Shown: piece after piece, positions 1-64,000 of the stretch | Numbering within the stretch: position 1 is the stretch's first letter | Layout of the letters: the number at the start of each line of letters is the position of its first letter | Source: Mytilus edulis | Lineage: Eukaryota | Direction of reading: 5' to 3' | Length of the DNA stretch: 64,000 bases | Assembly (NCBI RefSeq): GCF_963676685.1 | Contig: NC_092349.1 | Span: 54,622,001 to 54,686,000 of the forward strand | Program-made: the position numbers and the translations under genes | The notes under the pieces: generated by a model | Told to the model about the DNA's origin: nothing | Database searches by the model: none | What the model saw: only the letters and a program-made list of their open reading frames with translations

Positions 1-60
1 GGTATATACTATGAAAATAAGAGCTTGGGGCAAGCCTCTCGCTCTGATTTTAGTAGTTTA

Positions 61-400
61 TAAAGGCAACAGTAGTATACCGCTGTTCAAAATTCATAAA
101 TCAACAGAGAAAAAACAAATCCGGGTTACAAACTAAAACTGAGGGAAACGTATCAAATATAAGAGAACTTCGACACAACAGAGACACAACACCGAAACGT
201 AACTCAAAGATAAACGAACTATAATGTAACAATTGCCATTTTCCTGACTTGGTACATGGCATTTGATGAAAAAATGGTGGATTGAACCTGGTTTTGTGGC
301 ATGCCAAACCTCCCGCTTTAATGGCAGTGTTTATTATAACATTAAAATTACAACATTACACGATAAGGTTACCAGAAACAAACAAATAAATGGGAGAAAA
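61..400 (+). repeat. Dispersed repeat (Penelope/SINE-like tail family)
   Basis: AAAGGCAACAGTAGTATACCGCTGTTCAAAA...ACAAACTAAAAC(T/C)GAGGGAAAC recurs at ~6470-6820 and, diverged, at ~45365-45550. End is approximate. Confidence 0.7.
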
Positions 401-1379
401 TATAGAACAGATATATACCTTTCTATACAATAACCGACACTTCGATTTGGCAAACAATCGGGGAAAACTTGTAGAAAAAAACACATGGCTCTGATAAAAC
501 CAGTGTATCTTCGAAGAGCAATTGTCCGTTTCGACGTTTGTGTGTTAGTGCTCGCCAGGAGTGCAGGTGGACATGAGTTCAGGTAAACTAAAAACTTTCA
601 AATTGCAATGTAATGCTTCTTTTATTTGCACACGACATTAAGGAGTAATAACACAGACTGATAGACTCGGAGTTAAAACCATGTGTCTGAGTAATGGGAT
701 GTGTCTCCCTTCAGTAAAACGTAAAATCACAAAAATACCGAACGCCGAGGAAAATTCAAAACGGAAATTCCTTAATAAAATGGCAAAGTAAAAAGCTCAA
801 ACACATCAAACAAATGGATAACAATTTGATACAGACGTTTCCTTATATAGAAAATAAACAAAACGAACACATGTCAAAAAATTAGGTACAGCTGTCAACA
901 TAGTGTTAATGTCCTAGTCCCAATAAAAACAGGGTGGAATCCAGCCATTTTTAAAAGGGGGTGATCCCAACCCAGAGTAAAGAGGGGGCAACTATATGCT
1001 CCCATTCCAATGTATTGATAGTCCAAAAAAAAGAAAACTCCAGCCCCCGTCTACACCCCTCCCCCGCTGGATCCGCCACTGATAAAACAAAGAATTATGT
1101 AACAAACTCACAAAGGCATAAACACAAAGCACATTAGCAAAAATGAAAAACAAGAATACAAGAATTTACCATAGCACATTAACACAATGAAGGGTTGTGC
1201 ATTAAAACAGAGCCACGTTAAATGGATTTAACCACAGAAACAGACTATGGAGTATTAAAAGTAGTATACATAAAAACATATAAAAATTATTCTATGACAA
1301 GGTATTAAATAAGATGATAAACAACGTCAGTACCCAGAATATATATACTTCAAGCCCATCATGTATTTTGTGAAACTGT

Positions 1380-1960
1380 TACGGAATATTTATCAACAAT
1401 GTCTTGGTACTTTCTACTCAGACACTGTTGACGTTTTACAAAGTCTGTGAAGCAGCTGCAGGCTCTTTAATAACAAATAAGTTGGGAAATATATATATCC
1501 CATACGTAGGCGAAGTTGTCACACAGACAGCAAATTGGGGGAAATTGATGATTTCAATCAAATCGTCTCGTTTGTTATAGATTCTGGAACTGAGATGACC
1601 GTGTTTGTCTAATTCAAGGTCTAAAAATGAGGGGGAGGAAGCCGTGTATGTTGTTTCTTAAATTTCTAGTTCTGGGGGATATATTAAAGGGACCTAATCA
1701 GAAAAATTTGGATTGTTAATGGAAAGAACATCAATATATCTGAATGTGAAATTAAATGACCTGGCTTCCTTTATCTTGTTTTTAATGAGTGTCTGAAGGA
1801 ACACCGACTCATATGAATATAAAAAGAGGTCGGCAGTTAAAGGCGCACAGCTTATTTCCATAAGAAAGCCGATAATTTGTTGAAAATGTCTACCCCCAAT
1901 TCCAGCAAAACTGTTGTCAATAATATTAATGAATATTACCTTAGGCACTAGCATGTTATA
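1380..1960 (-). mobile_element. Penelope-like element reverse transcriptase fragment (degenerate)
   Basis: Minus strand reads IDNSF..GGRHFQQIIG..M..SCAPLTADLFLYSYE...FTFRYID-VLSINNPNFSD, then IYPPELEI.ET...RIYNKRDDFD.NHQFP. These match PLE RT motifs (QxxGxxMG, RYxDD), with indels and stops. Confidence 0.75.
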
Positions 1961-2166
1961 AATCCGGCTCAGGATACCGATGTAGTACAAATCAGGGTGA
2001 ATTTGATAAAACATTAACACGTTTACGTCCTGAATATGCATATTGATTTGCCGTTGGGCCTTTAGCAGTCATCTATAATAATCATATAAGGGTAGTTATC
2101 TGTCTATAACCTGCACATTTTTATGAGATCTAGATATAATATTGTTATATTCATTCTCATTTTCAG

Positions 2167-2301
2167 AAAATTGGTCCAGATTCAACAGGTTGTAAATATG
2201 AAGCCGGTAAAAATGACAAACTTAATATTTGCCTGGCAAAGAATGCTCTGTGCAAACGAGAAAGAAGACGATGTCGTTGGGTTAATAATGAAGAATGTTA
2301 A
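2167..2301 (+). CDS. TIMP: TIMP paralog A, terminal coding exon (upstream exons not found in the window)
   Basis: Acceptor tttcag|AAA, encodes KIGPDSTGCKYEAGKNDKLNICLAKNALCKRERRRCRWVNNEEC*. Same length (135 nt) as and highly similar to exon 14828-14962. The 3' flanks are also homologous. Confidence 0.85.
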   Translation, partial: KIGPDSTGCKYEAGKNDKLNICLAKNALCKRERRRCRWVNNEEC

Positions 2302-2892
2302 CGTGGTAATGAAATCAACCAACTTGTACGTTTTCTTAATGATTAATTAATATATAAAACTATCAATACTTTCTGATGTACTTGTTCATGACTGTGTTCT
2401 CATTAAAATAATGTTGTTTACCAGATTCTAATTATCTGGTTAAAATTGTAATTCACTGAGGTAAAAAAAATATATAAAAAATACAAAACTCCAAGCAAAA
2501 ATCATAACAGAAATGACAAATTCAAAAGCTGACACACATTAAACGATGTGGAAACAATTGTCATATTCTTAACTTGGTACCGGCTTTTTCAGATTTAAAA
2601 AATAGTGAATTTAACATGTTTGTTCAGCTGGAAAAGTAGATCTACAATATAAGCACAATTTAGACACGTGTCAAATGTGAATTAGGATCTGACGCACCTT
2701 ATATCACCCTTGGTTGTCTTTGTGATTCGATTACTTAGTTGTTGTTCGTTTATAATGTAGTGGTATAAATACTTATGCTTTTCCTTCTGTTATTTTTCGT
2801 TGTTGCTTTTTTTTTTTGGCAATGATTGTGTCGGTCTGTCCTTGATTCGATATATGTGTTGATTCACTTGATGCGTCTTAAGCATCGATTAA

Positions 2893-3306
2893 ACGTCTGG
2901 CGTATATACAAAATTTAGTTCTGGTATCTATGATGAGTTTATTTACAACCACTAGATCGATGCAACTGCTGGTGGAGATCTTTACCCCCGAGGTTATCAC
3001 AAGCCCACTTTTTGTGCTGACACGAATTGTCATTGATATGGTTATATTAATAAATTAACTTTTTAAAACATTTTGAATTTTTTGAAATACACTAAGGCTT
3101 TTCTACCTCAGGTATAGATAACCTTAGCTGTATTTGGCAAAACTTTTAGGAATTTTAGTTTTCAATGCTTTTTAACTTCGTACTTTTTTTGGCCTTTTTA
3201 CATGTTTTAACTTTTTTGGATTCGAGCGTCATTGAAGAGTCTTTTGAAGACGAAATGCGCGTCTAGCGTATATACAAAATTTAGTCCTAGTATCTATGAC
3301 GAGTTT
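2893..3306 (+). mobile_element. Non-LTR retrozyme-like repeat, ~366-nt monomer with degenerate hammerhead
   Basis: CGTCT(G/A)GCGTATATACAAAATTTAGT..T.GTATCTATGA.GAGTTT occurs at 2894 and 3260. A hammerhead-like GCGTCA-TTGAAGA-GTC..GAC-GAAA-TGCGCG-TC lies at ~3226-3263 with the core C mutated. Confidence 0.7.
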
Positions 3307-5246
3307 AATCATTGCATACATTACATTTACAAAATACAATCGGCTTAACTTGTTTAATTATACAGTAGTGTTAAATACTTTGAGCTCTATATATTCCCTG
3401 ATACATCTTGTTTTAAAGCATTCGATTTATCTTAAAGGGCTGTCAATTTATTTAAAACTAATTAAAAAATGAGGGTAAATTAGATAGGGAAGTAATATTT
3501 GCCTTACTACTTTCAACCTCTTAAATGTGATGCAATAGTTATGAATGTTCAGATAGCTATAGCGTATTGCTAACTGTACAAGGGGCATATGATTTAAAGT
3601 CAACATTCTGATCGGACGTGTTTGCGAACATTAACAGTCCGCACAGAATCGCAATTATGGCAAGGTTTTGCTGCCGAACAGAGGAGGACCTGACGATATC
3701 ATATATAAATTCCCCAGTCAACCTTTGTGGTGCATTACATGACGATATTCATCGGTTTTGCAAGACTTGTTGCAACCAATGTAGATAATGCAACTATTTT
3801 GTTTTGTTTATCTTAAATTGTGCTACATAAAATTTGATGGCTACCAAATGTGGACACCTTTGAGCAATAATCGAGATGCTCAAAAATAAATGTATCATAT
3901 ATCCGTGAAATAACCTTATACATTTAGTTGTTAACATCCTACGAAAGTGGATTTTTGAGGTCAAGTGTCAACAACTTAGACGAAGCACAAGTTAAAGGTA
4001 TTTTGAATAATGCAATATGCACACGTTCATTACGAATATAGATAAAGCAATTTGTCGTGATCAATAATAAAATAGGTAACTCCATAATACGCGTGTTTAA
4101 TCATTATCCTGCAGCTGGTAATCACGTATTTTTTTTATTTCTAATATTATGAAAATCTAATTGTAATATGTTTATTCAAAATATAGTGCAAATTTAATGA
4201 CACATCAACAAGTATATTGCATCAGAAGACGACCAAACTAAAGTTTTAGGGGGGAGCAATGATTTCATACTATTCTGCGAGGCAATTTAATTGTGATATT
4301 TATGAGGAAGATACGTTAATTATAGTGTTGTTAACACTCCAACAAGAGATTTAATTCAATTTTCCAAAATGAAATATGTTTTTAAATACTATTGTTCTAA
4401 GATAAGATAGGAACTAAGGAATGAAATACTGACAACAAAAACTGTTTCTCAACTTGAAATTTTAAAAGATGACCGTTTTCTTCAATTGATCGAAATAAAT
4501 GTAGTTCAAGACATACTGCAATGTAATGTAGAGCAAAGCAGGAACTGACTTTAACATTAACGTCATCTAATTGCTTTGGACATAATCGTTATTTATTTTG
4601 ACGATTTAACAAGATTTAGATATTGAACAACCAGTGGAATATGATGATTATTCTGCGTTAACTATGCAGTTACATTTGAAGTTAATCATAATTTTCAGCA
4701 AGTTGCATTTTTTGTTTGTTTGACGCGAGTATTATGCATATAGATATGTTGACAAGTATTAATATTTTGGAGTCCTTTATCAATATTAGATCATGATCAA
4801 GTTTATGTTTACAACATACTAGTATTCCGATTAGAAATATTATAAAAATATTTATGGTTTCAGCTGGTATTAGACAAAAGTTCATAATGCAACTGAACTT
4901 TTTTTGTGAGGAAAGATGGAATATAAAAAAGGAATATTCGAACTCATAAATCGGAGACATATACAGTCACAGTGTTAATCAGCAATAACGATATTACAAC
5001 ATATTATTAAAACCATTTGAAACAAGAAATCACCCTTGGATTTTCGACACATATGGAACATATGGTTGCATATAATATTATGTAAATATGCATATGTTTG
5101 GGTTTGTCGTCAAAAATCCGTCGCTATTGATTTGACACAGTTGCTTTATTTATCTAATATGTTATAAAGCAGTCATTGTCGATAAGTGTAATAATCCTTT
5201 ATACATTGTAATAGAAATAAGTAGATTTGATATGAGTAGGTGTTAA

Positions 5247-5945
5247 AGGGGCACTAAGTGCAAAACTTATGTTCACCGATTTGACTCAAATTCTCATATT
5301 AAATTGATAATAATGCGAAACATTTATCCAAATTATTAAAAGTCTATAATAAACAATTTACAGAGCATGGGCTCTGAAAGATGTAGCTTCGTTTCGTGTT
5401 TATTTTAGTCAAGACACCATCTTATTTTTTATCGAGATGACCCCCGACACAACCAACGATCACATAACACGATATATAAAATATAAACTATAAACAGATA
5501 TGTACCTCGTGCAAACGGATTTTTCTATGTCTGTTTGGTTCCAATTTTGAAGTTTAAAAAATAAGTTAATTTTCGTTTTTACCTGTATACAAATGTTGTT
5601 TTGTGGATCGAATTAATCAATCAAATGATTTACCTTTATGTTTCACATTTAATGTTGACATTCTTTACTTTTAATAGCCTAACACGCATCAATTATGAAT
5701 AATAATTTTAGCTTAGGGTTTAAATTGAAGTTTACATGAATAAGGATTCAATGAGGTCGAATTATCAATTTTCAATTTTTCATTATCGATGTTACCTAGC
5801 TTTTTTGGGGGACAAAATTGAACCACACAGGCTGCTTATAGCGAACTATTATTTTACTATTTTACTTGTACTAATAATTGAATAAACAAAACAAAAAACA
5901 TGATAATAATTTAATGTTTGTAAGCATTTTGTAGTTAGTGCCCCT
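5247..5945. mobile_element. Non-autonomous DNA transposon (Kolobok-type MITE)
   Basis: TIR AGGGGCACTAA / TTAGTGCCCCT with TTAA on both sides (5243-5246, 5946-5949). Confidence 0.8.
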
Positions 5946-8049
5946 TTAATAGAGCAAACATTCACTGGCCTGGATGTAAGCAACTATGGGTCACTGTATA
6001 TTCTTCTCCAAAGAGCATAACGCATACCATATAGTTAAGATCGTATATAAAAGGCACAGACATGTCATAATGTGAAGAAAAAAAATGAGAAAATAATTTG
6101 TCCGATTTATGAATAATCAGTTGAAGAATTATAAATATGACAGAGAACAATTAACGCAACCACTTTTATGACAATTTCTGCCTACAACTGCTGCGTTGAT
6201 AGAAGTATGTTTTGATGGATTTTTTCTTTATTTTATTAACTAGACTTCTCTGTTGTCTGTATAGTTCCAAGTTGGTACTTAATTTTTGTTTGTTATACCT
6301 GTTGTACAGTTGCCATTTTTTGTACACTGATGTTCGTACTTTTTAGTTCATAAATGGTGCTGGTTGTTTACATTGTTTTCTTTTTTCAAGGGATCATGTT
6401 GGAATTAAACCTTTACCACAGCCTTTTCAAAATCTCAATATACCTGATTTATATCATATTGGTCCAAATAAAGGCAACAGTAGTATACCGCTGTTCAAAA
6501 CTCATAAATCCATGGACAAAAAATAAAATCGAGGTAACAAACTAAAACCGAGGGAAACAAATTAAATATAAGAGGAGAACAACGACATAACACTAAAATG
6601 TAACACACATAGACAAAATCCCACGAGAATAACAAATATAACATATATATATAACATCAAGACCAAATACATGAATCTGGGATAGACAAGTACCGTGACA
6701 CATCTTATCGCAATGTGAATTTACACTCAAAACTAAGAGAAAACAAACGACACAACGTTATAATACACACAGAAACGAACTATATTATAACCATGGCCAT
6801 ATTCCTGACTTGGTACAGGAAGTCTGCAATCAAATTTTCTTAGTCTTATTTTTAAAGCTTCTATACGATTTATACTCTGTGGTCTTATTTGAAATTTTAA
6901 CCTTTATCTGTACAATGATCATATTTCGTACAACACCAATAACAGTATTAACATTTCTTATATTCATACATGTACTAGATTTATTTGTCAGTACAACATC
7001 TATTAGACTTGGATTATTCCCTTTAGTATGTCATTGGGTACATGGACGACATTTGTTAAATCACAAACATCACAGGCCTCTTTCAAAGTATTACTTTTCT
7101 CATTTATTAGCATATCATAATTGAGATCTCCTAACATTAAAATATTATCATACTTTTTTTAATCTTTGTAAAGGGAACCGAATTCGACATAGATGGTGTT
7201 TAAGGGAATTAACTTCAATCAATCAACGGACCAGTTACTGTCATTAAAGTGAGAGGGTTAGTGTTATAGAACCAGGTTTAATCAACCATTTTCTACATGT
7301 GAAAATGCCTGTACCAAGTCAGGAATATGACAGTTCTTGTCCATTCGTTTTTGATGCGTTTTGTTATTTGATTTTGCCATGTGATTATGGACTTTCCGAA
7401 TTGATTTTCCTCTAAGTTCAGTATTTCTGTGATTTTACTTTTTACATTAGATTTAGTAAATAATAATAATCCATAACTTATTATTCAGAAACATTACTCG
7501 GTAGAGTGCAAGTATGTATATATTTTAATAACATTTGGATAAGTTAGGTTAACAAGAACATATCTAAATAAAATCTTAGAGAAATGGAAGATATGAATGA
7601 GGTTTTCATTTAACATCTGCAATATACATGATATACTAGATTTATATTTACATTTACATGTACTTTATTTACAATCCTATTAATATTGCTGCTTAGAAAA
7701 AATAATTCGTCAAATACATTTTACTTGGTATAATTCCACACTAAATTAAAAGATGATTATATTTCACGGGGGAAGTGAAGGGTGTTTATAAAAATTAAGC
7801 AATTTGTTCGCCAGATTGGTCCTGATGTATGCCCAGCAGTCGAATTGCATCGTGCACGCGGTCACACCAGTTTGATTTAGCTTCCATTTGAAATTAAAAC
7901 ATTTGTGTTTCATGTTTTTCTGTGCGTTTACCCTTCTATCATCCCCTGATATTAATTTTACATGACATTTGAAGTGCAAATATTTAAAGACACGAGAATT
8001 CAAAATACAGTTAGAATTAGATGTTACACTGGAGAAAGAAATAGTAAAA

Positions 8050-11000
8050 ATGTTTCAGAAAGTGCTACTACTGTGTATTATCCTAACTTGGATGACATAT
8101 GATGTACACGGTTGTTCGTGTTTTGGTTTCCAGCATCCGCAATCGCAATTTTGTTCAGCTAACTACGGTAAGTTTAAGAATTTGTATTTGCATGAAAAGT
8201 CTGACTTGCTGTTTACTCTTTTTTAAACGGAATTGATCTTGTATATTATGTTTATGAAAGTAAATACAGGGTAAATATGAATGTTACGGACAGCAATGTT
8301 TTCTTTAAAAACAAATTGACTTCAATATTTTTTTTTACTTTTTTATGATCGGCATTTTTAAACAAAGTACCAAACAAAGAAAACATTTGGACTGCTATTT
8401 TAAATAAGTACACAAGATAGATGAGCGTTTCTCGAATAAAAGACTTAACAGTGACGCTCGAATTAAAAAAAAAAGACATCAATACGACCAGGGCTACTAA
8501 GGTATTTATATATCAGGAAATGATTATCGTTAAAAAAAAAACACCATATAAAACACAACTTGTATAAGCAAATGCAAATCATGAAGAGATTATATCAATA
8601 TGAATATTCAAACTTGTTTATTTTTGTACACCTTTTGAGTACTTTTTGAGGGAGTTGAGGTTGGAGAAGGCTGGAAGTTGCCGGATTGACTGATCATTGT
8701 TATTGTGTAAGCATTGGTGCATAGACCAGCATATATCTATCATACAATAAAGTATTACCATTAATTAAAAAAAAAAACATAAACAAAAACACATACAAAT
8801 ATTTGTATCGTTCAATTCTGACATATAGATTAGGGACAATATTTGCCACATTGTTTTCAAACTTGAACCAATGTCCATAAACAAACAAAATTTGAGTAAA
8901 GACAGATCGTTAAACTAGAAAATGTTGAATGACATGGTTTTTTACCAAACAAAAGTTCCGGTGAGATATTTTTTATAATTATATCAACAAAATTTCTGTA
9001 GGTATCATGTAGTGCTCTCATCTAGTGCGATAATTTCAGTATCGATATACTATCCCATCAAGTTACAGAATATACAATATAGCTTAAATACCTATCGGTT
9101 ATTTATTTTCAGTTCTTACTGGGCTAATTGCAAGTAATTTGTTTTCCAAATCATTCTAGAAAATCAAATGTTCGCCCTTTAAGTATTCACGTACTATAAC
9201 TCAAATACCGTTTGCTCAACAACATTGCCTTTCTTTTTTCTAGTATTCTACGGCAAAGTTATAAAGGAGACGTTAATACCGGGTCCACCAGAAGATACTG
9301 CAAACAACCTTGCGATCTGGAAGTATACATTTAGCATAATTTTCAAAATGAAGGTAAGAATATGTAATTAAATAATTTTGAGATGTAAATTAGGCATATT
9401 TAAACATGGAATTATATAAAATATTAATATACAAAAGGTTTAACTACTGCTGACATACACTATGCAAAAAATATGTATTCTTACAAACCAGATAGAGAAA
9501 AAAATAGAAGCAATATATTAAACGTAGTTTTTTTTAAACAACTTCCTCCACATGTGGAGCAGGATCTGCTGCACCTGAAATCACCCCCAGTCATTGATGC
9601 GGTTCGTGTTGTCTGTTTGTCTTTTTCATTTTTAACCATAGCGTTGTCAGTTTAATTTCGAATTATGAGTTTAAATGTTCCTTTCTTTGTATCTTTTGCC
9701 CTTCTTTTACTCCATACTCATGATAATGTTATACGTGGTACCTTGTCTCCCAACACCAGTATTTTAGTCAGCCTAATTATTTTTGGAAAAGAGTTATAAA
9801 CTTGCACGAAAAGTTTCAGGTGTAACCCATGAATATGATGAACGAGTGTAGTTTTTTTATCTTTAATTTATAAGTAGTAACTTTACATTTTTTAACTCAA
9901 ATTGTTATCAAGGTGTCGGCTTCACTGGTAATCAAGTTTGAACAAATATCAAAATGTGTCAATCTATGCAAATCTTAAAATACGTATTTTGATCACGAAA
10001 AAGAGACGTTCATGCTATATTACATTTACTATACAGGGAGTGACACAAGGAGTTGGTCAAGAAGTAGTTGTAGAGACAAGAGGAAATAGTGCTCTCTGTG
10101 GAGTACGTTTTACTGTCGGGAAGTCTTATATTCTAATGGGTAAGTAAATTATAGAATGTTAAGGTAAATAAAGGAATGATATCAAATATTTTCAAGTTAT
10201 GTTAAAAATGTGAAACATAAAAATATTAACTAAAATTATGTGAGCCAGCCCTTAAAATACATTATAAATTGGTATTGCGAATTAAAGCAATGCTCTTATT
10301 TCCAATGGGGTCTTTATATCCTCTGGTATAAATCGCCTCTCTTTTTATGATAAAATTTGTTAGTTGCGAAAAATGGCACAACTTTAAACGTATTGATCTT
10401 TAAGCTATTATTAATCTATATATATATATAGATTAAAGCATTGATACGTGTGGATTATCGGATTTATCCAATCGAGATAGTTAAATTATCAATTGATAAG
10501 TTCGAGCCTCGGATATAAATTTATAATTTAACTATCGAGATTGGATAAATCCGATAACCCACGAGTAACTATGTAAGAATCTGTTTCTCTAATGATTAAA
10601 AAAAAATCTTTTTTTCTGTTAAACGAAATCCCAATTGAGTGCCTTTGACATTCCACGAAATTGTCAATTTCATTAATACCTGTTAGCATATTTTGATCCA
10701 TCCAGTTAGCTAAAGAGGTTATGACCCTTAAAATTAGCTAATGTTCTTTTGTGATCACCGGCAACCACACGTTGATTTAAATTTTTTCTACAATGGGTTG
10801 GGAAAGGGATAAATTTCCATAGAATTAGAGAAAATTAATTCACACTGCAACTATTTCTAAGATATAGTCTTAACCATGGCGTTAAATATAGTTTCACACC
10901 TGAATTATCTGACCTTAAAGGATAACTCCTTACATGAACATATACTACAATTGATAAATTGTACATATAGTAAAGTATAAGGAGATACAAATGATAAATC

Positions 11001-14000
11001 AAGCGGTAAAAAAACAAGAAAGGCAAACAAAGTAAAAGGACGAATAACTGTCAATTCAACACAACAGCGATTACAGCTGAGAATTCAATTCTTTAATAAA
11101 TGTAAAACCCAATGGTACAATGTAAATACCGAATATAATGGTAAGTACACAAAATGACAAATATCTTTCAATACTCATAAAACTAAGAATTTAGCGGCAT
11201 TTACTTGAACAAATGGAAATGAAGCCTTATATCCTCGACATGGAAACGCATAACTTTATTTTGTTAAATCAAGTTTGTTGAATCTCTTATGAAAAAGTAT
11301 TCGGTATGACATTTAGTCGATGGTATGTCCTTGTTCGGGTAAGACCTTTTACTTTATTATGTTTATTCAGGTTGATTGAATATGGGATAACACAACTATT
11401 TGGAATAAAATCGACAGTTCTGATAGAATTATAACAATCATACCTTCCTCATGTTTCTGCAAACGAAATTAATTTAAATTTCGTAATCATATTTAAGAAG
11501 ATGTTGTATAAGTGCTAATGAGACAACTCATCATCCAAGTCACAAGTTTTTTAAGTAAACCATAATAAGTTAAAGTCTTGTCTCACACCGAACAGCAAGC
11601 TATAAAGGCCCCCAAAAAATCTTTTAATAGTAAGTCTTACGTCGGACTCTAACTTCTATTGAACAGAGTGTGTATGTGCGTTTTGCTGTGTGTTTGTTTA
11701 CTCCACATTTGCTATATATATGGGAGAGGGTTGAGAACTCACAAAACATGTTTAACCTCGCCGCATTAGTCATCATGATACTAGTAAGAAATCGCAAAAC
11801 CATTTTAGTTTTTTGCCTTCTAATAACGGTTCATTTGTATACATAGGACTATAGTGTGGCGTTCACATTTGAAAAAAATGTCCACTTTATAGAGAAGGAC
11901 GAGAATACTCAATTGGTGATTTTGTTGGATTTCTTTTTCAATCAAAGATATTAAAACTACTATTTAAGAAATATGTTGCTGTACTATTCATCTTGGCTGC
12001 TTACACGTCCTGACTAAATTATAATTACCACGTTTTTTGCCTCTTTTTCGGGGGGGGGGGGGGGGGTACATAGTTACAAGTTTTTTCACTGTTGTGCTCT
12101 GTACTATGATAATTTTCTGTTAGCCACTTTTTGGTCGATGGCCAGAACTTTGAAAGATTTTCATCTTCTTGTAAGTTTAAATGTTCCTTTTGTTAAATTC
12201 AACCTCTCTTTAAATAAAATAGAGTGGACGAGTTCCTGAATTCAATTTATTCATTGTTATAAAACTGTTAAAAATTGAAGAAAACATCAAATGTTTTAAT
12301 TGGAAATACATTTTTTTGGTAATAGTTCAATAAATATCCAATATGAAATTATCAATGGATTTCCAAATGCAAATCCTATTATCACATGCATCATGATTAT
12401 TACAATGCATTTTTATTCAAGAAATAATATTCAAAATTTAAGAGATATTATACAGGCTAAATTAAGATTGATTCGATGATTGTTTTGGTCATGGTAAGTG
12501 AAACCCTTTCCAAATTTGTATACATGTATTGTATTAAATGTTTTACACCAATTGCAATCTGTTATTTCACCGTCTAAGATGTCTATACCAACAAATTAAT
12601 TCCCTGCATTTGTGTTATATGTATTACAATTTTCTGGCTTTTTCCGTTTTGAACTCAAATTCGTTATTCGCTGGTGATTTATTGTTATAATAAATAAAAA
12701 ACTAAATTCTTAAGTAAGTAATAAGTACTTCAAACGCGTGTTAATATATTTCGAACTAAAAGTTCAATTGTTTCTTTCGCAAACAAAGCACACTTGTAAT
12801 TGTAAGATACAGTGAAACCTGGGTAAACCGAACCCTGATAAAACCGAATTTCAGTTTTATCCGAACAATTTCAAAGTCCCAATTTTTTTTCATATTAATC
12901 AATGTTAATCTTACCGGAAAAAAACAGAACCCTGTCAACACCGAATTTTGAACATTTTTTAAAGGTTCGTTAAAAAATATGTATTAAAATATTTCCTGAC
13001 AAAATCGATCGATAGCAATCAAAACAAAAAAATGTTTTAAATTATTTGCATGCTTTAATTAAACAAACACAAAGATGACAGAGTATCCCCGATGGTACAT
13101 TTGTATTTGAGGTTTAATGAATTAATGAGATGTAATAACAAACTAATCAGCATGTTGTTGTCTTTGTATTCAGTGATAAAAAAAAAATTGTAAAGAAACG
13201 TCAAACTTCATCGCCGAAAAGGCAAGAATGGAACTTTTCTTGAGATCAATTTAATGCACGCTACTCAAATATTTACGGTCACAAATTCGTAAATGCCATT
13301 CAGTAGCTAAACTGTTTAACTAAATAATAGTATTAAAGCGTTGCACTAGACTAAGAAGTCGTGAAACACAAGGTCAATGACTGTCGAATTATATTTATGG
13401 GATGCCGGATTCACTTAATGGCCCTATACACAATTCAAATGCTAACGCAGTTTAGTCCAAGAACTCGTGTGTACAAATAATTGAAAATAACGATCTCGAC
13501 TCAAAGAGCAAAATCGCTCAACGTCGGACATCATTGAACGATTAATATCTTTACACAACAAGGAGCGTGATTGACGGAGTGGCGTTTGATTTATATGAAA
13601 AAGGTACATACGTCATTCTTCATCTACTTTTACATTTACATCTAAATCATCATGAAAATAAATTGCGGTCTGTTGTCACCTATAGTCCCTTGTCAGTAAG
13701 TGCTAACATTATTTTGATGTCGACTTTCGTTTACCTCTTCAATCCGAACACCCGTGAAAACCGAACAAAACGCAAAGTCCCATGTGTGTTCGGTTTGGAC
13801 AGGTTTCACTGTATTTGTTTTAGGAAGAACAGGCTCCGATGGAAAGAAATCTATTGGATTATGTAACTATATCAGACAACTGAGCAGTCTGTCACCTTAC
13901 CAAACGTTTTACATGTTTACAAGAGGTGTTAATTCTTACAATTTAAACTGTAGAAGGAGATGCAACGTAAGTAACTTAAAAGTAAGCTATGCACTTGTCA

Positions 14001-14962
14001 GTTCTCCTTCATGGTTATTTGTCATTTGCTAATAATCAAGAAGTTTTTTTTATGTACCTTTTTATAAGGCACTGATAATGACAAAATGGAGTGGATTAAC
14101 ATCTAAAAAAAATAGTTTAAGTCTTTTACCTATCATGTGTCTCAGGAAAGTTGACTCTATTGTGTTATATCTGAACTATGTTATCTGTTGTTATTCCTAG
14201 CATTGGTGTTGAAAATAAACTCATCAAAGATACCAGGATTATTTTCAAATCAGATTTCATTTTCTGACTTGTTTATCAGTTTTTCAAAACTAGTCTAACA
14301 GAAGTATGACAAGCGTGATGTATTCACCCTTAAAAAGTTTGGGCAACACCAAATGTCTGTGGTTGTTATACGAAGTAAATTAACAAAACTACCGAACTCC
14401 AACAAACATTTAAACAGAATGCCAAATGACAAAAATCAAAGCTTGTTAAAACAAAAATATTGTAGAGATAAGAATACAAAAACATGTCTTAACTTCATTA
14501 TTTTCCGATCATTTAAGAAAATTCATGTTTTGAAGTTTACATATAGAATATTAGAGGTAGTAAAAAATTAGCAAAAACCGTATAGCCGTATAGTGGTTAA
14601 TTCCCTGTTTTGAATGATGCAGGGAAATCGCGAAAAAATAAGTTCTACGAACATTTATTGGTGCTTTCTAACAGCTTGATAAACGATACAGTTATAACCC
14701 CAATTATTTGTATACTTTGTATACACCCGCTAAATAATCCATACGGTGATTGGGACAGAAATCGAGCTATCTTTGAAGGGTAACTATCTGTCTATCACCT
14801 GACAGAGATAATATGTATATTTTTCAGAAAATAAATCAAGATTCAAGAGGTTGTAAATATGAGGCTGGTAAAAATGATAAGCTTACCATTTGCCTGGCCA
14901 GGAATGCTCTGTGCAAACGAGAAAGAAGACGGTGTCGTTGGGTTAATAATGAAACATGTTAG
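8050..14962 (+). CDS. TIMP: Tissue inhibitor of metalloproteinases, paralog B (5 exons, 202 aa)
   Basis: Exons 8050-8167, 9244-9353, 10037-10139, 13824-13966, 14828-14962. All introns are GT-AG, phases are consistent, total 609 nt. Signal peptide followed by CSC...HPQSQFCSANY-VFYGKV...WKYTF..IFKMK-G...SALCGVRF..GKSYILMG...IGLCNY...YNLNC. The mature protein has 12 Cys. Confidence 0.93.
10450..10562. repeat. Hairpin/palindromic repeat (Crypton-associated type)
   Basis: 40-bp inverted arms GTGGATTATCGGATTTATCCAATC..GATAGTTAAATTAT with ~3 mismatches around a ~33-nt loop. Confidence 0.65.
12810..13811. mobile_element. Tc1/mariner (pogo-like) MITE, ~1 kb, in TIMP intron 3
   Basis: TA|CAGTGAAACCTGGGTAAACCGAAC ... 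GTTCGGTTTGGACAGGTTTCACTG|TA. Confidence 0.85.
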
Positions 14963-16468
14963 CATGGTAAAAATTAATCATTATTTACGTAAATGATTGA
15001 TCAGTCTATGAAACTTCCTGATGTACTTGTAAATTAGTATTTTATCATTAAAATATTGTTGTTTTAATTTTTTTAATTGTCAAGTTAATATTGTAATTCC
15101 ATGTGGTAAAATACATATCACAAAAATCAAAATCAAAATCCGGAATTTATCAAACATTTGGAAGAAAATCTGTTATATTCCTTATGACTTCGTCCCGGTT
15201 TTCTTTAGAAATATGTTTAGCCTGTAAAGAAGATCTACAAAAAGTGTAACTCAACTGACAATAGTTCACATTTTAGACACTTAGAAAATGTGTGTCAGGA
15301 TCTTGATAGCCTTACAGCACACCTTATACCACCCCTGTTCTTGTTTGGATTGTTGTTACTCAGTTTTTAATGTGTGTTATGAATACCGTTTTTTTTATTT
15401 TTTTCTCTCGCCTTTCATATTTTTGAATAAGTACGTCGTTATCTACTCGTTTAGATTCTTCTTATGCGTTTGAACCATCAATTATTGAATACATGACATT
15501 CGAAAAATATGTAAGCTTACTAAAGTTAATCGGCTTATATTGTAATATTATACAGTAGTTCTGAATACAGAACTAGATTCCCTGATAAATCTTATCATCA
15601 AGCAGTCGATTTATTCAATAAGCTGTGCAGTTAAACAAATTGACTTTCTGTCTGTTTCCATTTGAACAAACTTAAGTGTTATGTAGACGAAACGTGCATA
15701 TGGTGTACTAAAATATAATCCTGACAATATTTTGAACTTAGACATGTATGTCAATTTGCAAAAAATGCCATCTTTGTTTGACCAGCTCCTTATCCTTTGG
15801 TATTTGTTTTCTTCTCTCTTTTCTATATAGATTTAAATGTAAACATGCTAATTGTAGACAAGAAGTCGCCTTGTTTTAATGTACTCCTCTATGCCATCTA
15901 AACCCAGTTAAATAGATATCGGGATCCAACATGAGGCTAAGACATTATTGAAGGATCATGATTCAGATGGAGTGTTAGAATTAAAGATTATACTACTGGG
16001 AGAGAGAGAGCGCATTACATAGCTAAAGGCGGACGTTAATGTAATGTCAAGGACACCAGGATATCCTAAAAAAAGTTCAAGGGGTCAAAGGGTGTAATTA
16101 CTTTTAAAAAATCTTCTTATAAACCGAATAAAGAACTCAATGTGTGATTGAAGAGGTTAGAATTTGACATTGACACATATTCCAGTGGAAAGTTTCAGCG
16201 CGCAGGTATTTCAAAATAATATACATTGCAAGTAAAAGGAGTCTGCTGGGAATAGAGTTTCATTTTATTATTCAAATTAGTAAATATATACATGTCTTGC
16301 CTTGATATTGGAACATGTCCCACTTTCACGTTCTTCGTTGCAACATCACATCCTTGACTATCCCCTAAAACATGTATGCAAATGTTTTACTAATCCAATA
16401 TTTAAAAATATGAGGATGTACTTTGCCTATTGCTGTAAATGTATTCGATAGCGTAAAGAATTTCTAAG

Positions 16469-16586
16469 ATGTCTTTTAAAATCCTCCTGCCGATTATTGT
16501 TTTAGTCTTCGAAACAAGTGATGTCGACGGGTGTTGGTGTGTTGGCAATCCCCACCCTCAAGATCAATTCTGCTCAGCAGCTTACG
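16469..16586 (+). CDS. TIMP: TIMP paralog C, exon 1 only (orphan/partial)
   Basis: MSFKILLPIIVLVFETSDVDG-CWCVGNPHPQDQFCSAAY-G|gtaagt. Same 118-nt length and phase-1 donor as exon 1 of paralog B. No downstream exons recognised. Confidence 0.85.
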
Positions 16587-17039
16587 GTAAGTTTTACAAA
16601 ATGAAACCGGACATTTATATAACTTTGCAAGGCTATTTGATAGTTTGAATTGAAAATGTGCTATTTAAGTTATGCGGATATACAGTATTGCACTTCGTAA
16701 TGCAATGATATACTACCGATTCAGTTGGTTTTTTTTACCAAGAAATGAGGAGTTTCAAAATAGAACCATATTTGAAATTACTGTTATTGAAAGAAACGAA
16801 TATATACATGTACGTACAAATGGGTGCGGTCCTAACCTGTACAGCAAGTTAACTTGATAACCAGTCATTCAGACCGGTCAGAGTTAACCTGGGACCGGAT
16901 TTAGGACTGCTCTGACCAGTCCTAGGACCAAAATCTAGTTAACTTAAAAGCGGAATTGGTCATAGGACTGTTGTTGTGTCTGCCGAAACAGGTTTCCTAT
17001 TGATATAAAACAGCCAGCGATAAAACCAAAAAGTTTGAC

Positions 17040-18066
17040 ATACGGGACATTTTAGCACCATCTGCTGCAAACTTTATTTGAATTACATGTATCTCTAAGC
17101 CGTCTATATCATGTCTAGTTTCTTAAAACGTGAGTTGAGCACCCGGACTTTTACTAGGGGTATGAGTTGTTGTTATCCTGACGACATTGTTTTATCAAGT
17201 ACGACCTTGGAAGTCCGTTATTGTACACAGCAAGTTCATGACAGAAACACCAAATTTGTCAAGAACATACAAAAGACTGTTAACCTTATCTTGCTCCGTC
17301 TCTGGCATCTGGTCATACCTGCTAACAGGTTTTGTGTTTTTTAAGAGGTCATGAGTATAACCTGCTGGGTCGACTACCTTTAACTCTTGTAAATCAACCC
17401 CAAACGATTTAGCAAACCATAGAGCCTTGTTTACCCTCTCCTTACGAATACTAATATTTTTAGTTGACTGTTTTCTACTTTTGCACTCTGGTTTTGTCTT
17501 ACCTTTATTAACTAGAGGGCTTTGTACGTTTTCAATGTACTTATTTAAGGCTGTATTTGCCTCTTCATACAACCTCAATGTTTTCTGATAGTCATCAGAC
17601 TTTAATTTGAAAGAGTTTAATTGTTTTTCTGTTGTCGAAAGTTCGGCATATAACGAGTTCAGCTTGCTATTATAAGTCTACGTTCTTTTGCCATTAATTC
17701 ATTCTTAGAACACATTTCATCATTATACGCGTCCCTCCCTCGCGAACCGGTTACACGCCTATCTTTGAGTTGTGTTCTCCGGACAGCTGAAAAAACCTTG
17801 GTTCAAAAGTAACGCAGTTTTCTTTAATCGGACAGACACTCTTTTTCAAATCATCATTAATTATGTGTATTGGCGAAATATGTGTCTCACTGTAAATGTT
17901 GTTTATGTTAAGAATTGTTCCCGTATCTAGAAGGAGTGTGTATCCATGCTTTTTTTTGTGTGTATCGTTTAGCTTTGAAGAATCCCCGTTTTACGTTTCT
18001 GTTGTAGTATCAATTACTCTTGATGATGATGTAAAGTTAGTGTTTTTATTAATTTGAAAAGCCATT
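17040..18066 (-). pseudogene. Degenerate N-terminal part of a DNA-transposon ORF (family uncertain)
   Basis: Broken ORF starting MAFQINK at ~18066, with coiled-coil and KALWFAKSFGVDL...SLLYVLDKFGVS segments (17195-17578). Several stops and frameshifts. A structured terminus-like region lies at 16810-16990. Confidence 0.45.
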
Positions 18067-18084
18067 TTCACTGAAAAGGTTTAT

Positions 18085-19270
18085 TTAAATGACAATGTTC
18101 ACTACTTCCCTCTCTGTTCCGAATTCAATTTTTACAAACTTTACTTTGGCCTTTGCTTAGATAACATTAGAGAACCATTTCCTGGAACTTCAAACTTCTT
18201 TTTGGACCATCGAAGAATTGGTTTTACATAAACTTAAACCTTGATTCTTCTACCTTCCCCTTGGTTTAAATAAAAAAAAAAACAACATCCCAGCCATGAG
18301 GGAATAATACATTATCGAAGTCTGATTTCATATATAAATTATCAGGTTTAGCCTTCAAAATATTTCTGAAAATGTTGTGTTTAAGTTTTATATAGAAATG
18401 CGAGCCAGTTCTTACATACAGTCTATCTTGAAATGCAGTCAAACTACTGTCACTGACGTCTTGTAGTTGAATAGGTGGCAGTGGTTGTGTTGGTTCTCTG
18501 AACTCTTGGATCAGACAAGCAGGTAAATGATCAGCTGGTTCCCACGTGCACTCATATGAAGAAAATCTAACCCATTTCACTAAGTATTCCTCACACTATG
18601 AAAAGAAAAAAAGTATCTCCATTTATTATTTAATGAATAATCTTTGATATTATTAAGTTTTTTATCCTTTAATTTCATAAGATTTGTTAAACAACTTGGG
18701 AAATAACACTATGCATAAGTGTCCATGCACCCATCCCCTTTTTTTGTAATAAAAAGAAAAAGACTTTTTCACACACGCACATACATTCTTTTAAATTTTC
18801 ATTTAATAAATAAAATCTTCTTACATGTATGTGTTTTTTAGAAAGTATCAATCGAATTTCAAAATGAATTGGCACAATCCAATTTATTCCCTTTAAGCGC
18901 CTTCTTGTACCGGCAACCCTCCAGTAGCGAGTTGCTTGCCTTTACATTTATAAATCGTTGATTTAATTCAATTAATACTTGTAGTTATGAAGCATTATAT
19001 TAACAAGTTTTAGCATTGAATAGTCAGCTAGATGTATGTTGTCTTTTAAATTGACTTTTTTAGTCAGACTCACTCAAGGTCATAATATCAAAACCTGACA
19101 GAAAAACAAACCCTTTTCATCTTGCAGCATGCAATGATCCGCTCGATATCATAGGTTTTGGGAAGAACTTATCTCCTTTCGACTGTTTCTGTCGCTGTAC
19201 GGTCAGGGCCACTAAAGTGTCCGTAGGCAATCCGTTTGAAATCAATTTTCCTTTTACGTGTGTTTGGCAT
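18085..19270 (-). pseudogene. Spliced chromodomain-protein pseudogene within a transposon relic
   Basis: Exon 19270-19112 (MPNTRKRK...RR*VLPKTYDIERIIACCKMKR|gtttgt) joins via catag| at 18595 to CEEYLVKWVRFSSYECTWEPADHL, matching the chromodomain consensus. It has an in-frame TAA and a poly-T frameshift. Confidence 0.75.
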
Positions 19271-20936
19271 GTGTTTTTTTTTAGTAAATAAAAGGGAGAT
19301 AACTCGCACAAAAAGGGCGGATTAAGCATAGGTCACATGATTTAGCTAATGAATAAAGTACCCGCAATTGTGCCGTATGCGTTAATTGAACTTATCGCAT
19401 GATTAATCACTCGAAAGAGCCCGAACTACACTCGAAAAAAATGGACCAAATCACTCGAAAAACCACGATCCTAGCCGGACACTATCTCTACCGTGTCTCT
19501 TTTAAATAGAAAAGGGTTTTACTTATGTCAAAAGATTGAATATTTTCGGCGAATGAATAGAGCAGTCCCTGTCCGAGTGCGGCATTCTCTTACTTAGTAG
19601 ATATGTCTTTGACAAGCAATACTGTCAGTGTCTTTAACGATGCCATGCACAAAAATGACAAAAATTAAAAACAGTACTGTCCCTGCTTACAATGTTACTA
19701 AAAGAGTGTAGGTTTCAGCTCGAGAGATCCCAGTGAAGACATTTTTTTCAGTTAAAAAATTTGAGGTGCACAGTCTACAAAATGGAACAAAAGTTGGGAA
19801 TCGGATGCTCGTCTTGGCGTATACTCATCCCTCATAATAAGCTCTCCAATCTAACTAAAATTAAAACCTTGCTTTCTAACAGATCTATTCATGTACCGGA
19901 CCGGCAACTTTATTTATTTAATAAGAAAATCTACAGTGCCGTTATATGCATGCTGTCTGCTTGGAGTCCCCGCACGAAAAAAAAAACTAAGCGTCTTAGC
20001 TTTCTACACACAAAATAAGCTTGGCGCCATGAAATAGCAAAAACGGTTAAAAGTAGCGTTAAAGACTAACAATGAATACATCAATCATTGTATATATCTT
20101 TATAGACGTTTCCCACACATATTATATAGCTAGTTTTGTTAGACACGAATCTATTTATTTGAAATTGAATTTGACAATAGCTTTTTTCCCGCATCCTATA
20201 CTGATGAATTCGAATAACACTGTAATATATGTGCCGCTGGACATGACAAAGCTTAACCTTTAAACATTTTGAATAACAAGGAAAATGGATGAATTTTAAA
20301 GCAGGACTGTTTTCAAAAGTTAGACAGCAATTATAGCGGGAAGCAATAGGTACTGAGAAGATATTTAACATTTTAAAGGATTGGGCAATAGCTTAGGGTC
20401 CTGTCATTAAAGTTTGGTGTATCCATCATATTGCATATGTGGCAACCTTTTGCTTTAGTCTTTAAACATTCTAAACTTTTTTAAAGTCATTCAAGTTCAA
20501 TTACAAACTTACCGTCGACACCTTATAATGTAGAATATCTATTTTAAATAGAAAAGGGTGTTACCTATGTCAAAAGATTGCAAAATTTCGGAGAATGAAT
20601 AGAGCAGTCCATGTTCGAATGCGGCATTCTCTAACTCAGTACATATGTCTTTGACAAGCAATACTGTCAGTGTCTTTAACGATGCCATGCACAAAAAATG
20701 ACAAAAATTAAAAACAGAGTACTGTCCCTGCTATTCTGAAGAGTGTAGGTTTCAGCTCGAGAGATCCCAGTGAAGACATTTTTTTCAGTTAAAAGCTATG
20801 AGGTACATGTACACTCTACAAAATGAAACAAAATTTAAAAATCGGATGCTCATCTTGGCGTATACTCAACCCTCATAATAAACTCTCCAATATAATTAAG
20901 ATTAAAACTATACTTTGCAACAGATCTATTCATGTA

Positions 20937-21539
20937 GAGTGGGGTGGTCATTTTCGCCGGGGACACAATTTCGCCGTTTAAGGATTTTCAGGTGTAAAAA
21001 CTTCACAGGATGGCTGAAATGGAAGAAATGTACCCGTAAATTATATTTTTATAACAAATATAATATTTTTTTTAAACTGAGACAAAATTGCGGCTCCTAC
21101 CGAAAATGACTGAAAAACAGACAACGATTTTCGGACAATTTCCTGAATAAAAAACACGATTTCAAAGAAGTATTTCTAAGTAAGTATTTGACTGAAGGCC
21201 CTAATTTTGAATTCTTTATACCTTTGAAATGTCTGCTATTCATCTATAATGCAATTGATTTGATAAAAATTGTTAAAAGCTGCGGTTATTTGGTTTTAAA
21301 TAGATGTGTAAAAACGGCGAATATGTGTCACCCATTGACAAAACATCCGGAAATTTCAAACACTCTTTAATCTAACTTTTCAGATGATTTTCTTAAAACA
21401 AACCGGTTTTCAAGCTTAAGTATATTTTGCATTTGAAGTTATCTTCATATAGAAATATCAGTATACTTCAAAAACATTTAGACCTGAACATAAACTGTAG
21501 AAAACATGGAAAGATGTGGCGAAAATGAGCACCCCACTC
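20937..21539. mobile_element. MITE with 22-bp TIR and TA TSD
   Basis: TA|GAGTGGGGTGGTCATTTTCGCC ... GGCGAAAATGAGCACCCCACTC|TA. The empty site CATGTACCGG is seen in the neighbouring units (~19890, ~23210). Confidence 0.92.
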
Positions 21540-22391
21540 TACCGGACAGGCAATTTTATTTATTTAATTAGAAAATCTACTGTGCCGTTACATGCATGTT
21601 GTCTGCTTGGAGTCCCTGCACGAAAAGAAAGAAATAAGCGTCTTAGCTTTCTACACACAAAATAAGCTTGGCGCCATGAAATAGCAAAAACGGTTAAAAG
21701 TAGCGTTAAAGACTAACAATGAATACATCAATCATTGTATATATCTTTATAGACGTTTCCCACACATATTATATAGCTAGTTTTGTTAGACACGAATCTA
21801 TTTATTTGAAATTGAATTTGACAATAGCTTTTTTCCCGCATCCTATACTGATGAATTTGGATAACACTGTAATATATGTGCCGCTGGACATGACAAAGCT
21901 TAACCTTAGTTTAATCATTTTGATTAACAAGGACAATGGATGAATTTTAAAGCAGGACTGTTTACAAAAATTAGGCAGCTATTTAGGCTGAAAGCAATAG
22001 GTACTTAGAAGATATTTAACATTTGAAAGGATAGGACAATAGCTTAGGGTTTTGTCATTAAAAGTTAGTGTGTCCATCATATTGCATGTGTGGCAACCTT
22101 TTGTTTTAGTCTTCTTAAAACATACTAAACTTTTTTTTTTTATCTTTATTATTAAAGTAAAGATAAATAAACAACTAAACTCTTTAAATGTATTCAAGTT
22201 ACATTACTGACTTACCATCGACACCTTATAATGTAGAATATCTATTTTAAATAGAAAAGGGTGTTACCTATGTCAAAAGATTGCAAAATTTCGGAGAATG
22301 AATAGAGCAGTCCCTGTTCGAATGCGGCATTCTCTAATTTAGTAGACATGTCTTTGACAAGCAATACTGTCAGTGTCTTTAACGATGCCCA

Positions 22392-22967
22392 TATGACCAG
22401 GTTGTTGGTCATCTCTGTCATATTAATTAGTTTCTGGGGGAAACTAGCGGTAGTTGAGATAAAGTCCAAGTCGCTGGAAAGTTTACATATTTATTTCACA
22501 TCCATATATTTCAAATATTAAAACATAACTGAATAACAACATACAAACAAATATAAAATACAAATTCAAAAGACTGATTGACATACGGAAAATGAACCAA
22601 TCAAATATCTTTTTATTAAATAATATTAATTCGCGTTTTGCCGAAAGCGGGGATTACGGATTAAAACATGGTTCGTATAAGTTTGTCAAGAATAGCTTTC
22701 GGCATTTATCACTTAGTGTCAAATTATCTATATTCTTTATCACAAAACCTTTTATCTTAAAGACGGATATAAATCTTTGATAATTGATCTAAATGAAAGG
22801 ATTATAGTTAAGTGTAAAATACAAGTAACTTTTGAATAGCGTAAAATACAATAAACTAATAAATTATTAAAACGCAATAAGGACTCGGAATAATAATAAA
22901 AAGCATAGATTAAAGAAATATACAAAATCCTAAATGTGAACTTTGAACGAACAATTGTCGGGTCATA
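22392..22967. mobile_element. 576-bp insertion with short TIR (TATGACC) and apparent CCA TSD
   Basis: CCA|TATGACC...GGTCATA|CCA. The empty site GATGCCATGCAC is present in units 1 and 2. Confidence 0.75.
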
Positions 22968-23451
22968 CCATGCACAAAAATGACAAAAATTAAAAATAGA
23001 GTACTGTCCCTGCTAAACTGAACAGTGTAGGTTTCATCTGGAGAGATCCCAGTGAAGACATTTTTTTTCAGTAAAAAGATATGAGGTACACAGTCGACAA
23101 AATGAAACAAAAGTTGAAAATCGGATGCTCGTCTTGACGTATACTCAACCCTCATAATAAACTCTCCAATCTAATTAAGATTAAAACCTTGCTTTCTTAC
23201 AGATCTATTCATGTACCGGAGCGGCAACTTTATTTATTTAATAAGAAAATCTACAGTGCCGTTACATGCAAGTTGTCTGCTTGGAGTCCCCGCACGAAAA
23301 GAAAGGAATAAGCGTCTTAGCTTTTTCTACACACAAAATAAGCTTGGCGCCATGAAATAGCAAAAACGGATATAAGTAGCGTTAAAGACCAACAATGATT
23401 GAAATTGGGGATCAGAATAAATTTGTTTAAGAAAAAAAAAAAACCATAACC

Positions 23452-23729
23452 ATTTGTCTCAGATTCCCCCCCCCCCCCCCCCCCCCCCCCCCCCTTATAT
23501 ACCTTAATATAACACAGGCACTTGTCTCAGAATTTTTTTCCCCTATATATACCTTAATATGGCACGTGTTATAGTAAGGTATATATAGGGAAAAAAATTC
23601 CTGAGACATATTAATGTATATAGGGGGGGGGGGGGGGGGAATTCTGAGACATATTAAGGTATATAGGAAAAAAACATTTCTGAGACATATTAAGGTATAG
23701 GGAAAAAAATTCTGAGACAAGTGCCTGTG
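23452..23729. repeat. Foldback minisatellite with poly-C/poly-G runs
   Basis: Units TGTCTCAGAAT..CCC..TATATACCTTAATAT on the left and their reverse complements on the right. Confidence 0.7.
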
Positions 23730-23861
23730 GTTTACATGACAAGAAAGTAAGGCTTCTATAGCTATATTAATAACCTCTATGGATTAAAACATGGCAAAGA
23801 AGAAAAGAAAAGAAATGTAAATTGGATTTAAAAAAAACAAAACCAAACGATTAGGTAAATA

Positions 23862-24085
23862 TAAACTCATCAAAGATACCAGAACTGAAATTTTGTGTTT
23901 GCGACAGACGAAGGAGTTTTGTCTACACAAGACTCATCAGAGACGCTCGAATCATAAAATGTTAAAAAAGCCAAATAAAGTACAAAGTTGAAAAGCATTG
24001 AGGAACAAAACTTCCTAAAAGTTTTGCCAGATACAGCTTTTAAAGGTAATCTATAAAATGATTCCTTATAGAAAAGCCTCAATAT
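23862..24085 (-). mobile_element. Retrozyme-like repeat fragment (degenerate hammerhead)
   Basis: Reverse strand GAGCGTCT-CTGATGA-GTCTTGTGTAGAC-AAAA (GAAA mutated). Same family as 2893-3306. Further copies at ~8415-8510 and ~32805-32980. Confidence 0.65.
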
Positions 24086-24554
24086 TTCTAAAAGATTGAA
24101 ATTGAAATTCCCGCCATGATTTACCTATGTATTAAAGGTAGATAATTTATGTATTTGAAGGTTAATATTTAGAATGTTAACAAAAGTATTATTTCGGATT
24201 TGTGTGATAAAAAGAACACGAAATATATTGACCTTGGCTTCAGCGAGACACAGAACAGGTATTTTTTTAAATATTTAGTTACTACATGTGTCAGCGAGGA
24301 CCTGAAATAGCCATCACTATGCATCCCAAGTTTGTCACCAAGCTATAGCTACAATTTCCAAGTGAACCTTATTTTTCGGTCATAAATCTTACTTTTGAAT
24401 GCTAACATTGTGAGCCTATATCCCCCCCCCCCCCCCCCCCCACCCACAGCCACAGACAACAAAGGGAAGGTTGCAGATGTAAATTTAAGCATCGTAACAA
24501 CCGTTCGAAGCCAGAAACCGTCTCCTTTCTTAAAGTAAACATGCAGTGGTTTAT

Positions 24555-26161
24555 CAGGTTGGGCTCAAGTCATGAAACATGGGGTGGTGCCAGGTTTGTG
24601 GGATGAACACGTTTTTCTGGGGTCGAAAAACCCCACAAAACTGGGGTAAAAAACTTCGTTCATAGTTTTCACATAAACTGTGAAAAACCGCACCATGTCA
24701 GCTGTTGCGGTAATCTTTATCCAACATGAACTTTTGTTTACGTTAAGTTGTTTGCCATGGCAATATTTATTCTTTTGTGTAAGTCTCAGGACAAATGGGC
24801 TTCATAACCGGAAGTGTCAACATCAAGTCATTTATCAATAATATCATATCATTTCTTTACTTTCTAGACAAATTGTCTTTCTCACTAACTTTGCCGACTG
24901 ACATTACTCCATCTTGAACAACAATGCATGAGCAGTATGAAACAAAGCTTTCTATTGGTTGATTAATCTTTTGACTTTTGTTAAATTCTATGGAGGGCAT
25001 AAATAACAGAACAATACCAAAAACTGTTTTTTCATTTTGTATCGGAGATGCTGAAATTATCTCCCTTTGCAAGAATAAAGAATGACTCAAAATGAACTAT
25101 ATTACTGTGTAAGAACATAATAATTAAGTGAAGATGTAAATAAACCAATCTTATGATGATTTAAAATATAGTTTCCAACTTACTATATATTTTATAGAAT
25201 ACTTTTGCTATTCTTATGGAAGAATTATACCTTTTAAATGAACTTGTTGAAATAGAGTTATAAAAGAAATACAAGAAAAGCTTATAATCGATCATAGAAG
25301 GGCGTTAAAGTCAGTCAAATTTGATAAAAACTTGTGTGTGTGGTTGATATACAATAAACTACATGCTGTCACATATCAATACAGATGTCAAATCCTATTA
25401 TAACAAAGAAGCATTATATACATACATTATTATAAAAGAAGAATTGTGGAGTATATAAGAATAAAAAACATGTTAATAAAATTGAGAATGGAAATGGGGA
25501 ATGTGTCAAAGAGACAACAACCCGACCAAATAAAAAAAAACAACAGCAGAAGGTCACCAACAGGTCTTCAATGTAGCGAGAAATTCCCGCAACCGGATAA
25601 CTATATTCGAAGAAAGAACAGACACAACTAAATGTTTTTATTCAATCTTTATATTATAAACTTTATATATACATTCATTACTTCTTTTGTAGTTTCTCCA
25701 AAAAGGGGTGACTGGTTACATCTCCCTTGCATGGTCGTTTACAAGCATTTTGTTATATTTCTATTATAACTCTATTTTAACAAGTTCATTTAAAAGGTAT
25801 AATTCTTCCATAAGAATAGCAAAAGTATTCNNNNNNNNNNNNNNNNNNNNNNNNNNNNNNNNNNNNNNNNNNNNNNNNNNNNNNNNNNNNNNNNNNNNNN
25901 NNNNNNNNNNNNNNNNNNNNNNNNNNNNNNGACTTACACAAAAGAATAAATATTGCCATGGCAAACAACTTAACGTAAACAAAAGTTCATGTTGGATAAA
26001 GATTACCGCAACAGCTGACATGGTGCGGTTTTTCACAGTTTATGTGAAAACTATGAACGAAGTTTTTTACCCCAGTTTTGTGGGGTTTTTCGACCCCAGA
26101 AAAACGTGTTCATCCCACAAACCTGGCATCACCCCATGTTTCATGACTTGAGCCCAACCTG
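24555..26161. mobile_element. Foldback DNA transposon with ~730-bp TIRs and 5-bp TSD, spanning the assembly gap
   Basis: 24555-24785 is the near-exact reverse complement of 25931-26161, and 25197-~25282 matches 25742-25830. TTTAT flanks both ends (24550-24554, 26162-26166). Termini CAGG...CCTG. Confidence 0.85.
25831..25930. other. Assembly gap (100 N)
   Basis: Run of N. Confidence 1.
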
Positions 26162-26529
26162 TTTATAGAACCTCATCATGCTCATGTGCAAAGATAGCTA
26201 GAGAACAGCATTTCGATTAAACCATGATAGTCTGATCATTGATAACACGCGTTTGTGGAGTGCACCCCCTTTTTTATTTTTGGTTTTTATATTTTATTTG
26301 AAATGTGATTTAACAATAATAGTAATAAATCAAATCCCTTCTATCTTGAACAAATATTTGCAAATAAAATATAAAAACCAAAAATAAAAAGAGGGTCCAC
26401 TCTACAAACGGCCTGTGCATGAACACGCTTAGCTAGATGGACCCCTGTTTCAAAAACCAACTAACCAACCAAATACATGTTCAATCTTATACATTTACTA
26501 TTGGTTTTCATCCTAAATCGAAATAATAA

Positions 26530-26750
26530 AATTGAGAATGGAAATGGGGAATGTGCCAAAGAGACAACAACCCGATCGCGACCATAGGAAAAAAAACCAG
26601 CAGAAGGTCACCAACAGGTCTTCAATGTAGCGAGAATTTCCCGCACCCGGAGGCGTCCTTCAACTGGCCCCTAAACAAATATATACTAGTTCAGTGATAA
26701 TGAACGCCATACTAATTTCCAAATTGTACACAAGAAACTAAAATTAATAA
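26530..26750 (+). repeat. Dispersed SINE/PLE-like repeat
   Basis: AATAAAATTGAGAATGGAAATGGGGAATGTG...GGTCTTCAATGTAGCGAGAA also occurs at ~25475 and ~48090, and reversed at ~27430-27700. Confidence 0.7.
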
Positions 26751-27739
26751 AAACTGTTTCGCAATTACCTTTTTTTCTATTATTTTAACATCATTAATTG
26801 TCCTTTTCTAATATCAAGGAAAAATCGCACGAAAAACATGGAATGGATTTATGTTCTCTGTTTTCAAATTTAAATATTTTTTAGATGAAGTTGCTCCTTA
26901 ATTCAGTTCCTTCTTATGGTGTTTATATTTTTCCCAATTCGTTCACTATGTCTGTAGGGACTTTTCTTTTGGTTTTAGATTTCAACAATCGTAATCTATT
27001 CTATGAATATAGCTTGTAAATTATTATTACAAAGTAACGTATTTCGTAAGTAACGAGTACTCAAGGGGGATATGAATCTCGATATAAATCCAAAGGGATG
27101 TGGGTATACACCAATGAGACAGCAGCGCCATGAAGTTATTAGCCTTTTGAAACCCAGAGGACAATATATATAGTATTCAAGATGGGAGGTTTAGTGAATA
27201 GATAATTTTGGGTTAAAATATAAAGAATAGAGAATAATGAAAAAATATAAAGAATAGAGAATAATGAGATCTGCTGAAAAGAGAAAAATGGCCCTAAACA
27301 TAAAAATTTGAGAGTACAGAAATGATTTTTCCCCCGAGATATCAACATGATCAAATTCCCTGGTTCAGTTTTAACCTGGGACTTTTTAAAACTCTTTCGT
27401 TTTTAAAAATGGTAGAAATCTTTTAATGAACTGGGAGCCTCTGGCCTTTGTTAGTCTTGTATCATTTTAAATTTTAGTTAGTTTCTTGTGTACAATTTGG
27501 AGTTTAGTATTACGTTCATTATCACTGAACTAGTATATATGTCTTTTTGTTTGTTTAGGGGTTAGCTGAAGGACGCCTCCGGGTTCGGGAATTTTTCGCA
27601 GCATTGAAGACCTGTTGATGACCTTCTGCTGTTGTATGTTCTATGGTCGGGTTTTTGTCTCTTTCTTTGACACATTCCCGATTTCAATTCTCAATTTTAT
27701 TGAAATTGTACAGATTTGTTTTCTTTACATGTATTTTAG

Positions 27740-28369
27740 ACGACAGCCTGAGTCGATGGGGATACTGGAATCAGAGGTATATAAGGAGCGTAACGAGACA
27801 TTTGATTAGTTGACAGATCCTTGTTTGACAGTTCAGTCGGTTTTATCGTATTTAGAAGAAACCAAAGGTAAAGACATTTTAAATTTACTTGACTTGGGTA
27901 CCGGAACATCGCGATTCCGACCTGAATTATCTAAACATTTAAAAAGCATTCTTAATTTATTTTGTTTCGATTATGTGAATGAATGCCTACAATTTCAATG
28001 ATCTTTCATATTTCAACCAGACACTCGGAATGCTTCTAATCCTTTAGCACGAATCATGTTTGTTTGTGGTGATGCAGAACGTCTTCCATTTATAAATCAG
28101 ACACGATGAACATAATTTTCGATAAAGGCACAACAGACTCTTTACTCAAAGATAAAATAAAAGGAAAAGAAAGAACTCATTCAGTGCTGTCTTAAGTATT
28201 TAGAGTTTTATGTTCGAACGGAAAGCTGTTACTATTTACAAACGAAGACCCGGATGTAACAATTCCTTTCATGGAGGAATCGTGTAGGAACTGGAATATT
28301 TCAATTAGTTACAAAATTTTAAACAATGAAAGTATTGAATATTTCATGTATACTGTATTGAAAAAATAA
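27740..28369 (+). pseudogene. CSKMT: Class I SAM lysine methyltransferase pseudogene, CSKMT/METTL12-like
   Basis: After a tttag| acceptor: YWNQRY..ETFD*L..LLDLGTGTS..FCFDY..FVCGDAERLPF..IIFDKGTTDSLL..VFRVL..GKLL.FTNEDPDV. It carries 3 stops and 2 frameshifts. Confidence 0.75.
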
Positions 28370-28424
28370 ATACAACTCGACCTTAATTTACTTATTCTCA
28401 GTTTAATTTTCAGACCATTTTCTC

Positions 28425-29250
28425 TTTTTTATGCCCCACCTACGATAGTAGAGGGGCATTATGTTTTCTGGTCTTTGCCTCCGTCCGTCCGTCCGTCTGT
28501 CCCGCTTCAGGTTAAAGTTTTTAGTCAAGGTAGTTTTTGATAAAGTTGAAGTCCAATCAACTTGAAACTTAGTACACATGTTCCCCATGATATACTAAGT
28601 AAAGTAATTTTTCTAATTTTAATGCCAAATTAAAGTGTTGACCCCAAATTCACGGTCCACTGAACAAAGAAAGTGATAGTGCAAATTTCAGGTTAAAGTT
28701 TTGGTTAAAGTTTTTGGTCAAGGTAGTTTTTGATGAAGTTGTAGTCACATCAACTTGAAACTTAGTACACATGCTCCCCATGATATAATATTTCTAATTT
28801 TAATGCCAAATTAAAGTTTTGACCCCAATTTCACTGTCCACTGAACATAGAAAATGAAAGTGCAAAGTTCAGGTTAAAGTTTTGGTGACAGTTTTTGGTC
28901 AAGGTAGTTTTTGATGAAGTTGAAGTCACATCAACTTGAAACTTAGTACACATGCTCCCCATGATATAATATTTCTAATTTTAATGCCAAATTAAAGTTT
29001 TGACCCCAATTTCACTGTCCACTGAACATAGAAAATAAAAGTGCAAAGTTCAGGTTTTAGTTTTGGTTAAAGTTTTTGGTCAAGGTAGTTTTTGATGAGG
29101 TTGAAGTCACATCAACTTGAAACTTAGTACACATGTTCCCTATGATATTATCTTTCTAATTTTAATTTCAAATTAAAGTTATGACCCCAATTTCACATGG
29201 AAAATGATACTGCGAGTGGGGCATCCGTTAAATATGGACACATCATTGTT
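28425..29250. mobile_element. Helentron-associated non-autonomous element (HINE) with 181-bp core tandem repeats
   Basis: TTTATGCCCCAC...GGGGCAT sub-TIR/hairpin, (GTCC)n microsatellite, CAGGTT(A/T)AAGTT at 28508/28689/28870/29051, and a 3' GGGGCATCCG...GGACAC hairpin. Related copy at 45688-46113. Confidence 0.8.
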
Positions 29251-29397
29251 TGTTATTGATGTTATTGATGTTTATACTTATTTTCTTTTCTTTAAATTTC
29301 AGTCCCATTATCTCTATACTTAAATTTTTTACCTATAAATTTCAATTATTTTTTTCTCCTTTTAGTATGTTCTCTTTCTCCATCGGAGCCTAAGTCT

Positions 29398-30680
29398 TTT
29401 TAGCTCACCTGGCCCGAAGGGCCAAGTGAGCTTTTCCCATCACTTTGCGTCCGGCGTCCGGCGTCGTCCGTCGTCGTTAACTTTTACAAAAATCTTCTCT
29501 TTTAAAACTACTGGGCCAAATTTAACCAAACTTGGCAATAATCATCATTTGGGTATCTAGTTAAAAAAATGTGTCCGGTGACCCGGCCAACCAACCAAGA
29601 TGGCCGCCATAGCTAAAAATAGAACATAGGGGTAAAATGCAGTTTTTGGCTTATAACGCAAAAACCAAAGCATTTAGAGCAAATCTGACATGGGTATTAT
29701 TGTTCATCAGGTCAAGATCTATCTGCCCTGACATTTTCAGATGAATCGGACATTTCGTTGTTGGGTTGCTGCCCCTGAAATGGTAATTTTAAGGAAATTT
29801 TGCTGTTTTTGGTTATTATCTTGAATATTATTATAGATAGAGATAAACTGTAAACAGCAATAATTTTTAGCAAAGTAAGATCTACAAATAGGTCAACATG
29901 ACGAAACTGGTCAGTTGACTACTTTAGGAGTTATTGCCCTTTATAGTCAATTTTTAACCATTTTTCGTAAATCTTAGTAATCTTTTAGAAAAATCTTCTC
30001 CTCTGAAACAACTGGGCCAAATTTAACCAAACTTAGCCATAATCATCATTGGGGTATCTAGTTAAAAAAATGTGTCCGGTAACTCGGCCAACAAACCAAG
30101 ATGGCCGCCATGGCTAAAAATAGAACATGGGGGTAAAATACAGTTTTTGGCTTATAACTTAAAAACCAAAGCATTAAGAGCAAATATGATTGGAAGTAAA
30201 TTGTTGATCAGGTCACGATCTATCTGCCCTAGAATTTTCAGATGAATCGAATAATCGGTTGTTAGGTTGCTGCCCCTGAATTGGTAATTTTGAGAAAATT
30301 TTGCTGTTTTTTTTTGTTATTATCTTGAATATTATTATAGATAGAGATAAACTGTAAACAGCAATAATGTACAGCAAAGTAAGAACTAAAAATAAGTCAG
30401 TATGACCAAAATAGTCAATTGACCCCCTAAGGAGTTATTGCCCTTCATAGTCAATTTTTAACAATTTTCTTAAAATTTGAATATTTTCAATAACATTTTC
30501 CACAGAAAGTACTGTTATAGATAGAGATAATTGTAAGCAGTAAGAATGTTTAGTTAAGTAAGATCTACAAACACATCACCATCACCAAAACACAATTTTG
30601 TCATGAATCCATCTGTGTCCATTGTTTAATATTCACATAGACCAAGGTGAGCGACACAGGCTCTTTAGAGCCTCTAGTTT
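29398..30680. mobile_element. Second HINE family with ~500-bp internal tandem repeats
   Basis: TTTTAGCTCACCTGGCCCGAAGGGCCAAGTGAGCT start, (CGT)n-like microsatellite, repeats at ~29489 and ~29990, end GGTGAGCGACACAGGCTCTTTAGAGCCTCTAGTT. Confidence 0.8.
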
Positions 30681-31498
30681 GTAATTAACATACAGACCCC
30701 CGACTATGTATATAGAGTTTTATTTTTCTTTTTAAAAAAAGGTTTTGTTGGTCTTTTTGTTTGGTAAAGTCCACCATTCTTCGGCTCTCAACTCTTTAGT
30801 ATTAGAATCTTGTATTTCTTGTATTTACTTTCTGGCAATGCATTTTAATTTCTTACCCTTCATCGAGGCCCATTAGGAGGCTCTTCATCTCGCACTTAGC
30901 ACATCTCAACAGATGTTTGATGCCGGTCCACTACACGTACAGGATAGCGGAATCTTTCAGAATTCCACTAGTCTCTTTTTTTTAAACCTATATAGCCGTA
31001 ATGTAAAGATGTTTATAAGAACAAAGATGAGTGCCTGTGACCGGTTTACCTATTTGTATGTATAACATTGTTAATTATTTGAAGTTTCGTTCTGAACTTT
31101 ACAATGTACGAAATATCTGTCGCTGAACGTTAAAAAAACGCAACAACAAACAGTCTCGTTTTCAAAAGCACAAAATAATTAGTATCATAGTTGGCGGATT
31201 TTTACATTATATATATTTAGGTTCAAAATGTACATGTGTACAGAAAATAATGTTGAATGCATGTGAAACTTTAAACCACGTGATTTCTTATAATGGTAAC
31301 GACAACAACGATCGATAATCAAGTATGCATATAGGGAAATATTATTACTGTGAGTACTTTATCATGTGGTAGATATTATAGGTTGTAAAGTAAGGAATCG
31401 TACGCATGTATAATATACTTGTATAATTTTCAAATGCAGAAAAATAGTTATATATATCAAATTAAGAATTGAATAGAAAAAAAAACAGTCATGTAAAT

Positions 31499-31514
31499 AC
31501 TTTCACTTTCGTTT
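31499..31514 (-). promoter_or_regulatory. ISRE / IRF-binding element upstream of the RLR gene
   Basis: ACTTTCACTTTCGTTT, read as AAACGAAAGTGAAAGT on the minus strand (GAAANNGAAA consensus). It is 1.8 kb upstream of the ATG. An acceptor at ~33262/33276 implies a 5' UTR intron. Confidence 0.6.
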
Positions 31515-33299
31515 TAAACCGGTTTTCTGTAAATACACACACGTCAAATCGTTAAATGGATTAGATCACACGGGTTCAATGTTGGGGGTTGGGTGGTGCT
31601 GGGCTTAACTATATAATGAGTGGTAGGATCAAGTCGCTGGAATATGTCAGTATTACAATCCAATATTTGTTGCAATTATCACAAATGCAAGAAATTGGGT
31701 TTCCAACTATATAATATATTTTTACTTGGGCATTGCACGTTATCAACAAACTTGAGTCTAAACCGACTATTCATATTTAAATGGTTTTATACCATAATAA
31801 TAATATAAATAATAGCGCAAGTCAGATACCATCTGGTTCGGTTACGTAACAACGATTCATCCAATTCCCCTTTTTGACTTCTATAAATATAACCAGTCTT
31901 GTAAAATTAGAGTACGAACAATGCAATTACCCATTATTCTTTAAGTTCTGTAAATGGAGAACCAATTTTGTTGAGGCATTTCCCTATGAAGAAAAGGGTA
32001 GATTAAATGTGGTTTAAAGCTAGCTAAACCTCCAAAGACTTGTACATTTGTATACAGTTGCTTGATAGCAACTCCTTCTACATGTACATGTATTTAATTT
32101 CAATTATTTTCTTATTATTGAAATTAAATAATAATAGTTGCTATCAATTTCACACTACAATCAGAGACGAATATAAAAAATTCAGGCTAAACATAAGGCA
32201 TAGGTATCGCCTAATTCACTCACGGACGTGCGATGTCGCAGGATGTGTTCTAGTATAACAAATAAAAACGTCGTAATTTAGTAACACATTGCAGGCACCA
32301 AATTTTTTTTCGCATTTATACTTAGTCATATCTCAATTTCTTATATCAACATGTTCAATGTGATATGAGAAATATCTGGTCATGCAGGAAATAGATTACA
32401 GTCTACACACATTAGAAAGAAATCAATGTTTATGTCATTTGTACTTGCGCACATACAAAGTTCTGTTATCCTGCATCTATGAACGGTCATGTTTGAATTC
32501 CTGATTACTTTAAGTTCGTGGATAATTTTGGGGTCCTATTCACGGTCTGCGTTGTGTATATGTCCGAAAGCTTTATTTTTTCTCCCGCTGATATTACTTT
32601 ATACATGTAATGCGCTCAATGTTTTTTTAAAGAATAAAGTTATATATTGAATTAAAAAATTTCTTCAAAAAATATTAGGGGTAACAGCAAGATGTTCTTG
32701 TTATGTAATATATTTAATATGAATTAGAGATAGAGAACTTATCAGATTTGGAAGTTAGGTTTCCACGGATCCGATATAATTGAAAACATACTAGATAAAT
32801 AAATAAACTCATCCTAGATACCTAGATTGGATTTATGTATTTTTGCTAGACGAGTGTGTCGTCTACAACGAACTCAATAGTGACGCTCGAATCAAACAAG
32901 GTGAAAAGCCTAAATAAAGTACGAAGTTGAAGTGTACTGAGACCAAACATTCCTTAAAGTTTTGCCAAACACAGCTAATGTAAAAGCTAGTATTATATGT
33001 CTACCTGTATCAGATATATATCAATACTGAAAACCATGGAACATGCAATGTAGACTTTTTTCAGTTATCACATGATTCATTTATCCATCTACCAAATATA
33101 GCCATATTTGCTCTTCAGCTTTGAAATCGATTTGAGCTTCCAACAGATTCGATTTGTACGCCTTTTTGGAGTTTTATGTTTTATGTAAAAACAAAAAAAA
33201 CACATACGTCTGGTCACAAGATTATCACCCTGCTATCTTGGATAAAATTTTTCTTTCACAGGTTTGCGTTTTCAGGATAAATGATGTTTAAAAATTAGT

Positions 33300-33936
33300 A
33301 TGACCTCGATTGTTAGTTCTAGGGTTACTAATAAAACACACTATGCACGTCTTGGCCATGCTACTCAAAACCTGTTACCAAGGTTTCTACAGGAAGTATT
33401 GTTCCGTTATGAAAACCCATTGCATATATATTCCACATGCAAAGGAAATTATCAACTGTATAAATATTTCCTCAAATCGGCAGACTGGACAAAAATCAAT
33501 GAAGCGGTAACCACAGCATCATTCAGGAATTTTGATGTTCCTCTTATTTATACTATCTTACGAAATGTCCACTATACTACACTAATGCCAACTAGAAAAT
33601 GGGATGATAAAATTGACCCACTACCACATGAAACGAACACAGGGGATGACTTAGAGAGATGTCGTAGAACAAGAAATAAAATCATACACAGGGGAAACAC
33701 AGAGGTCAGTGACCAGGAATTAAAGAACTATTTTGACGAGTTTAGAGGAATTGCAGGTAGATTACAGGTTATCTGTAATAAAAAGAACAATGAATTTGTT
33801 ACGGAGTTTGAAGATCTACGAACTTGCTGTATGGACGAAGAGACAGAACGAAAATACTTGGAAGACATAAAAGAATGGCGACAGAGAAGTTTAGAGTATG
33901 AAGACCAAATTTCTCAATTAAAGGAGCACCTTGCGG
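33300..33936 (+). CDS. Exon 1 of the RLR: DZIP3/hRUL138-like HEPN domain plus coiled coil
   Basis: HYARLG...[12 protein letters not shown]...[11 protein letters not shown]....[24 protein letters not shown]...YF contains the HEPN R-N-x3-H motif (RNKIIH). Confidence 0.85.
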
Positions 33937-36900
33937 GTAAGTTTTAAAATAAATGCATCATTATGACAAAGAAACAAACACCATCTACATTGATTATTAT
34001 ATATAATTTACTTTTATTTATTGAACAGATTTGTTTTAATACAGTGTCTTGTTGTAGTGTATAAAATGTAAACACACAATCATATTATCACATCTTGTAT
34101 TAATAATATTAACAGCACACATGACTTAAAACAATTAAAAGCCAAAAAAATGGACTATTATACATTCTAATAACTTCCAAATAAAAGAATTATCAGTATT
34201 CAATGAAATTGAAAATAACTGTTACTGAATGAACATGATAATTAACAATGTTCACTTTCATATTGTGTATCCAATGATATCAAGATTGTCGGGGTACTTA
34301 AAATAATATATAATGTTTATAGTGTAAAAGGTGTCACAAACTATCCATGTAAATTGCCATAAAATGGCACTTCTTACTTATAAAAAGAAAACACCATTAA
34401 CTGTATATATAGATGACAAGTTACTACCGTTAAAAGACATTTCACTAACATAATTAAAGTTCTAAGTACTAGTTCAAACTCAGTGATCATGCTTTCGTTT
34501 TTGTTCTACAGCAATTGGTATATCGGAAAAGCAGGAAAATGAAAATGGTAAGTACATGTATAACAATTTGAATGCTCCATACCATAGGTGACTAGGTTAG
34601 TTAAAACATAGGTTGTACAATACACAAACCAAACGAGCAAATCAGAAATGTTAATACTCTTTTTATGAGGTTATGTATTGTCAGCTGAAATAATGTGAAC
34701 AGTTTTTAATCCTTTCCAACCTTGATTAAGGTTTTATTTCTTTTTTGCAACCGTATTTGAATTTTGTTAGTTTTATTTTATTCGGGGTTGTGATATATAA
34801 TAGATGAAGATTTGGTAATCCTTCGAGACCACAGGGAATGACCCACAGATTTTGGTTTGCATGGTTCATGTTTCTCAGTCTAGTTTTCTACGTTGCCTTG
34901 TCCAGCTGTATCTTAGTTTCAATATTTGAAGAAATAGACCAGAACGGATAAAGATACAAATTTTGAAACGCGTGATCTCCTGATTAGTTGTCACATAACC
35001 ATTTTGTCATCGTGAGACTGTATTTGACGTTTTATAATATGTTCTTGTGTTTTCTGTTTTAAATTGCCCATAAGGGTAGTCCGTATAATCAATTTGAAGT
35101 TATAATATGAAGTCATTTACAGGTACACAAGACATCATTTTATAATCAAAGTTTATGAATTTTAAGATAAAAAAAGTCAACATATGTTGTTTTTTTCTAT
35201 GAAGCTTTTTCTTTGTTATTTATTTTTATATTCATGTTCTTGCGTGTAAACCATTTTTGTGTATATCAATTGTGTCAAATTATATAGCCATGGCTATCAT
35301 TGTTTGTGCTTGGATTACATTTGTTTTTATTGGGGGTATTTTTTCAACGTATGATAAATGATATCCGGTACATGTAGAAAAACGTTTTATTCTGAATTAA
35401 ATTTCACCGTTACGCCCGGAACTGAAATGTATAAAAGCCAACAACAACAAGTATTTGAGAACACAAAGCTAAAATCACACGAACAGAATAGCCACAACTT
35501 TTAAAATTTAAAAGCAATATACCAACTTCACCTGCATATGGGATATTAATTTCCAACTTATTCGGTATTTAATAGCAGGCAGCTGCTAATCAGACGTAAT
35601 AAAACGTCACCACTATCTGAGCATAAAGTTGATGAACCAGGGGAATGTCAAAGAAAGTGTCGTCTTTTTTGTCTTTTTCTTAAGATACCGAGACCTTGTT
35701 GATAAATATTTGGTATCAACTTCACAATTAATATATGATTTTTTTTTATCATTTTTACCTGAGAAAATGCGTTTTTCAAACGTGTCATGACAATTTCATA
35801 ATTTAATTAACTGGCAATTCATTGATAGCATGCATCATTAAAATCGTCCCATGACCTTTGATCTGAATAATGAGTAGATTATCCTTAACGGCAGAGTCGA
35901 AATGGGGGTATGTAAAAATCGTATTCATCAAGTATCCTCAAGACCAATCATTTGACAAACGTGAACAATCTGATTTGCGGATGCACACAAAAGGAACCTT
36001 TAAGTAGTAATCGACAGCATGAACAGTGTAATGTTAACTTTTCGTCGAGGATTATTTTTACATTGTTCTATATTAACTGCCTATAGTAGACTAGATTTTT
36101 TTTATTAAATAATATTGTATACCGTTTGCAGTTGTTTTCATCAAAACTCTACAAGACACCACATGTGTTGAAGGCAATACAGTAACTTTACAATGCGTTG
36201 CTAGTGGATGTAAATATATAGCAGAATGGTCGAAGAATAACGAAGAAATTTTATACGACAGGAAAAACAGTCAGGAATGTTCCAATAACATTATCGATGG
36301 AATATATGTTCAGGTCTACAAGCACGTTATTCCAAAATCTTCATTAGAAGATAGAGGCACATATACCCTTAAACTTGGAAGTGAAACACGAAGTTGTGTG
36401 CTTTCTATCACAGGTTTGTTGAATGTGCCAGTTCATGCCCCAATGATAATATTTTGTGCATACTATCCTTAGCGAATGCATAATTGAACGATTTTATTCA
36501 CAAAAGCTCTTTAATTTTTACATTTAATTGAACAATAAAAGTTTTAAATGATAAGAACACAAAACTTAAAAGTACACTACAATAGCGTCTTTTTTTTTTT
36601 GGGGGGGGGATTAATATCATGAATCTGCTAAGTTGATTTTGTCGAAACAGTGATAACAATTCTGTACAAGGCTATCTATTTTGTTTGATAGAGCAAGCAA
36701 CTAGTTTCTTTTGCGGCGATTACATTTTTATGAATATTGAATTTGATGAAAATTACAACAAGGAATGACCTTTCGTGTTTGCACCGGAGTGTCGACATTG
36801 ATACTCCTGTGGTTGTAAAAAGGCATTAAAGATACCAGGCATACATGTATCACTTCATATGGCTGACGCCTATTTCGTAAACATAAGGCTATAAATCTGT

Positions 36901-39900
36901 GCCACTCGAATCCAAACAGTTAAAGTTAAACTGCAATAATACAGAGCAAATTGCATTTTCATCATATACAATGTACCGTATTGAAATAAAATACATTTAA
37001 ATCCATTTTTTTTTTGTCGGAAAAGCCTTTACCAATAAACTTGAGAATGTAAACGGGAAATTTGTCAAAGAGACAACAAATCGATCAAAAAACGGAAATC
37101 AACCACAGGTCGCCAAGTCAGGAATATGATAGGTTGTTTTTCTACTTTATCCGTTGATTTTGATATCATTTGGTTTCGTTCTGTCAGTTTTTATGGATTT
37201 TTTTTTTGGAGTTTGGATTTTTTTTCAGTCATGAATTATTAGAAGGAGTTATAGGAAAATTATTTAGAACATATTTTTGTTTCTATTCTGGCTTTCATAT
37301 ATATGGTATATTGACATTCAGTTACAGATAGTGAGTGAGATACCAAGAAAAAAAGTTGTACACAAAGCATAAAATTCTAGATAATGATTTGCATTTAAGC
37401 TGTCGTTTATAGAAAAAAAGATATATATCAACTTGAATGGCCAGGTCTTACAGATACTATACTGTTGTTTCTGTGAAATTGACATATGGTGTATGCGTTA
37501 GTGAGACAGCAACCAATAGGATTTCAGACAGTTTATGGTATTGCATATATATTGCTCAATACTTGCTATGCGATTTATATAAACTTATGTTTTGTTCTAT
37601 TTGGGTCAATAGAAAGGAAGCCAAGTTTAATTAAACTGCGAAAATACCAAGAAGAACTGGCTGAGATAGCTTTGACAGGTCAAAACACTATTATTTGTTC
37701 TGGAACCAATGCAGGAAAGACTTATGTTGCTTACCATATAATTGAGGATCATCTTATTAAGAACCCGGAAGGTAATGACAACAGAAAAGGTACCAATTTT
37801 TCTGCACATGATTCGCATTTTGACAAATAATGTTGCTATGGTTTGTTCAGCAATTCTCGCGGCCAACATATTTGAAAATTAAATGAGATACACTATTTTA
37901 AACAACATAAACAGTACTAATTTTTTCTACACCAGATGCGCATTTCGACGATCAATGTCTCCCTGGTCTATTCAGCAATGCTCGCGGCCAAAATATTTGA
38001 AAATTAAATGCGATACATCATTTTAAACATATCAATAATTAACAAAATAATGTTTGCGTTAGGTAATAAACAGTGTTTGAACAGGTTATGCATTTCGAAA
38101 AAATTATTAACTGTATCAGTTTTCAGTATAAATTAAAACTATGGCACATGATCACTACTATTTCTAATTAAAATTATATGTTCGCACTTGTTCATTTAAA
38201 TGCAACAAACATAAAAAAAATCTTCCTATTGTAGGTAAAGTCGTTTTTATAAACAAGACCAATGTTTTGTTAGAACAACAATACAACAGAGCATGCAAGA
38301 CTTTTAAAGATTTAAATTTTCAGGTATGAGAATGTGTATTATTAATTGATTCTGAATGGTATAAACTTGTATGAAATGCTGATTATGCTTAAAAGAATCA
38401 ATTATACATAAGTTGTGAAATAACACTTTATACACGATGGACGTTTAAACTTAAACATATGAAAGCATGAGATGTATCAAAAATTAGAAAACGTCAAAAG
38501 CTTACATGTAACGACAAAAATAAAATGGACTAAAAAGAATAGCGAATTTACATACTGACATAATTGGTGTCACTACCAAATCACTGACTATTGCGCTGGT
38601 GGTATCATCGGTGATCATTAATTCAACAGAAGTGGTATCGACTCAGTGCTTGTAAGTGAGAAAAACACTGATATAATTCAGTCAATATAAAGAATGAAAA
38701 ATCAGATTAAAAAAATCATGATATTGATCTATGTATTGAATATTATAACATGCATAATTTTGTTTAGGGAAAGATTTATAAATGGGATGCAAGTTTAGAA
38801 GGGGAATGTGAACCCTTTCCAAGTATTGTACAACGTGTATCATTACTTTTCTGTACTCCAAAATCCCTTTGTAATCACCTGGACGAAAAGTCAAAGAATA
38901 AAATTTCGATGGATACGTTCACACTGGTTGTTCTAGACGAATGTCATCATGTGATGCGAGGAAACCCATTCAACGAAGTTATGAATTACTACAGGAAACA
39001 CAAGTTTGAATCCGAGTCCGGCAAGATACCACAGGTTTGTAATAATAACTGTGGAACTGATTTTCTTAGATATATTTTTACAGAAATACTTCTAAAATGA
39101 TGATTGACAAGAATTCAAAACAAAAGAATTCCAATCAAATTGTCAGTAAATTGCATATTGAGACGAAAATGTAGGGTGGAGGTGGTAAAATGGATTAATA
39201 TGTTTTATATAAACAATAATTCACCCTAGTTACTTTTCTTTTTTTTCGTCTTTTGCAAACGCCGTAAAGAGTTATCTCCTATATCACCAGACTACTAGTT
39301 AAAGAACCATTAGGTACAAAATGTACAAGATAATACTACAATTTTTTATGGTTTATTAGTTAAATCATTAAAAAAGAGAAATAGTGAAATGATAAACCTG
39401 TTTGGTTCATTTTTGTCAAAATTATCCAAGAAACATAGCATACTAATTATTCACTTGTAAGTGAATAATTCAACCTTATTAAATTATTTTTCCTGTAACA
39501 TTCAATTTAATCCTTAGCTATATATGATTAACGCATAAGCCAGGCGTGTTCAGATATTAAAAGTTAAAGAATGCCAAAATTGAAAATGATACAAGGGGTA
39601 ACAATTTGTTTGACTGCTTAAATCTACAAAAAACATATTCTCTTACACATGTAGACACGATGATAAAAATGTTACATGAAATTAAGCAGACCTATACAAA
39701 TCCAATTAGAAGTGTCAGCTATCTAATTCAAGCTGTTAACATATCGGGTTAAATTACCGTCCGCAGTCTTTAACAGTCAATGTTAAATCAGATTGCGTCT
39801 AGACTAAAATACACATGAAATGCTGATACATACTACCGAGTATATTCAACGTGAATAGTTTATTTTAATCTTTTATAATTTGGATAACGTTTTGTTTTTA

Positions 39901-42900
39901 TATAAATTAGTATTTGAGTCAAATTGGTGTACTTGAATATGACAACTAAAAACCCTTTAACATTACAGGTATTAGGTCTTACTGCTTCCCCTGGAACGAA
40001 TAGGGCTGACGGTGGATTTTCTGCTGTCCAACATTTGAAAAGCCTGATGGCAAATATGGATGTTTTCAAGCTGTCAGTTGTCCAGAAAAATGAACAAGAA
40101 CTGTTAGAATATTCATCAACCCCATCAAAAGGTAAACATAAATTATGTGCATATATTTAAGTTTTTTAATGTCATATTATATAATTGTATTTTAATACAT
40201 GTACTTTAATGCTTTTTCTTTGAATGAATTATATTTCGTGTGTACGTTGGGGGGCTGGTTTCTTTTATGTCCAAATAAACAACACTTATGTTAGATGAAA
40301 TAGCAACATTTTTTCCAACATTTTTATGAAATCGAGTTTATAAATGACATGTATCAACTGAAACATAAAGTTATGATTATTACCAGAGATATCAAACTAA
40401 CAACAAATATTTTTTTCAATGATTCCCATGAAAAAAATGTTTGAAATTTGAAAACAAACTTCACACAAACTGTGAAGACCTTATACAAAAAAAACGTAAA
40501 GTCAAATCGAAAAAGGAATTTGGAACGAACAATCTTTAGCTCAATAGGATGATTTTTAGCCTTCATTGAAACTCTCTTATCGGCTGATCACCGATACACT
40601 CGTGTTAAACATTGTATAGATGACGCGTAACTATACCAAGAGACGCATGTGTTATTATGATTACATATAAAGGTGCAACTGTTTTCTATATTTCATATTA
40701 CTTAAGTACAAATTCGTTCAGCGGACAGGCTACACGACCCTGTTCAAGGCATCCTTCTTAAAGCCATAACACATGTTGAGGGTGTGTTTAGAAACAGGAG
40801 AGGTACGATATAGTGTAACTACTACTTTAAAGAGCTGTACAAACATGGCATCTAAAGTTGTACAGTTTAAATGCAAAATGGATATCTGCTTATTCAAATT
40901 GATTTTCTTTTGAAATGTAGATTCTTACAACTAGACTCTAGCTATTCTCTTAATAAGTAAACTGTGAATAGGAAATAATTTTGCATAATTTTTATACTTA
41001 AAACACAATAATAAATAAAACATTTTCTTTAAGGTATCAGTATACTATGTTAGATTAAAATGAATGCTTTCCGTCAACTGTATGTAATTTTTTAGTGACT
41101 TCATTTTTGATGGAAAATGGCATCGACACGAAGACTCTGTTATCTGCCCTAGGAATGCCACCGTTTGTTAAATCAGAGAAAAAATATGTACAGTGGATAA
41201 GTGAAACAAAACGAAAAACAGAAAGCGTGATGTTAAAAGATGCAGATGTACCCCGTCTTATACACCTTTGTCTTCGAATTTTAGAGGTACATTGACATGT
41301 TAAAATAAAGCTGGTCCGCATAAATATTTATTGCATATGAAAAAGAGGAAGATAACGAGTGGTAATAAATTAGCGTAAGACAAAGGAAAGAGTTAAACAA
41401 CACAGTATCTCCGAAAACGAACATCAGACAAAAACACTAAATTAATCAAACTGAGTTACACGAACCCCTCTAATATAACTGAAGGTTGTTTCATCACTAT
41501 TGAAAGTTAAGTAGTTCGTACTTAACTAGGAGAACACATACAGCAGTTATCGTGAAAACGTTAGTATACCGTCCATACAACAGAAGCAACCCAAGTGTAT
41601 GGAAATACTATAAAATACCTTGTTTATACAAGACAATACATCTTAGTAAATGATAACATTACAATAAAAATAAATATGAAAAATTATACAAGAAAAGACA
41701 CATGCAATATATATATCATACCGTAGGAACAGAACTGGGAGCAACAAGGCAGTTGCAAGCTCCTGAAACTGTTGAAGGTGGCAAACTGTTTAATGCGAAC
41801 CTAGTTTACAGCCGAAATGTGTTGGAAGTCAGTGAAAAAAATATAGAATAAGACAGTAGAAATTTAAAATCATGTACAGGTTAACTGCTGAAACAGCAAA
41901 CACACATTTTAGTTATTTGCTCTACATGTAAAACAATTTTGCGAATATTACTTTACAGGGAGATAACTCTGTAAAATCAGCTGAACGTTTTAATAACTTT
42001 TCGTTGTTAAAGGAATATAAAGCTTCTCAATGATAAAAAAAAATAGTGTGTGTCAAACTGCTATACAACTAGTGTAATTTTTCTGATAAAATGGTTGGTT
42101 CAAATTTTTGAAATTTTTATATTTTTGTCAAAGGGTCAAAGTAAATACTTTGTCAATATTTTATGAAATTAAACGAGCCAAATTGATTTTATTGAAAGTG
42201 TTAGGTACCACCTTAAACAAAAAATATGAGATGAATGTAACTTTGGTTTTTTTTTATCTTTATTTCTAATATTCAGAAGTATCCCGTGCCACCACTATAC
42301 ACATATTTGACTAAACCCAAAACTCAGTAAGGATAAGAACTGTTCATTCTCGATAATTTTATGTGAAACACTATATTGCAGTTATACGTAGAATGTCTGG
42401 AAATGAATTCATTACTTGAAATTGAAAATGTCACCGACTTGCTTACTGAGGCATATGAAATGTTTTCTTATGAAAGCCAACAAGCAAATACTATAGAAGA
42501 AAGACAAATTATAGAGGCACTAAAAGGTAAGCTTATTCTGTTAATAAAGATATATTTAAAAACGGTATGTAAACAGTATTTGGATTCTTCACCTATTATT
42601 CCTCTATATACACAACTAGCATTCACCTTTTATTCTTTAAAAATGATTGTCATACTCCATCAATTTACGAAATAAAATTTACAATGTTTTTTCAGTGTTG
42701 TATTTATTTGAAAGTTTACTATTTGTTTGATCTTATATTCTGTTTCGCGATAGCATTCACGTGTATTAAATTTTTAACGGTAATTCTTGAGTGTCAGTGT
42801 ACAAACAATTATTGGTAAAATTTTCTGGTTTTGTTGTAGATGTAACATCACTCCTTGTGGAGTTGAGGAATGAAGTTGAAGGTAACCCCGACGTTAATGA

Positions 42901-45900
42901 AATCATTAGTGCACTTCTGAAGGAATATGAAATATTGAAGGAGAATTCAAGATTTCTTGTTTTCGTTAAAACAAGAGCATCTGCGAAAGCTTTAGCAAAG
43001 AGACTACCAGAGTGTCTAAAGGCAACTCATTTAACTGGAGGAACAAAATCAAAAGATAAAGCAGGTAAAGTTGTTGTTTTAAAATAAAGTGTTTTGCTTG
43101 CTGGTTAACTTACTGGGGTTAACGCTAACAACCATTCGTCAATACGGGATATATGTCAATGTATGATATTTCGTGCATTGTTTCATTGCCCGTTTCATAC
43201 ACATCTGTTCTTAAAATGAAGAAGAACAGACAGAAAGTAGAATAGAAATGTAACATCCAAACCTGCAGATATCTATTTGACATAATACCCTTACAATCTT
43301 AGTCATGTTTTTACATAAGACGCCATTCGTTTTTACTGTTTAACAGTCGTTAACATCGATGAGAAGCTGTTTCCACTTATTGACTATTTCCATGATTGAT
43401 TAAAAACAGGAGTATACCGCCTACCCTGTGAATCTGACATTAGAACATGTAATGAATACAATTAAAGCAGAATCATGTCTATACTATATACACGACAAGC
43501 ATTAGACTTTCAAAAAGGGCTAAGTCGACAATGGAAAATGGAAAGTGCTCTCGCTTTGTAGATTTTTTCATTTACTAGAATAGCAACGTGCATCCATCAA
43601 CAAATTTTACCACACACGTGAGGTCACACGTTATGAAGTTGTATATATCGTTAACGTTGCTGTTTACCGAACTCCAGAAGATTAGACTATTTATAGATAA
43701 AAGTTACCTGTGTACCAATATCATGAATATGCATGATTAATGACCAGGCAAAATCTAATTGCTACAATAGAGAGGACAAATCCGATACTCTACGGGATTG
43801 AAGGACATTTACTAGGTTTGGATTGTCCTAACCAATCAATAAACTTTGATTATTCACGTCTCGTAATATCTTCCAATCAGGTAGCAAGAAAAATTCACGC
43901 ACTGACTGTCCATCGTTCAATTCTTAATATCGACTCCTAGAAGTCGATAATTATACTTACTTTGCAGGAAAACAAATGAGCTTAATCAATGCATGTTAAC
44001 TTTCAGGCCTTCACACCGATGAACAACTTGAAGTTATGGAACGTTTTAGAGAAGGAGAACATTTGTGCATCGTTGCAACGTCTGTTGCATGCGAAGGACT
44101 TGACATCCCACAATGCAATTTGATGATCAGATACAAATTTAGAGTAGATGAAATTAGTAGCTATCAAATGAGAGGTAATATTTAAAATTCTGTATACTAA
44201 AGAGTTTGACTAAAGCGTACACCTAATTGAGCATTGAATTGATAGATGCATTACATGTTTTATTATCAAACTAAGACAAATGGATTTTAAAATTCACAAG
44301 CAGCTACTTAAAATAATAATACGCCTAACAAAAACAAACTGAAAATCTAAAAAAGCAAAGGTGACTTCACATACTATATAAAAATAATGTTCACCGGAAC
44401 GAAAAGCACTGAATAATATCATAGTTTCATAGTTACAACTGAAAGCAGGAATTTTCAGATATGAATAAAATTTAAATTTCATAATAGAATAAAAATAACA
44501 TAAACAAATGTGTTTATTTAATTAATTTTGTATTAATTTACAATTAAATGTCAGGATAAATTCAGTCAGTTTGGTTTTACTTTCGTTTCCGGATGATCTG
44601 TTGAATTCATTGTATTGGCAATCTTAATTTGACACGTAAAACAAGATTTAGGGTCTCTTTGTCTAATTTCAACGTCCAAACTACTTACAGCGTTGTGCAG
44701 TTCTATAGATCTGAGTGTCGGGTATGCGTCTGGATGTTGGTCCATCATTTCTGTATTCTATATTTTTTAGGCAACTTTTCTCTGTTTCTAATACCTTTTG
44801 CCCATTTTTCTGTTTTCTTTATACTTTTTGCCCATTATACTCTATTCCTTATTTTTGAGGGTTCATTATTATCTATTCTTTACATTCATTTGTAAAACTT
44901 CATAGTACTGCACCTTACTACCATATCTTGTCAAATAATATAAGAGGAATATCCAAATTGATTTGGAAACCATTTGGTCGAAAGTCCTCGTCAAAATTAT
45001 CGATTACTTTAAGATATGATTTATGCAAACAAGACTTGTTGGAAATGTTTACATGACCTGGTCCTTTATATTCGAATTTTATTTCGAGTTTTAGCCAGGG
45101 ATAAAAATAACGAATAAAACGCCCAAGCCAAATGAAAATGATAACACATCTATGGGCCGCATGAATTATTTCGATTCTAATAACACAACAACGATATTAA
45201 AAAACAACTAGAAAATATGTATTCAATCCTTTGGATTCTGAACGCAATGTTTTTTCGTTGGCTTTTATTTACAGTCAAATGTACGTATATGAAGTAAATA
45301 GTTGACTTGCAGCCATGTTGACTTGTTGAAACCAAATGAATGTATGAATTCACATAACATTGAAAAAGTCAACAGTTCTATACCACTTTTTGAAATTCAT
45401 AAATCGATTAAGAAAAATCAAATCCGGGTTACAAACCAAACCTGAGGGAAACACATCAAATATAAAGGGAGAACAACGAAACAACAGAAACATTAAAATT
45501 CAACACACACAGAAACGAACTATAAGATAACAATAGCCATCTTCCTGATGAAAAATGAACGTAACGGAATGATCTTCAGCTTGGGGTATTATTTTGTTTT
45601 GACATTACATGAACCCGCTTTTCATATTTTAGGAATATAATTTTACCTTGATTTTATACAATTTTTGAGATCTTATGCAATAATTCTTTTCATGCCGTAT
45701 TTATGGGCATTATGTTTTCTTGTCTGTGCGTCTGTTTGTTTGTTCGTTCGTCCGTTCGTTCCGCTTCAGGTTAAAGTTTTTGGACGAGGTAGTTTTTGAT
45801 GAAGTTGAAGCCCAATCAACTTGAAACTTAGTATATATGTTTCCTATGATATGATCTTTCTACTTTTAACGCCAAATTAGAGTTTTGACCCAAATTGCAT

Positions 45901-47096
45901 GGTCCACTGAACATAGAAAATGATAGTGCAAGTTTCAGGTTAAAGTTTTTGGTCAAGGTAGTTTTTGATGAAGTTGAAGTCCAATCAACTTGAAACTTAG
46001 TTCCCTATGATATAATCTGTCAAATTAGAAATGTTATCCCATTTTCAGGGTTTACTGAACATAGAAAATAATGGTGCATATGGGGCATCCGTGTACTTGG
46101 TACACATTCTTGTTTGTTATGCATTAGAATAGGAACAACGGTTCTGTAGTTACTTTTTCAATTTCAAGTTGAACACAACGAAATCCACTAAGTTTTTGCA
46201 CAAAGCTTACGATACAAGTGGATTGACGTGGAAAGTAAATAATGATAGCCATATGTATTTACACATCTGAGTCTGTGATAAGTATATACGTATCGAGAAT
46301 TTTATCACGTTTACATAGCAAAACAAACATGTCATACTAAAATTGGACACAACATCCTGCAAAGATTTCAAAATGGTTGTAATTCATATAAATGATTTTT
46401 TAAAACTCAAGTCAGAATTTTTAGGAGTGATAATTTTCTTTTATTTTTTACTCGAATGACGTGCTTAACATAATAGTATTTTATTTTCAATTATTAGGAA
46501 GGATTAGAGACAAAAAAGGAAAGGAGGTCATTTTGGCGTCAACTGAAGATTTTGAAAGGGAAACAAAAAATATATTAAGACAATACTACATGAAGGAAGC
46601 CATTGGACAAGTAATTGACCTTGATCTAACTGCACATATAGCAATAGCAGAACGAGGGATATATGCTTCCGAAGTTCAGGAACGACTACTCCAACAGCGT
46701 CAAGCGGACAGTAAAACAATTGGTGCATTCACAGTTAATTGCAAGTTCTGCGGAAAACCAGTAACTGATGGTCAATACATCAGGCACATTAAAAGGAAAA
46801 TCTTTATAGTATATGACAAAACAATTTTGACAAAAATAAGACGCGAACCTCTAAAAAAGATAACAAAATTTGACACGATAAAGAAAACGGAAAGAGTATT
46901 TGGGAATATTTGTGGTCACAGTTGGGGTGTAATACTTGTGTATCAGCAATGTGACTTCTTAGCAATATCAAAGGATAAAGTAAATTTTTTTGATAAATAT
47001 TCAAAAGATTTGGTAAAATTTAAGAAATGGCCTGAATTCCCTTATCGCATTGACGAAGTCTCGGATGAAGAGGTGCAGCGTTATTTGGCACAATGA
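33300..47096 (+). CDS. RIG-I-like receptor helicase with N-terminal HEPN (DZIP3-like) and Ig domains, no CARD; 13 exons, ~1018 aa
   Basis: Exons 33300-33936, 34512-34547, 36132-36413, 37613-37771, 38235-38323, 38768-39034, 39969-40131, 40707-40802, 41096-41286, 42382-42526, 42840-43064, 44007-44174, 46498-47096 total 3057 nt, all GT-AG, with no stops. Motifs: LRKYQEELA (Q), GTNAGKT (I), DECHH (II), LGLTAS (III), FVKTR (IV), [16 protein letters not shown] (V), QMRGRIR (VI), and CTD CKFC...CGHSWG...FKKW. Confidence 0.9.
36132..36413 (+). CDS. Exon 3 of the RLR: I-set immunoglobulin domain (absent from the ORF track)
   Basis: [25 protein letters not shown]....EWSKNNEEI...[18 protein letters not shown]...CVLSIT in a 282-nt phase 1-1 exon. 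Confidence 0.85.
45688..46113. mobile_element. HINE copy (181-bp-core family) in the last RLR intron
   Basis: Homologous to 28425-29250, with ~2 core units. Confidence 0.75.
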
Positions 47097-47254
47097 TGAA
47101 AATCACTCTACTTGTATGACATGTACGATAAACTATTTGTGACACAAATATATATTCTGTGTATTTCAAGATAATATAGTCATCACAATCATTTAAATGT
47201 ATTATATTTATTTTGAAAATTTTAAAATTACAGACATGGCAGATGCAAGTAAGA

Positions 47255-47403
47255 AATTAATGCTTCTTTTTTGAAATTCACTGGGTCGTAAAAAGTGTTG
47301 ACTGAGGTACATTTTGTATGAAGCTCGGAAGCGCTGCATTCTAAAAATGCACACACGGTCAATGTTTTCACAACCCTATGAAATTACTGAAAGAAGCATT
47401 CAA
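47255..47403. repeat. Imperfect palindromic repeat in the RLR 3' region
   Basis: AATGCTTCTTT..AATTCA..GGGT.GT.AAA...TTGAC arms around a central GAAGCTCGGAAGCGCT loop. Confidence 0.55.
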
Positions 47404-50400
47404 TACATATAGTTACATTTTTTCGCTATGATTTTGAAAACATGATTACTATCAAGTTTTTCTTGTCTGTGCACTTTATTGTGGAATGAGGAATGTTTAT
47501 TGCTGTTAGCAAATCAAAATAACGTATTATAATGAAACACACATCTAATGTAATAATTAGGTATTTAATGGCAAACGACCGTAAATCGTTTAGACATATC
47601 AAAGATTTGTATTTGACTGTTAAATAAACTCGAGTAAAACGATTTAAACAACAGTCACTAGACAGCCAGTAACGCTTTCCTGGATCGATGGACTTATTCA
47701 ACAATGTCCACTATGATACACTATATACTAGAATAATTATTGTACATGACTACACAATCATTTTTTTTCAGTTTCTCTCTACTTTAATGTTTGCAAAAAA
47801 ATATATATGATTCATTGAGAATTCCTTAGTAAGGTGATACTAATTGACTTCTTGCTCTGGGCGTTTACTGACGAAATTAGCTAAGTGACTTCTTTTCAGA
47901 TTTTCCTTTGCTGATCATTTTTGCTGCTTGAAATTTTTCTTGATTTTATAATAGTCTTTGCACAAAACACACAACTGTGATACAAACGTCATTCATAGGT
48001 AATACTTCCTTACAGTAGTTTACTGATGATTATTGATGTTTGGTCTTGTTTACACATGAAGTCTTGCTATTCAAAGTTTCTATTTATCTAATAAAATTGA
48101 GAATGGAAGACAACAACCAGACCAAAGAGCAGACAACAGCCGAAGGCCACCAATGGGTCTTCAATGCAGCGAGAAATTCCCGCACCCGGAGGCGTGCTTC
48201 AGCTGGCTCCTTAACAAATATGTATACTAGTTCAGTGAACATGGACGTCATTCGTTACTCCGAAATATACACAAGAAACTTAAATTGAAAATCATACAAG
48301 ACTAGCAAAGGCCAGAGGCTCCTGAAGTGGGACAGGCGTAAAAATGCGGCGGGCTTAAACATGATTCAAACTTTCCCCGTATAGCTCTAACAAATGTAGA
48401 AAAACAAACACACAACAAAACGCACAGTAAAACCCAGTTCAAAAGAAGTCTGAGTCCGATGTCAGAATAGGTAACAAATGAAACTAAACAAAATGACAAC
48501 AATAGGCAAAATAGAAAAAAAGTTATGATAATTACTCATAAAGGTGTAGACAGACCAGTTCGGAACGAAAAAGAAACTCTATAGGAAGATCTAAATGATA
48601 ATGTTAGAATGATATGTAGTTGTCGTCTTTCTATTATAGTTCTCATGATTATTATAATCTTGATTTATTGCGCTTATTTTTAATTCTGTATGAAACACAT
48701 GCACTGAACTTCAATATATCACCAGATTAATACTAATTATCATTATTTGTGTAATGTTATTTACTTCCTTATTAATTGATTTAATACAATTAGAAATTAC
48801 ATTCACTCGACGAAATGAAAAGTATAGACTGATTTTGGGTTTGTTTTGCTTATACTTTGTTGCGGAATTATACAGAACAATGTGTATGGAAAAGGTATTT
48901 TTTTCCTGTTTAATAAATTTCCAGTAGTATATATAATAGTATGATACTATTAAAATTAAAGTATTTTAAATATTTTTTTATTTACCAGAGTTTCGAACAC
49001 ATTAAGTTGAAAAAATATATAAAGATATAAAGAAAATTTAGAAATAATCTTTTGCATAACATATCAACGCAAATGTTATAAAAAACCTGATTCAATCTTA
49101 GAATAAATATTTGGGGCAAAACACATGTCTGAAACTAAACTTAACTACCTATATTTTGTTATTCAGTAAAAAAATGTATCGCGAATATGGCGGTCATTTA
49201 TAAGGGATATTTTGTAGAATTGATAACAGTTCAACGTGACCTGAACACTGGTTGATTATTTGCTGTAAATTGTTATCTTAACATGAAGTATAATGATATA
49301 GAATATTTTATTCAGAAACAACGTCCTAACCAATGCAAGGAGCGCAGCAACTATTGCATAAGACTATTATTTAAGTTCAGTTGTATTTGCTTTAGCTTGC
49401 ACTTGCAACTTCATTACTTGTGTCCCTGTCTTTGGAGAGCAGCAAATATGAATTTGAAATGTAGAATACTTATTAGCCTATACAATTGTAAACATTTTAA
49501 AAATATACCACTTTGGTATTAGTATAAACTACTGAACTACTTTTTAAAAACGAATATGATTAGATTTACAATGTATGTAATCAATTTAAATCGGTTTCTT
49601 ATTAATAGCGTCACAATGTGAAAAAGTACGATCACATATTAATTGTTTGAAAATTATAATTATTACAGTAACATCATAATTTTTCAATAGGTCTATCGAT
49701 ATTGCTATCATAGTTATAATGTTTAAGGTAATCGACTTATTGTTCAGCTTCCTAATCGAATGTGTAACTCGACCTATAATTATTTATACTTTAATACATT
49801 GTGACTTGGATAGATAGTTGCCTCATTGGCACTCATACCACATCTTCCTATGTATATTACGGTCATACGGTTCATGTGGTCTCGTAGTAATGTGTTCACC
49901 TCAAAGACTCATGCTTGGTTAAACCACATATTTCATAACTGGTATTTTCTGTCCCCCCAATGTTATGTGGTTATAATGAATCATTGTAGAAGCTGTCGAC
50001 CCGGAGTCAAAATAATGTATTAATCTGTTTATTATACATGTATTTACGAAGTTTATGAGTGTTTCTCGTTTCTCTTTTTTTTATAGATTAGACCGTTGGT
50101 TTTTCCGTTTGAATGTTTTTACACTAGTAATTGTTTGAGGCCATTTAACGCTTACTGTTCGGTGTGAGCCAAGGCTCCGTGTTGAAGATCGTAACTTGAC
50201 CTATACTGCTTTACCTTTATAAATTGTTACTTGGATGGGGAGTTTTCTCATTGGCACTCATACCACATCTTCTATATATGTTATGTAAAACTAACTGATC
50301 TTACCTCCTGTAGATTTATAGAGATATGATTGGTTAAAGAACTACACGTGTTGACTATATAGAAATAGGAAGATGTGGTGTGAGTGCCAATGAGAAAACT

Positions 50401-51419
50401 CTCCTTCCAAATAACAATTTAAAAAAGTAAATTTGATATAGGGTGTCCTAAAAATATAGTGTTGGTTATCATACATGGTTAGTTATCATACATGGTTAGT
50501 TTTCATACATGGTTAGTTACCATATGGAGTTAATAAGGAGTTACTTCCCTTTCGAACAAAAAAAGATGCCACAATCCTTTATAAAAACAACACGGTGTTG
50601 AGGAATAATCTGAGAGGATTCAACAGACGAAGAAATTTATGATGCAAGGTTGAAATAAGTTCATAAAACATAAGCTGACAAGTTGTTATTGTTGACAAAA
50701 TGGAGTTACTTCCCTTTCAAAACAAACAAAAAAGAAATCTGAAAGGATTCAACTGACGAAGAAATTGATACACGTTAAGAACGATTAAAATACATTTATA
50801 CAATAAAATTAAGGCTTAAAAGTTGATATTGTTGGCATATTTTCTGTATAGACAAATGGTAGTTGAATCTTAATACTAAGTTTTGAAGACTTGCTCACTT
50901 TGATAGGCCGCTAGTCAAAACACCACATATGAAGATAGCCGGTAAGATAAATTCGTTACACGGTGTGCTTCGCTCTCACCCCATATGGAATTTACTGACC
51001 CCATATATTGTTTTTGGTCACGAAACACAGCATGTAACTAATAATGTTATCCTGTTGATTGTTACCCTTTAAACTAGCACGTTAAAATCCAGTTTTCAGC
51101 GTGGCGGTGCAGTTGAAAGTCTAGAAATCGGACACAAGTTCAATGAACTTCAATTACATTTACATTGATCAGGACTTAAATTGGTTTAATATCATACAGG
51201 AAATTCTACAGACAAGCGCATCCTGTAATTTATAGTACAATTCACTACAGGATATCACATTTATCAGATACAAACAATTAAAACTCAATTGTAATTACTT
51301 CCATGAACTATATATGCCTTTACAAAGTCAGGAATATCACTACATATTTATGGCATGAATGCTACCGGAAATAAAATAAGGAATACATCAGAAACAGTTA
51401 AGACTTCCTCATATATCTT

Positions 51420-51610
51420 AAGTTACATCTATACTTTGACAATGATGGTCGTTTGTATAACGATATACCGTTGCTTGTATTCTTTATCATGATTTGTTTT
51501 ATAAAGGTTTGCTGCTTAGAAGGAAATATGAAACCAAGAATTCTAAGTGTGTATATTTAAATTGTCTATTCGCAAATTTAAAGGACGTCATCAGGAGTTG
51601 GTCGACCTTA
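51420..51610 (+). mobile_element. Degenerate Penelope-like RT C-terminal fragment
   Basis: LHLYFDNDGRLY...KGLLL.RK...KFKGRHQELVD resembles the C-terminal part of the same RT family as 1380-1960. Confidence 0.45.
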
Positions 51611-51722
51611 ACAGAATATTCGTCTCACAATAATGTTCCAAATATTCTAACTACGATACCGCCCCTTTCCCCAATTTTGACATTCCGAATAAAAATTGTT
51701 ACTTGTTAACAATACAAACAAT

Positions 51723-54669
51723 TTTTGACTCACTAGAATGGACTTTCATGACGGAAACACTGAAACGGTTTGGATTTAAAAGTAGCTTTATCAGATGGGT
51801 TGAAACTATGTATAACGACATTAAGGGATGTATCTTAAATAATGGGTGGGTCTCAGGTCCGTTCAAAATATATCGAGGAATACGACAAGGGTGTCCGATT
51901 TCAGCGTTACTTTTTGTTATAACAGTAGAATTAATGGCAATAAGACTTAGAAGTAATAAAGACTTTAAAGGTATAAAAATTACATTAGATGGAAAATCTT
52001 GTAATTTAAAAATTTGTCAATTAGCTGACGATACAACACTTTTTCTTCAGTCAAGGAAAGAAATAAGTTTAGCTCTCAGTATAATTAAAACCTTTGGAAG
52101 TTTTTCAGGACTTAAGCTTAATAGAAATAAAACGGAAGGGGTATGGTTAGGACGACTAAAAAGTTCAAAAGATAAATATGAAAATATAAATTGGACCGAC
52201 AAACCAATCAAAAGCCTTGGAATATATTTTGGGTATGACAAAAAAGAGTGTCAAACATTAAATATTGAAAAAGTGTTGGACAAATTAACGAAACTTGTAG
52301 AAAGATGGGCAAAAAGAAAGTTAACACTACTTGGAAAAATATTAGTAGTAAAAGCTCTTCTTCTACCAAATATAACCTACATTGCTGCTAACAGTATCAT
52401 TACTAAAGAAAATCTACAAAATATAAATAAAATCTTATATAAATTCATTTGGAATGGAGGAAAAGATAAAATAAAAAGGTCAATAATAACAAAAAACTTC
52501 GCAGAAGGGGGGTTAAAAATGATTGATATAGAATCCTATATAAAATCTATACATTTAAAATGGATTATAAAAATATTAGAATCAGAAAATGCAAATTGGT
52601 CTGTATTATCAAAACTATACCTTAACAAGTTCGGAAAAAACCTTCTTATTTTCAAGATGAATGTAAATAACACAAAATTGCTAGATAAAAACATATAGAA
52701 CAGTACACCAACCTTCTCTCAAGAGATGATAAAAACATGGATAAATGTAAATAATTGTGAAAACAATCATCATGATCAAATCGATAATTATTTAGAAATC
52801 AGAAAACAAGTTATATGGGGAAATAAATTCATAAAATTTCAAGGAAAATGTTTGTTCTTTGATAACTGGATTGATAGTAACATACTATATATAAATGACA
52901 TAATAGATAAAAGAGGAAATATATCAGAAGAAATGATTACTTCAAAATTAAGAAATAAAAGGAATTGGATTTCTGAATACTCAAAACTAAACAAATCTAT
53001 ACCAAAGCAATGGACAGACAAATTAAAATCAGAAGAATCATTCAAAACAAAAGTCCACATCAACCGAACAAAAACTAAACTAAGAGATTGTAATGATGTT
53101 CTAACTATTAATGCTAAAAACATATACAATTTAGTATTAAGTGTGTCAAAAACAGAAATACCAATAGGATTTTTGAAATGGGAAAGAGTCTTAAGCAAAG
53201 GGAGACTAATAAATGAATTTAAAGACTCTATTAAATTTAATTTTGAATATCTTAAAGATAATAAAATAAAAATGTTAAGGTGGAAATTAATGCACTTTAT
53301 TTTGCCAAATGAGGTACTGCTTTTTCAGTGGAAAATTTCACAAAACAATTTGTGTTCATATTGCAATGAAATGGATAATTATAATCATTTTTTCATTACA
53401 TGTTCATATCATAAAACATTCTGGAAATCAATGAAAGTTTTACTCAAAAAAGTCTTCATAGGCGAACATGTAATAAGTCTTCATTCGTTGGTTATAGGAT
53501 ACAAAATTCATGACGATGCATATTATGCGCTAAATCATTTGCTTAGCTTAATGTTCTTTTCAATCTATAAAACACATTATGTTTCCAATAAAAAAACCAA
53601 AGCAGTAGACACATTAAAAAATTTTGAATATGAGGTAGAAAATACTGTAGAACTATATAGTATGACCAATATAGAGATCAGCAGTTTATTAACAAAGGTG
53701 TTGAATATTTTGAAGAATAATAATGAAGTCATTTTATAGTTAACTTAAGCTACATGTATAAAAAAAAAACAGATTCTATAGATCTAGATTATGTGTGATT
53801 GTATGTGATTTTTTCCCCTTTATTATAAATGTACTATACAAGTAATTATCTATAATTGCCATTCCTAAAGTATGAGTATGTATGAAAGTTATTGAAAGAA
53901 ATTTGTTTGTAAAATGTATCATGTGACACTGAACAAGTACGACTGTATGTGCAGAAGTTTGTTTGTTCAGTAATTATTACTGCAATGTATGAATGTTAAT
54001 GTGGGTAATTCAGATATAAATGAATATGTAGGTGTGTGTGTGTGTGTGTGTCTTTGTCAATATATAGGTATTTCGACACTTGTACGCTACATCTGTATGC
54101 ATTGTTTACAAAATTTGTCAGGTAAAGGTCACGACACGGTATTTATCTGGGTCAAATCAATAACAAATTTAATAAAGTGCAACTATGAAAAATATATTTA
54201 CACTCCAACTTACCTTTTCGCAATATTATTCAAAGCTTTTAAAACCACATAGAAATTAATAATCCAAATTCTCGAAACACTTCAAAAAATATTGTCCCAA
54301 CACGAGGAACAGAAAAGTCGTGTGAGGTCACTTGACCGCAATTCGTTTTTGATTAGTTAATAAAAGAACCCAAAAAGTCATTCCGGATGAATGATCAATT
54401 TCCGTAAAAATATTATTGTGTAGATATTTGTTTATGAATATATCAAAAAATACTTTTTGTGAAGATGCAAAGACTATTTGTAACAACTATAATAATAGTT
54501 TAATATGTGAATTAAACCAATGTAATTTATTAGTTAATTTTACTGAATATTATCCCTGGGTATTCAGTGGTAATTTAACAGGGAAACTTGATGAAATGCT
54601 GTACACCAAGTTTAATTGTTAAACAGCAATATGTGCAATAAAGAATCAATTATAGTGTTAAAAAAACAA
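51723..54669 (+). mobile_element. 5'-truncated L1/Tx1-clade LINE (RT plus CCHC finger, 3' UTR, A-tail)
   Basis: ORFs 51703-52698 and 52726-53739 are in the same frame, separated by one TAG. Motifs GIRQGCPISALLF, QLADDTT, SLGIYF and CSYC..D...HFF.TC. AATAAA at ~54637 is followed by an A-rich tail. TSD AACAATACAAACAAT at 51708-51722 and 54670-54684. Confidence 0.92.
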
Positions 54670-54940
54670 AACAATACAAACAATAGGTAGGTAATTCTGA
54701 AATGGAAACTGTCCTGAATGACAGTCGGTAATACATTGACTGTCACTTGAAAATGAGACTGAAGTGAGTTGGGACAGAAACCCTCCTGCCTTGCGACAGG
54801 CCACCTACATTTTTACACACCTCTCAAAGAAATGTTGCGAGCATTATTGACGTGCAAAGATGAGGCATCAGACATAACGTTCCCATACTGACCGGACGTG
54901 GCTGCGTACTTATTCATCTCGCACAGCTAAACGACATTAA

Positions 54941-55562
54941 GGGCATACGATACAGTTACAGGGGAGGTAATGACGTTGCTAACGTAAATTGTTTTTTTTC
55001 GCGACGTCAAACTACGACTTACTGGGAAAAGATTCAGTTTTCAACTGCTTTTTATCATTCAAACTTATCTAACTTGAAAACGAGTTCATGGACCCCTCTT
55101 TTTTAAAATGCCTTTTGGTTTGATTGCGCGAGAAGATTATGTGTGCCAATTTTCACGAAAACGCAAATAGTTCAATTTTTTTTAATTTTGATAAATGTAC
55201 AGCAATAAATGACGTTTTTTTTCTCAATTCATGACCATTTGATAAATATGAGTTATTTCTGAATAAAAAATGCATAAATTTTTAGAATACTTATAAAATA
55301 CAGAAATTTCAAAATATTTAACAAAAAACAATTTGTGTTTATATTTTAAAACAAAAAAGTTATGTCTTTCTTTCGAAAGGAAAAATACGGCCACAAGTAC
55401 GAGTTTTGAGCAAATATACAAAATTTCGACCTCATTTAACTCAAAAAGTAGCACATGGAGGTATATTTTTTATTACATATTTGATTTAATCAGACAAAAA
55501 TTAGCCTATATGTAAATATTCATCAAACTGTAAAAACAGGATCAAAACTGTATCGTATGCCC
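54941..55562. mobile_element. Kolobok-type MITE
   Basis: TTAA|GGGCATACGATACAGTT ... AACTGTATCGTATGCCC|TTAA. Confidence 0.88.
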
Positions 55563-58029
55563 TTAACAAGACAGTATCCGACGAAACAAACGATAAAACA
55601 TTGTCGCATAAAACCTACTGACATAATACTCCAACGACGCTAAAATAAAAAAAAAATGATGCACGTGTCCTTTTTTACCATAAAAAAATAACTCTACATT
55701 AAAAATACTGTTACCAGTGACATTTACATTTTTGTTCATCAACGATACAGTACCCTCACAATGCAAGAAGTGCAGAATGAGACAAAAAAACTAAAGCTTG
55801 AGAAAGAGTACCCCGACGACATAATATAATGTTGCATGCACGCAATAAAACGATACTCCAATGACACAAATAATTGAGGTAAAATGTGTCATACACGTCA
55901 ATGAGACAGTATACCAACGACATTAACAATGAAAATCTGTGGGACTTTCCCCAACGAGAAAGTGCATTAACGACCCAAGTAGTTAGATAGGGTGGCATTA
56001 ACGACAATTAGACAGTACTCCATCAACAGTAAAATGGTTTGGCGTATACTGCACTGAGACTCAAACAACACAAATGATAAAAAACAATGTTGTGGTATAT
56101 AAGTTTTTATTAAATATGTTCAAATCTGTCAAGGATACAGTACGGTTCGATATAAATAATAAACAGAGATGTGACATATATGAAAAGGAAACAGAATTCC
56201 AACGACACAAACTAAGTAATTATGTATCATACAACGTTCATACAAAAACTAAAAGATGTTGCAATTTCGTCAATAAGAGAGTACCCTTACAGTGAATTTT
56301 GAACAAAAGAGCTTGTGTGTCATCAAGGCAGTATCATACACTCAAATGCGACAGCGTAAGGTAGTGCGACGTAATCAGTCAAACAAACTTTATTAGATTT
56401 AACTCGTAAGGGAACGATCGTTTTCATTGGTCAATTCAAACCTTCGACCTCATACCTGCGAAAATAGATCACGCGTACTATAAGTTGAATGGACTGATCA
56501 GTATTCACGTAGTCGGTCAAGGTTGTTATAACCTTCCATCGTCGTATTCACGTACATGATTGTGTTCTTGATAGTAAAATTTTAAACTTTAAAATCTTAA
56601 CAGGTTTCACATCGAAATTTTTAATTATTCAAAAGTGTTCTCAGTTAGTTCTGAATTAAGAGATCTATCATTTTATTTTGATGGGAGGGGGGCATGTATG
56701 AAACATTTTGTTCCTTTTTTCTAATTGTAATCTCTGTCCTATCTTTTTATTTTTCAGTCTATTTGGTTCTTCCTTTTTTTGGTTAGTTTGTCCGGATTTT
56801 TTTTTACATAAATCGTCATCTGGTCTTTTTTGCCCATCCTGCCTTTTCATATCGTTCGCAAGTTTTAGGTATTCGACTAAGAAAATTGACACTCTGATAT
56901 TTTTCTGATTCAGTTTGAAAAAAAAAATCCGGAATTCTGAGTAAATTCAGAACATGTAACCAACCATACTTTGTTTAGAGAAAAATGAAGATGGCAAACC
57001 ATGGCACAGTGGAAGTAATGTACTTTATAAACTCCAGCGATATACTTCATGAATTTTATAATTAACCGTATTGCTATTCCGGTTGAAAAACGAACGCGTA
57101 AATTATCTATTGTAAATATTTAAATAGTTACATAGAAAACAATCAATTTTTAAAAGCGTGTTTATTCATTAAATGTATTGATAAAAAGGTCGGTCCCTTC
57201 TTGTACATGCATTCAGTCATCCATATCAGTAGTTTTTTAATATTTCGTTTCTCAGTTTATCTTACATAAATGATTTTGTATTTCATTTTAAATACGCATG
57301 CATACATTTGTACTAAACGTCACTTTGGGGGATAGTTCAACTATTCTTACGATATGAAATAAAAAGATAAGTTGTCAGCCAATTGAAAACGAAAAAAGTA
57401 CATTTATATTGTTCTTTATAAACTAGTCTTCGATATTTTTTACAAGTATTTATATTTTTTATTAGTTCCACCCATACAAAAGAAGAAAACTTCGGCAATG
57501 TAACATTTCAATCCTTTTTACACCAACATACCTTCACTGAATTCATTTGACCATGATAGTACATTGCATACTACGTCTTCATTCACGTGCACACCATGAT
57601 ACGATTATTGTTGCTTTGTTTCTATATTTCGGAGACAATTTGCTCCGTAAATGATACGTAATTTCTGAATGACCAAAAGTTTAGCTACTGTGTAACGTTC
57701 TGTCGGTGTGTTCGTTTTATAGCATGAAAACACTAAAAGAGGAATGTGCAACCCATCATAAACTATTGTAATTATTGTAATGGATCAGTATAATGAGATC
57801 CCTATTATAAGTAACTACGACATTGAAAGAAATTAAAAGTGTTTCCTTATAGAGGGGGGGGGGGGGGAGGGGGCAATACCCTTTTGTGTCCACCTGTTAT
57901 GGGCCTTTTTAAGGTGTTGTTAACTGTTATCTGAGGTCAATTTAAGCTGTTAATTAACTGCCCCCTCCCCCTCCAGCACACACACACTTTGTTAACTGTT
58001 ATCAGCATTTTTGCATTTTTTGTTAACTG

Positions 58030-59292
58030 TTTTTGTCAAAATCGAGATGTGTTCGAATGATGATTGATCAGCTAACATCACCAGATATGGATTTGACAAT
58101 GTCATTGATAGAACGATACGTGGTTTTGTTGTACGATCGAGCAAACTTATCAGATGGGATTAGCGAAGCAAGAAATAATGTGTTTTTGGAAGAGGAAATA
58201 CTTATTGAGGCTATTCCCACGACTCGGTCTTGTCTTTTTCAGCAAGTAAAACGTGCAATATACCATGGCGGATGTGAATGAGTAACAAGCTTGGTATTGG
58301 TTCCTTTTTTAACTAGTCCATCCCTTATGAATGGCGAAGGGGAAAATATTATCCATGACACACTTTTCAACAACTCTTTTGTGAGGCCTCTTAATCTTAT
58401 CAGGAACTTGTACATTATAGATGTAGAAAACAATACCACGATCTTTGTAAATTTGGAAAACAAGCTCTTCGATTGTGAGTAAACATGTATATGCGGTCAC
58501 GAATAAGTCATTCTAAAGATGTTTAACAACTTAAGTGATTTTATTTTGTTTTAATCAATTTATCCAAAACTCTACATCGAATATATATGGATTGAGGACT
58601 CATCTTTGTAATTTTCGCCATATTGATTTTTTACCGGAAGTGTTAATTTTGAATTTAATCATATGCAATTGACTAGAATTAGTGGTTTTGAGGATGACTT
58701 AAAGCCAAGAGTTAAAAGACAACCCCAAAAAATTCATTTAATTTACAGTTTGAAAAAAGTTGAATATAAAAATGAAAAATTATCAATATTTCTATGTCCG
58801 CCATATTGGATATTACCGGAAGTAAGGATTTGAAAGACATATGTCTTATACATTGTATCCATGAGAAGCACCAAAGAAAGGTTCCTGTACAATATAATGA
58901 TAGAAGCAATATTTTAAAACACATTTCAATTACCCTCCCTAAAAAAAGGCTTATTCTAGTAATATATCCGCCATGTTGGATTTTACCGGAAGTAGGGTTT
59001 TTGAAGACATCTTATCTATATCATATATCCAAAAGTAGTACAAAACAAAGGTTGATACCAAATATTATGTTAGTAGCATGATAATAACACCTTTTCACTT
59101 AATAGCCTTTGATATAGGGCTGATTTAAGTATGATGTCCGCCATTTTGAATTTTACCGGAAGTGAGACATTTTTTCAAATGCCTCCCTATCTGAAATGAA
59201 AGAGTAATAGTTGAGGAAGGTCTATCCCAAATTTCATGCTTGTAGCAGGATTTGCACAATTCGTCTGAAATATGTTTGTATCTGCCGGACTA
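58030..59292 (+). mobile_element. 3' relic of a probable Academ-type DNA transposon
   Basis: IERYVVLLYDR...EARN..F...IEAIPTT..L.Q.VKRAIY.GG plus a decayed Cys-rich tail. Four subterminal CCGCCAT.TTG.ATTTTACCGGAAGT repeats at ~175-bp spacing. Terminus ...GCCGGACTA (reads TAGTCCGGC on the minus strand). Confidence 0.55.
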
Positions 59293-59703
59293 TATACCTC
59301 TAGCCAATGTAAAAAAGTAAACGCATAACAATACGCACATTAAAATTCAGTTCAAGAGAAGTCCGAGTCTGATGTCAGAAGATGTAACCAACGAAAATAA
59401 ACAAAATGACAATAATACATAAATAACAACAGACTACTAGCAGTTAACTGACATGCCAGCTCCAGACTTCAATTAAACTGACTGAAAGATTATGATTTCA
59501 TCATATGAACATCAGGCACAAGGAATGTATCTCCCTCATGCAAAGCTCTCATTCCTTTCACGGATTTGGCTATACTTTTTGGACCTTTTGGATTATAGCT
59601 CTTCGTCTTATATTCTCCGTTTGCGGTTTCGAGAGTTATCGTTCGTTGTCGGAGTTGTCTTTCTTGTTATTAGGTGTCAAACCATTTCCGGTAGAATAAG
59701 AAA

Positions 59704-59790
59704 ATGGGGAAACCTAACTATTGTGCCATCAAAGACTGTCACAATAAGTCCGGAGATAATAATGTACACCTCATAGCAAGTTCAAGGTGA
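59704..59790 (+). pseudogene. THAP-domain N-terminal remnant (transposase 5' end)
   Basis: MGKPNYCAIKDCHNKSGDNNVHL..* resembles a THAP M-x-C-x4-C-x-N start, ~90 bp inside the left TIR. Confidence 0.55.
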
Positions 59791-60284
59791 CTTTAAGTGT
59801 CTGGCCTTCTCTATATATATAGGTTTTGTTGAATTGTAGACATTTATTCTGCGATACATGTATCACAATATTTCACATGTTCAGGATTGACAAGAAGTGA
59901 CATCATTGTTCATTGGTGAAGACTACTAGGTGTACTTTGAATGATATTGTGTATTTTGTTGTGTTGTCAGATAATTGTGGGGTCTCATGTACATTCATTC
60001 ACGTCTCAGTTTTTATAACTTTGCAAGTATACCAACACTGCATTGGAATGGGAATATACAATGCAAATAATAATAAAGGCAAACAAATGTCAGAAAATAA
60101 TTTTATGTCATTTACCGACAAAACATATTTTGATTTAATTCAATGTAAAAAAAATGTAGAAATATAATCTCAACAAATAAAATTTCAACTAACATGACAA
60201 ACAACAAAAATAATATGAATATATATATATTAATAACAAGAAAAAAAATGAAGAACTGCTTATTCACACTTGTATCAACAAATT

Positions 60285-60315
<31 letters not shown>

Positions 60316-62429
60316 ACAAAAAGCACCTGAACATTACTTAAGCTGAGATCATAAACATGACTAGTTACATGTACATGTAGGAATGAAATAGAGTTTACAA
60401 ATTGGTATGGTTTTGACAAGAAATGTATCTTCCAGGCTTAACCTTCATTTTATCAAAATTTTTACTAGAAATTATTTCTATAAGAATGTATGTCATTTTG
60501 ATATTCTGCAATAACTCAAAATGGATAGACTGTCATGACTCTAATGAAAATAAGGCCAAATAAAAATGACTCTAATGAAAATAAGGCCAAATAAAATTTT
60601 ATTTAGACTGTCATTTGCTTACCACTAGAACTTTATTAATTATGTATTTATAATACACATTTATTGTTTCAAATTATCATTTTGGCACTGAGAAAACAGG
60701 AGGGGAAGGGAATGAGGATTTAGAACTTCAATTTTATTAAGCCTTACTACATTTTACTTGTTATACATTTGTTATACTAAGAATTGTCACTCAAATCAAT
60801 CATCAACAGACTGATGACTTTGGCTACATGATACAATATGTGGAACCATATTCTCTTTATAGAATTCAATAAGCTTTTGTTCCATATTCTCCCAATACAA
60901 TTTGTCAAATTTTACTTCAACTGTGAGAAAATCATTCAAAAGGTAAATTACCAAATCACAATTCTCATATTTACAAATTCCCATTTGTCCTTGTATTTGA
61001 GAAAAATACTTGTGGGATTTTTTCAATTGCATATTGTTTTGTTCATCAATTTCAAGGAAAAAATCTTTGCTTGCACATGCCTCTCTGATTGTTTTCATTC
61101 TCCATTTCCATGGACATTTTATCTCTAGTACACATTTTTCCTCACCAAGCTTTGTGCACTTTTTAACAAGTCCATCAGGACTAGCACCAAGAAATCCAAA
61201 TTTGTCACATAAGAATATACCACATTCTTTTACAAAAAATTTTTCACCATATTTTAATCTTCTGTGAGCAATATATTTTTTTCTTGCTATCGGTTCATGC
61301 TTTCGTCCCCAAATTAATGGTGCCACATTGATTATCTTACCCGGCTTAGAAAAAGATTGCACTAATTTATCGACATCTGCTTTTTGCGTGAAACAATAGA
61401 GTGAAAATTTGAACTTGTTATTCTAAATTTTCTGGTATCAAACCAAAGTTGATTTTCAGATTGACCTAATGTTCTTTTTTCTATCTCATCAATTACTGTC
61501 TGAGGAATATTCACAAATTTGTCGAGCAGTATGGTCTCATTAATGGTTGGTTCTTTTTGAACAATTGACATAATGTCTATGTAGCTGTCAGATTCAAAGT
61601 GTAAATATTCAGAGGTCTCAACTTCTTCAAAATTAACTACATTTATGTCACTATTAATGTCATAAACTTCACAACTTGGGGCAACTAAATCAAAAATTGC
61701 TGGAGAATAATTCAAATTTCCTAATTTAGCTGTTAATAGTGATAAAAAATCCTGACCTTGGTCAGTAATGGATTTTTTCACAGTAAATTTATTTTTCTTT
61801 ACATTTGCACATGGTTCATTTCCACCATATTTTAACTTTTTGAAAGATATGTTTAGGACTTCTTGAGGATCTTTTTTCCTTTTACCTCCCTTATTCCAAT
61901 TACATGGTTTTGAAGTACATGCAGTATTTTCTTTTTCCTGTGCACATGCCTCAAGCTTGAAGAGAAGACCTGCGATATGGGTTCATCCTTCAACTAGGCT
62001 GAAAATAGAAATCAGAGTTATTGTTCATTTTAGAAGAAATGACAAGGGCAGTTAAGAGTCAGTAAAATCACAAACTGGTTTGAAGTTGAACAATAATGGT
62101 TTAAACCACCAGCAAGCTAAACTTTAACAACATTGTGTTTTGAATGGAAAGTTGTCTCATTGGCACTCATACCACATTTTCTTATTTATATTATGATTTT
62201 TGTAGCTCGCCTGACCATAAGGATAATGTGAGTAACATTAATGATTTTTGTTTGCTTTCACAATCACATGACCCCCCCCCCCCCCCCCCCTTTCCCTTTA
62301 AATCATGTATGTTTAACATGTCACTTGCATGTATTACATATTTCTTTTATCATGTCTTAATTTTTCATAAATTTAATTATCTGTTCATATTTTTCATTAT
62401 TTGGTATATATATGTATGGATTCATATAT

Positions 62430-62630
62430 GAGGGGGGATAGGAGGGGTCCTGATCTCGAAATCCCGGACTTAAAAAAACGAAATCCCGAGGTCCCGAATT
62501 TAAATAAAGTAAATCCCGACATCCCGAAATCCGAAAAAAAGGACTCCCGGATCCCGAAAGGGTCAATCCCGAAATCCCGAGCTTAAAAACACCCGATCCC
62601 GGAGTCACGATAAAGGTCCTATCCCCCCTC
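62430..62630. mobile_element. Sola-like MITE with internal ATCCCG repeats
   Basis: ATAT|GAGGGGGGATAGGA ... TCCTATCCCCCCTC|ATAT. Confidence 0.8.
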
Positions 62631-62746
62631 ATATATACATGTATGCTAAGCTAAGTTAAAGTGTCAACTTAACACTATAATCACTCTGGTAATGTCACTT
62701 GGGTTTTTGTGTAATTTGATGTTTGGCCTGTCAGTGTCACCTGTTA

Positions 62747-63018
62747 GGGAGCTACCATTTGATTTTTATGGGGAGGGGGGGGGGGGGGGCTATGATGAAA
62801 AATTTGTCCTGCTTTTTTTAGTTGTTACATGTATCTCAGCCCTGCCTTTTTATTTTTATTTTTTACTATATTTGGTCCTGCCTTTTTTTACAAGTTTATC
62901 CTGAGGTTTTTTGCACAGTTGCTCATCCTGCCTTATATTTTACTCAAAATTACTATCCTGCCTTTTTGTTTAAATTTCATGCTAGCTAGCCCCCCAAATA
63001 AATCAAATAGTAGCTCCC
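62747..63018. mobile_element. Zator/Harbinger-type MITE
   Basis: TTA|GGGAGCTACCATTTGATTT ... AAATCAAATAGTAGCTCCC|TTA, with internal ATCCTGCCTT repeats. Confidence 0.82.
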
Positions 63019-63869
63019 TTACTATATATTTTTTTAAAGCAAATTTGAATTATGGAGACAGGGATGGTTTTAAATAAAAGAAAGTCTTGTGTTGAAAACT
63101 TATAAGGCCCAACTTATAATGAAAGTGTTAAATAAAAAAAAACATACATACCCAGCTGGACAACTACAGTTGGCCTTGAAAACTACAACAGGTGTTTTCT
63201 TTGAAATTAAAATCCATTGTTGATATGGTCCCTGTTGTTTCATTGAAGGGTAACACTTTGATCTGATGTAACAACTTTCACAATCATCATCAATACTGTT
63301 TATCATTAAGTCATGAACATAGTTCTCTTTAAAAAAGTTATATCCACGGATGAACTGGCGATAGCATAACATTTGCTCATTGTCCCCAGTTCTGTGACTG
63401 CTGTGAATGAGAAAGGATTCCACATCCTGATGGGAAACAAGTGGCAGCAAAGATAGATCACTAGTCTACCCAGAGTTTAGTTCATTATAAGGGGGAATAT
63501 CAACATTGTCATTAGTGCAAGAGTGTTGAGAAACAAGAACTGTCGACAGTGACGCAGTCACACCATTGTTTGTTTGATTAGTTTCAAAGGCTCTTCGTGC
63601 AAGTTCGTCTTTATTCCCAGATATCTTTGCACTGCTTGATCGCAGGAATAATACTAAATCACTTTTCTTCAAAGTTAAAAAGTCCTCGACAGTAGTTTTA
63701 TCATTTATGTCTCCTATTTTCATTAGTTTACTGATTGTTTACACTCGTTACGGAAGAAAAGTAAGTGTCGTCACCTTCACGCAAGAAAGACAACTCCGAT
63801 AACGACCGATAACTCTGTATATCGAAAGTCGGGAATATATGCTTTGGATTTCAATTATTTTTGCCACGA

Positions 63870-63913
63870 GCATCACTGAAGAGACATGTATTGTCGAAAT
63901 GCGCATCTGATGC
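63870..63913 (+). ncRNA. Minimal type I hammerhead ribozyme (retrozyme/Penelope-associated)
   Basis: Stem I GCATCA/TGATGC, core CTGAAGA, stem II GACA-tgtat-TGTC, GAAA, palindromic stem III ATGCGCAT, cleavage triplet AUC (after 63907). Confidence 0.85.
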
Positions 63914-64000
63914 AGGAAAATTGGTACCGTTAATGTTATCACGTCAGGAAATCATGCCAAAACTACACATATCTTAAAAGAACATATGTCATATACGTCA

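Follow-up and report, generated by a model that had tools for sequence, protein, structure and literature searches.

A HEPN domain spliced to a RIG-I-like receptor helicase in the mussel Mytilus edulis

HEPN RNases typically have an active site contributed by two protomers. In the OAS-RNase L system dsRNA sensing leads, via a second messenger, to a dimer-activated HEPN-type RNase, and in Cas13 and Csm6/Csx1 pairs of HEPN domains are gated by nucleic-acid sensing, Csm6 being a constitutive dimer under allosteric switching. Among RIG-I-like receptors (RLRs), RIG-I and MDA5 line up on dsRNA and canonically have a four-cysteine zinc site in the C-terminal domain (CTD), and in RIG-I CARD2 packs on Hel2i.

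The mussel gene described here belongs to the same gene clade as the lophotrochozoan IG-type (L4) RLRs of Yao et al. 2022 (PMC8998645), who name IG as the N-terminal domain of McoRLR12 and 14. Its close relative P0004 is McoRLR14, and P0010, P0020 and P0026 are McoRLR9, 12 and 11, respectively. Neither the main text of that paper (PMC8998645), figures aside, nor the supplementary material searched contains the word HEPN even once (0 occurrences in each), so that the nuclease domain of mussel IG-type RLRs went unremarked in its wording. Database Pfam annotation already places PF18738 on mussel HEPN-Ig-RLR proteins. PMC3710099 describes this DZIP3/hRUL138-like HEPN family and how it has expanded in bivalves, the passages concerned naming no RLR partner, and the mussel domain shares with the family its domain membership, the Rx4H motif, the N-terminal effector position and the bivalve expansion. 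HEPN-NACHT NLRs of cnidarians and the pearl oyster (PMC8260672, PMC9646362) carry the same HEPN family, likewise in the N-terminal effector position. A brachiopod protein with the architecture HEPN+coiled-coil+TRADD-N+RLR, found as one row of the Figure 4 source data of PMC8195603 (2021) and left without comment in the related passages, resembles the mussel protein in having an N-terminal HEPN and coiled coil followed by RLR helicase and CTD, but carries TRADD-N where the mussel has Ig and comes from another phylum. A search of paper texts, mostly from outside subscription journals, found no description of a mussel HEPN-RLR.

The mussel protein shares with RIG-I, MDA5 and LGP2 the succession Hel1-Hel2i-Hel2-pincer-CTD with intact motifs, but it has a HEPN-helix-Ig front instead of CARDs, and one CTD zinc cysteine fewer; having no CARDs, it would therefore not use the CARD-MAVS route. 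It would work in a manner like OAS-RNase L, from dsRNA sensing to a dimer-activated HEPN-type RNase, without being a member of that system: no second messenger takes part, ankyrin and pseudokinase domains are lacking, and sensor and nuclease form one chain. The likeness to the prokaryotic Cas13 and Csm6/Csx1, in which a HEPN pair is also gated by nucleic-acid sensing, is similarly one of operation, as the mussel protein has no guide RNA and no CARF domain. Since the HEPN is fused to an RNA-sensing helicase without the usual signalling domains, it is likely that a single protein both detects and destroys viral-type RNA. The reading that we prefer, tentatively and at just short of an even chance, is a dsRNA-gated RNase, in which RNA binding by the helicase would pair two HEPNs through the helix that follows them and thereby switch cleavage on.

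Gene structure, transcripts and the helicase part

The window, the whole 64-kb stretch of DNA that was analysed, is AT-rich, intron-rich animal DNA. Its + strand contains a gene of 13 coding exons, from an ATG at 33300 to a stop after 47096, with GT-AG introns and a product of 1018 aa uninterrupted by stops, identical over 1018/1018 residues to RefSeq XP_071179675.1 ('DHX58-like', Mytilus edulis). The domain order is HEPN (residues 1-178), helix (180-214), Ig (225-318), RLR helicase, pincer and RIG-I CTD, without a CARD. Coding exon 1 (33300..33936), supported by Pfam, RNA and a structure model, encodes the HEPN (to about residue 178) and the heptad helix (180-212) and ends in a phase-1 donor; RNA puts the start of the exon at an acceptor at 33262. 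A 36-nt linker exon (34512..34547), with GT..AG joints on both sides in RNA run X2, leads to an Ig (I-set) exon (36132..36413), recognized by PF07679 on full-length relatives, by RNA and in the full-length model. The exons that follow were established by genomic reading and RNA: a helicase exon with Walker A (37613..37771; Walker A at 37702-37722), helicase exon 5 (38235..38323), helicase exons with the DECH box (38768..39034; box at 38936-38947) and with motif III (TASP; 39969..40131), exon 8 (40707..40802), exons 9 and 10 in the Hel2i insertion region (41096..41286, also placed by alignment to RIG-I, and 42382..42526), exon 11 with Hel2 motif IV (42840..43064) and exon 12 with motifs V and VI (44007..44174). 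The last exon (46498..47096) encodes the pincer helices and the RIG-I CTD (PF11648, E 1.5e-14; RNA). All thirteen lie on the + strand.

Splicing of the HEPN exon to the helicase exons as one transcript is confirmed. A 2399-nt contig of run X2 crosses joints at 33935/34511, 34546/36131 and 36411/37611, each GT..AG, with no mismatch; a 1534-nt contig of run X1 contains the HEPN, Ig and DECH exons together, and in contigs of runs X3, X6 and X8 the Ig exon follows the HEPN exon after an interval of 36 letters. X1 and X2 belong to one study, and X3, X6 and X8 to three others. Of these runs, X8 is recorded as RNA, and X1, X2, X3 and X6 are presumed to be RNA. The contigs of X1 and X8 have 44-57 letters 5' of the exon 1 acceptor without genomic placement. 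A gene model that wrongly fuses two genes is rejected by the spliced, in-frame RNA contigs. Three raw-read RNA runs labelled as the matching species (X21, X23 and X24, 6-18% of each read) gave zero cover of exons 1-4 at 93% likeness, which may reflect low uninduced expression, absence of the gene from those animals or another species.

Residues 326-1006, comprising helicase and CTD, align to RIG-I (E 3e-63); motifs I, II, III, IV, V and VI and the Hel2i insertion of RLR-type helicases are all present, and PF11648 scores 54.7 bits against a cut-off of 25.6. Searches of exon 1 and of full-length relatives found none of the CARD families, the front end being HEPN-helix-Ig. The CTD has three cysteines (901, 904 and 958) against four in RIG-I, no cysteine standing where the alignment places RIG-I's third, and because of this its RNA recognition may be atypical. 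The 1018-aa protein has no kinase or pseudokinase region, the hallmark of the RNase L/Ire1 KEN arrangement, and neither of the Dicer hallmarks, PAZ and tandem RNase III, only the helicase part matching Dicer. The ESM Atlas returned only RNA-helicase clusters for the whole protein, and no usable match for residues 1-320.

The HEPN domain and the helix behind it

Exon 1 matches the Pfam family HEPN_DZIP3 (PF18738) at 51.1 bits (cut-off 27, E 1.6e-13). Within it, the R, N and H first noted at canonical spacing are borne out by R-N-x3-H at 33672..33689 (+; R125, N126 and H130), an R-x4-H motif lying at the end of helix 114-129 according to the genomic reading and an AlphaFold2 model. The span first given, 33660..33900, was in the right region and clipped at both ends, since the 19-residue motif peptide occupies 33642-33698 (+) and the helix extends to 33935; both lie in one + strand ORF (33285-33947, 220 codons). 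By itself the pattern RNxxxH has 12 occurrences in the six frames of the window and is not beyond chance; in its context the motif is, because of the Pfam score and the conservation of R, N and H.

The AlphaFold2 model of exon 1 (mean pLDDT 90) is all-helical, helix 114-129 ending in the motif and H130 opening a loop. The HEPN active site is described as lying at a helix end and the start of the next loop, with Rx4-6H and a polar residue after R (Anantharaman 2013, PMC3710099); R125, N126 and H130 show this pattern, and the all-helical character of the model and the motif position agree with the DZIP3/hRUL138-like HEPNs. These three residues have a demonstrated catalytic role in RNase L, PrrC and RloC (PMC3710099). 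The top VIA structural match is Csm6 (4rgp, Z 7.9, rmsd 3.2, 115 aligned), below the noise level of the tool for helical bundles, and 1wwp, 3c8g and 3l0i, listed as HEPN structures in PMC3710099, match weakly (Z 5.4-6.2). Foldseek with the HEPN model against the PDB gave no match at E <= 0.001, and the HEPN exon had no significant sequence match in the PDB. Two acidic residues are kept in the HEPN exons of the same genome, D79 in 28/29 and E119 in 29/30, either of which might correspond to the published upstream acidic residue of helix 2 (Ex3[KR]).

Among the 30 best HEPN exons of the mussel's own genome, R is kept in 28/30, N in 29/30 and H in 29/30, R being written in five synonymous codon forms and N and H also in several each; in an alignment of 71 HEPN rows, R and H are both kept in 67. 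Fifteen HEPN-RLR database proteins were examined, of which 14 have this HEPN type and show R-N-x3-H in 14/14, Walker A in 14/14 and DECH in 13/14; the fifteenth has a second HEPN type, its motif also intact. Against the three paralogs on contig C9, dN/dS of the motif helix (residues 115-135) is 0.01, 0.03 and 0.07, that of the whole HEPN 0.18-0.28 and that of Hel1 and Hel2 0.10-0.18 where dS is unsaturated, dS being saturated for several domains in the comparison with paralog g3. As a whole the HEPN domain is not more constrained than Ig or Hel2i in pairwise dN/dS. Positive selection on the whole HEPN domain is rejected (upper bound <0.45), as is a pseudogene (no stops, overall dN/dS 0.13-0.21). 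Degeneration of the motif in orthologs, which would have spoken against catalytic competence, was thus not seen in the alignments or in dN/dS, and with the motif invariant in RLR-fused relatives and under strong purifying selection, the suggestion that the domain may be catalytically competent is well supported at the sequence level. An intact motif is the family default and therefore indicates constraint rather than catalysis: it is present in 138/176 domains and missing from 38/176 (150 representative matches listed of 1834 proteins matched), and in the pearl oyster it is intact in 194/202 HEPNs (PMC9646362). By themselves, motif and helix are ordinary for the family, and the value of the locus lies in the fusion. 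Where two HEPNs stand in tandem in one protein, the motif of the first is often degenerate, as in active/inactive pairs.

In related RLRs, Death or CARD domains take the place of the HEPN-helix-Ig segment. HEPN and helix might accordingly form a homotypic module without catalytic activity that recruits other HEPN-cassette proteins, or else an RNA binder, the motif being a binding surface. The substitution for Death and CARD would suit such an adaptor, as would the 82 or more matches that the HEPN exon has in the same genome, the existence of one relative fused to CARDs and the motif-less copies, but R, N and H rank with the best-conserved positions and are retained in all 14 RLR fusions, and we regard this possibility as improbable.

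The helix behind the HEPN (33840..33935, +, and into exon 2; residues 180 to about 211-214) is, by AlphaFold2 model and alignment, a predicted coiled-coil arm generic to the HEPN cassette. Its a/d positions (183, 186, 190, 193, 197, 200, 204, 207 and 211) are hydrophobic at 0.69 against 0.16 elsewhere (71 aligned sequences, column shuffle, p 0.003), forming about four repeats with polar residues at 183 and 197. The heptad pattern that had been noted thus stood; its immediate succession to the motif did not, two further HEPN helices (138-158 and 165-175) filling a gap of about 50 residues. Such periodicity fits a coiled coil or an amphipathic helix packed on the domain, and does not tell them apart. 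In the full-length model the distal half of the helix (residues 191-220) has pLDDT 50-57, and a homodimer prediction of residues 1-212 gave ipSAE 0.00 in both runs with the alignment unused, which is evidence neither way. The dN/dS of the helix is 0.95 (0.30-5.5) and 0.33 (0.05-1.1), the third pair being saturated, against the much lower values of the motif helix.

The same helix follows the same conserved junction on non-RLR HEPN exons and proteins. In 36 long proteins scanned, the partners of the HEPN cassette were nSTAND3-ankyrin, AIG1 GTPase, IIGP GTPase, CARD and VWA, and 'HEPN+Coiled' appears 27 times in the architecture table of Kaur et al. 2021 (PMC8195603), with many other partners. 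The simplest reading is an exon-encoded cassette of HEPN and arm with a phase-1 donor, shuffled in front of many sensors. Because the cassette carries the helix into STAND, GTPase and CARD proteins, the helix would not be a helicase-specific relay, and the idea of an arm passing the state of the helicase to the nuclease is weakened, as the helix also occurs on helicase-free HEPN genes, is weakly constrained and is separated from the helicase by the Ig domain. A role as dimerisation arm is plausible.

Closest to the relay idea is an enzyme in which the arm always joins the HEPNs and packing on the RNA-free helicase keeps it off until dsRNA and ATP arrive. The conservation of the heptad across the 71 sequences would fit such a pre-formed dimer, and so would the top though weak structural match, Csm6, with its allosteric switch. 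We nevertheless hold it to be unlikely, given an arm that is common to non-helicase partners and loosely constrained, an Ig between arm and helicase, and a HEPN no more constrained than Ig or Hel2i. It is also conceivable, though rather doubtful, that the HEPN is a weak, ungated RNase which the helicase carries to dsRNA and which clips bound RNA only, without bystander cleavage or toxicity. Sensor and nuclease do sit on one chain, and helicase-plus-nuclease proteins such as Dicer belong to the same helicase clan, but the cassette also occurs on switches that do not bind RNA (nSTAND3-ankyrin, AIG1, IIGP), which suits an effector triggered by oligomerization better.

Relatives, genomic surroundings and an upstream element

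Full-length HEPN-Ig-RLR proteins of 1014-1030 aa were found in M. californianus, M. coruscus, M. galloprovincialis and M. edulis. Three more complete copies in the same genome are clustered on C9, and 4/8 of the CTD matches and 4/4 of the Ig matches found in this genome fall in the window gene and the C9 copies. In a helicase-CTD tree of 22 rows, from which P0038 (too short) and P0031 (no start motif) were dropped, the HEPN-Ig RLRs cluster together (93/92, not starred) within a starred Mytilus clade, to which their neighbours, Death-domain RLRs, also belong. The CTD exon (46498-47096) is 97% identical to that of M. californianus P0003, and HEPN and Ig about 70%, a gap in identity that hints at domain-level mosaicism or gene conversion. 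Two Ig-RLR database models, P0022 and P0024, are without a HEPN core, perhaps because it was truly lost, perhaps through an error in the models.

A second, distant HEPN type with a cysteine-rich insert and an intact motif occurs on two predicted RLR gene models of other Mytilus species, P0025 and P0026 (Pfam HEPN E 0.0015 and 1.2e-5, below the cut-off), which nest at different places within the starred Mytilus clade. The segment of about 100 aa after this HEPN appears, as judged by eye, to recall TRADD-N. The second HEPN type on Mytilus RLRs, together with the brachiopod protein, suggests repeated grafting of HEPN onto RLRs. Among the named database matches, HEPN-RLR fusions were seen only in Mytilus, and of the 150 representative HEPN matches listed only known Mytilus records matched the helicase; since either search had limits, this does not amount to absence.

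At 27733-28255 (+) lies a broken CSKMT-like methyltransferase copy, with stops and frameshifts, whose DNA is 91% identical to that of a copy with an open frame, situated about 5 kb upstream of C9 paralog 1. In its 3' flank the window gene agrees with C9 paralog 2, and the window locus would seem to be an ancient duplicate of the C9 region. In database model P0016 CSKMT and part of a HEPN-RLR are fused, probably because annotation was misled by their adjacency. Also in the window are a remnant of a LINE-like retrotransposon ORF2 (51634-53739, +; RVT_1 and zf-RVT), split by a stop into two open frames, overlapping YqaJ/viral alkaline exonuclease-like ORFs (60796-63465, -) typical of a mobile element, and a run of N, either a gap of the assembly or a withheld stretch, at about 25830-25930 inside the ORF 25693-26151. 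Another partial HEPN match is on the same strand at C6:54707125-54707358, about 21 kb past the window end.

On the - strand, 1.8 kb upstream of the ATG, the site GAAAGTGAAAG (31499..31510) resembles the ISRE/IRF-E consensus. Such a site was present in 21/100 shuffles of the window, so that by itself it is not beyond chance. C9 contains no more than three matches over 180 kb; they stand upstream of the three paralogs, at distances of 3.6, 5.4 and 11.3 kb and on the same strand, a placement with a chance of 0.0015 in a post hoc test whose 12-kb interval was chosen afterwards. In 4/4 paralogs the ISRE-like site is a conserved island within otherwise unalignable upstream DNA. ISRE reporters are activated by oyster IRFs (PMC5869526), and Yao et al. 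2022 (PMC8998645) found expression of related IG-type RLR genes in gut and haemocytes.

A possible dsRNA-gated RNase and its meaning

From the observed gene structure, splicing, intact motifs, selection on the motif helix, heptad and architecture, we infer the steps by which the preferred dsRNA-gated RNase would act. An IRF would induce the gene via the upstream ISRE-like site, and helicase and CTD would bind viral dsRNA and line up along it. Crowding on the dsRNA would let the generic heptad arms pair two HEPNs into a two-protomer active site, and the HEPN dimer would then cut viral or host RNA in an RNase L-like shut-off. The arm would in this case be a passive dimerisation aid that senses local concentration, not a dedicated allosteric relay. 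A search of paper texts, mostly from outside subscription journals, found no assay of a DZIP3-type HEPN or of the mussel HEPN-RLR.

More broadly, and with confidence somewhat below even, mussels may possess an expanded, virus-inducible clade of single-chain dsRNA sensor-RNases in which Death or CARD has been swapped for HEPN, a one-protein counterpart of OAS-RNase L, with the graft made on three or more occasions (with two HEPN types in Mytilus and once in a brachiopod). If so, this antiviral design would recur among animals and would be a natural nuclease triggered by dsRNA, and it would help to explain how bivalves respond to dsRNA through CARD-less RLRs. An RLR that cuts RNA would represent an output mode other than that of the signalling receptor, as which animal RLRs are usually viewed. 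The fusion would also offer a first functional handle on the large DZIP3-type HEPN expansion of bivalves and cnidarians, since in this case one knows the probable trigger, dsRNA, and can supply it cheaply in vitro.

What the first reader, a model, noticed from the sequence alone, without database searches (positions are those of the whole stretch)
33300..47096. HEPN-Ig-RLR fusion: a RIG-I-like dsRNA sensor whose CARDs are replaced by a putative HEPN ribonuclease
Seen: 13 phase-compatible GT-AG exons splice into one stop-free 1018-aa ORF, ordered HEPN (RNKIIH) - coiled coil - Ig - SF2 helicase (motifs Q, I-VI) - pincer - RLR CTD, with no CARD. Established: RIG-I and MDA5 signal to MAVS through CARDs after oligomerising on dsRNA. 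HEPN domains (Cas13, Csm6/Csx1, and the related KEN domain of RNase L/Ire1) are RNases whose composite active site forms on dimerisation of two R-x4-6-H motifs. DZIP3-like HEPN domains are expanded in invertebrate immune-type proteins. Inference: binding or filament formation on viral dsRNA could dimerise the HEPNs and trigger RNA cleavage directly, giving a MAVS-independent one-component OAS/RNase L-like or Cas13-like system in a bivalve. I recall non-CARD N-termini being reported for lophotrochozoan RLRs, but I know of no characterised HEPN-RLR. Novelty needs a literature and database check.
Basis: partly seen in the sequence, partly recalled or inferred. Interest (0 to 1): 0.95.

Follow-up and report, generated by a model that had tools for sequence, protein, structure and literature searches.

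The report
Mussel RIG-I-like receptor with HEPN head
This is a real, intact mussel gene for a RIG-I-like viral-RNA sensor that carries a predicted RNA-cutting HEPN domain plus one Ig domain where vertebrate receptors carry CARDs; the gene family is already in databases and was published as "Ig-type" receptors, but its HEPN domain has gone unremarked and untested.

Summary
13 GT-AG exons (33300-47096, + strand) are each stop-free and phase-compatible, and add up to 3057 nt (1018 codons). The order is DZIP3-like HEPN (RNKIIH), long helix, 12-codon micro-exon, I-set Ig, complete RLR helicase, RIG-I C-terminal domain. There is no CARD.

The genome is Mytilus edulis. Three paralogues on another chromosome keep the same exons, borders and phases. 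RefSeq annotates them as single 1014-1017 aa "RIG-I-like/DHX58-like" proteins. The same architecture occurs in M. californianus, M. galloprovincialis and M. coruscus.

The HEPN exon is under purifying selection (dN/dS about 0.26), and its R-N-x3-H motif is invariant in 18 sequences. Exons 2-5 have no in-frame Met, so they need the HEPN exon as a start.

The M. coruscus members are McoRLR12/14 of a 2022 paper that calls them "IG-type" RLRs and never mentions HEPN. No searchable paper describes a HEPN-RLR.

RNase activity and RNA-triggered activation are still inference. No RNA reads could be reached. Two species' annotations also hold a HEPN-only model.

Verdict: a real fusion, a new variant of a known kind, moderately high interest.

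The parts
33300..33936 (+). Exon 1: start codon, DZIP3-like HEPN domain, then a long C-terminal helix. It ends at donor CGG|gtaagt in phase 1.
   Evidence: Pfam HEPN_DZIP3 E 1.5e-13. AF2 model pLDDT 92.8, all-helical. The donor and its phase are conserved in 3 paralogues.
33672..33689 (+). HEPN R-x4-H motif, RNKIIH (R125, N126, H130).
   Evidence: Located. R, N and H are invariant in 18 Mytilus sequences and at least 90% conserved in 60 wider homologues.
33831..33833 (+). Internal Met (CC-M-DEE) in the helix part of exon 1. It is the possible start of a HEPN-less isoform.
   Evidence: The M. trossulus RefSeq model P0204 (852 aa) starts at the equivalent Met.
34512..34547 (+). Exon 2: 36-nt linker micro-exon, phase 1-1.
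   Evidence: Consensus acceptor and donor. Counterparts lie between the HEPN and Ig exons in paralogues A and B. It is present in RefSeq proteins.
36132..36413 (+). Exon 3: one I-set Ig domain, a symmetric phase 1-1 exon. The F-strand Cys is replaced by Leu, so there is no disulphide.
   Evidence: Pfam I-set E 8.6e-7, above cut-off. Four own-genome copies, all between a HEPN exon and RLR exons. Cys positions.
37613..37771 (+). Exon 4: helicase Q motif and motif I (GTNAGKT).
   Evidence: Pfam DEAD/ResIII N-terminus. 85-92% identical to paralogues. Motifs.
38235..38323 (+). Exon 5: motif Ia.
   Evidence: 90-93% identical to paralogues A and B. Motif.
38768..39034 (+). Exon 6: motifs Ib and II (DECH).
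   Evidence: Pfam ResIII E 9.5e-6..
39969..40131 (+). Exon 7: motif III (TASP).
   Evidence: Colinear tblastn with P0002, P0194 and P0196..
40707..40802 (+). Exon 8: start of the Hel2i insertion domain.
   Evidence: Acceptor 40707 was chosen because paralogues keep the AG at the same place. A weaker alternative at 40722 would give 1013 aa.
41096..41286 (+). Exon 9: Hel2i.
   Evidence: 73-79% identical to paralogues. Paralogue proteins hit Pfam RIG-I_C over this region.
42382..42526 (+). Exon 10: Hel2i.
42840..43064 (+). Exon 11: Hel2 start, motif IV.
   Evidence: Pfam Helicase_C, weak..
44007..44174 (+). Exon 12: motif V and the first part of motif VI.
   Evidence: Pfam Helicase_C E 2e-11. 91-96% identical to paralogues.
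46498..47096 (+). Exon 13: end of motif VI, pincer region, RIG-I C-terminal RNA-binding domain, stop codon at 47094-47096.
   Evidence: Pfam RIG-I_C-RD E 1.1e-14. Aligns to duck RIG-I and MDA5 CTDs. CxxC at 46740-46751 and CxH at 46911-46919.

Best explanation
This is one intact gene on Mytilus edulis chromosome-scale contig C6. It encodes a cytosolic 1018-aa member of a Mytilus-specific clade of RIG-I-like receptors. The C-terminal 700 residues are a complete RLR RNA-sensing engine: Hel1, Hel2i, Hel2, pincer and CTD, with all ATPase motifs intact. The N-terminus, where RIG-I and MDA5 have tandem CARDs and other mussel RLRs have a Death domain, holds a DZIP3-like HEPN domain with an intact R-N-x3-H ribonuclease-type motif, a roughly 30-residue helix, a short linker and one disulphide-less I-set Ig domain. 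Shown here: the gene structure, the domain identities, conservation of the arrangement in four paralogues and at least four species, and purifying selection on the HEPN exon. Inferred: the HEPN domain is the output module. RNA binding by the helicase and CTD, with the resulting conformational change or side-by-side assembly on RNA, brings or releases HEPN domains so that two R-x4-H motifs form an active RNase site. That site would cut viral and/or host RNA directly, without a CARD-MAVS relay. My odds: single fused gene about 0.9; HEPN acts as a catalytic RNase about 0.45-0.5; RNA-induced proximity is the switch about 0.35.
For: Gene structure. There are 13 GT-AG, phase-compatible, stop-free exons. 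Exons 2-5 contain no in-frame Met, so the Ig and helicase N-terminal exons need the upstream phase-1 exon with an ATG. The exon 1 donor is a consensus site, CGG|gtaagt.

Conservation. Three paralogous loci on C9 keep HEPN, micro-exon, Ig, nine helicase exons and CTD in order, on one strand, with the same borders.

Annotation. RefSeq proteins XP_071130630.1, XP_071130631.1 and XP_071130636.1 (M. edulis, C9) and models from M. californianus, M. galloprovincialis and M. coruscus carry HEPN_DZIP3 + I-set + DEAD + RIG-I_C + Helicase_C + RIG-I_C-RD in 1014-1030 aa. They align colinearly to the window at 75-80% identity.

Selection. dN/dS between the window and paralogues A and B is 0.25-0.27 for HEPN, 0.17-0.26 for Ig, 0.11-0.15 for the helicase and 0.12-0.21 for the CTD, at dS about 0.65-0.70.

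HEPN identity. Pfam hit above cut-off. RNxxxH is invariant. The AF2 model has pLDDT 92.8, and its best structural neighbour is the HEPN domain of Csm6 (4rgp_B, Z 8.0, rmsd 3.3 A, 114 residues). Roquin, LsoA, sacsin-HEPN, RnlA, AbiF and HepS are also listed.

RLR identity. Paralogue P0196 residues 325-1010 align in one stretch to duck RIG-I (E 4.7e-63), MDA5 and LGP2.

RNA support in a sister species. PMC8998645 states that its N-terminal-specific RLR models, including McoRLR14 (= P0194) and McoRLR12 (= P0002), were checked by transcriptome read mapping and are expressed in gut or haemocytes.
Against: No RNA reads for this locus or species could be obtained, so the exon 1-2-3-4 junctions are supported only by homology, annotation and sequence logic.

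No database protein corresponds to the C6 copy itself. Its only near-identical model is a 215-aa HEPN-only read-through ORF from M. galloprovincialis (P0151, 98%). M. trossulus RefSeq also has a 216-aa HEPN-only model, plus an 852-aa RLR model that starts at the internal Met of exon 1.

No DZIP3-like HEPN domain has been shown to be an RNase in any paper I could search.

The structural match is in the range that helical bundles reach by chance, and Foldseek found nothing.

Nothing here speaks to RNA-dependent activation.
Confidence: 0.5

Rival explanations
1. The same single gene, but the HEPN domain is not a nuclease output. It would serve as a homotypic or adaptor module, taking the role that CARD or Death domains play. 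It would couple the RNA-bound receptor to some of the more than 100 other HEPN_DZIP3 proteins of the mussel (HEPN-STAND-ankyrin, HEPN-TIR and others). Alternatively it would be an auxiliary RNA-binding or autoinhibitory domain.
For: HEPN_DZIP3 sits in the N-terminal 'effector/adaptor' position of many bivalve and cnidarian NLR-like proteins (PMC9646362, PMC8260672, PMC8662601). The closest non-RLR relatives of this HEPN exon are HEPN-nSTAND3-ankyrin proteins. The genome holds at least 106 HEPN_DZIP3 matches. These exons usually end in a phase-1 donor, like an interchangeable cassette. RNase activity of this HEPN family is undocumented.
Against: R, N and H of the catalytic-type motif are invariant across all 18 Mytilus sequences aligned (RLR-linked models plus the HEPN-only and divergent ones), despite 50-70% overall divergence. 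A pure scaffold would not need that. No HEPN-HEPN heterotypic signalling has been shown anywhere.
Confidence: 0.3
2. Two transcription units, or a mainly HEPN-less product. The HEPN exon would be expressed as a roughly 215-aa stand-alone protein (read-through to the TAA at 33945-33947). The RLR would be made from an internal or alternative start, such as the Met at 33831, giving a helix-Ig-RLR protein.
For: HEPN-only models exist: P0151 (M. galloprovincialis, 215 aa, 98% identical) and XP_063446948.1 (M. trossulus, 216 aa). XP_063444871.1 (852 aa) begins at the internal Met.
Against: Even the 852-aa model uses the exon 1 donor, so the exon is spliced to the RLR exons. Exons 2-5 have no Met. 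Most RefSeq models in three species, and all three M. edulis paralogues, are fused. The arrangement, donor and phase have been kept through dS of about 0.65 or more, and in the most diverged paralogue at 54% identity.
Confidence: 0.08
3. The C6 copy in this window is a silent or dispensable duplicate. It would be subject to presence/absence variation or be recently inactivated, even though the family is functional.
For: No full-length database protein matches this locus, whereas the three C9 paralogues of the same assembly have RefSeq proteins. The gene is dispersed away from the tandem C9 cluster and sits near transposon remnants.
Against: All 13 exons are open, all splice sites are intact and all motifs are present. 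dN/dS is well below 1. A 98%-identical HEPN exon exists in M. galloprovincialis.
Confidence: 0.12

Closest known systems
'IG-type' (L4) lophotrochozoan RLRs, e.g. Mytilus coruscus McoRLR12 (CAC5409074.1), McoRLR14 (CAC5414135.1) and McoRLR5 (PMC8998645, Int J Mol Sci 2022)
   Same: This is the same gene family. P0002 and P0194 are these proteins. P0194 is 78% identical to the window gene over 12 colinear exon hits, all but the micro-exon. The paper reports expression in gut and haemocytes.
   Different: The paper annotated domains with SMART and lists only the Ig domain. The word HEPN does not occur in it. The window gene is a further paralogue, on C6 of M. edulis, with no database protein.
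Vertebrate RIG-I, MDA5 and LGP2
   Same: Complete Hel1-Hel2i-Hel2-pincer-CTD engine with all helicase motifs. A paralogue aligns end to end with duck RIG-I (E 4.7e-63), MDA5 and LGP2.
   Different: No CARDs. HEPN, a helix and an Ig domain take their place. The third zinc-binding Cys of the CTD is Gly, as in all Mytilus RLRs. The clade lies outside the RIG-I and MDA5/LGP2 groups in the quick tree.
HEPN_DZIP3-NACHT and HEPN_DZIP3-nSTAND3-ankyrin NLR-like proteins of bivalves and cnidarians (PMC9646362, PMC8260672, PMC8662601, PMC3710099)
   Same: An N-terminal DZIP3-like HEPN with an Rx4H motif, placed in front of a nucleotide-driven sensor or switch. These are the nearest sequence relatives of this HEPN exon.
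   Different: The sensor here is an SF2 RNA helicase with a defined ligand class (RNA), not a STAND NTPase with repeats.
Crassostrea gigas HEPN-Ig-DED-TRADD-N proteins (Kaur et al. 2021, PMC8195603)
   Same: The same N-terminal module order, HEPN followed by immunoglobulin domain(s), on an immune-type protein of a bivalve.
   Different: The C-terminal parts are DED/TRADD-N with WD40 or cGAS-like domains, not an RLR. That paper mentions RLR modules only with TRADD-N in cnidarians and brachiopods.
OAS/RNase L, Ire1 (KEN domain), type III CRISPR Csm6 and Cas13
   Same: Functional analogy only: a nucleic-acid signal switches on a HEPN-type RNase whose site is formed by two R-x4-6-H motifs. Csm6 HEPN is the best structural neighbour of the model.
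   Different: No homology outside the HEPN fold. Here sensor and presumed nuclease are one polypeptide with no second messenger or guide RNA. Activation is undemonstrated.

Membership tests
RIG-I-like receptors (RLR) | SF2 DExD/H helicase core with motifs Q, I, Ia, Ib, II, III, IV, V and VI | tested here: met
   All motifs were located in exons 4-13. Pfam DEAD/ResIII and Helicase_C hits.
RIG-I-like receptors (RLR) | Hel2i insertion domain and pincer between or after the RecA domains | tested here: inconclusive
   Window exons 8-10 give no Pfam hit when searched singly. Paralogue proteins, 73-79% identical in these exons, hit Pfam RIG-I_C above cut-off (P0002 and P0309). P0196 aligns unbroken to RIG-I 248-928. 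The joined window protein was not searched, by rule.
RIG-I-like receptors (RLR) | C-terminal RNA-binding domain (RIG-I_C-RD) with a four-ligand zinc site | tested here: inconclusive
   The domain is present at 55 bits against a cut-off of 25.6. CxxC and the fourth Cys are kept, but the third Cys is Gly in every Mytilus RLR. A conserved His two residues after the last Cys could substitute.
RIG-I-like receptors (RLR) | Tandem N-terminal CARDs (RIG-I/MDA5 subtype only; LGP2 lacks them) | tested here: not met
   No CARD or Death hit in any exon or in full-length paralogues. The N-terminus is fully accounted for by HEPN, helix, linker and Ig.
RIG-I-like receptors (RLR) | dsRNA or 5'-ppp RNA binding and RNA-dependent ATPase activity | not testable with these tools
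   Needs biochemistry.
HEPN superfamily, DZIP3/hRUL138-like family (PF18738) | Profile match above the curated threshold | tested here: met
   E 1.5e-13, 51.2 bits against 27. Paralogues score 47.8-54 bits.
HEPN superfamily, DZIP3/hRUL138-like family (PF18738) | R-x4-6-H motif, typically with N/D/H after the Arg | tested here: met
   R125-N-K-I-I-H130. Invariant in 18 Mytilus sequences and at least 90% conserved in 60 homologues.
HEPN superfamily, DZIP3/hRUL138-like family (PF18738) | All-alpha HEPN fold | tested here: inconclusive
   The AF2 model is all-helical, pLDDT 92.8. The VIA-align top hit is Csm6 HEPN (Z 8.0), with six other HEPN proteins at Z 5.4-7.0. By the tool's own note these Z values are within the noise range of helical bundles, and Foldseek found nothing.
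HEPN superfamily, DZIP3/hRUL138-like family (PF18738) | Metal-independent endoribonuclease activity from a dimeric composite site | not testable with these tools
   No experimental report for this HEPN family was found.
Immunoglobulin I-set domain | Profile match above threshold; B-F strand Cys pair | tested here: met
   I-set 29.4 bits against 23.7. The B-strand Cys is present and the F-strand Cys is replaced by Leu, which fits a cytosolic, disulphide-free Ig domain.

The most novel reading that the evidence does not exclude
Mussel HEPN-Ig-RLRs are one-polypeptide sensor-effector enzymes. Binding of viral double-stranded RNA by the RLR engine directly switches on the N-terminal HEPN RNase. 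This would give an animal antiviral arm that needs neither MAVS-type signalling nor a second messenger. Functionally it would be an RNase L-like or Cas13-like response built on a RIG-I chassis.
Probability: 0.3. Interest if true: 0.85.

Novelty: new variant of a known kind. Interest (0 to 1): 0.62.

Why it matters
RLRs are the textbook example of a sensor that only signals, by CARD-MAVS polymerisation. A conserved, selected RLR clade whose signalling module is replaced by a nuclease-type domain would show that animals also wired this sensor directly to an effector. Bacterial defence systems do this, and so do invertebrate NLR-like proteins with HEPN heads.

The idea is directly testable, because the ligand class (RNA) and the candidate catalytic residues (R125, H130) are known. 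It would also give the first biochemical handle on the DZIP3-like HEPN family. That family is hugely expanded, with more than 100 exons in this genome, and has no demonstrated activity.

The finding also corrects the published description of 'IG-type' mollusc RLRs, which missed a 210-residue N-terminal domain.

Tried and rejected
The neighbourhoods of the HEPN-only models in M. trossulus and M. galloprovincialis could not be inspected.
3. Joined spliced protein. It was not built or searched. Everything was done exon by exon by reference, by arithmetic on exon lengths, and with database proteins of paralogues.
4. Complex prediction on two copies of the exon 1 protein returned 'no answer' (score 0.00). 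This is no evidence for or against HEPN dimerisation.
5. Foldseek against the PDB with the HEPN model gave no match at E <= 0.001.
6. A database protein for the window's own locus was not found in three protein searches.
7. HEPN-RLR outside Mytilus. Among the best 150 representatives of a 1.84-billion-protein HMMER search, only two Mytilus proteins combine this HEPN with an RLR helicase. Other mytilids could not be examined, because the genome collections on hand hold no other animals.
8. Literature. Five searches combining HEPN or DZIP3 with RLR, RIG-I, helicase, bivalve or RNase terms found no description of a HEPN-RLR and no RNase assay of a DZIP3-like HEPN.
9. The careful tree did not finish. 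Only the quick tree is reported. It includes the N-terminal columns, which may inflate support for the HEPN-Ig clade.

Full report
**What is there.** Between 33300 and 47096 on the + strand lie 13 stop-free coding stretches, each flanked by AG...GT. I enumerated every GT/AG pair compatible with the reading frames. I then fixed ambiguous borders by what three paralogues keep. The exons are 33300-33936, 34512-34547, 36132-36413, 37613-37771, 38235-38323, 38768-39034, 39969-40131, 40707-40802, 41096-41286, 42382-42526, 42840-43064, 44007-44174 and 46498-47096. The lengths sum to 3057 nt, which is 1018 codons plus a stop. The phases fit, and no split codon is a stop. Each exon was searched by reference, and full-length comparisons used database proteins of paralogues.

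**Domain content, exon by exon.**
- Exon 1 hits Pfam HEPN_DZIP3 (E 1.5e-13, above the curated cut-off) and carries RNKIIH at 33672-33689.
- Exon 3 hits I-set Ig (above cut-off).
- Exons 4-13 carry helicase motifs Q, I, Ia, Ib, II (DECH), III, IV, V and VI.
- Exon 13 hits RIG-I_C-RD (E 1.1e-14).
- No CARD or Death domain is present.

**One gene or two?** This was the main risk, because the exon 1 ORF reads through to a stop nine bases into the intron. That gives a 215-aa stand-alone ORF, and some annotations call such models. P0151 of M. galloprovincialis is 98% identical, and XP_063446948.1 of M. trossulus is similar. Five points argue for one gene.
1. Exons 2, 3, 4 and 5 have no in-frame Met, and exon 6 has its first Met only just before motif II. 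Without exon 1 the Ig domain and the ATP-binding site have no start codon.
2. Exon 1 ends in a consensus donor in phase 1, which matches the phase 1-1 micro-exon and the phase 1-1 Ig exon.
3. The own-genome search found three more loci on contig C9 (HEPN exons at 60.457, 60.485 and 60.582 Mb). Each has HEPN exon, Ig exon, nine helicase exons and CTD exon in the same order and strand, with the same borders and phases. Identities range from 90% down to about 40%.
4. Contig C9 has exactly the length of the record that carries RefSeq proteins XP_071130630.1, XP_071130631.1 and XP_071130636.1 of Mytilus edulis. The genome is therefore M. edulis, and its annotators fused these paralogues into 1014-1017 aa proteins. 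All six Pfam domains are present in them. M. californianus, M. galloprovincialis and M. coruscus have the same models. They align colinearly to the window at 75-80% identity.
5. Even the 852-aa M. trossulus model, which lacks HEPN, starts at the internal Met of exon 1 and therefore uses the exon 1 donor.

I could not obtain direct RNA evidence. Indirect RNA support comes from PMC8998645. Its authors state that their N-terminal-specific RLR models were corrected by transcriptome read mapping, and they report expression.

**Is the HEPN exon functional?** Against paralogues A and B (dS about 0.65-0.70), dN/dS is 0.25-0.27 for HEPN. That is similar to the Ig exon (0.17-0.26) and not far from the CTD (0.12-0.21) and the helicase (0.11-0.15). 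In an alignment of 18 Mytilus sequences the block around the motif is nearly identical, and R, N and H are invariant. In 60 wider homologues they are at least 90% conserved. An AlphaFold model from that alignment is confident (pLDDT 92.8) and all-helical, ending in a long helix at residues 180-211. Foldseek found no PDB match. The exhaustive aligner put the HEPN domain of Csm6 first (Z 8.0, rmsd 3.3 A, 114 residues). It also listed Roquin, LsoA, sacsin HEPN, RnlA, AbiF and HepS. The tool warns that such Z values are within reach of unrelated helical bundles. HEPN membership therefore rests mainly on the profile match and the motif.

**The RLR part.** Paralogue P0196 aligns in one stretch (residues 325-1010) to duck RIG-I (E 4.7e-63), and almost as well to MDA5 and LGP2. 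A quick tree places all HEPN-Ig RLRs in one clade (SH-aLRT 99). That clade sits beside N-terminus-less and Death-domain Mytilus RLRs, and away from vertebrate RIG-I and MDA5. The careful search did not finish, and N-terminal columns were included. One oddity: the third zinc-ligand Cys of the CTD is Gly in every Mytilus RLR examined, while a His two residues after the last Cys is conserved.

**What is already known.**
- P0002 is CAC5409074.1, which is McoRLR12. P0194 is CAC5414135.1, which is McoRLR14. Both appear in PMC8998645, which classes them as lophotrochozoan 'IG-type' RLRs. That study used SMART and never mentions HEPN.
- HEPN_DZIP3 at the N-terminus of NLR-like proteins is well documented in pearl oyster, cnidarians and others.
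- A HEPN-Ig N-terminal module joined to DED-TRADD-N has been noted in C. gigas.
- The 2013 HEPN survey lists fusions of this family to TPR, RING, ankyrin, CARD, NACHT, Death and LRR, but not to a helicase.
- Five literature searches found no HEPN-RLR description and no RNase assay for this HEPN family.
- Among the 150 best representatives of a HMMER search of 1.84 billion proteins, only two Mytilus proteins join this HEPN to an RLR helicase.

So the genes are in the databases, with the Pfam hit precomputed. The combination has not been discussed, and its function is unknown.

**Mechanism.** I commit to the HEPN domain being the receptor's output: an RNase turned on when the helicase and CTD bind RNA and protomers come together. 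The invariant catalytic-type residues favour this over a pure scaffold. The main rival is that HEPN is a homotypic adaptor or an RNA-binding or autoinhibitory module. That rival stays strong, because no member of this HEPN family has a demonstrated activity. The family also behaves like an interchangeable N-terminal cassette: more than 100 exons in this genome, mostly ending in phase-1 donors. A homodimer prediction gave no verdict and is not evidence either way.

**Verdict.** The architecture reading is supported, the mechanism is open, and the novelty is moderate. I score this a new variant of a known kind, interest 0.62.

Noticed in passing
window 46740-46751 and 46911-46919; proteins P0188-P0214: Every Mytilus RLR CTD examined (HEPN-Ig type, Death type and N-terminus-less type) has Gly where other animals have the third zinc-binding Cys. 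All of them keep CxxC...CxH. This suggests either a Cys3-His zinc site or loss of one ligand in the whole mussel clade.
   Followed up: partly
window 31499-31514: ACTTTCACTTTC reads GAAAGTGAAAGT on the other strand, an ISRE/IRF-type element about 1.8 kb upstream of the start codon. I only looked at the sequence. No enrichment or conservation test was done.
   Followed up: partly
protein P0205 (M. trossulus XP model, 1312 aa), residues 1-500: An Ig-RLR of the same clade carries a different, longer N-terminal region with its own RNFLAH motif and only a sub-threshold HEPN_DZIP3 hit (E 0.0015). P0208 of M. coruscus is similar. HEPN heads on these RLRs may have been swapped more than once.
   Followed up: partly
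G000 C9:60465880-60466023 (locus L018), donor after exon 10 of paralogue A: The donor reads G|gcaagt, a GC-AG intron, where the window and the other paralogues have GT.
   Followed up: no
window 51703-53739 (+): Two adjacent ORFs with Pfam RVT_1 (E 1.5e-20) and zf-RVT (E 1.5e-7): a remnant of a non-LTR retrotransposon downstream of the gene.
   Followed up: partly
window 60796-61781 (-): Two abutting ORFs with YqaJ-like recombinase / viral alkaline exonuclease hits (E 1.4e-12 and 2.9e-5). The coding region appears split between two frames, which suggests a transposon- or virus-derived exonuclease gene that may be broken.
   Followed up: no
window 25831-25930: A run of 100 N (assembly gap or masked stretch). 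I left it untouched.
   Followed up: no
G000 genome-wide; loci L005-L012: There are at least 106 HEPN_DZIP3-like exon matches in this genome. Most are open, about 200-260 codons long, and end in a strong phase-1 donor just after the domain, like an exon-shuffling cassette.
   Followed up: partly
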